From sequence record OM718002.1: 64,000 bases of DNA. One strand, given 5' to 3'. This document shows, one piece after another, positions 1-64,000 of this stretch. Below the pieces are notes generated by a model. The model did not search any database, was not told the origin of the DNA, and saw only the letters and a program-made list of their open reading frames with translations. Within the stretch, counting starts at the first letter, position 1; every line of letters begins with the position of its first letter. Made by a program: the position numbers and the translations under genes.

Positions 1-570
1 ATGCAGCATCAAGTGGTACTTAGTTCAAAACCTGCTTCTCTTTATAATGAAGCATCCCTTATAGGTACAATGGCATGGGATGATTATAAAGGGATAAGTA
101 AAGCTAAAATTTATGAATATATTAATCTTAGCATGACCAAGTATATGTATCGTGTAGCGAATGCATATAAGAATAACATTAATATAAAACCAATAGTATT
201 GACTGCATTACGCCGTACATTCCTTGGTGAGACATTAAATACAGCTAATGTATATGTTTATGATAATAACTCCACATGGGGTAAACTATCACAACGTGTC
301 CAGAACGGACGACATGGTGATATTGTTATCTTTGCAGATACTTCTAAAGTTGTCCAGTATGATGAACTGGCTTCAACACCTGGCTGGTATGTAATGAAAG
401 ATCCAGGATTAGCTGATGTAACAGTAGCTAAACTAGTTCCATTCTTTGGAAATAACCGAGCTATTAAAAATAGGTTAAAGACTGGTGACATTCTTGATGA
501 GACCACTGGTCAACCAATTTCTTTCCATGCTAATTGGAAAATAGAAAATGATAAACTTGTAAAAGTTTAA
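1..570 (+). CDS. hypothetical phage protein (may be 5'-truncated at window edge)
   Basis: 189-aa ORF open from base 1 to TAA at 568-570, followed by a conserved hairpin; no recognisable motif. Confidence 0.75.
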   Translation: MQHQVVLSSKPASLYNEASLIGTMAWDDYKGISKAKIYEYINLSMTKYMYRVANAYKNNINIKPIVLTALRRTFLGETLNTANVYVYDNNSTWGKLSQRVQNGRHGDIVIFADTSKVVQYDELASTPGWYVMKDPGLADVTVAKLVPFFGNNRAIKNRLKTGDILDETTGQPISFHANWKIENDKLVKV

Positions 571-573
571 CGG

Positions 574-605
574 CATAAGCCCTCCCGCAATGGGAGGGCA
601 TTATG
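574..605. terminator. bidirectional palindromic terminator (family A)
   Basis: CATAA-GCCCTCCC-gcaat-GGGAGGGC-A-TTATG between convergent ORFs 1..570(+) and 611..1270(-). Confidence 0.85.
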
Positions 606-610
606 TTGTT

Positions 611-1270
611 TTAACCACGCGTTATATTAAATAACCGTCTTTTCTGATCAAGTAATAAAATAGCGCTTGTGGTAATTTTAATGTTAAACCTACGTTTAGC
701 TAAACTCTGAGCTACTAGTTCAATAGCATCAACTAGATCGATTGATTCTATATCACCTGTATTTTTAGATTTACTAATTGGTTTACTAAGAATTTTCCAT
801 CCCTTAGTAAAATTACTAGCTGACGGCTTTTGACCTATCTTGCTACGAAAAAATAGTCCAACTAATTTACTAGCTAGTTCACGTGGATCATTAAAATCTG
901 TTTCTGGTGAATGTAAGGTAATATTACTGTTTGCCAGGAATTCATGGTTCTCCGCACGATCCTCGATGGTTTTAGCACGTGGATCAAAATCCCAACAATT
1001 AACAGTTATATTTACGTCATTACCATTACGACGTAGATCAATACATCTAATGAAATCAGTCATATCAAACTTACGTTCAACATCACGCATGTCATTAGCA
1101 ATCTTCTCTAATTCATCGTTATCAGTAATACCAACTTGCTTAGTAATATCAAAAGTCAAATCGGCTAAAACGGATTGAGGAAAACTGGTTGCGATCAGCA
1201 AACGCAGTACGATTTCTGGACGACTTTTTCTATCTTTGTCGCCTGACATCTTCTCAAAGGTATTAGTCAT
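611..1270 (-). CDS. hypothetical protein (219 aa)
   Basis: Long ORF in minus-strand gene run; no motif recognised. Confidence 0.8.
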   Translation of the reverse strand: MTNTFEKMSGDKDRKSRPEIVLRLLIATSFPQSVLADLTFDITKQVGITDNDELEKIANDMRDVERKFDMTDFIRCIDLRRNGNDVNITVNCWDFDPRAKTIEDRAENHEFLANSNITLHSPETDFNDPRELASKLVGLFFRSKIGQKPSASNFTKGWKILSKPISKSKNTGDIESIDLVDAIELVAQSLAKRRFNIKITTSAILLLDQKRRLFNITRG

Positions 1271-1289
1271 GATGGCTATCCCAAAAAGG

Positions 1290-1721
1290 TTAGTTCACAC
1301 CATTTAAACGCTCCCAGTCATCTAGGGTTGCACGAGCATCAAATAGTGCGTTGTGAAGCATTTTAGAACCTTTTCCACTTAGCTCATGATTTAATTCAAA
1401 TATAGTTGGTAACTCAACAACTTGTTTACCTTTACCCATATCCATAGCTTTACCAGTGTAAACCATATCGTTAACATGATTAGCTATAAAATGTAATCGA
1501 GCAAACTGACCAAGAAACTTGGCTAGTCTATCATGGAATTCTTCTAAAGAGATTGGTTCTTTTTGAAGAATAGGAATAACGTTTTCTTTAACCCATTCAT
1601 CTTCAATATTGTCATATGGTAGAACTTCGTAGAATTCACAACGTCGATCTTCACTAACAATACCGAGTGAAATAAGAGTACCAGTAGGCGTATCAAATTC
1701 TGTATCAACAAAAAGTAACAT
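1290..1721 (-). CDS. DEDDh 3'-5' exo(ribo)nuclease-like protein (Rv2179c/DUF5051-like)
   Basis: ExoI motif FVDTEF at N-terminus, LISLGIV strand, ExoIII motif HNALFDA near C-terminus. Confidence 0.8.
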   Translation of the reverse strand: MLLFVDTEFDTPTGTLISLGIVSEDRRCEFYEVLPYDNIEDEWVKENVIPILQKEPISLEEFHDRLAKFLGQFARLHFIANHVNDMVYTGKAMDMGKGKQVVELPTIFELNHELSGKGSKMLHNALFDARATLDDWERLNGVN

Positions 1722-1777
1722 AGTAGTTTTCCTTATACGAAAGTCTTATCATAACAATAATGCACTTACGTCAAAAA

Positions 1778-1800
1778 GAGAGAACCATGGCGGTTCTCTC
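1778..1800 (-). terminator. intrinsic terminator
   Basis: GAGAGAACC-atggc-GGTTCTCTC, 9-bp stem, minus-strand TTTTT tail, just after ORF ending 1812. Confidence 0.8.
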
Positions 1801-1811
1801 CTATAAAAGTA

Positions 1812-2300
1812 TTAGACTTTTAGTCCACGAATATTGAAGATTATTTGACAAGCTGCAATTATTCTATTTCTAGAAATCTTTACAGGAATTTTGTAGTGGT
1901 TGAGTACAGCTTTAGGATTCTCAACACTCATCAATTCTTTAAGTAATTCGTCGCTAATTTTATTATGTGTCAGGACAAAGGTTGCGACATCGTGGTCCCA
2001 GCATCGTTTTATTGCACTACAAGCACGAATATACTTCTCGGCTAATTCGGGGCTAAAATCTAATGCTTCTAGCCATCTTTTGCGACCAGCAGTGTAAATC
2101 ACTCGTGTACGAGTATTCGATGGGACAGCTACAATGTAGCCTGTACCTGGTGTCCTACGCTCTTCAATAGGTCTGATATTCCAATCACCAATCGTCCTAA
2201 TTAGTGTAGATAAATCATCATTAGCACCATAGTAGCCAATAGGTAAACCTAAACTTACTTGTGTATCTATTTGGTCTACAGTTTGATGTGTAATAACCAT
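1812..2300 (-). CDS. hypothetical protein (162 aa)
   Basis: ORF bounded by terminators on both sides. Confidence 0.8.
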   Translation of the reverse strand: MVITHQTVDQIDTQVSLGLPIGYYGANDDLSTLIRTIGDWNIRPIEERRTPGTGYIVAVPSNTRTRVIYTAGRKRWLEALDFSPELAEKYIRACSAIKRCWDHDVATFVLTHNKISDELLKELMSVENPKAVLNHYKIPVKISRNRIIAACQIIFNIRGLKV

Positions 2301-2410
2301 TGTAGTTCTCTTCCCAATAGGGTTTTATAAACTTCCACAAGACTAAACTCCATTATAGCCCTATCAGATTGGGTAATAAAACTTAATAAAAAAAAAATAT
2401 TAAACATAAA

Positions 2411-2432
2411 ACCCTCTCCCGAAGGAGAGGGT
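2411..2432 (-). terminator. intrinsic terminator, C(UUCG)G tetraloop (family B)
   Basis: Minus strand ACCCTCTCC-TTCG-GGAGAGGGT-TTTATG after ORF ending 2444. Confidence 0.85.
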
Positions 2433-2443
2433 AATATATAACT

Positions 2444-2806
2444 TTATCCATACATCACGAAAGGTACTTCGTAAACAATTAGATAAGTATACATTAGTTT
2501 AAAACCAATGTGTAACCACTGATCTTGATTAAATGTAATTTTATTATCACATTTTAAATAATCAATAATGCAGTGAGAAATTGTTTCAATAAGTCCTAAA
2601 ACTAATGAACCAGTAATGAAATAAACTGCGCCACCATGCATGAAGCTGTGTGCAGGTAATACCCATTTCCAATATAGTGAACCTAGTTCAGTAGTATGAT
2701 TTTTAGCCTTTGCAATGAAATCATTTTGCAATGAAAAATCAAAGATGAAGTGCGCTACAATTAAACCAAAGAATAATGCCATTGAGTTGACACTGATTAA
2801 TTCCAT
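2444..2806 (-). CDS. DUF3307-like integral membrane protein
   Basis: Several hydrophobic helices with AHFIFDFSLQ, HSFMHG, SHCIIDYLK and DQWLH motifs typical of DUF3307. Confidence 0.75.
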   Translation of the reverse strand: MELISVNSMALFFGLIVAHFIFDFSLQNDFIAKAKNHTTELGSLYWKWVLPAHSFMHGGAVYFITGSLVLGLIETISHCIIDYLKCDNKITFNQDQWLHIGFKLMYTYLIVYEVPFVMYG

Positions 2807-2817
2807 TTTATTTCCGC

Positions 2818-3180
2818 CTAGAAAGGTATTTCATCTTCAACAATGTGTGAATAGTCGATATTATGTTTTTCACATAATTCTTTAAATTTATCTATTTTGG
2901 TCATAGCCTCTAATAAATCATTATGTAATTTATTTTTATAATTCTTACCAAAATCAGCAGGGTCAAATACAGATTTATAATAGGCATATATTTCAGAATA
3001 TTCTTTCTTTAAAATATCAATAACTACTGGATCATTACCATCACCAAGATAACTAATCAGATGACATAAATCATAGTTTTGACGACGAGCTGCTTTTAAG
3101 ATAAGTTCATTAATTTCAATTAATTCAGACTTATTACATCGCCTTCTTTTTATAGATCGAGTGATTTTATTAAATATCAT
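2818..3180 (-). CDS. hypothetical protein (120 aa)
   Basis: Tightly packed ORF; C-terminal EDEIPF resembles an SSB-type acidic tail. Confidence 0.75.
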   Translation of the reverse strand: MIFNKITRSIKRRRCNKSELIEINELILKAARRQNYDLCHLISYLGDGNDPVVIDILKKEYSEIYAYYKSVFDPADFGKNYKNKLHNDLLEAMTKIDKFKELCEKHNIDYSHIVEDEIPF

Positions 3181-3181
3181 A

Positions 3182-3556
3182 TTAAGTTATCCCTAACCAT
3201 TGTAGATAACCACTATCACTTAATCCACGATAATAATCATCTTTATTTTTACGTAAATAACAATAAACTATTTTACCCATTAATTGATAGTTAGCTTCAT
3301 TATCAAAGGTAAATTCTTTTTCTAATCTATTATTACTATCCACTAATGAGATTACTACATTACCGTAACGTACTGTTAATTTAACTGTACGAGTAGAGTC
3401 GGTATCATGAAAGATATAAGTCAACCCATAATTCAACTCATTATTTAATACTTGAATACTAGTAGATCTATTAGATTTAATCTGAAGTGGATGCTCAACA
3501 ATCGCCTTGAATGCTTTATTGCATAAGAGAATATTTTGTATTTTTAATGAATCCAT
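3182..3556 (-). CDS. hypothetical protein (124 aa)
   Basis: Tightly packed ORF (1 bp from next gene). Confidence 0.75.
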   Translation of the reverse strand: MDSLKIQNILLCNKAFKAIVEHPLQIKSNRSTSIQVLNNELNYGLTYIFHDTDSTRTVKLTVRYGNVVISLVDSNNRLEKEFTFDNEANYQLMGKIVYCYLRKNKDDYYRGLSDSGYLQWLGIT

Positions 3557-3632
3557 GACATTACCTGACTTTGTATTTATAATTTACCTATATCAAATTA
3601 GAAGTAGGCAATAATGAGCTGACCCAGTAGTC

Positions 3633-3676
3633 TTCAATCTCAGCCTAATTGGATCAGTGTTTAGACTGAGATTGAA
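3633..3676 (-). other. long intergenic RNA hairpin (16-bp stem)
   Basis: Minus strand TTCAATCTCAGTCTAA-12 nt-TTAGGCTGAGATTGAA with one G:U pair; no U-tail. Confidence 0.65.
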
Positions 3677-3711
3677 TATTAAGCTGTAGTGGTACTTTAA
3701 TCAATGATGTA

Positions 3712-4068
3712 TTATGGATTTCCGGCAAGCCAGCTTACTGCACATATTGCTGCCTCATCAAATTGATTCAATGAGAATTTGGTTATCCGAACAGCCTGTG
3801 CCATATTAAGAACTTTAAATTCACTATCACCAGACTCAATATGAGATATCATGCCAAGATGATCATTGCTGGTATCATAAACTGCAATGCGGATATCCTT
3901 GCCTCTCTCAACCACATATGCAATAGATCGTTTTGTTACAGGGTTATCGATGACATTAACTGTTTCACGCAATGTAGCGTCAATCCGGGATGCATTAATA
4001 TGAATGCTAATTGCATTCAGCAAATGATGCTCAATCTGTCGCCCTGTTTCAAGAGTTAGAGAACCCAT
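3712..4068 (-). CDS. hypothetical protein (118 aa)
   Basis: ORF with AAGGAG RBS upstream. Confidence 0.8.
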   Translation of the reverse strand: MGSLTLETGRQIEHHLLNAISIHINASRIDATLRETVNVIDNPVTKRSIAYVVERGKDIRIAVYDTSNDHLGMISHIESGDSEFKVLNMAQAVRITKFSLNQFDEAAICAVSWLAGNP

Positions 4069-4080
4069 TATAATCTCCTT

Positions 4081-4443
4081 TTAGAATCCAAGATAATCAA
4101 AGAATCCATGGTAATCGAATGTGCGTGTTGGGATACTTGTATCCGAAAAGAACGTATTTATTTGTTTGGCTAATTCAGTGTAGTAATGTGAATTATATTT
4201 GTTGATCTTAGTAACCATCTTCTCATCAAAGAGATAGGTTACACGCATATTCAGTGGTTTAACTACATTGATCTCAATAACTACCTTACGAACCATATCC
4301 TCAGATAAGAGTATACACTTAGCGTCACATGGTGAAACCTCTATTTTAATACCTACACAAGGCTTGAGGTTATCGTGATATTTCGTGAGTTCCTCTAATA
4401 CAGCATCCATAGTTTGGATGAGCTTTATATTGGTAATGTTCAT
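4081..4443 (-). CDS. hypothetical protein (120 aa)
   Basis: Start overlaps upstream stop (TAATG coupling at 4443). Confidence 0.8.
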   Translation of the reverse strand: MNITNIKLIQTMDAVLEELTKYHDNLKPCVGIKIEVSPCDAKCILLSEDMVRKVVIEINVVKPLNMRVTYLFDEKMVTKINKYNSHYYTELAKQINTFFSDTSIPTRTFDYHGFFDYLGF

Positions 4444-5180
4444 TACAGCCCCTCGTAAATATCCTTTCGTTTTGGATTGATGCCTGCAACCTTACCTTTA
4501 TCATTATTGATGTAACAAAGGAATTCATCGCAAGTGGTGGTCTTTACAAATGGGATAATTTGAATGAGTTCTAGTAAAGTATATTCTTTACCAAAGTATT
4601 TACACATTTGTGTAAGTTGACTACACACTACATTATAAAAGCCCCTAGTATTTTGTAGTGTAAGATACTCACCATCAATCACTCTATCATTATTTACCAT
4701 ATATACATCACGAATAGGATAAGTGTCTTTTAAGGGACCATTGCCAAATTTGACACCATGTACCCCATTAGGTCCATTTAGTAAATAGTATCCAGTTGGT
4801 ACTGACCAATAAGTAGTTCCTTTAAATCCCAATAGATGTCCATATGGTTCATGATAATCGGATGTATAGCACTGATCATCCTCACAGATAACCTCCTGGT
4901 ACATCGAGTATTCAACAGGTAGTTGTTTAGTTGGATCACTAGGGTGAACCACCAATATTATTGAATTTTCTGGATAACTGGTCCAACCGCAACTACCCAG
5001 TTTGGATTGCTTATTGAAATTACATGGAGCAATTCGCGGAGTATGATTAGAGTAGAATAATGGTACTCCATAAAAAGCAAGTGGTTCGTAATTAACACTA
5101 GCTTTAGTATACATGCCAATACTAATCAGAAATACTGCACAGAATATACGCATCGATAATTTAAACATCAGTGCATCCAC
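4443..5180 (-). CDS. putative secreted/periplasmic cysteine-containing protein
   Basis: N-terminal basic + hydrophobic segment (KLSMRIFCAVFLISIGMYTKA), paired Cys motifs CEDDQC, CSQLTQMC, CDEFLC. Confidence 0.75.
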   Translation of the reverse strand: MDALMFKLSMRIFCAVFLISIGMYTKASVNYEPLAFYGVPLFYSNHTPRIAPCNFNKQSKLGSCGWTSYPENSIILVVHPSDPTKQLPVEYSMYQEVICEDDQCYTSDYHEPYGHLLGFKGTTYWSVPTGYYLLNGPNGVHGVKFGNGPLKDTYPIRDVYMVNNDRVIDGEYLTLQNTRGFYNVVCSQLTQMCKYFGKEYTLLELIQIIPFVKTTTCDEFLCYINNDKGKVAGINPKRKDIYEGL

Positions 5181-5952
5181 CCTCGGTTTCCTTAATTGCT
5201 AATTTTACTAATACACTTACCCATGCGCCTTCATCGAGTAGCCAACCAGCTGCACCCGTGCCATGCTCGGCAAATCCAAGACTATCTAAATAATGTAGCA
5301 TGAATGTAGTCGGACCAAATCCATATTTCTTATCACATTCATTACGTTTAGAAATATTCCACCCTTGGCGATATATATCCAATACATCATCAATATACTG
5401 CAATTCTGCTTCTGGATGACCACAACCACACAGGTTTAATAATTTGCGTGTAATGGTATTGCATGTATCACTATATTCTTTTTCATTATAATCAATGAAA
5501 GTGCCTTCCCGTTTGAATAGTTGCTTATCGGATGTTAAATCATTAAAATGACCAGGGTAATCTTGAGATGGAAGTGCACCTAGTGCCATTAGTATAATAA
5601 CACGCGGATCTTTACGCTCAACTGATTCAATGAGTACTTTAAAGTTGAGTTCTCGTTGTACCACATTGTTATCAATGTTGATATTATTCAGAAGAATGTC
5701 CATAGCTTCTTGACCATGCCAACTACGGAGGTTAGGTTGATTATTAGTATAACCAGTGATGGTCAATTGGTTAGCTGTGTTTGATTTACCAACAGTAACA
5801 TGTAAGTAATAAGGGCATTGTTCTAATTTATCAGCAATACCAGTTGAAGATTTGTTACCCTCAAGTAGTCCAACATCACCATGGCCGATGTACAAACAGA
5901 TACCTTCTGTAGAAGGTTGAGTAGTATAGTTAAAGTTCAAGGATTTAAACAT
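5161..5952 (-). CDS. hypothetical two-domain protein with C-terminal CGCGxPE ... EHG motif domain
   Basis: 263-aa ORF; LNLCGCGHPE and LDSLGFAEHGTGAAGWLLDEG. Confidence 0.8.
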   Translation of the reverse strand: MFKSLNFNYTTQPSTEGICLYIGHGDVGLLEGNKSSTGIADKLEQCPYYLHVTVGKSNTANQLTITGYTNNQPNLRSWHGQEAMDILLNNINIDNNVVQRELNFKVLIESVERKDPRVIILMALGALPSQDYPGHFNDLTSDKQLFKREGTFIDYNEKEYSDTCNTITRKLLNLCGCGHPEAELQYIDDVLDIYRQGWNISKRNECDKKYGFGPTTFMLHYLDSLGFAEHGTGAAGWLLDEGAWVSVLVKLAIKETEGGCTDV

Positions 5953-5979
5953 ACTCTTTCCTTTATTATAAAAGATTAG

Positions 5980-6420
5980 TTATTTACCATTTATATAAAG
6001 ATTAAATGGACATTGACACATGAATTCTGCATTCAGAATACTTTCGATATTGTAACTAATGGATTTATCAGTGATGATGTTGATATCTAAATACCATGTC
6101 TTAGTATTTTGAGTAACTAGTCTGTATTCAATGTCAATACTAAAACCTGGTGCATCGACTGGGTCATTATCTCCTTCATTTTGATAAATAAAGTGTGAAG
6201 ATAAAGTATACCTTACTTTAATATATTCATCTGGTTTTATAACTTTTAAAGGGGTATTGAAATGTGAAACAAAACCATGATAATTAAATTCCTTGTCCCT
6301 AATGTCGATAACTTTAGGGGTAACCGATATATAGGCTGGCCATTGTGGTAAATCTAGTTCACCATGTTTAGATTGGTCTTTATCAACAATATGGAAAGCT
6401 CTAACAATCCTATTAAACAT
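5980..6420 (-). CDS. hypothetical protein (146 aa)
   Basis: ORF with AAGG RBS upstream. Confidence 0.8.
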   Translation of the reverse strand: MFNRIVRAFHIVDKDQSKHGELDLPQWPAYISVTPKVIDIRDKEFNYHGFVSHFNTPLKVIKPDEYIKVRYTLSSHFIYQNEGDNDPVDAPGFSIDIEYRLVTQNTKTWYLDINIITDKSISYNIESILNAEFMCQCPFNLYINGK

Positions 6421-6453
6421 TTAATATACCTTTTAACAAAAAAATTATAAAGA

Positions 6454-6476
6454 AGAGTCCCCATAATGGGGACTCT
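6454..6476 (-). terminator. intrinsic terminator
   Basis: AGAGTCCCC-ataat-GGGGACTCT with T-rich minus-strand tail. Confidence 0.85.
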
Positions 6477-6489
6477 ATTATATCGTGTT

Positions 6490-6741
6490 TTATTTTTTAT
6501 CGCGGCTAGATGGAGCTAGCTTATAGAACTTCCGGAATTTATTAATAGACAATGTAAATGAATCTTCCCTACCATCTGGATAACCGAGATAAACATCACG
6601 TCGAGATAGTTTAATTAGCTTATGTGCAGTTGATACGCCATTTCGCTCAACTAAAAAAGTGCGACCAATATAAGCTTCTAGATTATCAAGCTCAGTTGCA
6701 GGAATATATTTAGATTCTTTCAGAGTCAGGGTAGTGCTCAT
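6490..6741 (-). CDS. hypothetical small protein (83 aa)
   Basis: ORF between tmk and terminator. Confidence 0.75.
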   Translation of the reverse strand: MSTTLTLKESKYIPATELDNLEAYIGRTFLVERNGVSTAHKLIKLSRRDVYLGYPDGREDSFTLSINKFRKFYKLAPSSRDKK

Positions 6742-6778
6742 TTAATTTCTTCACCAGTTACGAAGTAATAAATTAATT

Positions 6779-7840
6779 TTATTTCCAGAGTGTTTTACCA
6801 ATTAGATCATTTTCCGCAATGAATGCATCTAATTGATGTCCATAGTAAAGTAAACTATGAATTTGTTGATTTAGTCGTTCTTTATTTGAACCTAAGAACA
6901 TCTTGTGCTTCTCACCATCAGGTAGTTGATCGTAAACTCGTTGGCAGTACTTCTGTGCCACAACCTTACCAGATGCAAGGAAACGCTCATCACCTTCGAA
7001 TAACTGAGGGATAATATTTTCATCAAGATACTTACTGATTTCAGTATCTAGATCAAAATGTAAATCACAGTCAGATACTTCTACAGGATTTTCCTGCTGT
7101 GCATCATTCCATGGGATGTCCGAACTTTCACTATTGCTATCATATTCACTATTACTTGAGGATGTGTCAGATAGCTGCTCATCAAAAGATGATTGTTTAT
7201 TCTTTTGTTTTTCACGCAAGAAGATAATCGATTCAACAATTTCATTAACAATGACATCTAGACCACGATTAGCATCGACCGTAATAGAACTAGGTTGATT
7301 GATAAGTCGTTCAAAACCTTTATCAACCTTATCGAAGTAATCGGATCCTTTAGATTCATAATAATCAAGGCGCCTATTACTTTTCTTAATTCGTTCTTCA
7401 CGTACTTCTTTAGGTGCAGTCAGGAAGAAGGTAGCTGGCTCTGGGATAGAGTGTAAGGTTCCTTGAAGGATATCCATAAACAATTTTGATAGATATGGAT
7501 TAGTTTCTTCGAAAGGATACACATTTAGAGCATATGTCGATGCAATGAATCGCTCGGTAATAACAATCTTATCTTCTTTAAGAGCAGGTAAGATGATATT
7601 CTCTACATTCATCACTCTATATGCACTATGCATCAGTACATCAAATTCCGGTGGTCGAACATCATTGTGTTTAGGCCAAATCAGCATTTGTCGGATTTCT
7701 TCTGATGTATTTGTACCGCCAGGTTCACGTAGTGTTACGACATCATATCCACGTTTAAGAAGCTCCGCAACAACCATTTTTGTAACGGTCGTTTTACCGA
7801 CACCTTCATTCCCTTCAATACTTACAAATAAACCATTCAT
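6779..7840 (-). CDS. tmk: thymidylate kinase with long acidic C-terminal extension (phiKZ gp188-like)
   Basis: P-loop GNEGVGKTT, REPGGT, ITERFIASTYA, RRLDYYE lid motifs. Confidence 0.95.
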   Translation of the reverse strand: MNGLFVSIEGNEGVGKTTVTKMVVAELLKRGYDVVTLREPGGTNTSEEIRQMLIWPKHNDVRPPEFDVLMHSAYRVMNVENIILPALKEDKIVITERFIASTYALNVYPFEETNPYLSKLFMDILQGTLHSIPEPATFFLTAPKEVREERIKKSNRRLDYYESKGSDYFDKVDKGFERLINQPSSITVDANRGLDVIVNEIVESIIFLREKQKNKQSSFDEQLSDTSSSNSEYDSNSESSDIPWNDAQQENPVEVSDCDLHFDLDTEISKYLDENIIPQLFEGDERFLASGKVVAQKYCQRVYDQLPDGEKHKMFLGSNKERLNQQIHSLLYYGHQLDAFIAENDLIGKTLWK

Positions 7841-8172
7841 TACTGATCCTTCATCTTAAATTCAATTATTGCTTCAACGTTATCTTTTAAATCTTGTTGC
7901 GATAATTTTAATGAAGCCCTATAACCTAAGCTATATAGAACGTCAACTAATGCATCAATGCTTAGAGCTGGTAAATTACACATTTTAATATTTTCACTAA
8001 GTTCATCAGAGATACCTAGTTTAGTGAAAACATCGTCAATCAATACTTTTTGAGAAATGGCTTTTTGTCGAACAGTTTGTACAATTACAATAACTAGATT
8101 AGATTTGATATCGTTAGAATGTGATTTTTTATTATCACCATAAACTTCTTTAAATAAATTCTGATCCGCCAT
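7840..8172 (-). CDS. XRE-family helix-turn-helix protein (HigA2/HTH_37-like)
   Basis: Pattern K.NL...I...V....ISQ...LGIS...S.......SIDALVDVLYSLGYRASL matches the XRE/HTH_37 profile as I recall it; coupled to tmk (TAATG-type overlap). Confidence 0.65.
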   Translation of the reverse strand: MADQNLFKEVYGDNKKSHSNDIKSNLVIVIVQTVRQKAISQKVLIDDVFTKLGISDELSENIKMCNLPALSIDALVDVLYSLGYRASLKLSQQDLKDNVEAIIEFKMKDQ

Positions 8173-8235
8173 GATACCTAATTCCTTAAATTATTAAAAT
8201 GTATTATTTAACCATTAAACTTTTTAATATAAAAT

Positions 8236-8262
8236 GACCAGTGGGTACATTACCCACTGATC
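8236..8262 (-). terminator. intrinsic terminator
   Basis: Minus strand GATCAGTGGGTA-atg-TACCCACTGGTC (G:U pair) followed by ATTTT. Confidence 0.8.
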
Positions 8263-8289
8263 TTATTATATTGACATAGCTAGTATATA

Positions 8290-8694
8290 TTAGCTATTGA
8301 CATCTTCAAAGAAGCTGGCTACACTTTCAACAACATCATTCATAGCGCTGCTCTTATATTTGGTATCTACCACCGTAACAAGCTCGCCTTTACGATCGAT
8401 AATACCAGAAACAGTTGCACCACCTGCATTATAGGAATAACCCAGTTCAGCAATGTTTTCATTTTCTTTCATGTACGGTGCAGCTTTTTCAGCAAATACA
8501 TAACTTACAGCTGCTGCCAGTTGCCCTGCACCTTCATGTACCTGAGCATACTGCTCGGCGGTCACGCCTGCCGGTTGTAGAACAACTTCTTCAAATAGAC
8601 CATCCGGGATTTCGAATACCCCGGCATCGGACATGCTTACTTTTTCATTTAGGTTGTGAGTTTCGATAAACTTCTTGGTGGTTTCGATGGACAT
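8290..8694 (-). CDS. hypothetical acidic protein (134 aa)
   Basis: ORF with AGAGAG RBS and its own terminator. Confidence 0.85.
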   Translation of the reverse strand: MSIETTKKFIETHNLNEKVSMSDAGVFEIPDGLFEEVVLQPAGVTAEQYAQVHEGAGQLAAAVSYVFAEKAAPYMKENENIAELGYSYNAGGATVSGIIDRKGELVTVVDTKYKSSAMNDVVESVASFFEDVNS

Positions 8695-8724
8695 TTTAGT
8701 ACTCTCTCTATTTAGGGTGGTGGT

Positions 8725-8967
8725 TTAATTTACATCTTTCATTACAAAGCAACTACCATCATTAAAGACAATCTTAATTAGATTGTCAGTTAATGGTCGT
8801 TTATATACAACACATTTTACATCGGGGAGTTTAACTACTTCTTTTAAAGCATCTGGCATACCAATTAGATTAATGGTAGCTGCTACTTTATTTAGTGTGT
8901 CAAGATGTGAAATCAGCTCATGTGCTGACTTAACCAAATCTACCATTGTTTTGTCTTTATCTACCAT
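8725..8967 (-). CDS. hypothetical protein (about 80 aa; start reassigned to ATG 8967)
   Basis: ATG lies 1 nt after the upstream TAG (TAG-C-ATG); ORF track start 9021 is an upstream GTG. Confidence 0.7.
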   Translation of the reverse strand: MVDKDKTMVDLVKSAHELISHLDTLNKVAATINLIGMPDALKEVVKLPDVKCVVYKRPLTDNLIKIVFNDGSCFVMKDVN

Positions 8968-8968
8968 G

Positions 8969-9463
8969 CTAGTTACTCGATTTGATATATGAGGTACATA
9001 CATCGCCAAAGTCTTCACCACTAGTATCAGCTACAATTGCAACTGGCGACCATCGAGCGGCAACAGCCTCACATACACCGATCGAATTCACTCGACGAAT
9101 CGCATGAGCACCAGTATCAATTACACTGAAACTGAGTTCACTAATGATTTCCACTCCTTTTAGTTCAGCGCTACTATCAATAACTTGGGTACTAATTAGA
9201 TAGTTAGCTGTATCATTATTATACGCAAGTACTAGTCTAAAAACCATGAGGGAGTTATCATTATCGGTGATGCCAGCGACTAGCTCATGATTCGAAGTGA
9301 GTGTATAGATACAACTACTTTCTTGAGTGGTAATTGGTAATCCTGGTGAAGAACTATATACACTAGGTGCATTAGCTGTATGTAGTTCAAACTTATTTAC
9401 AGCGGAGTTAGGACCAGGAACTTTATAACCAATAGGTCGGGCAGTGAAGATTACAACGTTCAT
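8969..9463 (-). CDS. hypothetical early protein (164 aa)
   Basis: AGAGGA RBS; first gene downstream of TATATTAC promoter at 9509. Confidence 0.8.
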   Translation of the reverse strand: MNVVIFTARPIGYKVPGPNSAVNKFELHTANAPSVYSSSPGLPITTQESSCIYTLTSNHELVAGITDNDNSLMVFRLVLAYNNDTANYLISTQVIDSSAELKGVEIISELSFSVIDTGAHAIRRVNSIGVCEAVAARWSPVAIVADTSGEDFGDVCTSYIKSSN

Positions 9464-9508
9464 TATGATTCCTCTTTACTAGATAGTTATTTTCCTAATT
9501 ACACATTA

Positions 9509-9533
9509 GTAATATAAATCTCAAATTTTTTTT
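9509..9533 (-). promoter_or_regulatory. phiKZ-type early promoter
   Basis: Minus strand AAAAAAAATTTGAGATT-TATATTAC; TATATTAC is the published phiKZ early promoter motif; same upstream A-tract as the other two copies. Confidence 0.85.
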
Positions 9534-9546
9534 AATACGATATAAA

Positions 9547-9564
9547 GCCTCCCCGAAGGGAGGC
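9547..9564 (-). terminator. intrinsic terminator, UUCG loop (family B)
   Basis: Minus strand GCCTCCC-TTCG-GGGAGGC-TTTATAT. Confidence 0.85.
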
Positions 9565-9570
9565 AATATG

Positions 9571-10263
9571 TTAATTACCACTATAAGTACCTTCAGTACC
9601 CTGTTCTTTACGTCGTACGAAGCGTTGATGAATTGCACTAAGAGCACGGTCCATTGAATTAATCACTACCTGATTCTCTTCACATGCAAATGGGCCTGCT
9701 TGGTAACCTTCAAATAAATCTTTAACGATTTTAATTAGACAGTCAGCAGTTAGGCCATTTACACCAACTTCTGGAACAAGTCCATTCTGCATTAGGATAA
9801 CACATTCAGTCAGGTTATCACCAGGCATAGCAGCTGGGTTAGTCTGAGCATTATAACCAGTTACCACATAACGTTTAGTTGCACCTGATTTCTGGTCAAT
9901 GCCACTTGCTTCAATATTTAGACCATTTTCATCAAAATGTTCATGGCCATAAATACCTTGCATAGTTACCCATCCACCATCTTCTTGATAAATCCAATCT
10001 ACCCCATTTACATGATAAGTATCGCCTGGTTCAGGGTCAGCTGGAAGATCTTTAGTAGTGGTTAATGCACGGATACGCGCATATTCTTCAATTGCAATTT
10101 GTATATCAGTTGCAGTTATATTCTTCTCAGTTTCAGAAGCTTCGTCATGTTGTGATTTATCACTACCTTCCTTTTGGTCATTATCCATATCAGAAGCATC
10201 TACTGTACTTTTAGCTTCTTTACTTTCTAAGGAAGCTAACCACTCAAGATTAGGTTTAGACAT
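9571..10263 (-). CDS. Tad1-like anti-defence nucleotide-signal sponge domain fused to acidic N-terminal region (about phiKZ gp184 position)
   Basis: C-terminal ILMQNG..PEVGVNGLT..CLIKIVKD...YQAGPFACEEN...ALSAIHQRFVRRKEQGTEGT matches the Tad1 family pattern; GAGG RBS precedes Met at 10263. Confidence 0.8.
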   Translation of the reverse strand: MSKPNLEWLASLESKEAKSTVDASDMDNDQKEGSDKSQHDEASETEKNITATDIQIAIEEYARIRALTTTKDLPADPEPGDTYHVNGVDWIYQEDGGWVTMQGIYGHEHFDENGLNIEASGIDQKSGATKRYVVTGYNAQTNPAAMPGDNLTECVILMQNGLVPEVGVNGLTADCLIKIVKDLFEGYQAGPFACEENQVVINSMDRALSAIHQRFVRRKEQGTEGTYSGN

Positions 10264-10270
10264 ACTTACC

Positions 10271-10576
10271 TCAATAAATGAAACCACCAATGTAAAGTGA
10301 CACTACAACATCGGCAACCCGAGGGTCTTGTGAATATTTAGATTTGACTAGTTTAATAAGTTCGGCTCGATTTTTAATGAAGCCTAGTTTCTTATTATCA
10401 ATTTCTTCAGCTTCAATTAGGAAGTCATTTAACTTCTTCTTACTACCCAGTACATTAATCACCATTTGATCAATAACTGCATTAGTATTTGATAGTTTAG
10501 TTAACTCTTGTTCAAAAACTTCCTTACGTCCTTCTGATCCAATTAGAGCTAGACCGATCTTTTTAAGTAGAGACAT
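10271..10576 (-). CDS. hypothetical protein (101 aa)
   Basis: ORF with AGG RBS directly upstream of the Tad1-like gene. Confidence 0.8.
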   Translation of the reverse strand: MSLLKKIGLALIGSEGRKEVFEQELTKLSNTNAVIDQMVINVLGSKKKLNDFLIEAEEIDNKKLGFIKNRAELIKLVKSKYSQDPRVADVVVSLYIGGFIY

Positions 10577-10634
10577 GTTAATTACCTATTACATTGGTTT
10601 AAGAATGGTTACAATAAATAACTATTCCAAGTAT

Positions 10635-19395
<8,761 letters not shown>

Positions 19396-19470
19396 ATTAA
19401 ACTCCATTGACGATTAGTAAAGTATCATATCGTTGTTTAACTTAGTATTACCAAAATAGGAAAATAGAAA

Positions 19471-21123
19471 ATGAAGAAGGCATTAGTTCCTTTTAATATT
19501 TCTTTACTTATTCCTACTAAAGAACAATTAAAGTTCTTAGGTCAAGTAAAGAGTCATGAGATATTTGAAGGTTTAGGTGGTAACTTTCATGAAGATGGTT
19601 TGTTCTCTGTTTCCATTTTTGGAAGAGTTGGATCAACTGATCGTGAGAGTTTATTTGGATATATTCATTTAGGTTTAGAACTTATCCATCCAGCTGTATA
19701 TCGAAACTTAATTAAATTAAAAGCTTTCTATGAAGAAATTATTCTTGGTAAGGCATTTGCAGTATTTGACGAATCTATTAAAGATTTTATCCGCGCCGAT
19801 GAACTAACTGGTAAAACTGGTTATACATTCTTTTTTGATAACTGGAAACGAATTGACTTTGGGTCCACTAAGTCAGGGGTTCGGCTATCAAGGTTACAAT
19901 TAATCGAAAAATATAAAGATAACTGTATTTTTAAAGACATGCTTGTAACACCAGCCGCTTATCGTGATGCAGAGATTGATGAGAATAATCGTGTTGAGAT
20001 GGATGAGATCAATGAACACTATAGGTATCTATTAAATCAGTCGTTTGGTGTACCTGATAGCTTTGGACCAAATGATGACTTGAGTATCTATGATCGCAAA
20101 CGAGTAGCAATGCAAAACACCGTATTAGCTATTTATGAACATTATGAACGACTGCTATCCGGTAAACGTGGATACATTCAATCTAAATGGGCATCCCGTC
20201 GTATTGCCAATGGTACACGTAACGTCATTAGTTCGCTAGATACTAATGCTGCTGATCTTGATTCACCTAATCGACCAACATTCAAAGATGCCGTAGTTGG
20301 CTTACATCAAGCAGCTCGTTCAGTTGCACCGCGTACAATCTTTGCACTAAGGCAAGGTGTAGTTGGTGAAGTGTTTGATACAGTTACTAACACTGTACAG
20401 CTCATCAATAAGAAAACACTACGTTTAGAATGGGTTGATATCTCTAACGAAGATATGGATCTATGGGGAACTCCTGAAGGGCAAGAACAAATCATCAATG
20501 AGTTAGATGTCATTGAAAAACGTTCACGTGCAATTGAAATTGCTGATCATTATCTAGCCCTTATTTACGTTGATGATAAACAGAATTTTAAAATATTCCG
20601 CAACATCGATGAGTTACCTACTAATCTAAATAAGAAATTTGTTAGACCTATTACTTATGCCGAATTAGTTTACCTTAGTGGATTAAGTATGTGGCGAACA
20701 AACTCAGCGTTTGTTACACGATATCCTGTAGAAAACTACAATAGCTCTATCCCCTGTAAGATGTATGTTAAAACAACCGTAGTGGGTGAATTACGTTATC
20801 CGTTAAATGATCAATGGGAACGTGATGATACGTTGGAACCAGCCTTAGAATTCCCTGTGTTTGAATTAAATAAACCAGCCCAGTGGCATGACTCAGTATC
20901 CATCTCTCCTTCTATTCTCGCGCCATTGGGGGCGGATTTCGACGGGGACACTGTATCATTTAACGCAGTTTATTCAGAGGAAGCTATCGCTGAAACAGAT
21001 GCTTTCTTTAAGAAACGTATTGCATATATACATGCCGATGGTCGACTGGCATTTAGTGTTGGTATCCATACACTCAATTTAACTCTTCGGTACATGACTG
21101 GGGAACCCAAACAAAGGGATTAA
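19471..21123 (+). CDS. gp180: virion RNA polymerase beta'-like subunit (catalytic)
   Basis: Catalytic GADFDGD motif near C-terminus; GKRGYIQSKWASRR and VTRYP beta'-like motifs. Confidence 0.93.
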   Translation: MKKALVPFNISLLIPTKEQLKFLGQVKSHEIFEGLGGNFHEDGLFSVSIFGRVGSTDRESLFGYIHLGLELIHPAVYRNLIKLKAFYEEIILGKAFAVFDESIKDFIRADELTGKTGYTFFFDNWKRIDFGSTKSGVRLSRLQLIEKYKDNCIFKDMLVTPAAYRDAEIDENNRVEMDEINEHYRYLLNQSFGVPDSFGPNDDLSIYDRKRVAMQNTVLAIYEHYERLLSGKRGYIQSKWASRRIANGTRNVISSLDTNAADLDSPNRPTFKDAVVGLHQAARSVAPRTIFALRQGVVGEVFDTVTNTVQLINKKTLRLEWVDISNEDMDLWGTPEGQEQIINELDVIEKRSRAIEIADHYLALIYVDDKQNFKIFRNIDELPTNLNKKFVRPITYAELVYLSGLSMWRTNSAFVTRYPVENYNSSIPCKMYVKTTVVGELRYPLNDQWERDDTLEPALEFPVFELNKPAQWHDSVSISPSILAPLGADFDGDTVSFNAVYSEEAIAETDAFFKKRIAYIHADGRLAFSVGIHTLNLTLRYMTGEPKQRD

Positions 21124-21125
21124 TC

Positions 21126-24100
21126 ATGCGCTTAAATATTACACAGTTTCTGAAAAATTATAGTGTACGCGAATATGCTAAACTTCAGTCACCTAAGTTG
21201 CATGCTCTAAATAAACTTGATCTACCTTTCGAATCCATTTATCAGTTCTTCGATGGTAATAATGCAGTAATGGGTCCTAGTCAAACAGACCCATTATTCT
21301 CCAAACATCAAGGTAAAGTATATATTGAGCATGTTACTGATATGCTTACATTTGAAGGTAATCCACGTAGGACTTCAAATATCCCAGCAACAATGATTCA
21401 AGAGTTTCGCCGCCAGAACCGTTTCTTTAAACCTTTACGCAGTGATACCGGTTTTAAATTATCAAACCAGAACATTCTGGTAATGAATTATAATTTAATT
21501 AACCCTCAATGGAATTATATGGCTTCTTATAAAGCTACATGGTTCCGTTGGTCAAATGACATGCGTACATTCTGGAGTGGCGTAGCGGCTGCATGTGAAC
21601 GTTTTCCTGGTTGGAACCAGTTCATTGATGTACACTTACCTGAGTTAGTTCCACCTCCTTCTTCTTTTAATAAACTACGAGGGGGTTTAACTCAAGATCT
21701 AGCTAATCAATTCAATACACCTGATATTCTAAATATATTTGATTTAGTTCGCTGGGTTTCTGATGATCGTGAAAGTTCTTTCATGAATGTCATCGATGCT
21801 AAGTATTACGGTAACATTAATCTTTTATTCCGTGTACAAAGTTCATTCTTTGTTATTAACTTAGGGATGCTTGATCAATGGCGTCGTGATCCAGAAATTA
21901 AAGATGATAAAGGTTATGATACCCAGCAAATAGCTAGGCGCCTTATTTCACTAGTATCAGCGATGGTTGAATATAACCAAGGTAATACTTCATTAATTAA
22001 AGAAGATACGCCTATCTTTAATGAAGATATTATTGTTGATGAAGAAACTCCGGTTAGTTATGAAGAAGGTGAAGCAGAAGAGGTTGAGGATGTTGAGTCT
22101 AATAACGTTGAAGAAGAAGTAACTGAAGTTGATGTTATTGATGATGTTCAATTTGACCCAACCAACTTAACTAACTTAATTGATATTGGCGCAATTGAGG
22201 TAACATATACCCCACCACCAGAAAGTGATCTTGAGGTAACAAAGCTTATCATTGAAAAAGATCCACTGGAATCTTCACCTTCTCGCCAAATTAAAGAAGA
22301 GAAGGAACTCATTGTAACAGATGTACCAGAAGATGAGTTATTCATCAATACTGAAGTTGATGAAGAAGATAAACTAATCGATGCCATTAGAGCTAAAGCA
22401 TACGACATGTATCGCGTGAATATGATTTCTGCGAATACATTCGAGCAAGCTCAAGAAGATTCGATTATGTATCGTCGTCTACCTGATCCATTTACCGATC
22501 CTAATGATGAATCAGTAGAACCTATGACGATCGCTGAGGCGATGGAATATCATCCAGATGATCTTAAGATTCCAGAAGACACCACTTTTGAAGATAAGCC
22601 AACCATTGTTGATAAATCAATGTTGGGTAGTAAGTTAAAAGCCATCCAACGCAAATACAACAAGGTCTTATTAAAGAAAGATATTTTAAACAGTGTGTTA
22701 TCTGTTCAGAAACAAGGCGTATCAGTAACTAATTACAAAATTGAAACTGTACGCGATTCTGGTAACCATTACCAAATCCACAAAGTTACATTAAAGCCTA
22801 TTCGTGGTAGAAGTTCACAAGTAATGTTCCGTATCCCTGTCATTGATAATGACGGTAGGTTCATGTCTAATGGGGTAACATATCGCCAACGTTTACAACG
22901 TGCTGATATTCCAATTCGTAAAGTTAATCCACGTAAAGTTGCATTGACCTCTTATTATAATAAGACCTTTGTGACCAGATCTGAACGTGCTGAAAACAAC
23001 TTTGATAATTGGTTAATCAGAGCGATTACCAACCGTGCATTAGATGGAAGTGATATGTCTGTACATTCAGTTACCTATGCTGAATTAGATCAATCCAACT
23101 ATGTTCTACCAAGGGTGTACACTACTTTAGGAACAGCTTTTAAAGGCTTCCATAATCACCGTAATGTGTTCTATTTTAATTTCAAAGATCGTAATGAATT
23201 CTTTGCAAAACAAGGATTACATATCGAAGATTATGAAACTGATGATTTGATAATGGTGGGGTTCAATGGCACTGATGCTATCTTGTTAGATAAGAATTCC
23301 ATCTTTTACATGAAAACAGGTAATGAGCTAGAACCTATTGGTACCATTACAGATATACTTGGCTTAGATCTAACCAAAGCGCCGTTAGAAGCTATTCTAA
23401 TGTCAATTGGTGGTAAAGAGCTACCATTAGGTTTCATTTTAGCATATCACCATGGCTTAAACAATCTACTTAAGAAGTTGAATGTTAATTATCAGCGTCA
23501 TCAGCGTGGTACCAGGATTGTTGTCAATAGTACGGATTATACATTAGCGTTCGCTGATGAGATCCTAGTATTTGATCGAGCTGATTATAAAGCAATGCTT
23601 GTATTAAGTGGACTCAAACGTTATCATAAATCACTGCGGCGTTATTCTGTTTATGATTTCAATAAACGAGATGTTTACTTCAGGGTTCTTGAAGAAGCTG
23701 GATTAAGTAATAGATTTACACGTGATATTGATACACTCTTCTCAGCATGGGTCGATCCAATCACTGAGAGTCTACTCAAGGAGATGGGTGAACCAACTAC
23801 TTTTGAAGGATTGCTTTATCGGTCTGTCGAGTTATTAACGAACGACTGGAGTCCAGCAGAAGTAGATGGTGCATATATGCGCTATCGTGGTTATGAGCGC
23901 ATGGCAGGGGCTATTTTTAATGAACTCAATAGAGCGGTACGTGTATTTAATATGCGTAATGGTGGGTCAGTGCAAACTGTCGAGTTAGATCCACACGTGA
24001 TCTGGCGCAAGATTGTACAAGATCCGACAGTAGCCACTATTGAAGATTCTAACCCCATTGCAAATATCCGTGAACAAGAAGCGATGACTTATCGTGGAGA

Positions 24101-25481
24101 TGGTGGACGCGGTCCAACTTCAATGGTTGCACGTACACGTATTTACGGTGAAGCGGATGTTGGTGTGGTTAGTGAATCAACTGTGGACTCAGGTGACGTT
24201 GGTGTTATTGCTTACTTAGTACCTGATGCTAACTTTGTAAACATGCGTGGTGTTACGCGTATGTTTGATCCAAAGACAGATGGGCCAGCTAGACTACTCT
24301 CAACTAGTGCACTGCTTGGTGTTGCAACCGAACATGATGACCCTAAGCGAATTAACTTTATATCAATTCAGCAGCAGCAAGGTATTTATGCTGATGGGTA
24401 TACAGTTACACCAGTTCGTACAGGCTATGAACAAATCATAGCCCAAAGGACTAGTTCTATCTTTGCTGTAGCAGCAGAACAAGATGGTGAAGTTGTAGCT
24501 ATTGATGAATATGGTATCCAAGTTAAATATGCTGATGGTAATGTATTTGGATATCAATTAGGTACAGTTCATGGCACAGCAGCTGGTGTTAACTACCCAC
24601 ACATTCTTGTTACCTCATTAAAGAAAGGTGATAAGTTTAAACGTGGAGATACTATCACATATAACAAACGTTATTTCTCTGAAGATAGGTATACGCCTGG
24701 GCAAGTATTATGGAAAGCCGGTTGTATGGCTGTTGTAGCATTTGATGATAACCTTGACACTTTAGAAGACGGTTCAGTTATTTCTGAAGACCTAGCTAAA
24801 AGGTTAAATACTCAAACAACTGCAATCAAGAATATCGATGTTAGGTTTGATCAGACTATTCGAGATATGGTGAAAGTTGGGGATCATGTCGACTTAAATT
24901 CAATTCTATGTATAATTGAAGATCCTGAAACAGCTGCTCACTCACTATATGACGAGGCATCTATTGAGACATTACGCAAACTATCAGCATATTCGCCACG
25001 TGCTAAGCTCGTAGGTACAGTATCAAAGATTGAATGCTTCTATCATGGTGAAATAGACGATATGACACCAAGTTTACAAGCATTAGCTAATACGTCAGAT
25101 AAACAACGCGCTGAACGAGCTAAATCATTGAAAGAACCTACTTTCACTGGACAAGTAGATGCTAACTATCGAGTGAAAGGACGAGCCTTAGAATATGACC
25201 ACATGATTATTCGAGTGTATATCGATCATGATATCCCATGTGGTGTTGGAGATAAAGGCGTAGTAGCTAACCAGATGAAAACGGTATTCTCCCGTGTAAT
25301 GACTGGACGTAATGAAACTGAAGATGGCCGTAATATTGATCTACTATTCGGTAATACATCGGTAGAAGAACGAATGGTTCTATCTCCTAAAATCATTGCT
25401 ACAACAACTGGTATCTTGTGGGCAGCTGGAAAACATCTTGTAGCTGTATATAGAGGAAACACTAATGCAAAAGCTAAGTAA
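21126..25481 (+). CDS. gp178: virion RNA polymerase beta-like subunit (N-terminal part)
   Basis: 1451 aa; beta motifs TEHDDPKRINFISIQQQQ, DTLEDGSVIS, GVGDKGVVANQMKTV. Confidence 0.93.
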   Translation: MRLNITQFLKNYSVREYAKLQSPKLHALNKLDLPFESIYQFFDGNNAVMGPSQTDPLFSKHQGKVYIEHVTDMLTFEGNPRRTSNIPATMIQEFRRQNRFFKPLRSDTGFKLSNQNILVMNYNLINPQWNYMASYKATWFRWSNDMRTFWSGVAAACERFPGWNQFIDVHLPELVPPPSSFNKLRGGLTQDLANQFNTPDILNIFDLVRWVSDDRESSFMNVIDAKYYGNINLLFRVQSSFFVINLGMLDQWRRDPEIKDDKGYDTQQIARRLISLVSAMVEYNQGNTSLIKEDTPIFNEDIIVDEETPVSYEEGEAEEVEDVESNNVEEEVTEVDVIDDVQFDPTNLTNLIDIGAIEVTYTPPPESDLEVTKLIIEKDPLESSPSRQIKEEKELIVTDVPEDELFINTEVDEEDKLIDAIRAKAYDMYRVNMISANTFEQAQEDSIMYRRLPDPFTDPNDESVEPMTIAEAMEYHPDDLKIPEDTTFEDKPTIVDKSMLGSKLKAIQRKYNKVLLKKDILNSVLSVQKQGVSVTNYKIETVRDSGNHYQIHKVTLKPIRGRSSQVMFRIPVIDNDGRFMSNGVTYRQRLQRADIPIRKVNPRKVALTSYYNKTFVTRSERAENNFDNWLIRAITNRALDGSDMSVHSVTYAELDQSNYVLPRVYTTLGTAFKGFHNHRNVFYFNFKDRNEFFAKQGLHIEDYETDDLIMVGFNGTDAILLDKNSIFYMKTGNELEPIGTITDILGLDLTKAPLEAILMSIGGKELPLGFILAYHHGLNNLLKKLNVNYQRHQRGTRIVVNSTDYTLAFADEILVFDRADYKAMLVLSGLKRYHKSLRRYSVYDFNKRDVYFRVLEEAGLSNRFTRDIDTLFSAWVDPITESLLKEMGEPTTFEGLLYRSVELLTNDWSPAEVDGAYMRYRGYERMAGAIFNELNRAVRVFNMRNGGSVQTVELDPHVIWRKIVQDPTVATIEDSNPIANIREQEAMTYRGDGGRGPTSMVARTRIYGEADVGVVSESTVDSGDVGVIAYLVPDANFVNMRGVTRMFDPKTDGPARLLSTSALLGVATEHDDPKRINFISIQQQQGIYADGYTVTPVRTGYEQIIAQRTSSIFAVAAEQDGEVVAIDEYGIQVKYADGNVFGYQLGTVHGTAAGVNYPHILVTSLKKGDKFKRGDTITYNKRYFSEDRYTPGQVLWKAGCMAVVAFDDNLDTLEDGSVISEDLAKRLNTQTTAIKNIDVRFDQTIRDMVKVGDHVDLNSILCIIEDPETAAHSLYDEASIETLRKLSAYSPRAKLVGTVSKIECFYHGEIDDMTPSLQALANTSDKQRAERAKSLKEPTFTGQVDANYRVKGRALEYDHMIIRVYIDHDIPCGVGDKGVVANQMKTVFSRVMTGRNETEDGRNIDLLFGNTSVEERMVLSPKIIATTTGILWAAGKHLVAVYRGNTNAKAK

Positions 25482-25662
25482 TAATGTAGCACATGGTCAG
25501 AACATTGCTGTTCTTCATGCTGCTGTTAAACTAGGTACTCAAGCAATTCTACAATCGCTTGGTGGCACCACCAGCTCCCCATCTCTGAATGGGGAGTTTT
25601 TAACTGAGGCTGATATTGCAGCAGCTTTAAACGCTCGCTTAATGAAGAACCTCAATATCTAA
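25465..25662 (+). CDS. small hypothetical protein in vRNAP operon (65 aa)
   Basis: GAGGA RBS, overlaps the gp178 stop, ends just before the next RBS. Confidence 0.65.
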   Translation: MQKLSNNVAHGQNIAVLHAAVKLGTQAILQSLGGTTSSPSLNGEFLTEADIAAALNARLMKNLNI

Positions 25663-25673
25663 GGAGTGTTAAA

Positions 25674-27233
25674 ATGTTCTGTAAAGAAACCCAAGCTGCG
25701 ATTGTTGGCTCAGCACGTAGTCTAACTGAGGATAACCTTGTTCTAGTTATCCCTAATGAAACATATCCCCTTGCGGTCTTTGCAGATGGTTTCAGTGTAG
25801 ATGGCAACTCTAATAAAGTTGCCCTCTCTGAAGAGCTGGAAGCATCTGTAGAAGAGTTCTTCGAGGAAGCTAACCAAGAGCAACCTGTTAGTGTAGAAGA
25901 AGAGCAAGAAGCTCTGATTGCACATGTCTGCTCATCATTACAAAAGATCCAATTCAATACGCAGAATGTTATTTGCCCTGCAATTGAATATATGGTACGT
26001 GTTTTTAATGAGCGTCAAAGCATTAGTTGTCAACCAGATGTAAGCGCTACATTCTACCACTATAATGCAGTTCATAGTGATCCACGCTTAACTGCACACG
26101 TTAGTACACGATACAATAATTTACAGCCGCTACCTGAGTATCGTACCTTTATTCTAGAATCAATTGATGCTAATGAAATTATTCGGTTAGTGTCAATGGG
26201 TAATCCGCATCTAGATCAAACTGAAGTTGAAGAATGGCTACTATCTATTCCTAATAGTGCCGCTGTTATTGAAGGTGTGTGGAATTCTATCTTCAATGAT
26301 GGTCGTCTTCTCATTCCAGGTGAACTTGAATATGTTGTGGGTAGGTCCTTCCCATTCACTGTTGATTCACTAGCTCTGGCTTACATGATTTGCGGTCACT
26401 ACATCGATAACCCGGTTGAAGTTATTGGCGAGAGTGATGTTGACCTAGAAACATGGTCACTAACTATTCGTAAACTACATGAGATGTTTGGATTCTATCT
26501 CAAGCGTGCTTATGAACGTCGTCAAGCTGATCGCGATGCAGGTCTACTCATCCTAGCCTCAGAAGCTAATAATGTAGTTGCTAATTCTCGTTGCAAAGTA
26601 ATCATTAATGGTGATGTTGCACCTCAATTTGAATTAGCCGGTGGTGACATCCAAGCTATCCTTGGTGCAGCTGTAGCAGGTAGTAATAACATTTACCTAG
26701 AACAGATTCTTAATAACTCAGAACAGTTTATTCAACGTTGGCTATCAGTATATCCGCTGATTAAACAATCGGCTATGGATAAAGGTTTACGTAAACTACG
26801 CAATGACATTCATGAATCATTTATGGATGGTGTCATTAATACTGAACTTAAAGATCGCCATGTTAATGAACTCGAATATCGTATTAAAGAAGCAATGAGT
26901 ACGATGACGACTGAAGATCTTAAGAATCCTTATATCACCTTTGGTAAACTTATCTGTAAAACATTCTTTACAGAAAATGTTTACTGGCAATATCTGCTAG
27001 CAGTTGATGAATTTAGTCAAATGTATCCTGAGGCCACTCTACGTGAACTCAATACACAATCACTAATTTCACTAATGGCAGCATGGCTGTCTCAACAGAT
27101 TAAAGTTGAGCGGTTCACTGGTGTTGTTGATCCTTATGCAAAACTACCAGTAAAAGAAGTTATTGAAACTGTAGAAGATGATAGCACTGAAACTTTAGAT
27201 GATGTTGAAATCGAAGAAGAAGTTTCTAATTAA
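25674..27233 (+). CDS. gp177: virion head-associated protein (phiKZ gp177-like)
   Basis: 519 aa, AAGGAG RBS; synteny between gp178 and gp176. Confidence 0.8.
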   Translation: MFCKETQAAIVGSARSLTEDNLVLVIPNETYPLAVFADGFSVDGNSNKVALSEELEASVEEFFEEANQEQPVSVEEEQEALIAHVCSSLQKIQFNTQNVICPAIEYMVRVFNERQSISCQPDVSATFYHYNAVHSDPRLTAHVSTRYNNLQPLPEYRTFILESIDANEIIRLVSMGNPHLDQTEVEEWLLSIPNSAAVIEGVWNSIFNDGRLLIPGELEYVVGRSFPFTVDSLALAYMICGHYIDNPVEVIGESDVDLETWSLTIRKLHEMFGFYLKRAYERRQADRDAGLLILASEANNVVANSRCKVIINGDVAPQFELAGGDIQAILGAAVAGSNNIYLEQILNNSEQFIQRWLSVYPLIKQSAMDKGLRKLRNDIHESFMDGVINTELKDRHVNELEYRIKEAMSTMTTEDLKNPYITFGKLICKTFFTENVYWQYLLAVDEFSQMYPEATLRELNTQSLISLMAAWLSQQIKVERFTGVVDPYAKLPVKEVIETVEDDSTETLDDVEIEEEVSN

Positions 27234-27250
27234 ATTATCTTAATGGTTAA

Positions 27251-27344
27251 TAATCATTAAAACATGCAATCGATGATAAACTCCGGTATTTGGAAGGATA
27301 CCGGAGTAATACAGCGAATATTTAAAGGTGCATGATTTTGATTA
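27251..27344 (+). other. extended intergenic stem-loop (terminator or structured leader)
   Basis: Inner ACTCCGGTAT/ATACCGGAGT stem enclosed by CATGCA/TGCATG and TAATCA/TGATTA pairings. Confidence 0.55.
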
Positions 27345-27380
27345 AGTATTTTAATCTTTACATAAATGAACAATTAGGAC

Positions 27381-28109
27381 ATGATAATGGACGTACGTTC
27401 TCTTCGACGGGATCCAGAACGGGTCCACAGTCATCTAACTGATTTAGAAGATAATTCAGTAGTAACTAATGCCCCATGTAAAATACAGATTCCAGAAAGA
27501 TTTACAGGAAGACATCTAGCTGTTATTGGTAGTGAAGTATTCACTATTGGTATATTTCCTATTATTTTTAATGATGAATATTACGCAGTAAATAATACTA
27601 TTGCAATGATGCGGATAAATCCAATCTCTACTGAACGCGTCCACATCAATGGTGAAGTTTATCTAGAATTTCATTTTGATAAAGGTAGTAAGATTTTCCA
27701 GAATACTTACTTAGTTGTTAATGATACATTAACTTACTATGTCTATGATGAGTTAATTAACAAAGGAAACTTCCCTTGGTATATTAACTATTATGACAAA
27801 GCCAAATTATTTGAGACAGCTAATTTACACGCTGGTGTTAACCTTGGTGGATGGCCTACATTACAACTTATTATTTCAACCACTCAGCGTGCCTCGGATG
27901 ATATATCACAACTATATCGACATGTGTTAACTAGACACAGTGATATCGTGGATAATCCACCAGTCGACGTACCATTCCGTTCAGTTATCTGGAATACTTC
28001 AGACACAACATCAAAACTCAATGGGGCTTATTTTGATCAAGGTATCACATCAGCACTTGTTAACCCATCTGAGTCAGTAGAGCTTATTGAAGAACTCCTC
28101 AGGACCTAA
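27381..28109 (+). CDS. gp176: virion protein, likely small vRNAP-associated subunit (phiKZ gp176-like)
   Basis: 242 aa; synteny directly upstream of the prohead protease; vRNAP role recalled from work on SPN3US homologues. Confidence 0.7.
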   Translation: MIMDVRSLRRDPERVHSHLTDLEDNSVVTNAPCKIQIPERFTGRHLAVIGSEVFTIGIFPIIFNDEYYAVNNTIAMMRINPISTERVHINGEVYLEFHFDKGSKIFQNTYLVVNDTLTYYVYDELINKGNFPWYINYYDKAKLFETANLHAGVNLGGWPTLQLIISTTQRASDDISQLYRHVLTRHSDIVDNPPVDVPFRSVIWNTSDTTSKLNGAYFDQGITSALVNPSESVELIEELLRT

Positions 28110-28120
28110 GGAGTTGCGTT

Positions 28121-28933
28121 ATGCAACCATATTCTAATTTTTCTGGTTTGCAACAGCGTACTAATAACCAAGTAGTTATCGGCAGTGATATGTTAGCCGG
28201 TACTAATAAAAAAGGTGTATTAGTACCTGATGCGGATGGTTACTATCTAACTCCACTAGGAGCTTATGGTACCCGAAATTCAGCTGGTATGTTCTATGAA
28301 ATGGCATCCGGCGTATCTATGTTTAATCCAGACTCACCTTTAATGCGCCGTGTTAAAAAGGGTGTTCTATTCATGGAATACAAACACCCTGAACCCTATC
28401 GTAAAGATGGCACACGGATGAATGAACATGAGTACCTAATGCGAATTCGTCAAATCGATGATGATCGTGTGTGTGCGCATATTAAGGAACTTATTCTGGT
28501 TGATTCTACAGATGAGAAAGGTCTTCCTATTAAACTAGTACTTGGCAAATGCAAACCATACGGTCCTTTTGGTAAGTACTTCGAAGCATCTATTACCAAT
28601 CCTTCTCAGAATACTTATTGCTCGGTAAGGTCAATAACTCAAGATGATCCTATGCGCGGTATCAAATATACCCGTGAGATTTCAACTTGGGATATGGTTG
28701 GGGAAGGTGGTATTTACGGTGCTAATAAATGGAATTCCCCTGCATTAGAGAACTATGAAGATCAATTAATGGTTATCACGCCTGATACTCTATATCAGGT
28801 ACAGCGTGAACGTGAACGTCAAATTAACATGGGTTTTGAATGTTCTGATATCACCAATGTGACAGATCTAGCGAAAAGTCTTGGCTGGGATATTTCACCA
28901 GTTAAACATAGGCGCCCTGGCTTCATGCGTTAA
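28121..28933 (+). CDS. gp175: prohead (head maturation) serine protease
   Basis: 270 aa; herpes/T4 gp21-like catalytic motifs EYKHP, CSVRSIT, TWDMVGEGG. Confidence 0.9.
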   Translation: MQPYSNFSGLQQRTNNQVVIGSDMLAGTNKKGVLVPDADGYYLTPLGAYGTRNSAGMFYEMASGVSMFNPDSPLMRRVKKGVLFMEYKHPEPYRKDGTRMNEHEYLMRIRQIDDDRVCAHIKELILVDSTDEKGLPIKLVLGKCKPYGPFGKYFEASITNPSQNTYCSVRSITQDDPMRGIKYTREISTWDMVGEGGIYGANKWNSPALENYEDQLMVITPDTLYQVQRERERQINMGFECSDITNVTDLAKSLGWDISPVKHRRPGFMR

Positions 28934-28948
28934 AAATAAAAAAAAAGA

Positions 28949-28980
28949 CATAATGCCCTCCCGTAATGGGAGGGCTTATG
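28949..28980. terminator. bidirectional palindromic terminator (family A)
   Basis: CATAAT-GCCCTCCC-gtaat-GGGAGGGC-TTATG between convergent gp175 and gp174. Confidence 0.85.
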
Positions 28981-28983
28981 CTG

Positions 28984-30120
<1,137 letters not shown>

Positions 30121-30131
30121 ATTAAAAACTA

Positions 30132-31058
30132 CTATTTTTTATAAGCAATAAATTTTCCAATATGCTTGAATCCCTTACAACTAATAGTAACTTTAATCGG
30201 ATATTTAGCCTTCATTACATAAATTAACCTGGACATATTAAACGGCGCATAAAGTATAAAATCATTATCTACCATTTCTTTATGGAATGCATTAATCTTA
30301 TCTTGGACTAGTTTAATATAATCCTCATCATTAATAATACTTTGTTTATCTGAAATAACAATCTTATCTACAGTATCGCCTTCAGCACATAGTCTTTCAT
30401 ATACCTCAGTACGGATAAATGTATTAACTGCGATATATGTATTTTCTGTTACTTGTGTAGCTTGTGCACTATAAATATCACTAATACAGTAATTAGGTTT
30501 ATATGGACCAAATGGATCAATAATATCTTTAATAGATACACTCTTTTTTGGTAGAACATGGGGTGTTTCTAAAAATGAAACACTGTCATGTGCATCAATA
30601 TCTAAATACTTATTGACTAGTGGGGCAACGCGGTTGAATGCCTCTTCATAGATAGCATACATGTAGCCACGGTAATCTGGTAAAGACGCATAATAATTAC
30701 GCTGAACAACAGTCTCGCAACTACTAACATAATTATAAAAAATATCTGCGTGCCTTAAAACATTATTAAATTCATCTACGCCTAGAATTGAACTAATCCA
30801 ACTAACATCATTATCGTGGATAAATATAGCTAAACGAAGGTTTTGCCGTTTTGGATTAGTTTCATCTTGGAATGGATATGTTGTATATAGCTCAGTGATA
30901 GCTTGTTTAACTACATCAGGTGATTCATTGAAAAATTCTTTTGAGAATTGATCAATTGACATATTTTGTCTTTGCTGATATAGTTCATTAATACGTGCTT
31001 CTACTTGCACAAGGAAGTTAATCTTTTTACTGATTTTAAGGCTATGTTCAGTATGCAT
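30132..31058 (-). CDS. hypothetical protein (about 308 aa)
   Basis: Long ORF; likely start MHTEH just after upstream stop. Confidence 0.8.
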   Translation of the reverse strand: MHTEHSLKISKKINFLVQVEARINELYQQRQNMSIDQFSKEFFNESPDVVKQAITELYTTYPFQDETNPKRQNLRLAIFIHDNDVSWISSILGVDEFNNVLRHADIFYNYVSSCETVVQRNYYASLPDYRGYMYAIYEEAFNRVAPLVNKYLDIDAHDSVSFLETPHVLPKKSVSIKDIIDPFGPYKPNYCISDIYSAQATQVTENTYIAVNTFIRTEVYERLCAEGDTVDKIVISDKQSIINDEDYIKLVQDKINAFHKEMVDNDFILYAPFNMSRLIYVMKAKYPIKVTISCKGFKHIGKFIAYKK

Positions 31059-31062
31059 TAAG

Positions 31063-31503
31063 TTATCTCTGTTTGATTGATTTAATAACATCACAAACAA
31101 TTTCAAACCATTCTTTTTCTTGAATGGTTAGGTTTGCTCCTGATAAAACTAATGGACCAAAACTTTTTGCTTTAAATAAAACGAATGGTCGACTATTAAG
31201 ATTTAATAATAGGGTATCACGAAGGATATTGGTAAGTCCATCTACGTATTGATACTTTAAACCATAGTCTAATTTATAATGGGAATTAACCTCTGGTTGA
31301 AGAAAAGCCTTTTCTTTTTTACCAGTGATGAGATACATCCGAAGACCTTTGAATGAAAAGAAATTCTCATTATCAAGTGTGGTCTTCTTCTCTTTTCCAT
31401 TAAACTGAAATAGATCAGGAAGCGGTGTATTACCGCTCTGATCTACAATGATGCTATCTACAGGATAATTATTTTGTACCCATGGGGTTTCTGGATTATT
31501 CAT
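31063..31503 (-). CDS. hypothetical protein (about 146 aa)
   Basis: Likely start MNNPE overlapping upstream stop (ATGAATAA). Confidence 0.75.
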   Translation of the reverse strand: MNNPETPWVQNNYPVDSIIVDQSGNTPLPDLFQFNGKEKKTTLDNENFFSFKGLRMYLITGKKEKAFLQPEVNSHYKLDYGLKYQYVDGLTNILRDTLLLNLNSRPFVLFKAKSFGPLVLSGANLTIQEKEWFEIVCDVIKSIKQR

Positions 31504-32257
31504 TTGAATTAGGCTCCACCCAATGAGGATCAGGTACAGGAACAATATGCACACTGTCCTCTAGTTTATCTCGAAGATTAGGATCATCAGTCCATTGTAG
31601 AGAAAGAGTGTATCTCTCCTCTTTAGGCCGTAGTAGTAGGAATCCACGTCTTAATGTATTCCAAGACATATTGGGCGATAGTAAACCACGCCTTTGTGTA
31701 TTAGCCAATGAGGTAAGTTTCTTTTTATCCAATCCTACAAGGTTGACTGGATTATTTAAAAACTCTTCCCATAGCTTATCCCACTTCTCCTGGTTAATTC
31801 CTTCTTTCCAGAGAATATGCCTATACAGATGGGCCATTGTAGTTGTAGCTGGTTTTTGATTCTTAAAAATTTCACATTCTTCATAGGGGAAATCATTTGC
31901 AGAGCAAGTTACCTCATCTTCAGTTGGATCGATATTGATCGTATAAACTGAATCAGGTTTTGATGTACCCCAAATCAGACGTACCTCTAATGTTGCTTTA
32001 ACAGGTGATAAGAAATCAATAGCTTTCTTAAAGCCATCCCAACTCATTGTATCAGCTTTAAGTGCTTTATTAAGATTACCTTTATCTGGGTTATTCTTGT
32101 TATGTGGTTTTTGAAAGTATGCATTCAAACGTTTATCCCAAGCAAACTGTGTCATATTACGCCACAGTAGTACTTCCCGGAAAACATAACACAAAACCCC
32201 TTCTGCCTGCCTTAATCCTTTTTGAGGATCGCTTAATAAGTCTTTTACAGATTCCAT
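31496..32257 (-). CDS. hypothetical protein made of two tandem homologous domains
   Basis: 253 aa; internal duplication (WDK...MSW...L.P...W twice). Confidence 0.85.
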   Translation of the reverse strand: MESVKDLLSDPQKGLRQAEGVLCYVFREVLLWRNMTQFAWDKRLNAYFQKPHNKNNPDKGNLNKALKADTMSWDGFKKAIDFLSPVKATLEVRLIWGTSKPDSVYTINIDPTEDEVTCSANDFPYEECEIFKNQKPATTTMAHLYRHILWKEGINQEKWDKLWEEFLNNPVNLVGLDKKKLTSLANTQRRGLLSPNMSWNTLRRGFLLLRPKEERYTLSLQWTDDPNLRDKLEDSVHIVPVPDPHWVEPNSNE

Positions 32258-32327
32258 CTTTTTTACACCTACGGTGAATTGATAATAAACACACTTTATA
32301 TTAATTTATACTTGTATAGTCTGCACC

Positions 32328-32852
32328 TCATAGTAACTTAATAATTGCTCTTGATAGTTCAATAATATCATAGTACATTCTATCCATCTGGCGCTGATAT
32401 GCTTGATGGTTAATCTGTTCAAGATATTCAGTTTGTTGCCAAATTAAGTCACGCATAGTTTCAATAGATTTACATACATCAATAAAACTATCATTACTGT
32501 TTATAAAATATTCATCAAGGTCAATTGATTTCCTGTCGATAAACTCAGTACGACACATTTCACTAATCTTTAGATCATCTTCATTTGCAATATGATCATT
32601 TAACCTAGTTAGAGCATCTAATAAATAACCAATACTGTAATGTCTTAGATAGACAGGAACACCTATCATCTTCCTGATGGTCAGAGTTTTTAATTCATCC
32701 AGATTAATTAATTGCCAGAAATTATTAATAGCTTTTAATCGTTCTTCACCTGAAATAATATCTTTATCTATCCGTTCTAATTCAGTTAGAAGTTGTTCTT
32801 TACCAACTTCCTTTTGGAAGCCCCGGAAATATTGAATAAGTTTCTTAAACAT
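32328..32852 (-). CDS. hypothetical protein (174 aa)
   Basis: ORF divergent from 32932(+). Confidence 0.8.
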   Translation of the reverse strand: MFKKLIQYFRGFQKEVGKEQLLTELERIDKDIISGEERLKAINNFWQLINLDELKTLTIRKMIGVPVYLRHYSIGYLLDALTRLNDHIANEDDLKISEMCRTEFIDRKSIDLDEYFINSNDSFIDVCKSIETMRDLIWQQTEYLEQINHQAYQRQMDRMYYDIIELSRAIIKLL

Positions 32853-32931
32853 GATATAGGACCTATTTTTCAGATACTTAGCATATGGTAAGTATGTTAG
32901 GTATTACTATTACTAATTAGAGGATAATAAA

Positions 32932-33447
32932 ATGTTCCATGGTGCAGATTTATCTGATGAGCCTTTAGAAAAGAAATCATCAACTACAGAAGAAAAGGTA
33001 TATGCTGATCTAGAATATGAGCAGCAGATACGGTATACACAATCAGTTAAAGAGAAAGTACTAAAAGCTGTATTAGAAAATACAACTGGTAAAGTACCTA
33101 CTGATAAAGAATCAGTTGATATGATTCTTAAATTAACAGATTCAATGGATAAGACAACAATTGCTAACCGTCGTATTCAAGTTGATTCTGAGGGTGCACG
33201 CTCTAACCGTGAACTTGCTGAAGGCTTTGCTGAATTCGTTAAGATGCAAATGAACCGTAATCCATTAATACGTGATCCGAATGATGTCCCTGCAACACCA
33301 CGTGAGATTCCAGATATTCCTGATGAGGAATTTGAGAATTACACTATTGAAGAAGGTGAAACTGAAATCGGTATCATCATGGAGGAATCCAATGCATTTA
33401 TGGAGCGGATGGATGCTGCACGAGAAAAAGAATTAGAAAACGATTGA
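32932..33447 (+). CDS. hypothetical acidic protein (171 aa)
   Basis: AGAGGA RBS; followed by a family A hairpin. Confidence 0.85.
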   Translation: MFHGADLSDEPLEKKSSTTEEKVYADLEYEQQIRYTQSVKEKVLKAVLENTTGKVPTDKESVDMILKLTDSMDKTTIANRRIQVDSEGARSNRELAEGFAEFVKMQMNRNPLIRDPNDVPATPREIPDIPDEEFENYTIEEGETEIGIIMEESNAFMERMDAAREKELEND

Positions 33448-33456
33448 TATTAACGA

Positions 33457-33489
33457 CATATAGCCCTCCCGTAATGGGAGGGCGTTATG
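33457..33489. terminator. bidirectional palindromic terminator (family A)
   Basis: CATATA-GCCCTCCC-gtaat-GGGAGGGC-GTTATG at a convergent junction. Confidence 0.85.
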
Positions 33490-33492
33490 CAC

Positions 33493-34191
33493 TTAATACA
33501 AATCGATATCTAATACATCACCAACTGTATTTACGATTACTTCAACAGGTGGTAGCTCAATATTACCAATTGATTTCTTAATAACATTCATTTGGTTAAT
33601 AACTTGATTATGATCAGATGTTACTTTAAGAGCTAATAGTCCAATAGCAGTTAAACTTACGATTGCAGTTGAGTTATCTGAAATAGTTTCATATGCAGCT
33701 TTACCTACTTTCTTAATAGTTTTAAATAGAGTAGGTTTATTTTGACGAATTAGTTTTCGTTCTTTTGCTTTAGCTAGCTCATCATCAAATTCTTTATTAA
33801 AGCTACGGCGTTTACTCCAATCATAAACACCTGGTGAAACTTCTTCAAAATTGGAAGAGATTGCACCAAAATCACTAGCATGGCTAAACATCCATTTAAA
33901 GATAAAGCGATTAGAAAGAACCCACGCCTGTAGATTAGTTTCTGCATCGTTGATTAGTTTAATAGCATCGCTTCCAGTAGCCACTTGGCCATTAGCTTTA
34001 ACAAATAAAATCAGTCTTACAGTAGTACCATTGATTACTGTGTTATTCACATTTGCAATCCTGGTATAAATTTCTTTAATAATTCGCTTTTGTTTATCTA
34101 AATCAGCACCATTTAAACGAATATTAAATTGACGGTCTAATACGGCCATTGCAGTTTCCTCTAGGGTTATTGTACCTAAAGTATACTGCAT
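33493..34191 (-). CDS. early protein with C-proximal membrane anchor (232 aa)
   Basis: Hydrophobic TAIVSLTAIGLLAL segment; third gene of early operon. Confidence 0.8.
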   Translation of the reverse strand: MQYTLGTITLEETAMAVLDRQFNIRLNGADLDKQKRIIKEIYTRIANVNNTVINGTTVRLILFVKANGQVATGSDAIKLINDAETNLQAWVLSNRFIFKWMFSHASDFGAISSNFEEVSPGVYDWSKRRSFNKEFDDELAKAKERKLIRQNKPTLFKTIKKVGKAAYETISDNSTAIVSLTAIGLLALKVTSDHNQVINQMNVIKKSIGNIELPPVEVIVNTVGDVLDIDLY

Positions 34192-34198
34192 GACCGTA

Positions 34199-34627
34199 TT
34201 ATTTTAATTTTTTACATGCTTTATAAAACCGTGTACCAACGTACAAAATAAACCCGCCAATAACAGCAACTGATGTGATTGTTTCCAGCGGCATGCGCTT
34301 AGCGGGTTCTTCAATTGGTACTGTAACAGCTGGTAATTCAATTCTTTTCTCAATAACTTTTTTACCAGTTAACTTATAATAAACATCTGGTTCTAATGTT
34401 ATCGATTCAAGAATCTGATTACTACATGGATAGCGTGTGACGCCTCCATGTCCATCTGCAACATAGAAGCTGAATGTATCGCCTACACGATGTAAGTCAA
34501 CCACACTACCCATATATGTCATATGAGCTGGATAGAGTTCTGCCTTGACCTTTCCATCGTTGAATAAGTCAATGACGGAACTCTTCTTTAGCTCACCCAT
34601 TAAGTTTGCTAAAGTGAATGCCGCCAT
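34199..34627 (-). CDS. early tail-anchored membrane protein (142 aa)
   Basis: C-terminal TM ITSVAVIGGFILYVG followed by a basic tail RFYKACKKLK. Confidence 0.8.
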   Translation of the reverse strand: MAAFTLANLMGELKKSSVIDLFNDGKVKAELYPAHMTYMGSVVDLHRVGDTFSFYVADGHGGVTRYPCSNQILESITLEPDVYYKLTGKKVIEKRIELPAVTVPIEEPAKRMPLETITSVAVIGGFILYVGTRFYKACKKLK

Positions 34628-34645
34628 TAGCGATAACCCTATTAT

Positions 34646-34852
34646 TTAATCGACTTGTTGAGCACTATCATCAATATCGATTTTATCTAGCTCATCAGTT
34701 AGAATATCTACTTCACTGTCTAGTACCGTATCATCATCAGCTACGGTGTCATCAATAACGGTTGATTTAGAAACGGCCTTATATAGATTAATAGCGGCAA
34801 CAGCGAGGGCACCAGTTGAGATAATTGCAGCTGCGATCTTTAGTACTTTCAT
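34646..34852 (-). CDS. early small membrane protein with acidic tail (68 aa)
   Basis: N-terminal TM IAAAIISTGALAVAAINLY, Asp-rich C-terminus; AGGAA RBS. Confidence 0.8.
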   Translation of the reverse strand: MKVLKIAAAIISTGALAVAAINLYKAVSKSTVIDDTVADDDTVLDSEVDILTDELDKIDIDDSAQQVD

Positions 34853-34907
34853 TTTCTATTTTCCTAATCATTAAGTTTTAATAAGTATCCAATATAGATA
34901 CATGTCT

Positions 34908-34932
34908 GTAATATAGATCTTAAACTTTTTTT
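34908..34932 (-). promoter_or_regulatory. phiKZ-type early promoter
   Basis: Minus strand AAAAAAAGTTTAAGATC-TATATTAC. Confidence 0.85.
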
Positions 34933-34961
34933 AGTGTAATAAAAAAATTAATGCGATATAA

Positions 34962-34983
34962 ACCCCCTCCCGAAGGAGAGGGT
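34962..34983 (-). terminator. intrinsic terminator, UUCG loop (family B)
   Basis: Minus strand ACCCTCTCC-TTCG-GGAGGGGGT-TTATAT. Confidence 0.85.
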
Positions 34984-34993
34984 AATATGTATA

Positions 34994-35389
34994 TCAGTAT
35001 TCCATCGAAGTTAATACTCGATAATGATCTAATAGTAAATCAATAACAGAGTAAAAAGAATCACAGTTGAATTGCGTATCTATATTTGCAGATACTCCAG
35101 TAATACGATTGATAATATGGAGACACTTAATATCTCCACCACGTTGTCTGATAAAAACAACTGCCCACACTGGCCACGTACTATCTGGTGTGGTGTCTTG
35201 AATAACTAATCTGTAATACCCATCATTTACTGTTTCAATGGATGCTTGGATTGGATCATCTGTATAAGCCGATTCTACTTGAACATATTGATCATTATAA
35301 TAAAACATTTCCTTAATAAGTTTAGCACAGGCATGTAATGTCTCCATTACCTTAGCTGAACTATTTGGATTATATTGTTGATTAAACAT
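34994..35389 (-). CDS. hypothetical early protein (131 aa), monocistronic
   Basis: AGAGG RBS; flanked by its own early promoter and terminator. Confidence 0.85.
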   Translation of the reverse strand: MFNQQYNPNSSAKVMETLHACAKLIKEMFYYNDQYVQVESAYTDDPIQASIETVNDGYYRLVIQDTTPDSTWPVWAVVFIRQRGGDIKCLHIINRITGVSANIDTQFNCDSFYSVIDLLLDHYRVLTSMEY

Positions 35390-35423
35390 GTCATTAACCT
35401 CTTAAGATATTGTATGCATAGTA

Positions 35424-35448
35424 GTAATATATATCTTAATTATTTTTT
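35424..35448 (-). promoter_or_regulatory. phiKZ-type early promoter
   Basis: Minus strand AAAAAATAATTAAGATA-TATATTAC. Confidence 0.85.
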
Positions 35449-35480
35449 AGTGTAGTTGTGAAAACTTAGAGGAATATACG

Positions 35481-35657
35481 ATGCCTAGTAAAAGTAAAAA
35501 ACAACATAACTTCATGGCTGCTGTAGCCAATGATAAGAAGTTTGCTAAGAAAGTTGGTGTACCACAATCAGTTGGTAAAGACTTTGTTGAGGCTGATAAA
35601 AATAAAAAGAGTTTTGAAAGTGTTTCACTTAATAGCACTTATAAAGATAGTTACTAA
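35481..35657 (+). CDS. small basic protein (58 aa), not in ORF track
   Basis: AGAGGA RBS; MPSKSKKQHNFMAAVANDKKFAKKVGVPQSVGKDFVEADKNKKSFESVSLNSTYKDSY*; stop immediately followed by a family A hairpin. Confidence 0.8.
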   Translation: MPSKSKKQHNFMAAVANDKKFAKKVGVPQSVGKDFVEADKNKKSFESVSLNSTYKDSY

Positions 35658-35689
35658 TATAATGCCCTCCCATTGCGGGAGGGCTTATG
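35658..35689. terminator. bidirectional palindromic terminator (family A)
   Basis: TATAAT-GCCCTCCC-attgc-GGGAGGGC-TTATG; reverse complement of the 574-605 copy except one base. Confidence 0.85.
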
Positions 35690-35699
35690 TTGCTTATAA

Positions 35700-38192
35700 T
35701 TATTTTAATACTAGATTTTTATTAAATACTTCTGGAGTACTAATATTAGCTGGATCAAGTACAATAAATTCAGCTTGGTTAAATGCACCGTGTGTTGATT
35801 CAAAGTGGCTGATGAAGAACACTTGATTAACAATGCCATTTTCAATTAACCTGTTAATGAATGGAATAGCATTGGCTCGATGTTGTTCATCAAAAGTCCT
35901 GCTAAATTCATCTAAGAAAAGGGGCATGTCATCTAGATGTAAAAATTTCAAGATAGCCATTCTAAAAGCAAAATCAACAATCTCTAATTGTGAGTCAGAC
36001 CCGTATTCAATGTCCGGTGGCTGAACGTCACCACCTGCAATATGCATTGGGAACTTATAATCCATGCCATCTTTGTCAACATTAGAAGGTAATACTTCTA
36101 ACCTATAAGTCCAAATCTCATTGATGTATGCATTTACTAGTTTAACTACTCCTTGTAAGAAACCTAATAAATAGCGACCAAGAATACCACTTTTTGGTGA
36201 TAATGCTTTTTCAAGAATAGCTAAATCAGTAGCCATTTGTTGTGCATGGTTAACTTCTGATTCTAAAACTTTAATACGTTCTTCATGACGTTCCATTTCA
36301 CTTAAACGGCTATGTACACTAGATAGTTCTAAGTTAACAGCATCAATCTCCGCTTGGTATGCCTTATCTACAAAGTTGTCAGCTGTATCCACTATCTTTT
36401 TAATAAACTGCTCCCACCGTTCAATAAAAGAATGATACTTATCTTCCCATTCACGAATAGCATTACCAGCTTTATTGAAATGAGCTGCTTTTCTTTGTAA
36501 GTCAGTTGCTACATGTGTTTTATTATTAATTTCAGTTTCTAGTGCAGTTGTACGTGCCTTAATGAATCCTAATGCATCTTGATCCATCTCAGCAATAACA
36601 CGTAGTCGTTGAGCTAATAAAGTAGCTTCCGCATGAGCTTGCTTAGAGACAATGAGTTGCTGCATTGCATCTCGCCAGTCTAATGCATCATTTATATATT
36701 TTGCTGGTGTGCGATACATTACGATATGCTCAGCTACATAGTTCCATAATGTATCAAATTCGTTATACTCTTTCGTTAATTGAACGTAGCCATGTACATA
36801 ACTTACATATTCATTGAAGTCAGTCATGTACTGTTCAAGAACCTTGATCTCATTTGAACAGCTATCCATCGCTTCATCTAACTTAGCTTTGCGCTCTTCT
36901 GCTATTGTGATATCTTGTTCACTAACACCAGGTTTAAATGAATGAGTGCACGATGGACAAATAATAGATGCACATTCCTTAAATGAATTTAGGCGTTGAT
37001 TAATTTGTAAATACATGCCTTCCATGGTTGAGTATTTACTTTTTAATTCTTTTAGCCTTTCTGCATTTTTAATAGCAGTTTCTTTACTTAAGTAACCATT
37101 CTCATTATTAGGAAATGTAGTGAGAAGTTTGATCCAACGATCTGAGAGATCAGTAAGTTTACCAGATGGATCACCGTTAACAGAAATGTCAACCAAAGGA
37201 AATCTACCGGTATACTTCTTATATTTACTAATAGCTTCTTCAGCAATGCGTGTATGATGTTCATGTCTGTCCTTAAGTTCTTGTATTTCTTCTGGAGACA
37301 TACGTTCAGCTGTATTCGGATTAGAGCTTTTTAATTCTTCTAATTCTTCAACTAAACGTGCAATAACTGCTTGTATAGATTTATATTCTTCAATCTTCTT
37401 ATTATTTAGTTCTAAGAAAGATTCATACCCATCTACTTTAACTTGAATAGGTAACATTGGAAATGACATTAACAATGAACGAGCTTCATCTAAGATAGAA
37501 TCTAATTCTTTACGTGCAGTGGTTTCATCTCTAAAATGAAGGACACCTTTCTTATCACGTGTTTTATAAAGTAAATCAATACGACTAACTAACCGTTGTT
37601 TCACTTCTTTCAACTGTGTCATTTCTGAATCATTCAATACCCCATGGTGTTCTGTGACCAATCGCTTATTAATTGTTTTAACAGTACCTTGCTGGTTAGA
37701 TAATTCTTTACGTACTTTGTTATAAACATTAAATGCATAATCAAGGTTAACTACAGACATTCTAGTTAACCATGCTTTACGTTCATTAGGTTTTAACTTT
37801 GTAAAACGCATCTTACCTGTCAACATTTCATGCAGTTCTCGGTTTAACCCGAAATGCGCCATTACAAGTTCTTCTTGTTCTTTAAAGGTATGACCACTAT
37901 TTAATTCTTCATCATTACATAAAAAGGAATGATGTCCAGTGCCACGGTTATATTTAGAAATTAATTTATAGTCTTTACCATTTGCATGACAATGGAAATG
38001 TTTCTCGCCACCTTGCTTGAAGTTTGAACTGCTAGATACAACAGGTGTCAGTTCACTAATAATAGATGATTTGCCAGAACCATTACTACCAAGTATAACC
38101 ATCATCTGTTTGCTTGGAGTCCATTCAAAATAATGTGTATTATTGGCCATCAACCTAGTATAGCCAATTAGCTTAAGTAGCTTGATCTGCAT
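35700..38192 (-). CDS. sbcC: SbcC/Rad50-like SMC ATPase (phiKZ gp165-like)
   Basis: Walker A GSNGSGKS, long coiled coil with central CPSC zinc hook, Walker B LFLDE, H-loop FISH. Confidence 0.92.
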   Translation of the reverse strand: MQIKLLKLIGYTRLMANNTHYFEWTPSKQMMVILGSNGSGKSSIISELTPVVSSSSNFKQGGEKHFHCHANGKDYKLISKYNRGTGHHSFLCNDEELNSGHTFKEQEELVMAHFGLNRELHEMLTGKMRFTKLKPNERKAWLTRMSVVNLDYAFNVYNKVRKELSNQQGTVKTINKRLVTEHHGVLNDSEMTQLKEVKQRLVSRIDLLYKTRDKKGVLHFRDETTARKELDSILDEARSLLMSFPMLPIQVKVDGYESFLELNNKKIEEYKSIQAVIARLVEELEELKSSNPNTAERMSPEEIQELKDRHEHHTRIAEEAISKYKKYTGRFPLVDISVNGDPSGKLTDLSDRWIKLLTTFPNNENGYLSKETAIKNAERLKELKSKYSTMEGMYLQINQRLNSFKECASIICPSCTHSFKPGVSEQDITIAEERKAKLDEAMDSCSNEIKVLEQYMTDFNEYVSYVHGYVQLTKEYNEFDTLWNYVAEHIVMYRTPAKYINDALDWRDAMQQLIVSKQAHAEATLLAQRLRVIAEMDQDALGFIKARTTALETEINNKTHVATDLQRKAAHFNKAGNAIREWEDKYHSFIERWEQFIKKIVDTADNFVDKAYQAEIDAVNLELSSVHSRLSEMERHEERIKVLESEVNHAQQMATDLAILEKALSPKSGILGRYLLGFLQGVVKLVNAYINEIWTYRLEVLPSNVDKDGMDYKFPMHIAGGDVQPPDIEYGSDSQLEIVDFAFRMAILKFLHLDDMPLFLDEFSRTFDEQHRANAIPFINRLIENGIVNQVFFISHFESTHGAFNQAEFIVLDPANISTPEVFNKNLVLK

Positions 38193-38241
38193 GATTAACC
38201 CTTAATAATGTCTTACTCTATAGAGTTAATAACCCTAGTAA

Positions 38242-39414
<1,173 letters not shown>

Positions 39415-39418
39415 AGAA

Positions 39419-39450
39419 CATAATGCCCTCCCACTATGGGAGGGCTTATG
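39419..39450. terminator. bidirectional palindromic terminator (family A)
   Basis: CATAAT-GCCCTCCC-actat-GGGAGGGC-TTATG between convergent PAAR and gp163. Confidence 0.85.
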
Positions 39451-39453
39451 CTG

Positions 39454-40641
39454 TTAAATACCTTCATTCTCATAATGAGTAATGCAGTGACTAACAAATG
39501 TTAACCAGACTTTAAGAGTTACTGCTAACCAATGGGTGTAGTTACCAACAGGTTCTGCTAATTTTCGGGATATCTCAGCGAGCATATTAATTGCCTCGCC
39601 ATTTGCCCTTCCCAATAACTCACTACGTTCAGCTAGCTGTCGAATTGAATCATCTACAACTACCTTAACTGTTTTATATTCTACTTCGCCTTGTTTAGCA
39701 CGTTCAGCGATCGTTAAAATATTAGCAATACCAGTTACAATATCACTTAGCGTAGTTACAGAAGGTACTTCTATATCTCGTTCAGTGCTATCAATTGCAT
39801 TGATTTGTAACTCTGTAAATTCCATTGTAAATGTATTGCGAACCATTTCTAGTGCAGATTGTTTATTAGTAACTGATGTAGCTATATGGTCAGCATCAGT
39901 ATAAACAAATGCACGATTAGCTGGTAAAATATAACTTCTATGGGTACCAGTAGAAGTAGTCTCACCTTTCTTTAATGGCTCATCCCCTGGCGGCGCTTTA
40001 AAATCACGACGCACTATATCGGCAAAAGATTGTAATAACTCATCAATGATTTCTGTAGTGGTATCTTCGCCTTGATTATCTAAGATATTCAATGCTTGTC
40101 TACTAATATTTCGAGCAATATTAGAAGTCATTTTAGGATAAGTCATTAAAATATAATTAGTGACTTCTTTGATATCTAAAAGATTATCTGGTCGATCACC
40201 AATGAATTCACCGTTAATAGATAATCGCTGTAAACCAGAAACAGTCAATCGAGTATTAGTCGTACGATTACCTAGTTTTGCAAGTCGCCTAGATAATTTT
40301 TGCTGTGTTTTACGCACATGTGAAATACTGCCAGTAAACTTGACGTAGAATGCCGTGAGTGTTTCGATTACCATCCGCACAATATCTCGTGCAGCCTTAG
40401 CAGCTCGAACTAATGCATCTTTTAAAGCACGTAGTGTAATTATACCGCCTTCTTTTATGGAGAAGGCGGGATCGATACTTTCTAAAGCAAATGACATCGC
40501 TTTAGACAGGTCTTCAGATGCTACGTCACGTCCATCTAGCAGATCTTGATAACGAGCTAATCGATGGCGATATGCTTCAACAGAAACAATAGCCTCTTTG
40601 AGTTCATTATTGGTAATTAATAGTTCTGCATATGTGGACAT
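39454..40641 (-). CDS. gp163: internal head (inner-body family) protein
   Basis: 395 aa; FALES protease-type motif; LKDAL...A...I..V.E.L..FY helical pattern shared with its neighbour; synteny. Confidence 0.8.
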   Translation of the reverse strand: MSTYAELLITNNELKEAIVSVEAYRHRLARYQDLLDGRDVASEDLSKAMSFALESIDPAFSIKEGGIITLRALKDALVRAAKAARDIVRMVIETLTAFYVKFTGSISHVRKTQQKLSRRLAKLGNRTTNTRLTVSGLQRLSINGEFIGDRPDNLLDIKEVTNYILMTYPKMTSNIARNISRQALNILDNQGEDTTTEIIDELLQSFADIVRRDFKAPPGDEPLKKGETTSTGTHRSYILPANRAFVYTDADHIATSVTNKQSALEMVRNTFTMEFTELQINAIDSTERDIEVPSVTTLSDIVTGIANILTIAERAKQGEVEYKTVKVVVDDSIRQLAERSELLGRANGEAINMLAEISRKLAEPVGNYTHWLAVTLKVWLTFVSHCITHYENEGI

Positions 40642-40650
40642 TATGTTTAC

Positions 40651-42219
40651 CTATTCAGTTTCCTTGATTTCACTATCAACTAGTTTCTCAAGTACGGTGA
40701 TCCAGATCATCACACATTTAAACAGATCATTACTAGCTTCAGTGGTGCCAGTTAGATAAGCCTTACCAACATTGGTTGCTTCTTTATCAGTCATCTGTGC
40801 AATGATTTCAGCAGTTGACTCTTTAGAGATACCGCGAATATTATTTAGATGATTTAGGAGGTTATGAACTGCTTTTAGCTGAGCCATAACAACATTCTTA
40901 TCAACTAATAGTTCAACAGTAATTCCATAGTTGGGTTTACCCGGTGCATCAAGAATGGAGAAGTCTACCGCAGCTTTGTCTTTACCAAAGGTATAAACAC
41001 GATTACCGGGCACAACCGGGCTAGCATATCGGACACCATTAGCATTAATTTTGGTAGCTGTTCCAAACATACCTTTAGCTAAAGCCAGTGCTTTATCATC
41101 AGTTGTTTTTCCAGCTAAGGCTGCTTTAAGAGCACGCAGTCCATTCTTTTCAATGCTGTCAAATAGATTACGGATTACAGTAACCCCCTGAACAGGGTCT
41201 ACACCAACCCAACTCTCACCAGTGTCACCTAGAATCAGATCGCGTGGAATTGCGATAGTACGAACTTCATCGGGTAGTTCATTCTCTTTAACGCGTTTCA
41301 TGATCTTATTAACGCGTTCTATTTGATTACTGACATTCTGGCGAATACGTTGATAAGTTTCTACAACAATGCGAATTAGCTTCTTAATGAAATCTAATGC
41401 AACAGTAGATACTTCTTTTGCTTTAGCTTGTAGATTATCTAATACTTCAATAGAAGCTTTAGGCCGAGTTAGCGGTGATATAAAGGATTCCATTGATGGC
41501 ACAGTGTTATTAAAATATTTATAGTCAAATGACTCTAGCGCGATGCTAATAGCTTTAGCTAGATCATGATCGACATCATGCCCGCGATGATGGCGGTTAC
41601 TAACTAAACCAATATAGTTTTCTAATGCAGTTTGAACAGATTCTACTTTAGTCAGTTCATTTACAATTGTAAACATTTCAACTGATAATGATTCTAGATG
41701 ATCATCTAGTTCACCAGTGATGATATCTTCAGTAGTTTCCAGTAGTGCGGTGGCATCATAGCCATGGTCTAGCTGCTCAGTCTCATTGGCTTCCATAATA
41801 GAAATGTCTTCATTCGATGGGACATCTGCAATTTGGTGTGGTTTTTTGGTACTAACATTAAGATCTTTAGTATCACTTACTTTAGTGATCATTTCATCAG
41901 CTGTTTCAGTGATTTCGTTTTCAACACGATCACCTTTAGCTACTTGGAATTCTTTTAGCCCTTGACTAACATGAATCTTCTTATCATTGATCTTATCAGC
42001 AGTTCCATCAACATCTGGACCTTTGCATACGTCAATTGGGGTATTGGTAACGACATTGGTAACTTCATCACATGGATTTACTTTACCATCTTCATCATCT
42101 TTTAATTGTTCTGGTAATTCTTTACCAACATCAAGATTGACATTCTTATCTTCAGCATCAGAAACGCGCTCAAGACTTGCAAAGAAATCCATTGCGGGAA
42201 CTGTTTTTTTCTTAGCCAT
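40651..42219 (-). CDS. gp162: internal head (inner-body family) protein with acidic propeptide
   Basis: 522 aa; acidic N-terminal half, several S/A-x-E motifs (SVE, ALE, SME); paralogous to gp163. Confidence 0.8.
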   Translation of the reverse strand: MAKKKTVPAMDFFASLERVSDAEDKNVNLDVGKELPEQLKDDEDGKVNPCDEVTNVVTNTPIDVCKGPDVDGTADKINDKKIHVSQGLKEFQVAKGDRVENEITETADEMITKVSDTKDLNVSTKKPHQIADVPSNEDISIMEANETEQLDHGYDATALLETTEDIITGELDDHLESLSVEMFTIVNELTKVESVQTALENYIGLVSNRHHRGHDVDHDLAKAISIALESFDYKYFNNTVPSMESFISPLTRPKASIEVLDNLQAKAKEVSTVALDFIKKLIRIVVETYQRIRQNVSNQIERVNKIMKRVKENELPDEVRTIAIPRDLILGDTGESWVGVDPVQGVTVIRNLFDSIEKNGLRALKAALAGKTTDDKALALAKGMFGTATKINANGVRYASPVVPGNRVYTFGKDKAAVDFSILDAPGKPNYGITVELLVDKNVVMAQLKAVHNLLNHLNNIRGISKESTAEIIAQMTDKEATNVGKAYLTGTTEASNDLFKCVMIWITVLEKLVDSEIKETE

Positions 42220-42254
42220 TTTAAAACTCCGGAGTATTAAAGTTCATAAGGTTG

Positions 42255-42914
<660 letters not shown>

Positions 42915-42955
42915 TCATTCAATTGAGCACTATAGTTACTTTAAGACGAAATAAT

Positions 42956-42983
42956 AGCGGATCCACTTTAAAGCAGATCCGCT
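42956..42983 (-). terminator. hairpin terminator
   Basis: Minus strand AGCGGATCTGCTT...AAGTGGATCCGCT with G:U pairs, then ATTATTT. Confidence 0.7.
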
Positions 42984-42988
42984 TTAAA

Positions 42989-43462
42989 TTAAAATGCTTG
43001 ACCAGGACAAACCCAAATATAATCACCAGTTGTTTGGCCATTAGGTCTGACTAATATAAATCGTTGTCCAACCGTACCGCGCACAGAAGCATCTTCAAAT
43101 GGAAAACCTCTAGGTATAACTAATTTACCATCTTTGTCTTGTGCCCAAAAACTTAATGAGTCCCTAGTCTCTTTGCCATTAATAGGATCTTTTTCATAGA
43201 AACTCAATACGAAAGTAAATCCATTTGGCAATGATGTATTATATTTAATAACAGTGCCAATAAATGTAGGTGTTGTTGGTGATGATACATATCCATCTTC
43301 TTCTTTAAAGATAATGTTAGTATCAAAATAATCTTTAACATCTAACAGATTATAAATAACATCATCTCCATAAAGAGGGTGTTTCATTTTTAATGGATAT
43401 TTATTTATTGTTGTGTAAAATGCACCAGGAATGAAATTATCACATTTTGATGTATCTGCCAT
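42989..43462 (-). CDS. hypothetical protein (157 aa), tail-accessory cluster
   Basis: AGGAG RBS; tightly packed. Confidence 0.8.
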   Translation of the reverse strand: MADTSKCDNFIPGAFYTTINKYPLKMKHPLYGDDVIYNLLDVKDYFDTNIIFKEEDGYVSSPTTPTFIGTVIKYNTSLPNGFTFVLSFYEKDPINGKETRDSLSFWAQDKDGKLVIPRGFPFEDASVRGTVGQRFILVRPNGQTTGDYIWVCPGQAF

Positions 43463-43465
43463 GAT

Positions 43466-43870
43466 TTACTCCTGTACATCCGTCATTACACGTCCTTCGA
43501 TAGACCAGTATAATTCATTTTCTAATGAATCATAAACCGTTCTATATTCACATGCCTCACCTTTGTTTAATTGACAGTCAACTTTGAATACACGGTTACC
43601 AACTAAACGATTACCATAAGCACGAATCACCAATAATCCATTTGTCTTATTGGCAATAGTAAATACATATTTACCTTTTTTAGTATCATAGGCAGTAGCT
43701 GGTAAATTTACTATAAATGGACTATCTGAATTATCATTATCAGTATAATTAGGATCTTCAACGATAATGTGCGCATTAAGATAAGTTGAGTCAATATCAA
43801 ACTTACGTCCAGTTGCTTTAGACGTGTCAATTACTTTCATAGGTGGGTAGATATAACAGAATTCGCTCAT
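43466..43870 (-). CDS. tail-fibre-like beta-sandwich module protein
   Basis: ATGA overlap with upstream stop; VNLPA...KG.Y.FTIANKTN..LVIRAY pattern. Confidence 0.75.
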   Translation of the reverse strand: MSEFCYIYPPMKVIDTSKATGRKFDIDSTYLNAHIIVEDPNYTDNDNSDSPFIVNLPATAYDTKKGKYVFTIANKTNGLLVIRAYGNRLVGNRVFKVDCQLNKGEACEYRTVYDSLENELYWSIEGRVMTDVQE

Positions 43871-44817
43871 GATTGCATCCACCATGACAGACCAAGTGTA
43901 TACATCGCTTTAGTTGTTTCATTATAACAGATAAATCGAGTATAGCCATTATTAGGTAAGAAACCAGTACTTGTATACATTGGCCTAATGATACTCTGTT
44001 GATAAGCAGTAGCTATATCGACATCTTCATTAGTTAAATTCAGTATTCGATATTCAGCACCAGCCTTAAGTTTCTCGCTATTGCCAGAAGGTAGTATAAC
44101 ACCTTTAGGTGACTCTTCTATTTGAGCATCATCTGGTTTAGGCATTAGTACCAATAGCCTACCTATAGCTTGATCATAAGGCGGACAAATCCAATTACCA
44201 AATTTACCTGTTTCATTATCAACTGTAATTGTAAATGGTACAAGCAATTGCGGGAATATCTGATAGCCATCTGTTGGTTCTGGATCAGGATCTGGATCTG
44301 GGTCCGGCGGATCAGGGTCAACATCACCACCTGAATGTAACCATAGATTTAACCATCCTCTCCACCATAGTGATGAATCAATAGCTTTAAATAAAAAGTT
44401 TGGTTGTTTCTTACCACCGGTATACGTTATATTAGATATTTCTAACCATATGTCACTAGCAGTAAAATTTAATTTAGCTTTATTAGCAACATACGCAACT
44501 AAAGCTTCGCTATTTTTTAATCCTTGAACAACCGTTACTTCCGATGCTGTCCAATATGGATTTTTAATATAATCATTAACATTAAAACGATTATAAAGAA
44601 AGTCGTAATAAACAGCACTATTAGTTGCATCTTTTTGAATACGAACAAATGCCCTATTAGGCTCATCGATAGTTGCACTATCCATTACCATTACGATAAT
44701 GGACTTATCTTCAGATAAACCTAAATCCGGATATGCTGTTGTAACTGCTTTGAAGAAACCTATTCGTGGATCTTGTCCACGCGGGTTATCCGCCAGATTA
44801 AGAGTGAATCTACGCAT
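43867..44817 (-). CDS. putative tail/virion-associated protein with Pro-Asp linker
   Basis: 316 aa; two domains joined by DVDPDPPDPDPDPDPEP. Confidence 0.8.
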   Translation of the reverse strand: MRRFTLNLADNPRGQDPRIGFFKAVTTAYPDLGLSEDKSIIVMVMDSATIDEPNRAFVRIQKDATNSAVYYDFLYNRFNVNDYIKNPYWTASEVTVVQGLKNSEALVAYVANKAKLNFTASDIWLEISNITYTGGKKQPNFLFKAIDSSLWWRGWLNLWLHSGGDVDPDPPDPDPDPDPEPTDGYQIFPQLLVPFTITVDNETGKFGNWICPPYDQAIGRLLVLMPKPDDAQIEESPKGVILPSGNSEKLKAGAEYRILNLTNEDVDIATAYQQSIIRPMYTSTGFLPNNGYTRFICYNETTKAMYTLGLSWWMQS

Positions 44818-44840
44818 TGCGCCACCTTTAGATTAATATA

Positions 44841-44862
44841 AGAGAGGGCCTTTGCCCTCTCT
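44841..44862 (-). terminator. intrinsic terminator
   Basis: AGAGAGGGC-cttt-GCCCTCTCT, minus-strand tail TATATT. Confidence 0.75.
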
Positions 44863-44872
44863 CATTTATGCA

Positions 44873-46213
<1,341 letters not shown>

Positions 46214-46388
46214 TTAATCCTCATAATTAGAGCGCGATGGGTTTCCATCTATAAAATCAGTCTGTTCTAGTTGTGTTAAAATAAAAAGTCTGGTATTATG
46301 AGCTTTACGTAATACCCTTGTAACAGTCTATTGATAGAAATGCCAATACTGGCTTTTATGGGTAGGCATAGTACTAACAGAGGTCATC

Positions 46389-46679
46389 ATGCTCGGTTTG
46401 ACTATTAAAGCCTTGCTCTTCGTTTGGCCATTCCTTAAGAGGGCTATCTTTGGTGATAGAACTATTAAGGAAGTGTTGCTGGAAAACAAACACGTCACGG
46501 CGATGTTGATCCTAGTCGTAATATTACTAGGTACCTTATTCATAGTGACTAGTGAGTTGAAGTCAGTTAAAGCAAGCAACTGGGCCGTTAAAGCCGAAAT
46601 GGATCGACTCAAGAAAATGACGCCTGAAAAGGCTGAAATGCTTGAGCGCCGCCGTCGTTTAAATGACTTGCTAAAGTAA
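46389..46679 (+). CDS. type II inner-membrane protein with C-terminal coiled coil (i-spanin-like topology)
   Basis: AGAGG RBS; TM VTAMLILVVILLGTLFIV then charged helix. Confidence 0.75.
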   Translation: MLGLTIKALLFVWPFLKRAIFGDRTIKEVLLENKHVTAMLILVVILLGTLFIVTSELKSVKASNWAVKAEMDRLKKMTPEKAEMLERRRRLNDLLK

Positions 46680-46699
46680 GTACCAAATTGGTGGATCAC

Positions 46700-47101
46700 A
46701 TGTCAAGAAAGTTCTTTCTAATACTCCTACCACTTATCAGTGGCTGTGTTTATACGCCACATGAGTACCACACGCACAACACGACTGTGGTCCAATATGA
46801 ACACTCCTCTTCTACAGATGATCATACATCTGTTGTTACAACTAAAGAAGAGGTAATACAAAAAGTTCTGCCTACACCTAAAAAATATAGTAAGGATACT
46901 AGTAAGAAGTGTATGGTTTTCGAACTACCAAGAAAGAAACCGGTACCGCCAACACCGATTATTACAGAGTTTATAGAAACTCCGGAACAAATCGATATCT
47001 TGTTGACTGACTATATAAAAGAATTAAAGTCACATATTGTATCTGAGCGCGCTAAAATTGAGCAAGCATATGAAGAATGGCGTGCAAAGTGTGATGAGTA
47101 A
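46700..47101 (+). CDS. lipoprotein (o-spanin-like)
   Basis: MSRKFFLILLPLISG-C lipobox; Pro-rich PRKKPVPPTP; two further Cys. Confidence 0.8.
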   Translation: MSRKFFLILLPLISGCVYTPHEYHTHNTTVVQYEHSSSTDDHTSVVTTKEEVIQKVLPTPKKYSKDTSKKCMVFELPRKKPVPPTPIITEFIETPEQIDILLTDYIKELKSHIVSERAKIEQAYEEWRAKCDE

Positions 47102-47156
47102 TTTACTTGCTAGAATTATTATCTAGTTTAGTAATCGATCACATGAGGAAACAATA

Positions 47157-48605
47157 ATGTCAGACGGTATGGTTTTATACACTGACGGATCATTCCGACA
47201 GGGTAAAGCTGGTTGGGGCATTCATGGTTATACCTATGAAAATGTTGCAATGAAATCTAAAGCAGCCACCAAACAGCAACCAACAGCTAAGGGATACTTA
47301 GATGTAGGTGCAGATGAGACATGCACTGTTTTAAATTATATTGATGCATTTGGTAGTGTAACTAATAACCCTACTAATAATACAGGTGAGCTAACCGCTG
47401 CAATTGAGGCTTTCAAAATAGCCCATGAAGCAGATGCACCTAGACTAACGATGCTCATGGATAGTGAATACGTTAGAAAAGGTATGACCGCATATTTACC
47501 CAAATGGATTAAATCCAATTGGATTAAATCAGACGGTACACCAGTAGCAAACCAGGACCTATGGAAACAGATGGTCGAACTAAAAGCTAAATGGGAAGAA
47601 ACTAATAAACCATTAAGCATCCAATGGGTCCGCGGTCATAACGGAGACATTGGTAATGAAAAAGCTGATGCTAATGCTAAGCTTGGTTCGGGACAGAATA
47701 ATGATAAGCCAGTGATGGTTTCGGTTAAAGGCGAAGAAATTAACAAACTTAAAAAACAAGTTGTTAATCCACTTATCCTCGAAAGTAGGTTACTCTTCGC
47801 CATTAACTCTGGAGAAGAACCAGATGGGTTCTATTACACCTATAATTTAGGTCGTATGCATAACTATGGTCATAAACCAAAAGACACTGCTAAAGATAAA
47901 TTAGCTAAAGCTGATTTAATTTTAGGGCGTCGTATCTCTGAAGCAACCTTCAGTGTATATAAGGCAAATGAGCCAGATGAGTATCTCCAGTTACTAATTA
48001 ATATGCATACAGAAGCACTGGGTACTGAAAATCCAGAACTGGGTATCATCAATTTGGCAAACGCATACCGTGCAACCATTCGACAGAAAATTGAATCCAT
48101 GGGACTACCTGCTCTAGTCGTATGGAAAGATATCAATGTTTTGTCGACGCCAACAGATGAACTCATTAGTCGGACTCTTAATCCACCACGTATGGCAAAT
48201 GACGCTGTAGCTACATTTAATGTTATGCGCAGTCGTCTTGAAGATTACTTGGCTGGTAAACTTGGAGAGTCGGTTGGTATTATTGATATTACCGAGCACT
48301 TCTTCGAGGAAGTCGCAAAGGGTAAGAAAGTTGGCTATCAACTACTTAAGACGATTACATCTAATACAGGCTTTGTAGAAGTTCCGATCACATTTAAAGA
48401 TCGTAAGATAAAATTAAAGCTTGTATTAAATATCGATATTCCAAGTAGAAACCAATTAGCTCGTATTGGAGCTAATAAAGTTAAAATGGAAATTCTTGTA
48501 GTAGCTGAAGGCCCATATTCTTATTCATATTCAATTGTGTTCGTGACTGATGATGGTTCAGCTATTTATCAATCACCCTATACACAATTTATTCTCCCAA
48601 AATAG
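47157..48605 (+). CDS. rnh: ribonuclease HI with large C-terminal extension (phiKZ gp155-like)
   Basis: LYTDGS, TNNTGELTA, DSEYV, WVRGHNGDIGNEKADANA. Confidence 0.93.
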   Translation: MSDGMVLYTDGSFRQGKAGWGIHGYTYENVAMKSKAATKQQPTAKGYLDVGADETCTVLNYIDAFGSVTNNPTNNTGELTAAIEAFKIAHEADAPRLTMLMDSEYVRKGMTAYLPKWIKSNWIKSDGTPVANQDLWKQMVELKAKWEETNKPLSIQWVRGHNGDIGNEKADANAKLGSGQNNDKPVMVSVKGEEINKLKKQVVNPLILESRLLFAINSGEEPDGFYYTYNLGRMHNYGHKPKDTAKDKLAKADLILGRRISEATFSVYKANEPDEYLQLLINMHTEALGTENPELGIINLANAYRATIRQKIESMGLPALVVWKDINVLSTPTDELISRTLNPPRMANDAVATFNVMRSRLEDYLAGKLGESVGIIDITEHFFEEVAKGKKVGYQLLKTITSNTGFVEVPITFKDRKIKLKLVLNIDIPSRNQLARIGANKVKMEILVVAEGPYSYSYSIVFVTDDGSAIYQSPYTQFILPK

Positions 48606-48615
48606 TGGGTATTCC

Positions 48616-49035
48616 ATGAACCTTATTAGCAGATTCAAAAAGTCGGTTAAGAATGGTTTCAGGGCAATTTGGATTAAGCTCTGGGACTATGCTGATCCCG
48701 AACTAAAGCGGATGTGCGTCATGGCGTCACTGTACTCCGTTATAGTACAGTGTAAGACAAATGAGTGTGAAAAGATCTCTCATTTGAATTCTAACATGAA
48801 ACTAGTACGCGATGAAGCTGCCTTACGACTCCCTATTCATTATGGGCCGTACGTATGGAAAGGCGTGATAGCAATCGATAAGATTGATAAAGCAGATCTA
48901 ACCACTGATCAATTTTTCATGAGGCTTATTCGTAAGACTCCGTGTTGGATGAAATATGCTGATGATGCAACTTTTTTAAAGGATTTAAAAACCCTCTTTA
49001 AATTAAGTTTACATGAGAAGTGTATTCCAAATTGA
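48616..49035 (+). CDS. hypothetical protein (about 139 aa)
   Basis: Likely start MNLIS after rnh stop. Confidence 0.75.
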   Translation: MNLISRFKKSVKNGFRAIWIKLWDYADPELKRMCVMASLYSVIVQCKTNECEKISHLNSNMKLVRDEAALRLPIHYGPYVWKGVIAIDKIDKADLTTDQFFMRLIRKTPCWMKYADDATFLKDLKTLFKLSLHEKCIPN

Positions 49036-49044
49036 TTGGTACGA

Positions 49045-49077
49045 CATAATGCCCTCTCCTTTGGGAGAGGGCTTATG
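49045..49077. terminator. bidirectional palindromic terminator (family A variant)
   Basis: CATAAT-GCCCTCTCC-tttg-GGAGAGGGC-TTATG at a convergent junction. Confidence 0.85.
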
Positions 49078-49080
49078 CTG

Positions 49081-49995
49081 TTATCCAATGATTTCACGAA
49101 GAATATCTTCAGTGGCTTTCATTGTGTTTGCAGTCTCAACAATCTTGGTAAAGAGTGTTGAATAACGTTCAACATGGTCTGCTGCCCATGTAACCCCTTC
49201 AATTAATGTCTGTAATAGCTCTGGAGAGGTGTCAGAGTTACTATCCTTAACATCCTCCATAAAGCTATCAATTAATTGACTAAGCGCTTCTGAAGCACGT
49301 TTTACATCATTTGGACGAACCCGTGATAAAATGCTACGAATATCGTTCATTTTCTTTGTTGCGTCAACAAATGAATTTAATGATGGGTAAAGCTTACCAA
49401 ACTCAGCTGTACTTGACCGGTTGTCACTGTCATAGAAAGAAGCATCTTTAGCAAGATCATTGATCGATGCCATTGCAAATGAATTAGCAAAGCCACGCTT
49501 ATCCATTCGATCAGCACGCTGTTGTAGATAATATCCAAGTTGTGCTTTAACCGGGTCTAATACCGCTGGAATAATAGTGGCCATTTCCTTAGCTTCTGTT
49601 AATAAATAATCAACATAGTCTGGAATCTCACCATTAAAACCAACTGGTTGTGGCACGATTGTATTTGCTACTTCTAAATAATCAATGTGTGAAACTAAAT
49701 GGCGCATCTGCGCTGGATGGAACTCAGGAATAATTTGATTACTCCAGTTAGTCATCGACGTAAATGCATTACGAGCAGCGATAGCAAAATTAGCACCGCG
49801 TTTATTGATAATGTTAATAGCGTTTGTTGCGAAATTAGCTTCTTGAGAAATAGTCTCAGTAATATCTACAAGCTGTTGTTTTGGATCAACTTGTACTAAA
49901 CTAATATCATCATTAACAATATTATCAGATTCAATTAGATCCTGACAATCATTTTCTAGTGAAATACTTTTAGCGTATTTATGGATGTTAAACAT
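49081..49995 (-). CDS. virion head protein (phiKZ gp153-like)
   Basis: 304 aa; AAGGA RBS; N-terminal SISLEN protease-type motif. Confidence 0.75.
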   Translation of the reverse strand: MFNIHKYAKSISLENDCQDLIESDNIVNDDISLVQVDPKQQLVDITETISQEANFATNAINIINKRGANFAIAARNAFTSMTNWSNQIIPEFHPAQMRHLVSHIDYLEVANTIVPQPVGFNGEIPDYVDYLLTEAKEMATIIPAVLDPVKAQLGYYLQQRADRMDKRGFANSFAMASINDLAKDASFYDSDNRSSTAEFGKLYPSLNSFVDATKKMNDIRSILSRVRPNDVKRASEALSQLIDSFMEDVKDSNSDTSPELLQTLIEGVTWAADHVERYSTLFTKIVETANTMKATEDILREIIG

Positions 49996-50092
49996 GTCTT
50001 AATTTCCTTGCGCAAGGATTGTTGAATATGTAGACATAAAATTACTCTCCAAATCAATTAATTGACTGTTTAACTTAAAAAATGGAGTCAAC

Positions 50093-51532
50093 ATGTTTGG
50101 TAAACATTTCGAACGTCCAGCTTTCCGACCGGCTCTTAACATCGGATGCCTTATGGACATTTCAACTGGTAAGTATGAACAAGGTAAGCATGGTGAAATG
50201 ATTCTAAATGGTGGTATGGGATCACTAACTGGTATTGCTTCACGACCTAACAATTTTAAAACTGCATTAGGTATCTACCTCATGGCAATGATGCGCCGTG
50301 CTTTCCCCGGTGCACATGCAATGACTTACGATACAGAAGGTACATTAAACCCAGGTGCTCGATTTACATCTTTAGCACAAGCTTATCCTGAGCTAGCTGC
50401 TATCGATTGGGAAAATGATGAGCAATACATGTTTACTGACTTATCTCGTTATACTGGGGATGAGTGGTTCAAAATCTTCCGAGATGCATTATCTGAAAAA
50501 GAGAAAGCTGAAAAAGATTATCTACGCACTACCCCATTTCTTGATGTGAATGGTAACAATAAGAAAGCACTGTACCCAACTGGTGGATTCATTGATAGTT
50601 TCTCAAAGTTCATTGTCTCAGCTGTGTCTGAAATGTATGCTAAAAATGCTATCGGTGATTCTAAAGTAAACACTGATGCGATGACTAATGGTAAAGCCAA
50701 GAATCAGTTATTTAACCAACTGCCGCAGATCTGTGCTAAAACCAGTACATACATGATTCTCACTGCACACGTTGGAGATATTATTCAAATTGAGATGTAC
50801 CCTACTGATAAACGTAATCTATCGCATATGAAGAAGGATACGGTTCTTAAAGGGGTATCAGGTGGTTTCTACTCTCTGCCGAATAATGTGTTTTCTATTG
50901 AATCTAATAAACCGTTAGTCAATAAAGAAAAAATGCCTTTATATCCAATTGACAATTCAACTGCTATTGAAGGCGATACAGATCTACGTATTCTAGAAGT
51001 TATTAACTTACGTGGTAAAGGTGGAATTACTGGTCTACCATTCCATCTCATTGTTTCACAGACTGAAGGTATTCTTCCATCACTATCGGAATTCCATTAT
51101 TGCCGTGAAAATGATTGGGGGATTGGTGGTAATAACATTAACTACTTCGTTGAGCTATGTCCTGATATCAAACTAAGCCGAACCACTGTTCGTAAGAAAT
51201 TGATGGATAACCCTGCTCTACAACGAGCTGTTGAAATCCAATCTGAAATGCTACAATTAATTCAATTCCAACGTTGGAATCTTGGAGATTATGTAGTAAC
51301 TCCAGCCGAACTATATGCTGATCTTAAAGTAATGGGTTATGATTGGAATATTATTCTTAATAATACCCGTGGCTATTGGATGTTCGAAGAAGACGAACAA
51401 TTTAGTGATAAAAAATTCCTATCCACGTATGACCTACTACGCATGCGTAAAAGTGAATATAAACCATACTGGATGACTGACGAAGAAAAAGCTAAAATTG
51501 TACCTCTTGAACTAGCTAAAGCAAAAGCTTAA
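50093..51532 (+). CDS. uvsX: UvsX/RecA-like recombinase
   Basis: Divergent P-loop GIASRPNNFKT, YDTEGT, FIDSFS, ILTAHVG, RecA-type KGVSGGFY; gp152 synteny. Confidence 0.88.
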   Translation: MFGKHFERPAFRPALNIGCLMDISTGKYEQGKHGEMILNGGMGSLTGIASRPNNFKTALGIYLMAMMRRAFPGAHAMTYDTEGTLNPGARFTSLAQAYPELAAIDWENDEQYMFTDLSRYTGDEWFKIFRDALSEKEKAEKDYLRTTPFLDVNGNNKKALYPTGGFIDSFSKFIVSAVSEMYAKNAIGDSKVNTDAMTNGKAKNQLFNQLPQICAKTSTYMILTAHVGDIIQIEMYPTDKRNLSHMKKDTVLKGVSGGFYSLPNNVFSIESNKPLVNKEKMPLYPIDNSTAIEGDTDLRILEVINLRGKGGITGLPFHLIVSQTEGILPSLSEFHYCRENDWGIGGNNINYFVELCPDIKLSRTTVRKKLMDNPALQRAVEIQSEMLQLIQFQRWNLGDYVVTPAELYADLKVMGYDWNIILNNTRGYWMFEEDEQFSDKKFLSTYDLLRMRKSEYKPYWMTDEEKAKIVPLELAKAKA

Positions 51533-51563
51533 TGTTAGTATAGATGTTATCGCCAGTTTCAAA

Positions 51564-51594
51564 ATAACTAGGGGTCAATAAGATCCCTAGTTAT
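51564..51594 (+). terminator. hairpin after uvsX
   Basis: ATAACTAGGGGTC-aataa-GATCCCTAGTTAT (one G:U pair on + strand). Confidence 0.7.
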
Positions 51595-51608
51595 GTCAGG
51601 TTTGGTAT

Positions 51609-51959
51609 ATGAATGTTTACACTTATCAGATAGCTAAATATAAGTTAGTTATAGAGAAAGGAATAAAACCTCTAGACATAACTGTTAAATCAGGTGCGTA
51701 TCAACTCGCACCTACTTGGTTAATGGTTATGGGACATAAGAAAGGAATTATATCAGATGATGAATACACTGAAGCATATCTCAGTATGTTAGAGCAATCA
51801 TTGATTGATAATCCAGAATTCTTTAAATGGTTCTTCCAATTAGAGGAAGTAGCATTAGGTTGTTATTGTCGCGCTGGTAATTTCTGTCACCGGCATTTAT
51901 TAGTAGAATGGCTTGAAACAAAAACAGAGGTCATTTACTGTGGTGAGATATCAAAGTAA
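51609..51959 (+). CDS. DUF488-like protein
   Basis: LAPTW...K.G.I...EY...YL..L and LGCYC....FCHRHLL motifs. Confidence 0.75.
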   Translation: MNVYTYQIAKYKLVIEKGIKPLDITVKSGAYQLAPTWLMVMGHKKGIISDDEYTEAYLSMLEQSLIDNPEFFKWFFQLEEVALGCYCRAGNFCHRHLLVEWLETKTEVIYCGEISK

Positions 51960-51982
51960 AATAAAGACCCTAAGGAACTATA

Positions 51983-52303
51983 ATGAAAACTACAGAAGAT
52001 TATCGTTTAACACTTTGTCAACGTCTACGAATGTTTGATGTTGAACTATCAGAAGATCTATTACGTCGATTACCAGTGTGTACAGATGTACCCACTTTAT
52101 CAGCTTGCTTTCAACAACTATTAGCTCAATACCCTAGTCAGACGTTGACAGCTAGAACTACCATTGATGATTCAGTCACCTTTGAAGTATGGTATGCTAA
52201 TTTTCTAGCCAACATATTACCAATTCTTAAGAGGCATAGGTTGCCTCCATGTACTGACCAGAATTCAATACCTGTCTATCAAGGGGTATCTCGCTCAAGC
52301 TAA
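51983..52303 (+). CDS. hypothetical protein (106 aa)
   Basis: AAGGA RBS. Confidence 0.8.
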   Translation: MKTTEDYRLTLCQRLRMFDVELSEDLLRRLPVCTDVPTLSACFQQLLAQYPSQTLTARTTIDDSVTFEVWYANFLANILPILKRHRLPPCTDQNSIPVYQGVSRSS

Positions 52304-52335
52304 TGGTATGTTAAACAACCTTAAAGGAAATTACC

Positions 52336-53010
52336 ATGACTAAACGAGAATTGGTAGAAAAAGAATGCCTATGGATTATTGACATGTTTCTACCTGGTAG
52401 TAGTAATGTTGATATCTATAAAGAAATGTTTGCACGAATGAATGATGAGGAATTTGAGGAGTGGATTAATAAGTTAGATTCTGGTGAAGAGATGTTGGCA
52501 TTATATGCTCCTAACTTATGCACTAAGCCTAAATTAACTATTAAGCAAAATTATAAAGTTGCTAAAGCGATTGGTCATAATTTATTCCAACACATCATTT
52601 TAACTGATCCAGGTACTGGCCAGGTATATCGAACTGCTAATAAACATTTAGTTGGTTTAATACCAATCCGTCGTCAAGTACAAATGCTTGAGAAAAAGAA
52701 AAGTATTCCAGGTTCTAGTCACGTGATTGACCAGAGGTCAGGGCAGGTAACTGGTGATTCTAAAGGATCCCGTATGTCTGCACCAGAGATTCAAGTTAAC
52801 GCTTCAAAAGGTCTCCGTTATTCCATGATCGAATTCATGAAACTGCGTGGTGGCGACCAGAAGGCGTATAATGCAATGAACCGCTCTATTATCGAAACTG
52901 GTAGTGCTTCTGTTGATTCCATCATGTCCACTTATGATACTACTGTGCAATCTAATAAAACATTTGCATGTTATCTAAAAGGCATGATGCTACAAAATAA
53001 CTTGGTGTAA
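52336..53010 (+). CDS. gp149: virion RNA polymerase beta-like subunit (C-terminal part)
   Basis: SGQVTGDSKGSRMSAPE...IEFMKLRGGD matches the RpoB C-terminal TQQPLGG-GQRFGEME-DD region. Confidence 0.88.
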   Translation: MTKRELVEKECLWIIDMFLPGSSNVDIYKEMFARMNDEEFEEWINKLDSGEEMLALYAPNLCTKPKLTIKQNYKVAKAIGHNLFQHIILTDPGTGQVYRTANKHLVGLIPIRRQVQMLEKKKSIPGSSHVIDQRSGQVTGDSKGSRMSAPEIQVNASKGLRYSMIEFMKLRGGDQKAYNAMNRSIIETGSASVDSIMSTYDTTVQSNKTFACYLKGMMLQNNLV

Positions 53011-53012
53011 TT

Positions 53013-53519
53013 ATGAATAATCGCCAGATTTATGAAGATATGTGCGAAGCTTTAATTGTATCTAATACTGAGTTAGTAAATGGATACAGTGCTGAAATCA
53101 TTGCGGATATTTTGGATTTACTAAATAACTGGAGTACCAATACTCATTGGTATCACATTGCTGATAAAACAGTTATTAGGGATATCTGGAATTTATTCCG
53201 TAATAAAGGTAATCGTCTTCAACCTATCTTAAGTTTAGTTAGTCGATTTAAGATGGCTGTTAATGATTGGGATGGTGTGGTGAAATTACTAGCTGATTCT
53301 ATTTATCCTTATCAGCCTAATTCAACTATTGTTGACCAAGAAATGTTAGCGCGATTAATTCCACGAAAAGAATTAACTGACATTTTATACCAAAATGATT
53401 GGTTAGTTTGGATTATTTGCCAATGTTTAAATATCCGTTATATTACTAATATGGTTGAATCTATCCCAGTTCAAGCTAAGCCATCTAAAAAGAAGGCGGT
53501 AAATAATAATGTTTCGTAA
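53013..53519 (+). CDS. hypothetical protein (168 aa)
   Basis: Coupled to gp149 (2-bp gap). Confidence 0.8.
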   Translation: MNNRQIYEDMCEALIVSNTELVNGYSAEIIADILDLLNNWSTNTHWYHIADKTVIRDIWNLFRNKGNRLQPILSLVSRFKMAVNDWDGVVKLLADSIYPYQPNSTIVDQEMLARLIPRKELTDILYQNDWLVWIICQCLNIRYITNMVESIPVQAKPSKKKAVNNNVS

Positions 53520-54225
53520 AATCTTAATTGATCTTGACTCACTATTAGATACACGGTTAGGAACCATTAGGTTACTAAATAAAGATGCAGCTAATAAGCT
53601 TGTTACCAATGGTCAAATTTACTGGCATAGGGAAATGGATGATTGGACTAAACTAACAGATGGTTTAGTAACTAATGAACAATTTGTCGAAGCTTATTCT
53701 AAACGTGGTGGTGAAAATACTGCTGACACTATCAATAGTTCTATATTCACTGGTATCATTCCATTTATTATTCAATTAATAGCCCAATCAGATTTGAATA
53801 GATTAGATGGTATAGTTAATGCTAATTTTGAAACATGTCTTGAAGTCAATATCTGGCCATATGAATTAACACCAGATGCTCAAGATGAATTACTATACTG
53901 CTTACATAAGTACATTGGTGATCATATTCAGATCACCCTGATTAATACTCCATTAACAGACCTTACTTGTTCTAGATTAAACTCTATCTATTCAATGGCG
54001 ATTATGTATAATTTTGGAGAATGGTGTAAAACCCATGTTCTTGAATTAGGACAAGTGTTGATGCCTGACTTTACTATTATTGGTCCAAAACTATTTGAGA
54101 AAGATGTAAGTGAATTAGCTGTTGAAGATAAACAGTTTATTATCATGGATTTCCAGTTAAAGCATAAACTTAATATCGACTTTGATTTCATCGATGCTGA
54201 ATACTTTTCCATGTTTAAGCCATGA
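53509..54225 (+). CDS. HAD-like fold protein (238 aa)
   Basis: N-terminal ILIDLDSLLDT resembles HAD motif I (hhhDxD). Confidence 0.65.
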   Translation: MFRKILIDLDSLLDTRLGTIRLLNKDAANKLVTNGQIYWHREMDDWTKLTDGLVTNEQFVEAYSKRGGENTADTINSSIFTGIIPFIIQLIAQSDLNRLDGIVNANFETCLEVNIWPYELTPDAQDELLYCLHKYIGDHIQITLINTPLTDLTCSRLNSIYSMAIMYNFGEWCKTHVLELGQVLMPDFTIIGPKLFEKDVSELAVEDKQFIIMDFQLKHKLNIDFDFIDAEYFSMFKP

Positions 54226-54231
54226 TACCCA

Positions 54232-54267
54232 ATAGAAAGCCCTATTAGGGCTTTCTATGCTTTTTTT
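54232..54267 (+). terminator. intrinsic terminator
   Basis: ATAGAAAGCCCT-att-AGGGCTTTCTAT followed by GC-T7. Confidence 0.88.
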
Positions 54268-54326
54268 AGATATAACTGGTATGACGGCATGGTTAACAAT
54301 GAATCAACCTTAAAAGACAAAATAAA

Positions 54327-54346
54327 GCCCTCCCCGAAGGGAGGGC
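54327..54346 (-). terminator. intrinsic terminator, UUCG loop (family B)
   Basis: Minus strand GCCCTCCC-TTCG-GGGAGGGC-TTTATTTT. Confidence 0.88.
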
Positions 54347-54357
54347 AATATGTCGTT

Positions 54358-57300
54358 TTAAATAACAGCACCTTTGGAAACTATCCAGTTAGTACCATCC
54401 CATAAGAGGGTAAGAACTGTTTTAGTATCACCTAGGTCATCTACTATTACTGGAGTACCATTGTTCCATTGTAACACTGCACTAGAAAGTGTTGGCATAG
54501 CTACCTTACCAAGCAATACAAGAACAGCTGTGATCATACGATCAACAGGTCCATTCTCTAGTGTAATGGTTTGGTTAGCAGCAGTTTGAACCCTATAGCA
54601 CTGTTGGTTAGCTGGTGTTAGAGTTAAAGCTGTACCAGTGAATGTACTTGATTTTAGGCTATATGCATCGAATGATTTATCTAGCTTCTTCCAAGTAATA
54701 TTAGTACCAGTACGGCTACGTAGCCAATCACCATCAGCGGTTACATCATTATTCGGCCCTTGGAATAGAGTCCATGATTTAGCCGCAGCATTACGTAGGA
54801 ATAGTTGTCCACTAGTAGCATCAGCTTGATCAACTATAATAGTTACAGGTGTCCATTTAGAACCACTAGCTGTTTTCTCACGTACATAGTTAGTGCCATT
54901 AGCACCTTCACTAGGTACTTCACCAATAACTGCGGCTGGTACAGCTACCCATTCACCATTTTGCATACCCATTAGAGTATCATCGGTTTGCAGAGGTGCT
55001 ACATCAACCCAGTTACCAGCTACACGACCTTGAGGCTTAGTAGCTTGTGCAGTATCGCGTACTACATCTGAAGGAATTTCTGGGAATGTAATGGTAGCCC
55101 ATTCAGTTTCACCCCCTGCAATACCTTTACGAACGTATTGTGCATTAACAACTGGACTAGGTACAGCATCAATGGCAGGTGTTGGTAATTCAATAGCAGT
55201 CCATTCAACAGCCCCGTCAGCGGTTGCTTTACGGCGACCATAGAAGACACCTACTTCAGCATCTACCACCTCATCAACAGGTAGTTCAGTCCAACCGAGT
55301 TTGTACCGAACCATTTTCTTATCGACATCTTCTGGATCGACTTCACTAACTGGAACTGACATTAATTTGTAGAATACAACCCAGTTAGCATCTTTATACC
55401 AAACGGTACCAGTTTTGTCGATACACCAGTCACCACGATTACCATCGATAGAAGTGGGTGCAGTTTGACCTTCAGGTAGAATTACCCAAGAGGACCCACG
55501 TTCACCTTTCTGACCGGTTTTACCAGGGATACCTGGAACACCTTGTTTGCCCTCAGGACCTTCAGGACCCTGCGGACCCATGGCTAAGACACCTAGGCTT
55601 TCCCAAGTAAATGTACCTTCAGTATCGATACTTACAAATACTTCTACTTGTCCTTCAGTATTGGTGCGAATGGCAATACCTTTACCTACGTTATCAGCAG
55701 ATGCTACTGGTTTACCAGCATCATCACCAACATAGATAATTAATAGACCACCACCTTGTTTACCTTCAGGACCTTGTGGGCCTTCGACACCCTGGATACC
55801 CTGCTCACCATTTAGATTAATTGGGCCGATATAGCCATCAATTTCCTGACCTTGGTAAGTATAGAGCATTGTACCTTCGTTAGTTTCAACCCAGTATGAA
55901 TCACCAGTTACTAAGTCAGGATCAGTGTCTTTCTTTGGTAGTTGTGAAGCATCGGTTAAAACACCTTTAATGTTTAAACCTTCACCCGGTTTACCTTGCG
56001 GACCTGCCATAATACCAATGCTAGTCCAGCGACTACCGTCCATGTTAACAAATACTTCGCCCGTGGACTTAACAGTATATGCTTTCCATTGGTTATCGGC
56101 AAGTGCTTCTGGTGGGGTATCTTCAGGAGTGTCAATCGCTGCGATGATCTGGATAGGTTCACCAGCGGGACCTTGTGGGCCTTCTGGTCCCTCGGGTCCT
56201 TCTGGTCCCTGATCACCGTCTTTACCAGGTGCGCCATCTTCACCTTTAGGACCTCGATGTGTACCACTATTTACCCAATTACCATCTATCTTAACAAATA
56301 AGGTAGATGTGTCTTGTGTGAAGTACGCTGCCTGATCAGGAGCATCTGCCGGCAGGGCTGCCTCATTGGCAACAGCACCAGTAATAACTACGTTCTTACC
56401 ATGTAGACTGATTAACCATTCACCCTCAGTACCAGTGAAGCCATTGTCCAATGCTACTTGGAAAGCCGATTTACCTTGTGCCCCTGGTTCACCAGGTAGA
56501 CCTTGTTCGCCATCTTCACCTTGCGGACCTTCAGGGCCCTGCGGGCCACGGAATGAACCCATGGCTGTCCATGAGATATCAACAGTCGGATCTTGGCCAG
56601 TCAGTACATAAACCGTATTGGTGGAACGTACTGAAACACCTTGGTATTGTTCTACACCAGTGGTGGTTAATAGATCATCAGCAGTTTCAACTGCTTTAAC
56701 TACTTCTAAGTTACGACCTTGTGGACCAGGTTCACCTTGTTTACCATCGGGACCCGGATCACCTGTATTACCTGGTTTACCTTGTGGGCCCTCAGGGCCT
56801 TGGAAAGTACCTAGGTCTGACCATGCCCCTTTTACAAAGATGAATAGATGTTCTGGTTTACCAGCTTCCATAGTAACTAAGTATGCTTCTGATTCTTTAG
56901 CTACAGATGGATCAGGTAAATCAGCTGGTGATGGTAGCGAATCCTTAATGGTAAACGGCATTGCTGGTTCACCCTGAGGACCTTCAGGACCAATTTCACC
57001 ATCTTTACCTTGCGGACCCTCAGGGCCCTCAGGTCCACGTTCACCCTGTGGTGTAACTGGGAACCAATCATAGTCATCAATAGTTGGATTCTCTGGCGGA
57101 TTATTACCTGAGATAAGCATCCACGCCCAGAGTTGATTATTCCATGAGTAAGCATCTCCAGGTTTATTACTTTCAGTCTTAGGTAATTCTAAGTTATTAG
57201 GCCAACGACCACGGATAACCAGACCAGTACCATCTGGACCACGAAGTGAACCTGTTTCAACCCAACGACCTTTTACAGGGGGATCTTCATTACCTAGCGG

Positions 57301-57639
57301 TGATTCCCATACCCATAGCCGATCTTCAACGAACCAAGCATCACCGACATTATGCGTATCTAATGGTTTAATATCTTGTTCGAATGTTGCTAGATCAACA
57401 TTAGCGATAATGTTAATAGCCGGACCAACTGGGCCAGGGGGACCTTGATCGCCATCTTTACCCGGCTGACCATCTTCACCCTTTAATCCAGGTATAGTAA
57501 CAGGATCAACGAAAGTGGTATTAAGACCCACCCCGGTAGAAACCGGGATGTGTCCATTAACTACAGAAGTGGGTTCATCAATTGATGATACCCGTTTGGG
57601 GAGTTCCCCGTTTACATAATCTTCAAATGCAGAAGCCAT
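54358..57639 (-). CDS. gp146: collagen-like tail fibre protein
   Basis: 1093 aa; multiple Gly-X-Y runs, foldon-like repeats, C-terminal fibre-tip domain (QWNNGTP...LLWDGTNW). Confidence 0.9.
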   Translation of the reverse strand: MASAFEDYVNGELPKRVSSIDEPTSVVNGHIPVSTGVGLNTTFVDPVTIPGLKGEDGQPGKDGDQGPPGPVGPAINIIANVDLATFEQDIKPLDTHNVGDAWFVEDRLWVWESPLGNEDPPVKGRWVETGSLRGPDGTGLVIRGRWPNNLELPKTESNKPGDAYSWNNQLWAWMLISGNNPPENPTIDDYDWFPVTPQGERGPEGPEGPQGKDGEIGPEGPQGEPAMPFTIKDSLPSPADLPDPSVAKESEAYLVTMEAGKPEHLFIFVKGAWSDLGTFQGPEGPQGKPGNTGDPGPDGKQGEPGPQGRNLEVVKAVETADDLLTTTGVEQYQGVSVRSTNTVYVLTGQDPTVDISWTAMGSFRGPQGPEGPQGEDGEQGLPGEPGAQGKSAFQVALDNGFTGTEGEWLISLHGKNVVITGAVANEAALPADAPDQAAYFTQDTSTLFVKIDGNWVNSGTHRGPKGEDGAPGKDGDQGPEGPEGPEGPQGPAGEPIQIIAAIDTPEDTPPEALADNQWKAYTVKSTGEVFVNMDGSRWTSIGIMAGPQGKPGEGLNIKGVLTDASQLPKKDTDPDLVTGDSYWVETNEGTMLYTYQGQEIDGYIGPINLNGEQGIQGVEGPQGPEGKQGGGLLIIYVGDDAGKPVASADNVGKGIAIRTNTEGQVEVFVSIDTEGTFTWESLGVLAMGPQGPEGPEGKQGVPGIPGKTGQKGERGSSWVILPEGQTAPTSIDGNRGDWCIDKTGTVWYKDANWVVFYKLMSVPVSEVDPEDVDKKMVRYKLGWTELPVDEVVDAEVGVFYGRRKATADGAVEWTAIELPTPAIDAVPSPVVNAQYVRKGIAGGETEWATITFPEIPSDVVRDTAQATKPQGRVAGNWVDVAPLQTDDTLMGMQNGEWVAVPAAVIGEVPSEGANGTNYVREKTASGSKWTPVTIIVDQADATSGQLFLRNAAAKSWTLFQGPNNDVTADGDWLRSRTGTNITWKKLDKSFDAYSLKSSTFTGTALTLTPANQQCYRVQTAANQTITLENGPVDRMITAVLVLLGKVAMPTLSSAVLQWNNGTPVIVDDLGDTKTVLTLLWDGTNWIVSKGAVI
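55497..57490 (-). repeat. Gly-X-Y collagen-like repeat segments interspersed with globular modules
   Basis: About 8 runs, e.g. GPEGPEGPQGKDGEIGPEGPQG and GPKGEDGAPGKDGDQGPEGPEGPEGPQG. Confidence 0.9.
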
Positions 57640-60008
57640 TATACTACTTCCTCAAGTTCGATTTTCATCAGTCCAGTGGTATTGGATACAGCGTTTGCTG
57701 AGTCACAGTTATACCACTTATTGCCATCCTTGATGGTGTAGGTGTCAACTTGATTTGCATCGTCCGCCTTATAAGTGAAGTTTAAGCTACCAGTAGAACC
57801 TTTAGATAGGTTACTGCAACGTAGTTTACCAGTATTGGTTACTTCAGTACCAATATCAGTTTCACGGTTCGGCCAAGCAGCCACACTTAGAGTGCGGAAT
57901 ACAAATCCACCTAGTACGTAAGTACCACCATTTACACTATTAGCTTCAACACCAGCTAAACCTTTTAGAACCACACTGTTAAAATCGTAGGTTCCTTTAG
58001 GATCATCGTCATGTACTAGTAACGCACGTGTCCATACCTTACCAGTGGCGTCAGATTTCCAATCCTCAGTAGCCCACTTACCGCCAGGCGCATTCATGGC
58101 CGGAGCTGCACTTAGTTTCTGAGTAGAGGTTAAAGTAATGACATGACTTTGTACTTGGGTTCCAAAGTTACCACCTGAGCGAAGGCGAGCTGCTGGATAG
58201 GTAACCGTTGCAGTAGGAGCCGCATTTGCAATAGCTACAACAGCAGTAGCCGTAGCTACACTACCATTAGCTGCACGTTTAGCAGTAATTAATAGGTTAT
58301 TAGTGCTGTCGTTATAAGTACCAGACTTATAAGTAACTACCTTAGCAATTTCTGCTTCATTTGCACTGGTTATAGTGAGCTGATCATTTGGTGAGGAATA
58401 AACCACACTATCAGCATTAGATACTGTATTGGCTACAGTAGCAGTTTCACCTACTTTAATAGCACTTTGACCAGACGGATAAGTTACTTGACCAATATTA
58501 ACAACTGGGCGAAGATCGTTTAACTGCATGGTGTTAATTTTATCTTCGGAACCAGCATCACTGGAAGTAAACCATTCTGACCATGAACCAGTGGATTTCT
58601 GAACACGTACACGGAAACCATATGCCTTAGTAGTATTACCACGGTCAGCTACGTAAAGACCAGTAACCTCTAGTTCTTTAGTAGGTGCAACAGTACCACT
58701 ACTTTCTTTCAGTGCACCAAAGTCAGCAATTTCGTATGCTACTATATTTTCATCAGTAACTACTTTAATTGCAACAAGGTCATCTTCTTTAAGTTCTGTT
58801 TGACCTAACGGATAACCGCCAGTAAATACAGCACTAGTAATATTAGCGGGAGTATCGGCTAATACCTTAGTAGTGAATTTAGCCCCATCGGCGTGTTCTA
58901 CAACAATATCAGCATAACCTTCAGTAGTGGGTGCACCAAGATCAATATCGGCAGTAGCAATCCACATAGGTGGATTAACGCCAGGAGTTACAACTGCATC
59001 TATGTTATTGATTTTAACACTAGGTACATAACTAGAATGTCCAGTTATTGCATCAACGATAACTCGAACATTACTAGTAGTTGATAGGCATGACTGTACG
59101 CTGTGCCCATCGGGGGTACGCACAATACTACCTACGTTCTGACTGGGGTCAGTTGCTTGTACATCTTTGACGAATACACCGCCACTAATACCTTCATTTT
59201 TAGGAAGGTTCTTAAGATCAACAGTTGATTCATCAGCGCCTTCAACAATACGGATATTGCCGTCATTCTTGAATGCAATGTAATCAGTTAAACTACCAAT
59301 CTGGAATTCACCATTGTCGTAAATACGAATTTCAGACTCAGGTAATTCGGGTAATGCACCTTGCGTAGTGGGTGCAGAGGCGTTCTTTAGATAAGAATAA
59401 CCTTCTGCTTCCATACGGCCTTGTTCCATCATACGCTGTGGTACTTTATCACCAGCGGTTAAGTCATCTTGATTTAGGCGCTTATCAAACAGGAAAGCAA
59501 AGTTATGGAAAGCAGCGTTGGATGATAATCCACCATTCTTACCAGTTACACGCAGTACATCTTTAACTGTATAGCCTTGTTGATTTAAGAGTGTCTGGAG
59601 TAGTTCAGCAGTCATGGTTGCATGCAGTGATGTTAACCATTCCTGTTCAGTACCTTGGAAACCATTTTCCACAGCTACTTCATATGCACTCTTACCAGCA
59701 TCACCTTTAAGGGATGCTATAAACTCTTCTTCAGTACCAACGAAACCTAGATCGACTGCGATTTGATAAGAAGATTTACCTTTAAGCGAATCAAGCCATT
59801 CGGTTTCAGTTCCCTGGAAACCATTTTTAACGGCAATCTCGTACGCACTAAGACCGGGTGCTCCAGTCTGTAGTTTTGACAGCAGAAACTTATAGTTATC
59901 GACTTGACCAGCTGCATCGGTATGAATTAATTCAATATACTCGCTATCGTTAAGAGTAGCTAGATCCGGCAGTTGACTGATCTTGCCTTTGTCTGTAGCA
60001 TTTGCCAT
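57639..60008 (-). CDS. gp145: tail fibre-associated structural protein
   Basis: 789 aa; N-terminal KISQLP motif, SAYEIAV repeats, Ig-like beta-rich C-terminal region; TAATG-coupled to gp146. Confidence 0.85.
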   Translation of the reverse strand: MANATDKGKISQLPDLATLNDSEYIELIHTDAAGQVDNYKFLLSKLQTGAPGLSAYEIAVKNGFQGTETEWLDSLKGKSSYQIAVDLGFVGTEEEFIASLKGDAGKSAYEVAVENGFQGTEQEWLTSLHATMTAELLQTLLNQQGYTVKDVLRVTGKNGGLSSNAAFHNFAFLFDKRLNQDDLTAGDKVPQRMMEQGRMEAEGYSYLKNASAPTTQGALPELPESEIRIYDNGEFQIGSLTDYIAFKNDGNIRIVEGADESTVDLKNLPKNEGISGGVFVKDVQATDPSQNVGSIVRTPDGHSVQSCLSTTSNVRVIVDAITGHSSYVPSVKINNIDAVVTPGVNPPMWIATADIDLGAPTTEGYADIVVEHADGAKFTTKVLADTPANITSAVFTGGYPLGQTELKEDDLVAIKVVTDENIVAYEIADFGALKESSGTVAPTKELEVTGLYVADRGNTTKAYGFRVRVQKSTGSWSEWFTSSDAGSEDKINTMQLNDLRPVVNIGQVTYPSGQSAIKVGETATVANTVSNADSVVYSSPNDQLTITSANEAEIAKVVTYKSGTYNDSTNNLLITAKRAANGSVATATAVVAIANAAPTATVTYPAARLRSGGNFGTQVQSHVITLTSTQKLSAAPAMNAPGGKWATEDWKSDATGKVWTRALLVHDDDPKGTYDFNSVVLKGLAGVEANSVNGGTYVLGGFVFRTLSVAAWPNRETDIGTEVTNTGKLRCSNLSKGSTGSLNFTYKADDANQVDTYTIKDGNKWYNCDSANAVSNTTGLMKIELEEVV
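59622..59849 (-). repeat. three tandem ~25-aa SAYEIAVxNGFxGTExEWLxSL repeats
   Basis: SAYEIAVKNGFQGTETEWLDSLKG / SSYQIAVDLGFVGTEEEFIASLKG / SAYEVAVENGFQGTEQEWLTSLH. Confidence 0.9.
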
Positions 60009-60110
60009 TTTTATTTCCTTGCTGTATAAGAAACACTAACATGTTAGTCTTTCGAAGAAGACTCATACAGTAATGTACTATTGCTAATGAGTAATATTTT
60101 AACAACATAA

Positions 60111-60130
60111 GAGAGTCCCGAAGGACTCTC
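60111..60130 (-). terminator. intrinsic terminator, UUCG loop
   Basis: Minus strand GAGAGTCC-TTCG-GGACTCTC-TTATG after the endolysin gene. Confidence 0.8.
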
Positions 60131-60213
60131 AAAAAGTTACATTGACACAAGATGTGGTTTATCATGAGGGGAAGTTTCACATGATACCATAGACTCCATT
60201 CTATTGCTACATC

Positions 60214-61035
<822 letters not shown>

Positions 61036-61057
61036 TTAGGTTCATTGAGGGTATTAC

Positions 61058-61591
61058 TTAACTTTCTAGATAACGGATAGTCCCATTTTCTAGATAACGT
61101 GCTGCGCCATTCTCTAATAGCCGGATAGTATCCGATGTATCATCAATACGTTGAATTAGTATATTACATTCACCATAGTAAGCATAACTACTCGACATAG
61201 CTACTATCGTGTATGGAACAACATCCGTAGTTGCATTGATTGGTGTTGTATCAAATGAAACATCATCTGGTCCAAGCTTCCAACCCCGTGAACGGTTGAT
61301 TTCTTCAGCAATTGCTTTAGGTGTTAAAGTACCAACTATCTTAAGGATAGATCCTTCACCAATAGCTCGTGGATCAGCAAAATCTAACCGACGGTAAGTT
61401 AACATGTACTTAATGTCAGTAGTAATGTCGATCATTTCAATAAATGTACGTCCAGGCTCAATCGTGGTTGGACTAAAAAACATATCTTCAAATGTAACTG
61501 TTTCTGGTTTGAAGTTTATTTTTAAATCATCCCGCGCAAGTTTTACTAGCGCGTCCCTCGATGCCATGTCATACGGAAAGATATCCTGCAT
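61058..61591 (-). CDS. putative virion-associated protein (177 aa)
   Basis: AGAGG RBS; LTYRRLDF motif; C-terminal RLLENG/RYLENG/RYLES repeat. Confidence 0.75.
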   Translation of the reverse strand: MQDIFPYDMASRDALVKLARDDLKINFKPETVTFEDMFFSPTTIEPGRTFIEMIDITTDIKYMLTYRRLDFADPRAIGEGSILKIVGTLTPKAIAEEINRSRGWKLGPDDVSFDTTPINATTDVVPYTIVAMSSSYAYYGECNILIQRIDDTSDTIRLLENGAARYLENGTIRYLES

Positions 61592-61638
61592 GTCAAACCT
61601 CTATAGTGGTAAAATGTTTAATCCACATAGCATTATAA

Positions 61639-61663
61639 AGCCTTCCTCTTCAAGAGGAAGGCT
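61639..61663 (-). terminator. intrinsic terminator
   Basis: AGCCTTCCTCT-tca-AGAGGAAGGCT, 11-bp stem, minus-strand TTATAAT tail. Confidence 0.8.
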
Positions 61664-61673
61664 ATTATAGTTT

Positions 61674-62069
61674 TTATTGCATAAGCATCTTTATTAATTC
61701 AAAGGTACCTTGCACAATAGTCTTTAACACATTGGCACTTTCTTCTGACATAGGTGCACCAGATAAAACCACCATAGTAGATACTGATGCCCCAATAAGA
61801 GTAACACCACCAGCTAATACCAATACCGCATTACGGTAAGAATCTTTAGCCTTCACTTCAGCAATTTCCCGGCTGAGAATTTTATATTGAAGATCTGAAT
61901 CGGTAATAGCATAAATTAGACTAAGTACTTCCTCACCAGTTATACTTAGATTTATACGTTGTTCCTTTTCCAATACACTATTTAAATAGGTACGTATCTT
62001 CTTTCCATAGTCTTTAGAAGAAGATAAAGGATTACCATCGATCTCAATCAGAACGTCCTCTAGGGTCAT
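61674..62069 (-). CDS. membrane protein, holin candidate (about 131 aa)
   Basis: GGAG RBS before MTLED; TM AVLVLAGGVTLIGASVSTMVVL plus C-terminal amphipathic helix; last gene of the spanin operon. Confidence 0.6.
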   Translation of the reverse strand: MTLEDVLIEIDGNPLSSSKDYGKKIRTYLNSVLEKEQRINLSITGEEVLSLIYAITDSDLQYKILSREIAEVKAKDSYRNAVLVLAGGVTLIGASVSTMVVLSGAPMSEESANVLKTIVQGTFELIKMLMQ

Positions 62070-62406
62070 GACTATTCTCCAAATTACGTTGACGTTCGTT
62101 CCATTCACGCAATTTGTCTACTTGGATATTACATAGTCCAAGTGCATCAGTTTGTAAAAGCCAATGTTCGGTCATAAGTAAGAAACGTGCTTCATTCTCA
62201 TCAGTAACCCCAACAGCTTTATATCTATCTAATGCATTGATGATCTCATTAGCTGTAGGTGGGGCTTCTACATCACAAGGGAGAAGCAAACTACTTGGGA
62301 TTGCAACTGGTATTTTCACGGGAGGCGGCACAGTAGTGCTCGTACATCCGTTTAGCAATAACATTAATAGACTTATTAATGCTATCTTTTTTTGTGTCAG
62401 TTTCAT
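62044..62406 (-). CDS. outer-membrane spanin (o-spanin, Rz1-like lipoprotein)
   Basis: MKLTQKKIALISLLMLLLNG-C lipobox, Pro-rich TVPPPVKIPVAIP..LLLPC; 5' end overlaps the i-spanin gene. Confidence 0.88.
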   Translation of the reverse strand: MKLTQKKIALISLLMLLLNGCTSTTVPPPVKIPVAIPSSLLLPCDVEAPPTANEIINALDRYKAVGVTDENEARFLLMTEHWLLQTDALGLCNIQVDKLREWNERQRNLENSHDPRGRSD

Positions 62407-62797
62407 GTTTAATCTCAGTAGTGGTACTTTCCCCATTAGTTGTTTTAGCTTTAACCTCAGGCCATACAGGGGGAGTATATCCACGACCTGATAAACTAAT
62501 GTACTCATCAATCACCTCAGTGCGTGATTGCGCCTGCTCTTTTTGTATCTCTTTCTTTTTAGTAATTAGTTCAGCTTGAATTTTATCGGAGATACGGTCT
62601 GATTCAATCCTAACCTTTTCTGCCGCTTCATAAGATTTAATTTTTCCAATTAAATCTGTAGAGCGAACAAGTTCCGTCTCATAACTATTTTTGTAATATA
62701 TGATACCAATTAAGGCACCTATCAGAATAACTAATAGTAACCATATATGCAATGGCACACTACCAATTATTTTTCGTATACCTGCTAATAGGAACAT
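62291..62797 (-). CDS. inner-membrane spanin (i-spanin, Rz-like)
   Basis: N-terminal TM LHIWLLLVILIGALIGIIYY, coiled coil, C-terminal Cys pair (HYC...SC). Confidence 0.85.
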   Translation of the reverse strand: MFLLAGIRKIIGSVPLHIWLLLVILIGALIGIIYYKNSYETELVRSTDLIGKIKSYEAAEKVRIESDRISDKIQAELITKKKEIQKEQAQSRTEVIDEYISLSGRGYTPPVWPEVKAKTTNGESTTTEIKHETDTKKDSINKSINVIAKRMYEHYCAASRENTSCNPK

Positions 62798-62812
62798 TGT
62801 TGCCTCGAATTG

Positions 62813-63376
62813 TTAAACAATCCTAGTAAGGTAGTAGTAAGCTATCGCACAAGCATCCATAGAGTGATCATCTAGACTATCTATGTCGATGTTCCATGTG
62901 ATATCAGTACGAGAGCGCATTGCTTCTTTAACATCGTCTTTAGTAGTACCCTTTACTTTTTTCATACCAGCATTGATCTTAACTGTGGTCGGATCAATCA
63001 TGTATAAAGGTATAAATCTATCATACTCGTATAATGCTCTATGTACATAGGTTACACATTCTACAAGTACAGCGAAGCTTTGGGCAAACTTACCAAGATA
63101 GTTAGATTCTACAATCACTGCATGTGGCTTTTCTGTATGCAGTATATTTAGTACCACATCACTCATTTGCTGCATTCTAGTGAATCTACTACCATGAACC
63201 TCGGAAATGGCAGCATATGCCGGATTTGTATCTTTAAGGTGGCAAGTAAATGCATTACGTACCACCTTATTACTTCCATCCAACTTATCTTCCAGAATAG
63301 CTATGCCGAGGTTTTGTGAACCAGGGTCTAATGCTAGTACCCGAAATGGCTCATCACTCGCTGGAAGCTTAAGCAT
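62813..63376 (-). CDS. ruvC: RuvC-like Holliday junction resolvase
   Basis: VLALDPGSQNLG, VIVES, KDDVKEAM, DDHSMDACAIA acidic catalytic motifs. Confidence 0.88.
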   Translation of the reverse strand: MLKLPASDEPFRVLALDPGSQNLGIAILEDKLDGSNKVVRNAFTCHLKDTNPAYAAISEVHGSRFTRMQQMSDVVLNILHTEKPHAVIVESNYLGKFAQSFAVLVECVTYVHRALYEYDRFIPLYMIDPTTVKINAGMKKVKGTTKDDVKEAMRSRTDITWNIDIDSLDDHSMDACAIAYYYLTRIV

Positions 63377-63378
63377 AT

Positions 63379-64000
<622 letters not shown>

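What the first reader, a model, noticed from the sequence alone, without database searches (positions are those of the whole stretch)
9571..10263. Tad1-like immune-signal sponge with a capsid-protease-type leader: candidate virion-delivered anti-Thoeris/CBASS protein
Seen: residues ~115-239 (ORF-track numbering) contain I..Q.G...E.G.NG....L..IV.D....QAGPF.C.EN.......AL....R...R.....GT. From memory this aligns with Tad1 ([63 protein letters not shown]). The domain is preceded by an acidic N-terminus starting LASLE/SK, matching the S/A/G-x-E specificity of protease gp175 encoded in this window. The gene follows tail genes gp181-182, no TATATTAC lies upstream of it, and a terminator separates it from the early promoter. 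Established: Tad1 proteins sequester gcADPR (Thoeris) and cyclic di/trinucleotides (CBASS), and are normally ~125-aa stand-alone proteins. Inference: a late-made, packaged and injected sponge would neutralise signalling immunity from the first minute, complementing the nucleus shell, which does not block abortive signalling systems.
Basis: partly seen in the sequence, partly recalled or inferred. Interest (0 to 1): 0.85.

Follow-up and report, generated by a model that had tools for sequence, protein, structure and literature searches.

The report
Virion-packaged Tad1 sponge, phiKZ gp184 ortholog

Summary
Window 9571..10263 (-) encodes an intact 230-aa protein. Residues 109-230 are a Tad1 domain: PDB Tad1 chains match at E 1e-5 to 1.5e-6 with the single sequence and 9e-13 with a profile. 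A domain-only AF2 model (pLDDT 88.6) hits only Tad1 structures (TM 0.65-0.74). The 108-residue N-terminal extension has net charge -15.

The region is 100% identical to Pseudomonas phage Churi, and the protein is 96% identical to PHIKZ184. Published work on phiKZ gp184 calls it Tad1, a head-protease substrate, a minor protein on the inner capsid vertex (PDB 8Y6V), an experimentally validated injected protein, and non-essential.

- Two [S/A/G]-x-E motifs are conserved, not one: SLE13 (17 of 20 relatives) and GHE108 at the domain junction (20 of 20). Cutting at the junction would release a 122-aa Tad1.
- The 34 residues ordered in the capsid map lie within residues 55-108, in a beta "wedge", not in the Tad1 domain.
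- The gcADPR/dinucleotide pocket residues are conserved. The cyclic-trinucleotide site residues are not.
- Phage Psa21 has the leader and wedge without Tad1. 201phi2-1 and PhiPA3 have the leader and Tad1 without the wedge.

The parts
9571..10263 (-). gp184-type gene: 230-aa Tad1 fusion protein plus stop (stop at 9571..9573)
   Evidence: ORF. 100% DNA identity to phage Churi. 96.1% protein identity to PHIKZ184. Full-length match to PDB 8y6v_I 'gp184' at E 1.4e-150.
10225..10263 (-).
   Evidence: A motif with its E in the same alignment column occurs in 17 of 20 relatives, within a conserved W-A-x-[SG]-[LI]-E context. No other ORF in the window carries this leader. Cleavage at this site was not verified here.
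10075..10224 (-). Residues 14-63, acidic low-complexity linker (net charge -8)
   Evidence: Composition. pLDDT below 50 over residues 1-63. Poorly conserved and variable in length among relatives.
9940..10074 (-). Residues 64-108, beta-rich 'wedge' module ending in G-H-E108 (the second [SAG]-x-E motif, at the junction)
   Evidence: Predicted strands at 64-67, 82-85, 88-92, 98-100 and 105-111. The 34 residues modelled in 8y6v_I carry one mismatch to the window protein and are absent from the hits of the 109-230 model, which places them within residues 55-108. The junction motif is present in 20 of 20 relatives. Psa21 gp249 (91 aa) matches residues 64-107 and ends there.
9574..9939 (-). Residues 109-230, Tad1 (Thoeris anti-defence 1) sponge domain
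   Evidence: Sequence and fold evidence. Pfam PF24729 Acb2_Tad1_hairpin is precomputed for the cluster. Pocket residues Y187, N197, R214 and R218 align with CbTad1 F82, N92, R109 and R113.
9547..9564 (-). Intrinsic-terminator-like hairpin ending the gp182-183-184 unit
   Evidence: 7-bp stem with 6 GC pairs, followed by a T-rich tail, 7 nt after the stop.
9509..9516 (-). Early-promoter-like TATATTAC core. It belongs to the downstream gp185-like gene and marks the boundary of the gp184 unit.
   Evidence: The extended AT-rich motif is shared with the sites at 34908 and 35424.
10271..10576 (-). gp183-like gene (101 aa), immediately upstream. Its stop lies 7 nt before the gp184 start.
   Evidence: phrog_27341. 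Same position as PHIKZ183.
10635..12629 (-). gp182-like virion protein (664 aa)
   Evidence: phrog_3181 and phrog_20401 'virion structural protein'. Syntenic in phiKZ, 201phi2-1, PhiPA3, Psa21 and a 310-kb metagenomic contig.
12650..12677 (-). Terminator-like hairpin upstream of the gp182-like gene (upper boundary of the three-gene unit)
12685..19407 (-). gp181-like tail-associated lysin / cell-puncturing protein (2240 aa)
   Evidence: phrog_3201 and a transglycosylase family. PHIKZ181 is annotated 'tail-associated endolysin'.
28121..28933 (+). gp175-type head maturation protease (270 aa), the presumed processing enzyme
   Evidence: phrog_3014 'head maturation protease', E 3e-90.

Best explanation
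The gene encodes the Phikzvirus Tad1, ortholog of phiKZ gp184. It is a four-part protein: a short leader (1-13), an acidic linker (14-63), a beta 'wedge' (64-108) and a Tad1 sponge domain (109-230).

Proposed mechanism:
1. The protein is made with the virion genes gp182-183-184 and is built into the prohead.
2. The wedge sits in the inner vertex-binding complex, between gp86 and the centre of hexamer 1. At five complexes per vertex this gives roughly 55-60 copies per capsid.
3. The gp175-type prohead protease cuts after [S/A/G]-x-E. It most likely cuts at both SLE13 and GHE108. The second cut frees a 122-aa Tad1 the size of a stand-alone Tad1.
4. The freed domain travels with the DNA and inner-body proteins into the next host.
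5. There it binds gcADPR, and probably some cyclic dinucleotides, in the conserved F/Y-N-R-R pocket before the phage has made any protein. This blunts Thoeris, and some CBASS, signalling that the phage nucleus cannot block.

Status of each step:
- Shown here: gene, domain, fold, motifs, conservation, synteny, presence of the protease gene.
- Shown by others for the 96%-identical phiKZ protein: virion location, proteolysis, injection, non-essentiality, Tad1 identity.
- Inferred: which motif or motifs are cut, release of the domain, dose, ligand range.
For: - Tad1 homology and fold.
- Orthology to PHIKZ184. The nine substitutions between the two proteins lie outside both motifs and all four pocket residues.
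- Capsid location and gp175 processing: Yang 2024. The chain in 8Y6V has only 34 ordered residues, which map to 55-108.
- Injection validated: Fossati 2023.
- Tad1 naming, non-essentiality, and the 'N-terminus wedged, C-terminus liberated and injected' description: Chan 2025 and a review.
- Junction [SAG]-x-E in 20 of 20 relatives and leader motif in 17 of 20.
- The dual motif plus acidic leader is confined to the jumbo-phage-type subfamily.
- The Psa21 protein stops exactly at the junction.
- 201phi2-1 gp280 was detected by mass spectrometry: record note.
- The protease gene is in the window.
- Pocket residues are invariant or nearly so across 168 relatives.
- No early-promoter motif lies upstream of the gene, and terminators bracket the gp182-184 unit.
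Against: - I could not read the primary sources for the cleavage position (Thomas 2012) or for the phiKZ Tad1 experiments (Li 2024, final version). The 2023 preprint of Li et al. does not mention phiKZ. The exact cut site and the measured ligand range therefore rest on secondary citations.
- About 55-60 anchored copies is a small dose, on the order of 0.1 micromolar in a cell of about 1 fL (my estimate). The injected pool alone may not suffice.
- The cyclic-trinucleotide contacts of CbTad1/CmTad1 (R90/T97; R88/T95) are E195/N202 here, and the hexamer-interface residues are not conserved.
- Chan 2025 reports that a phiKZ nlp1 mutant is sensitive to a cA3-using CBASS and is rescued by Acb2. This fits a sponge without cA3 capacity.
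- Expression timing was not measured. Late phiKZ promoters are too degenerate to recognise by sequence.
Confidence: 0.88

Rival explanations
1. Single-cut model. Only the 13-residue leader is removed at SLE13/S14, and a 217-aa product with linker, wedge and Tad1 still joined is what is packaged and injected.
For: - The SLE13 motif sits in a conserved W-A-x-[SG]-[LI]-E context in 17 of 20 relatives.
- Short N-terminal propeptides are typical of phage head proteins cut by prohead proteases (established knowledge, T4 gp21 type).
Against: - The junction motif is even more conserved (20 of 20) although the surrounding linker is not.
- The wedge is ordered on the capsid while the Tad1 domain is invisible.
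- Chan 2025 states that the C-termini are liberated by the head protease.
- The Psa21 homolog ends at the junction.
Confidence: 0.15
2. The protein is chiefly a capsid cement protein. It exists to stabilise the vertex-binding complex, and the Tad1-like domain is a passenger or a vestige with little role in infection.
For: - PHIKZ184 is annotated 'structural protein' and fills the gap between gp86 and a major-capsid-protein subunit of hexamer 1.
- The wedge exists without Tad1 in Psa21.
Against: - The gene is dispensable by TnSeq.
- Goslar shows no gp184 homolog in its vertex complex.
- The Tad1 domain is the best-conserved part of the protein, with all four gcADPR-pocket positions conserved in 25 of 25 jumbo-type relatives (three invariant, the fourth F or Y).
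- 201phi2-1 and PhiPA3 keep the leader and Tad1 but lack the wedge.
- The literature names the protein as the phiKZ anti-Thoeris protein.
Confidence: 0.05
3. The sponge acts mainly from new synthesis, not from the injected dose. Packaging would be a by-product of the wedge, and protection would come from protein made during infection.
For: - The anchored dose is small, about 55-60 copies by inference from five complexes per vertex.
- Most characterised Tad1 proteins are stand-alone and are expressed in the cell.
Against: - No early-promoter motif lies upstream, and the gene sits in a virion-gene unit. New protein would therefore come late, after TIR or CD-NTase sensing.
- Injection was demonstrated experimentally.
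- The leader and junction motifs are conserved across genera.
Confidence: 0.12

Closest known systems
phiKZ gp184 (PHIKZ184; Tad1 of phiKZ; PDB 8Y6V chain I)
   Same: Ortholog. It has the same 230-aa length, 96.1% identity, the same position after gp181-182-183, identical motifs at residues 11-13 and 106-108, and identical pocket residues.
   Different: Nine substitutions, at residues 23, 39, 43, 45, 48, 54, 75, 177 and 215. None lies in a motif or pocket position. The host genome is phage Churi or a near-identical Phikzvirus rather than phiKZ itself.
Stand-alone Tad1 (CbTad1, PDB 7UAV/7UAW/8SMD/8KBE; CmTad1, PDB 8KBB-8KBD)
   Same: - The fold is the same: an N-terminal antiparallel sheet plus two long helices, TM 0.61-0.74.
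- The gcADPR/cyclic-dinucleotide pocket is conserved: F82, N92, R109 and R113 correspond to Y187, N197, R214 and R218.
- The C-terminal G-T-x-G-T lid region is conserved.
   Different: - Identity is only 20-26%.
- The domain is fused to a 108-residue extension for virion targeting and anchoring.
- The cyclic-trinucleotide contacts (CbTad1 R90/T97) are E195/N202.
- The hexamer-interface residues are not conserved, so the oligomeric state and cA3 binding may differ.
- Delivery is by injection rather than by expression in the infected cell.
201phi2-1 gp280 and PhiPA3 gene 217 (about 190-200 aa)
   Same: They hold the syntenic position after the gp181/gp182 homologs. They share the leader motif, the junction [SAG]-x-E and a Tad1 domain 53-58% identical. 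gp280 was detected by mass spectrometry.
   Different: They lack the beta wedge module and have a shorter, different linker in its place.
Phage T4 internal protein IPI* (packaged anti-restriction protein)
   Same: From established knowledge, not tested here: it is an anti-defence protein targeted to the prohead by an N-terminal sequence, trimmed by the prohead protease and injected with the DNA, so that it acts before any phage gene is expressed.
   Different: - It is unrelated in sequence and fold.
- It inhibits a nuclease (GmrSD) by direct binding rather than by sequestering a small-molecule signal.
- It has no capsid-shell-anchored module.
Acb2 (anti-CBASS 2) sponge
   Same: It shares the Pfam family name PF24729 'Acb2_Tad1_hairpin' and works on the sponge principle. 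It sequesters cyclic oligonucleotides.
   Different: No Acb2 structure appeared among the sequence or fold hits. The matches here are specifically to Tad1.

Membership tests
Tad1 (Thoeris anti-defence 1) sponge family | Significant sequence similarity to experimentally characterised Tad1 proteins | tested here: met
   phmmer against the PDB gives E 1.5e-6 to 1.3e-5 over residues 117-226. The 20-sequence profile gives E 9e-13 to 1e-10 and covers Tad1 residues 6-123.
Tad1 (Thoeris anti-defence 1) sponge family | Tad1 fold: N-terminal antiparallel beta-sheet followed by two long helices | tested here: met
   The AF2 model of residues 109-230 has pLDDT 88.6 and pTM 0.77, with three strands and two long helices. 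The top 20 Foldseek PDB hits are all Tad1, at probability 1.00, TM 0.61-0.74 and E 5.6e-7 to 1.6e-5. The next hit is at E 0.08.
Tad1 (Thoeris anti-defence 1) sponge family | gcADPR / cyclic-dinucleotide pocket residues (CbTad1 F82, N92, R109, R113; Li et al. preprint) | tested here: met
   These residues align with Y187, N197, R214 and R218. Across 168 relatives the positions are F/Y, N, R and R almost without exception.
Tad1 (Thoeris anti-defence 1) sponge family | Cyclic-trinucleotide site (CbTad1 R90/T97; CmTad1 R88/T95) and hexamer interface. This is a property of CbTad1 and CmTad1, not of every family member. | tested here: not met
   The aligned residues are E195 and N202 in two independent alignments. 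None of the 25 jumbo-type relatives has R or K at the first position, and only 14 of 71 stand-alone relatives have R. This lowers the cA3-binding claim, not family membership.
Tad1 (Thoeris anti-defence 1) sponge family | Pfam PF24729 (Acb2_Tad1_hairpin) match | tested here: inconclusive
   The family is precomputed for this protein's cluster and for most relatives, and is marked 'weak' on P0003. The local Pfam-A scan returned no such hit for the whole protein or either half. NCBIfam returned nothing.
Tad1 (Thoeris anti-defence 1) sponge family | Binds gcADPR and protects phage from Thoeris | not testable with these tools
   This is reported for the phiKZ ortholog only through secondary citations of Li 2024. 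The primary paper is not held.
phiKZ-type prohead-protease (gp175) substrates packaged in the head | [S/A/G]-x-E cleavage motif at a conserved, accessible position | tested here: met
   SLE13 is present in 17 of 20 relatives and GHE108 in 20 of 20, both in variable or low-pLDDT surroundings. The motif definition itself comes from the finding. The papers read here confirm gp175 cleavage of gp184 but do not state the motif, and the primary source was not readable.
phiKZ-type prohead-protease (gp175) substrates packaged in the head | Cognate protease encoded by the same genome | tested here: met
   Window 28121..28933 (+), phrog_3014 'head maturation protease', E 3e-90.
phiKZ-type prohead-protease (gp175) substrates packaged in the head | Physical presence in the virion and verified cleavage | not testable with these tools
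   For the phiKZ ortholog: chain I of capsid structure 8Y6V; 'previously verified cleavage sites'; injection western blot. 201phi2-1 gp280 was found by mass spectrometry. The position of the verified site could not be read.

The most novel reading that the evidence does not exclude
The leader-wedge-junction unit may be a reusable capsid-delivery cassette of chimalliviruses. In this reading the wedge docks at the inner vertex, a protease motif at its end releases whatever is fused behind it, and Tad1 is only one possible cargo. Three architectures fit this: Psa21 has leader and wedge only, 201phi2-1 and PhiPA3 have leader and cargo only, and phiKZ has all three parts. A second part of the reading is that the jumbo-phage Tad1 clade is a narrower sponge that keeps the gcADPR/dinucleotide pocket, has lost the trinucleotide site and may not form a hexamer. 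Its fixed dose of about 60 copies per capsid would then set a quantitative limit on how much Thoeris signal an incoming particle can absorb.
Probability: 0.3. Interest if true: 0.45.

Novelty: already known. Interest (0 to 1): 0.15.

Why it matters
A pre-made, injected sponge explains how a nucleus-forming phage deals with signalling defences that its protein shell cannot exclude. It is the only anti-defence protein so far described for jumbo phages. That point has already been made in the literature for phiKZ, so the window adds only an ortholog.

- A sequence-based case that the liberating cut is at the domain junction.
- The mapping of the capsid-ordered residues to the wedge.
- The three modular architectures across genera.
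- A prediction that this clade lacks the cyclic-trinucleotide site.

Tried and rejected
- Local Pfam-A scans of the whole protein and of each half, and an NCBIfam scan, gave no relevant family, although PF24729 is precomputed for the cluster.
- The word-indexed homolog search with the 122-aa domain, and with the closest stand-alone relative P0028, returned almost nothing. The alignment used for structure prediction therefore stayed at 21 sequences.
- The full-length AF2 model was poor, with mean pLDDT 57.6. It was still enough to locate the 34-residue 8y6v_I fragment and to hit Tad1 weakly.
- The primary papers were not available: Thomas 2012 (PMC3323674) and the final version of Li 2024. The supplements of Yang 2024 and of the ONT-cappable-seq paper are not held. 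The 2023 preprint of Li et al. and the 2025 sponge-diversity preprint do not mention phiKZ.
- The bare TATATTAC 8-mer is not enriched in the window. I rely only on the extended motif shared by three sites.
- I asked whether all N-extended Tad1 relatives share the protease-junction design. They do not: a junction motif occurs in 39 of 73, against 26.7 expected by shuffling, and the excess comes from the jumbo-type subfamily.
- A sigma-70 promoter scan found fewer sites than expected by chance (13 against 18) and does not apply to this phage.
- Late-promoter prediction was not attempted, because only a TATG core is known.
Full report
**1. What is at the coordinates.**
The minus strand carries an ORF at 9571..10290, counted from a TTG (239 aa). 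The likely start is the ATG at 10263. It has GAGG 8 nt upstream and lies 7 nt after the stop of the preceding 101-aa gene. This gives an intact 230-aa protein with no internal stop or frameshift. The DNA at 9300-10700 is 100% identical to Pseudomonas phage Churi (OM718002) and 95-99.6% identical to 48 other Pseudomonas jumbo-phage (phiKZ-type) records. The protein is 96.1% identical to PHIKZ184 of phiKZ.

**2. The Tad1 claim.**
- phmmer against all PDB chains returns the phiKZ capsid chain 8y6v_I 'gp184' at full length (E 1.4e-150). The only other significant hits are six distinct Tad1 sequences (8kbb, 8kbh (two chains), 8kbg, 7uav, 8kbe) at E 1.5e-6 to 1.3e-5 over residues 117-226.
- A profile of 20 relatives improves these matches to E 9e-13 to 1e-10 and covers Tad1 residues 6-123.
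- An AF2 model of residues 109-230 has mean pLDDT 88.6 and pTM 0.77. It shows three strands followed by two long helices, which matches the Tad1 architecture described by Li et al..
- Foldseek against the PDB gives Tad1 chains as all top 20 hits, at probability 1.00, TM 0.61-0.74 and E 5.6e-7 to 1.6e-5. The next hit is at E 0.08.
- In BFVD the named hits include 'Acb2/Tad1 hairpin domain-containing protein'. The precomputed Pfam family for the cluster is PF24729 Acb2_Tad1_hairpin.
- The local Pfam and NCBIfam scans found nothing. I record this as an inconsistency between library copies, not as evidence against the claim.

**3. Ligand sites.**
I used the residue numbers given in the Li et al. 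preprint and the printed phmmer alignments. The chain numbering is offset from the paper's numbering by +1 for 8kbh_I and by 10 for 8kbb_A.
- The gcADPR/cyclic-dinucleotide pocket residues of CbTad1 (F82, N92, R109, R113) align with Y187, N197, R214 and R218.
- The cyclic-trinucleotide contacts (CbTad1 R90/T97, equal to CmTad1 R88/T95) align with E195 and N202.
- The CmTad1 hexamer-interface residues are not conserved either.
- Across 168 relatives the four pocket positions are F/Y, N, R and R almost without exception.
- The first trinucleotide-site position is never basic in the 25 jumbo-type proteins (E 18, D 3, A 2, P 2). It is R in only 14 of 71 stand-alone relatives.

From this I infer that gcADPR, and perhaps dinucleotide, binding is retained. 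cA3 binding in the CbTad1 manner is unlikely. The inference fits the report that a phiKZ nlp1 mutant is sensitive to a cA3/NucC CBASS and is rescued by Acb2. It remains a prediction.

**4. The N-terminal extension.**
Residues 1-108 carry 24 acidic and 9 basic residues, net charge -15. Residues 1-63 are predicted to be disordered.

The alignment of 20 relatives (44-83% identity for the full-length group; about 55-60% over the domain only for the roughly 200-aa group) shows two [S/A/G]-x-E motifs conserved in register.
- G-H-E108 lies immediately before the Tad1 domain. It is present in 20 of 20 even though the flanking linker is otherwise variable.

A cut at E108 would release residues 109-230, which is 122 aa, the size of a stand-alone Tad1. 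Other recurrent [SAG]-x-E triplets (A-A-E, A-C-E, G-T-E) lie inside the folded domain and coincide with conserved structural or ligand positions.

Among 73 N-extended relatives found in the 1.84-billion-protein representative library, a junction motif occurs in 39, against 26.7 expected by shuffling. The excess, together with the acidic leader, is confined to the jumbo-type subfamily. N-terminal extension as such is not unusual for the domain: 74 relatives are extended and 71 are stand-alone.

**5. What sits in the capsid.**
Yang et al. [quoted passage not shown] Their description includes the following points:
- gp184 fills the gap between gp86 and a subunit of hexamer 1.
- It is the only mainly beta-stranded member of the complex.
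- It is a gp175 substrate.
- The modelled part is shorter than the cleavage product.

Foldseek shows that chain 8y6v_I has only 34 modelled residues. They match my full-length model at 97% identity, which is one mismatch, with rmsd 1.6 Å. The window protein differs from phiKZ gp184 at residues 23, 39, 43, 45, 48, 54, 75, 177 and 215. The high-confidence model of 109-230 does not retrieve 8y6v_I at all. The ordered piece must therefore include residue 75 and lie within 55-108. That is the beta module with predicted strands at 82-85, 88-92, 98-100 and 105-111. The Tad1 domain is not ordered in the mature capsid. [quoted passage not shown] (gp93, gp184/Tad1)'.

**6. Delivery and function in the literature.**
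- Fossati et al. (PMC10449902) identified gp184 as an inner-body interactor. They validated it as an injected protein, using tagged virions and a western blot of translation-blocked cells.
- Chan et al. list gp184 as Tad1, non-essential by TnSeq and neutral in competition. They call it the only previously known anti-defence gene of phiKZ and cite Li et al., Nature 635:719.
- I could not read the final Li et al. paper or Thomas et al. 2012. The 2023 preprint version does not mention phiKZ.

**7. Context.**
- The gene order gp181-like lysin (12685..19407), gp182-like virion protein (10635..12629), gp183-like (10271..10576) and gp184-like, all on the minus strand, is the phiKZ order.
- The same order is kept in 201phi2-1, PhiPA3, Psa21 and a 310-kb metagenomic contig.
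- Terminator-like hairpins lie at 12677..12650 and 9564..9547 and bracket the three-gene unit.
- The only nearby TATATTAC on the coding strand (9516..9509) lies after the second hairpin and before the gp185-like gene. It shares a motif of about 30 nt with the sites at 34908 and 35424, in line with the AT-rich early-promoter element described for phiKZ.
- The gp175-type protease is at 28121..28933 (+).

**8. Modularity.** This is new here, and modest. Three architectures occupy the same syntenic slot.
- Leader, wedge and Tad1: Phikzvirus and relatives P0003-P0005, P0021 and P0032.
- Leader, short linker and Tad1, without the wedge: 201phi2-1 gp280, which was detected by mass spectrometry; PhiPA3 gene 217; and the roughly 200-aa metagenomic group.
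- Leader and wedge alone: Psa21 gp249, 91 aa, 41% identical over residues 64-107. It ends at the residue equivalent to H107. tblastn found no Tad1 domain in that genome.

This pattern suggests an anchor-plus-releasable-cargo design. The idea was not tested beyond these sequences.

**9. Verdict.**
The novelty class is therefore 'already known' and the interest is low.

- There are two conserved protease-type motifs, not one.
- The extension contains a capsid-anchoring module.
- N-extended Tad1 relatives are common.
- The sequence does not support cyclic-trinucleotide binding.

Open points are the exact cut site or sites, the packaged copy number (about 55-60 anchored copies, inferred from five complexes per vertex), the oligomeric state, and the ligand range.

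All residues quoted come from tool outputs or from the papers cited.

Noticed in passing
L004:2357-2632 (Pseudomonas phage Psa21, MZD04_gp249): A 91-aa protein sits in the syntenic slot after the gp182 homolog. It matches residues 64-107 of the window protein (41% identity) and ends exactly at the junction. It is a wedge module with no Tad1 cargo.
   Followed up: partly
L006:1366-1746 (Bacillus phage Bc431v3 orf166); also Bcp1, BCP8-2, JBP901, Z3 and QCM8, and Klebsiella phage Eowyn: Stand-alone Tad1-like genes of Bastille-like Bacillus phages and of a Klebsiella phage are annotated '(putative) structural protein'. If that label rests on virion mass spectrometry, packaging of Tad1-type sponges would extend beyond jumbo phages. 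The annotation appears to be by similarity only.
   Followed up: no
window 9509-9516, 34908-34915, 35424-35431 (all minus strand): Three TATATTAC sites share an extended AT-rich upstream motif of about 30 nt and lie in front of minus-strand genes. The other five 8-mer matches do not share it. The bare 8-mer is not enriched (8 found, 6.3 expected).
   Followed up: partly
window 9574-10263 (-); Pfam PF24729 (Acb2_Tad1_hairpin) is precomputed for this protein's cluster. The session's Pfam-A copy returns no hit even at E up to 10. The two library copies or their thresholds disagree.
   Followed up: no
window 6779-7840 (-): A thymidylate-kinase-like protein of 353 aa has a long acidic, serine-rich C-terminal extension after the kinase domain. 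It corresponds in position to PHIKZ188.
   Followed up: no
P0028 (131 aa): The closest stand-alone relative of the domain (42% identity) is encoded on a 261-kb contig. Some large phages may therefore carry an unfused Tad1.
   Followed up: no
NC_028999.1 (PhiPA3), PP968062.1, OU343167.1, PQ287642.1; PhiPA3-type genomes show two separate tblastn places for the query. The second place was not examined. It could be a second Tad1 domain or a separate wedge module.
   Followed up: no
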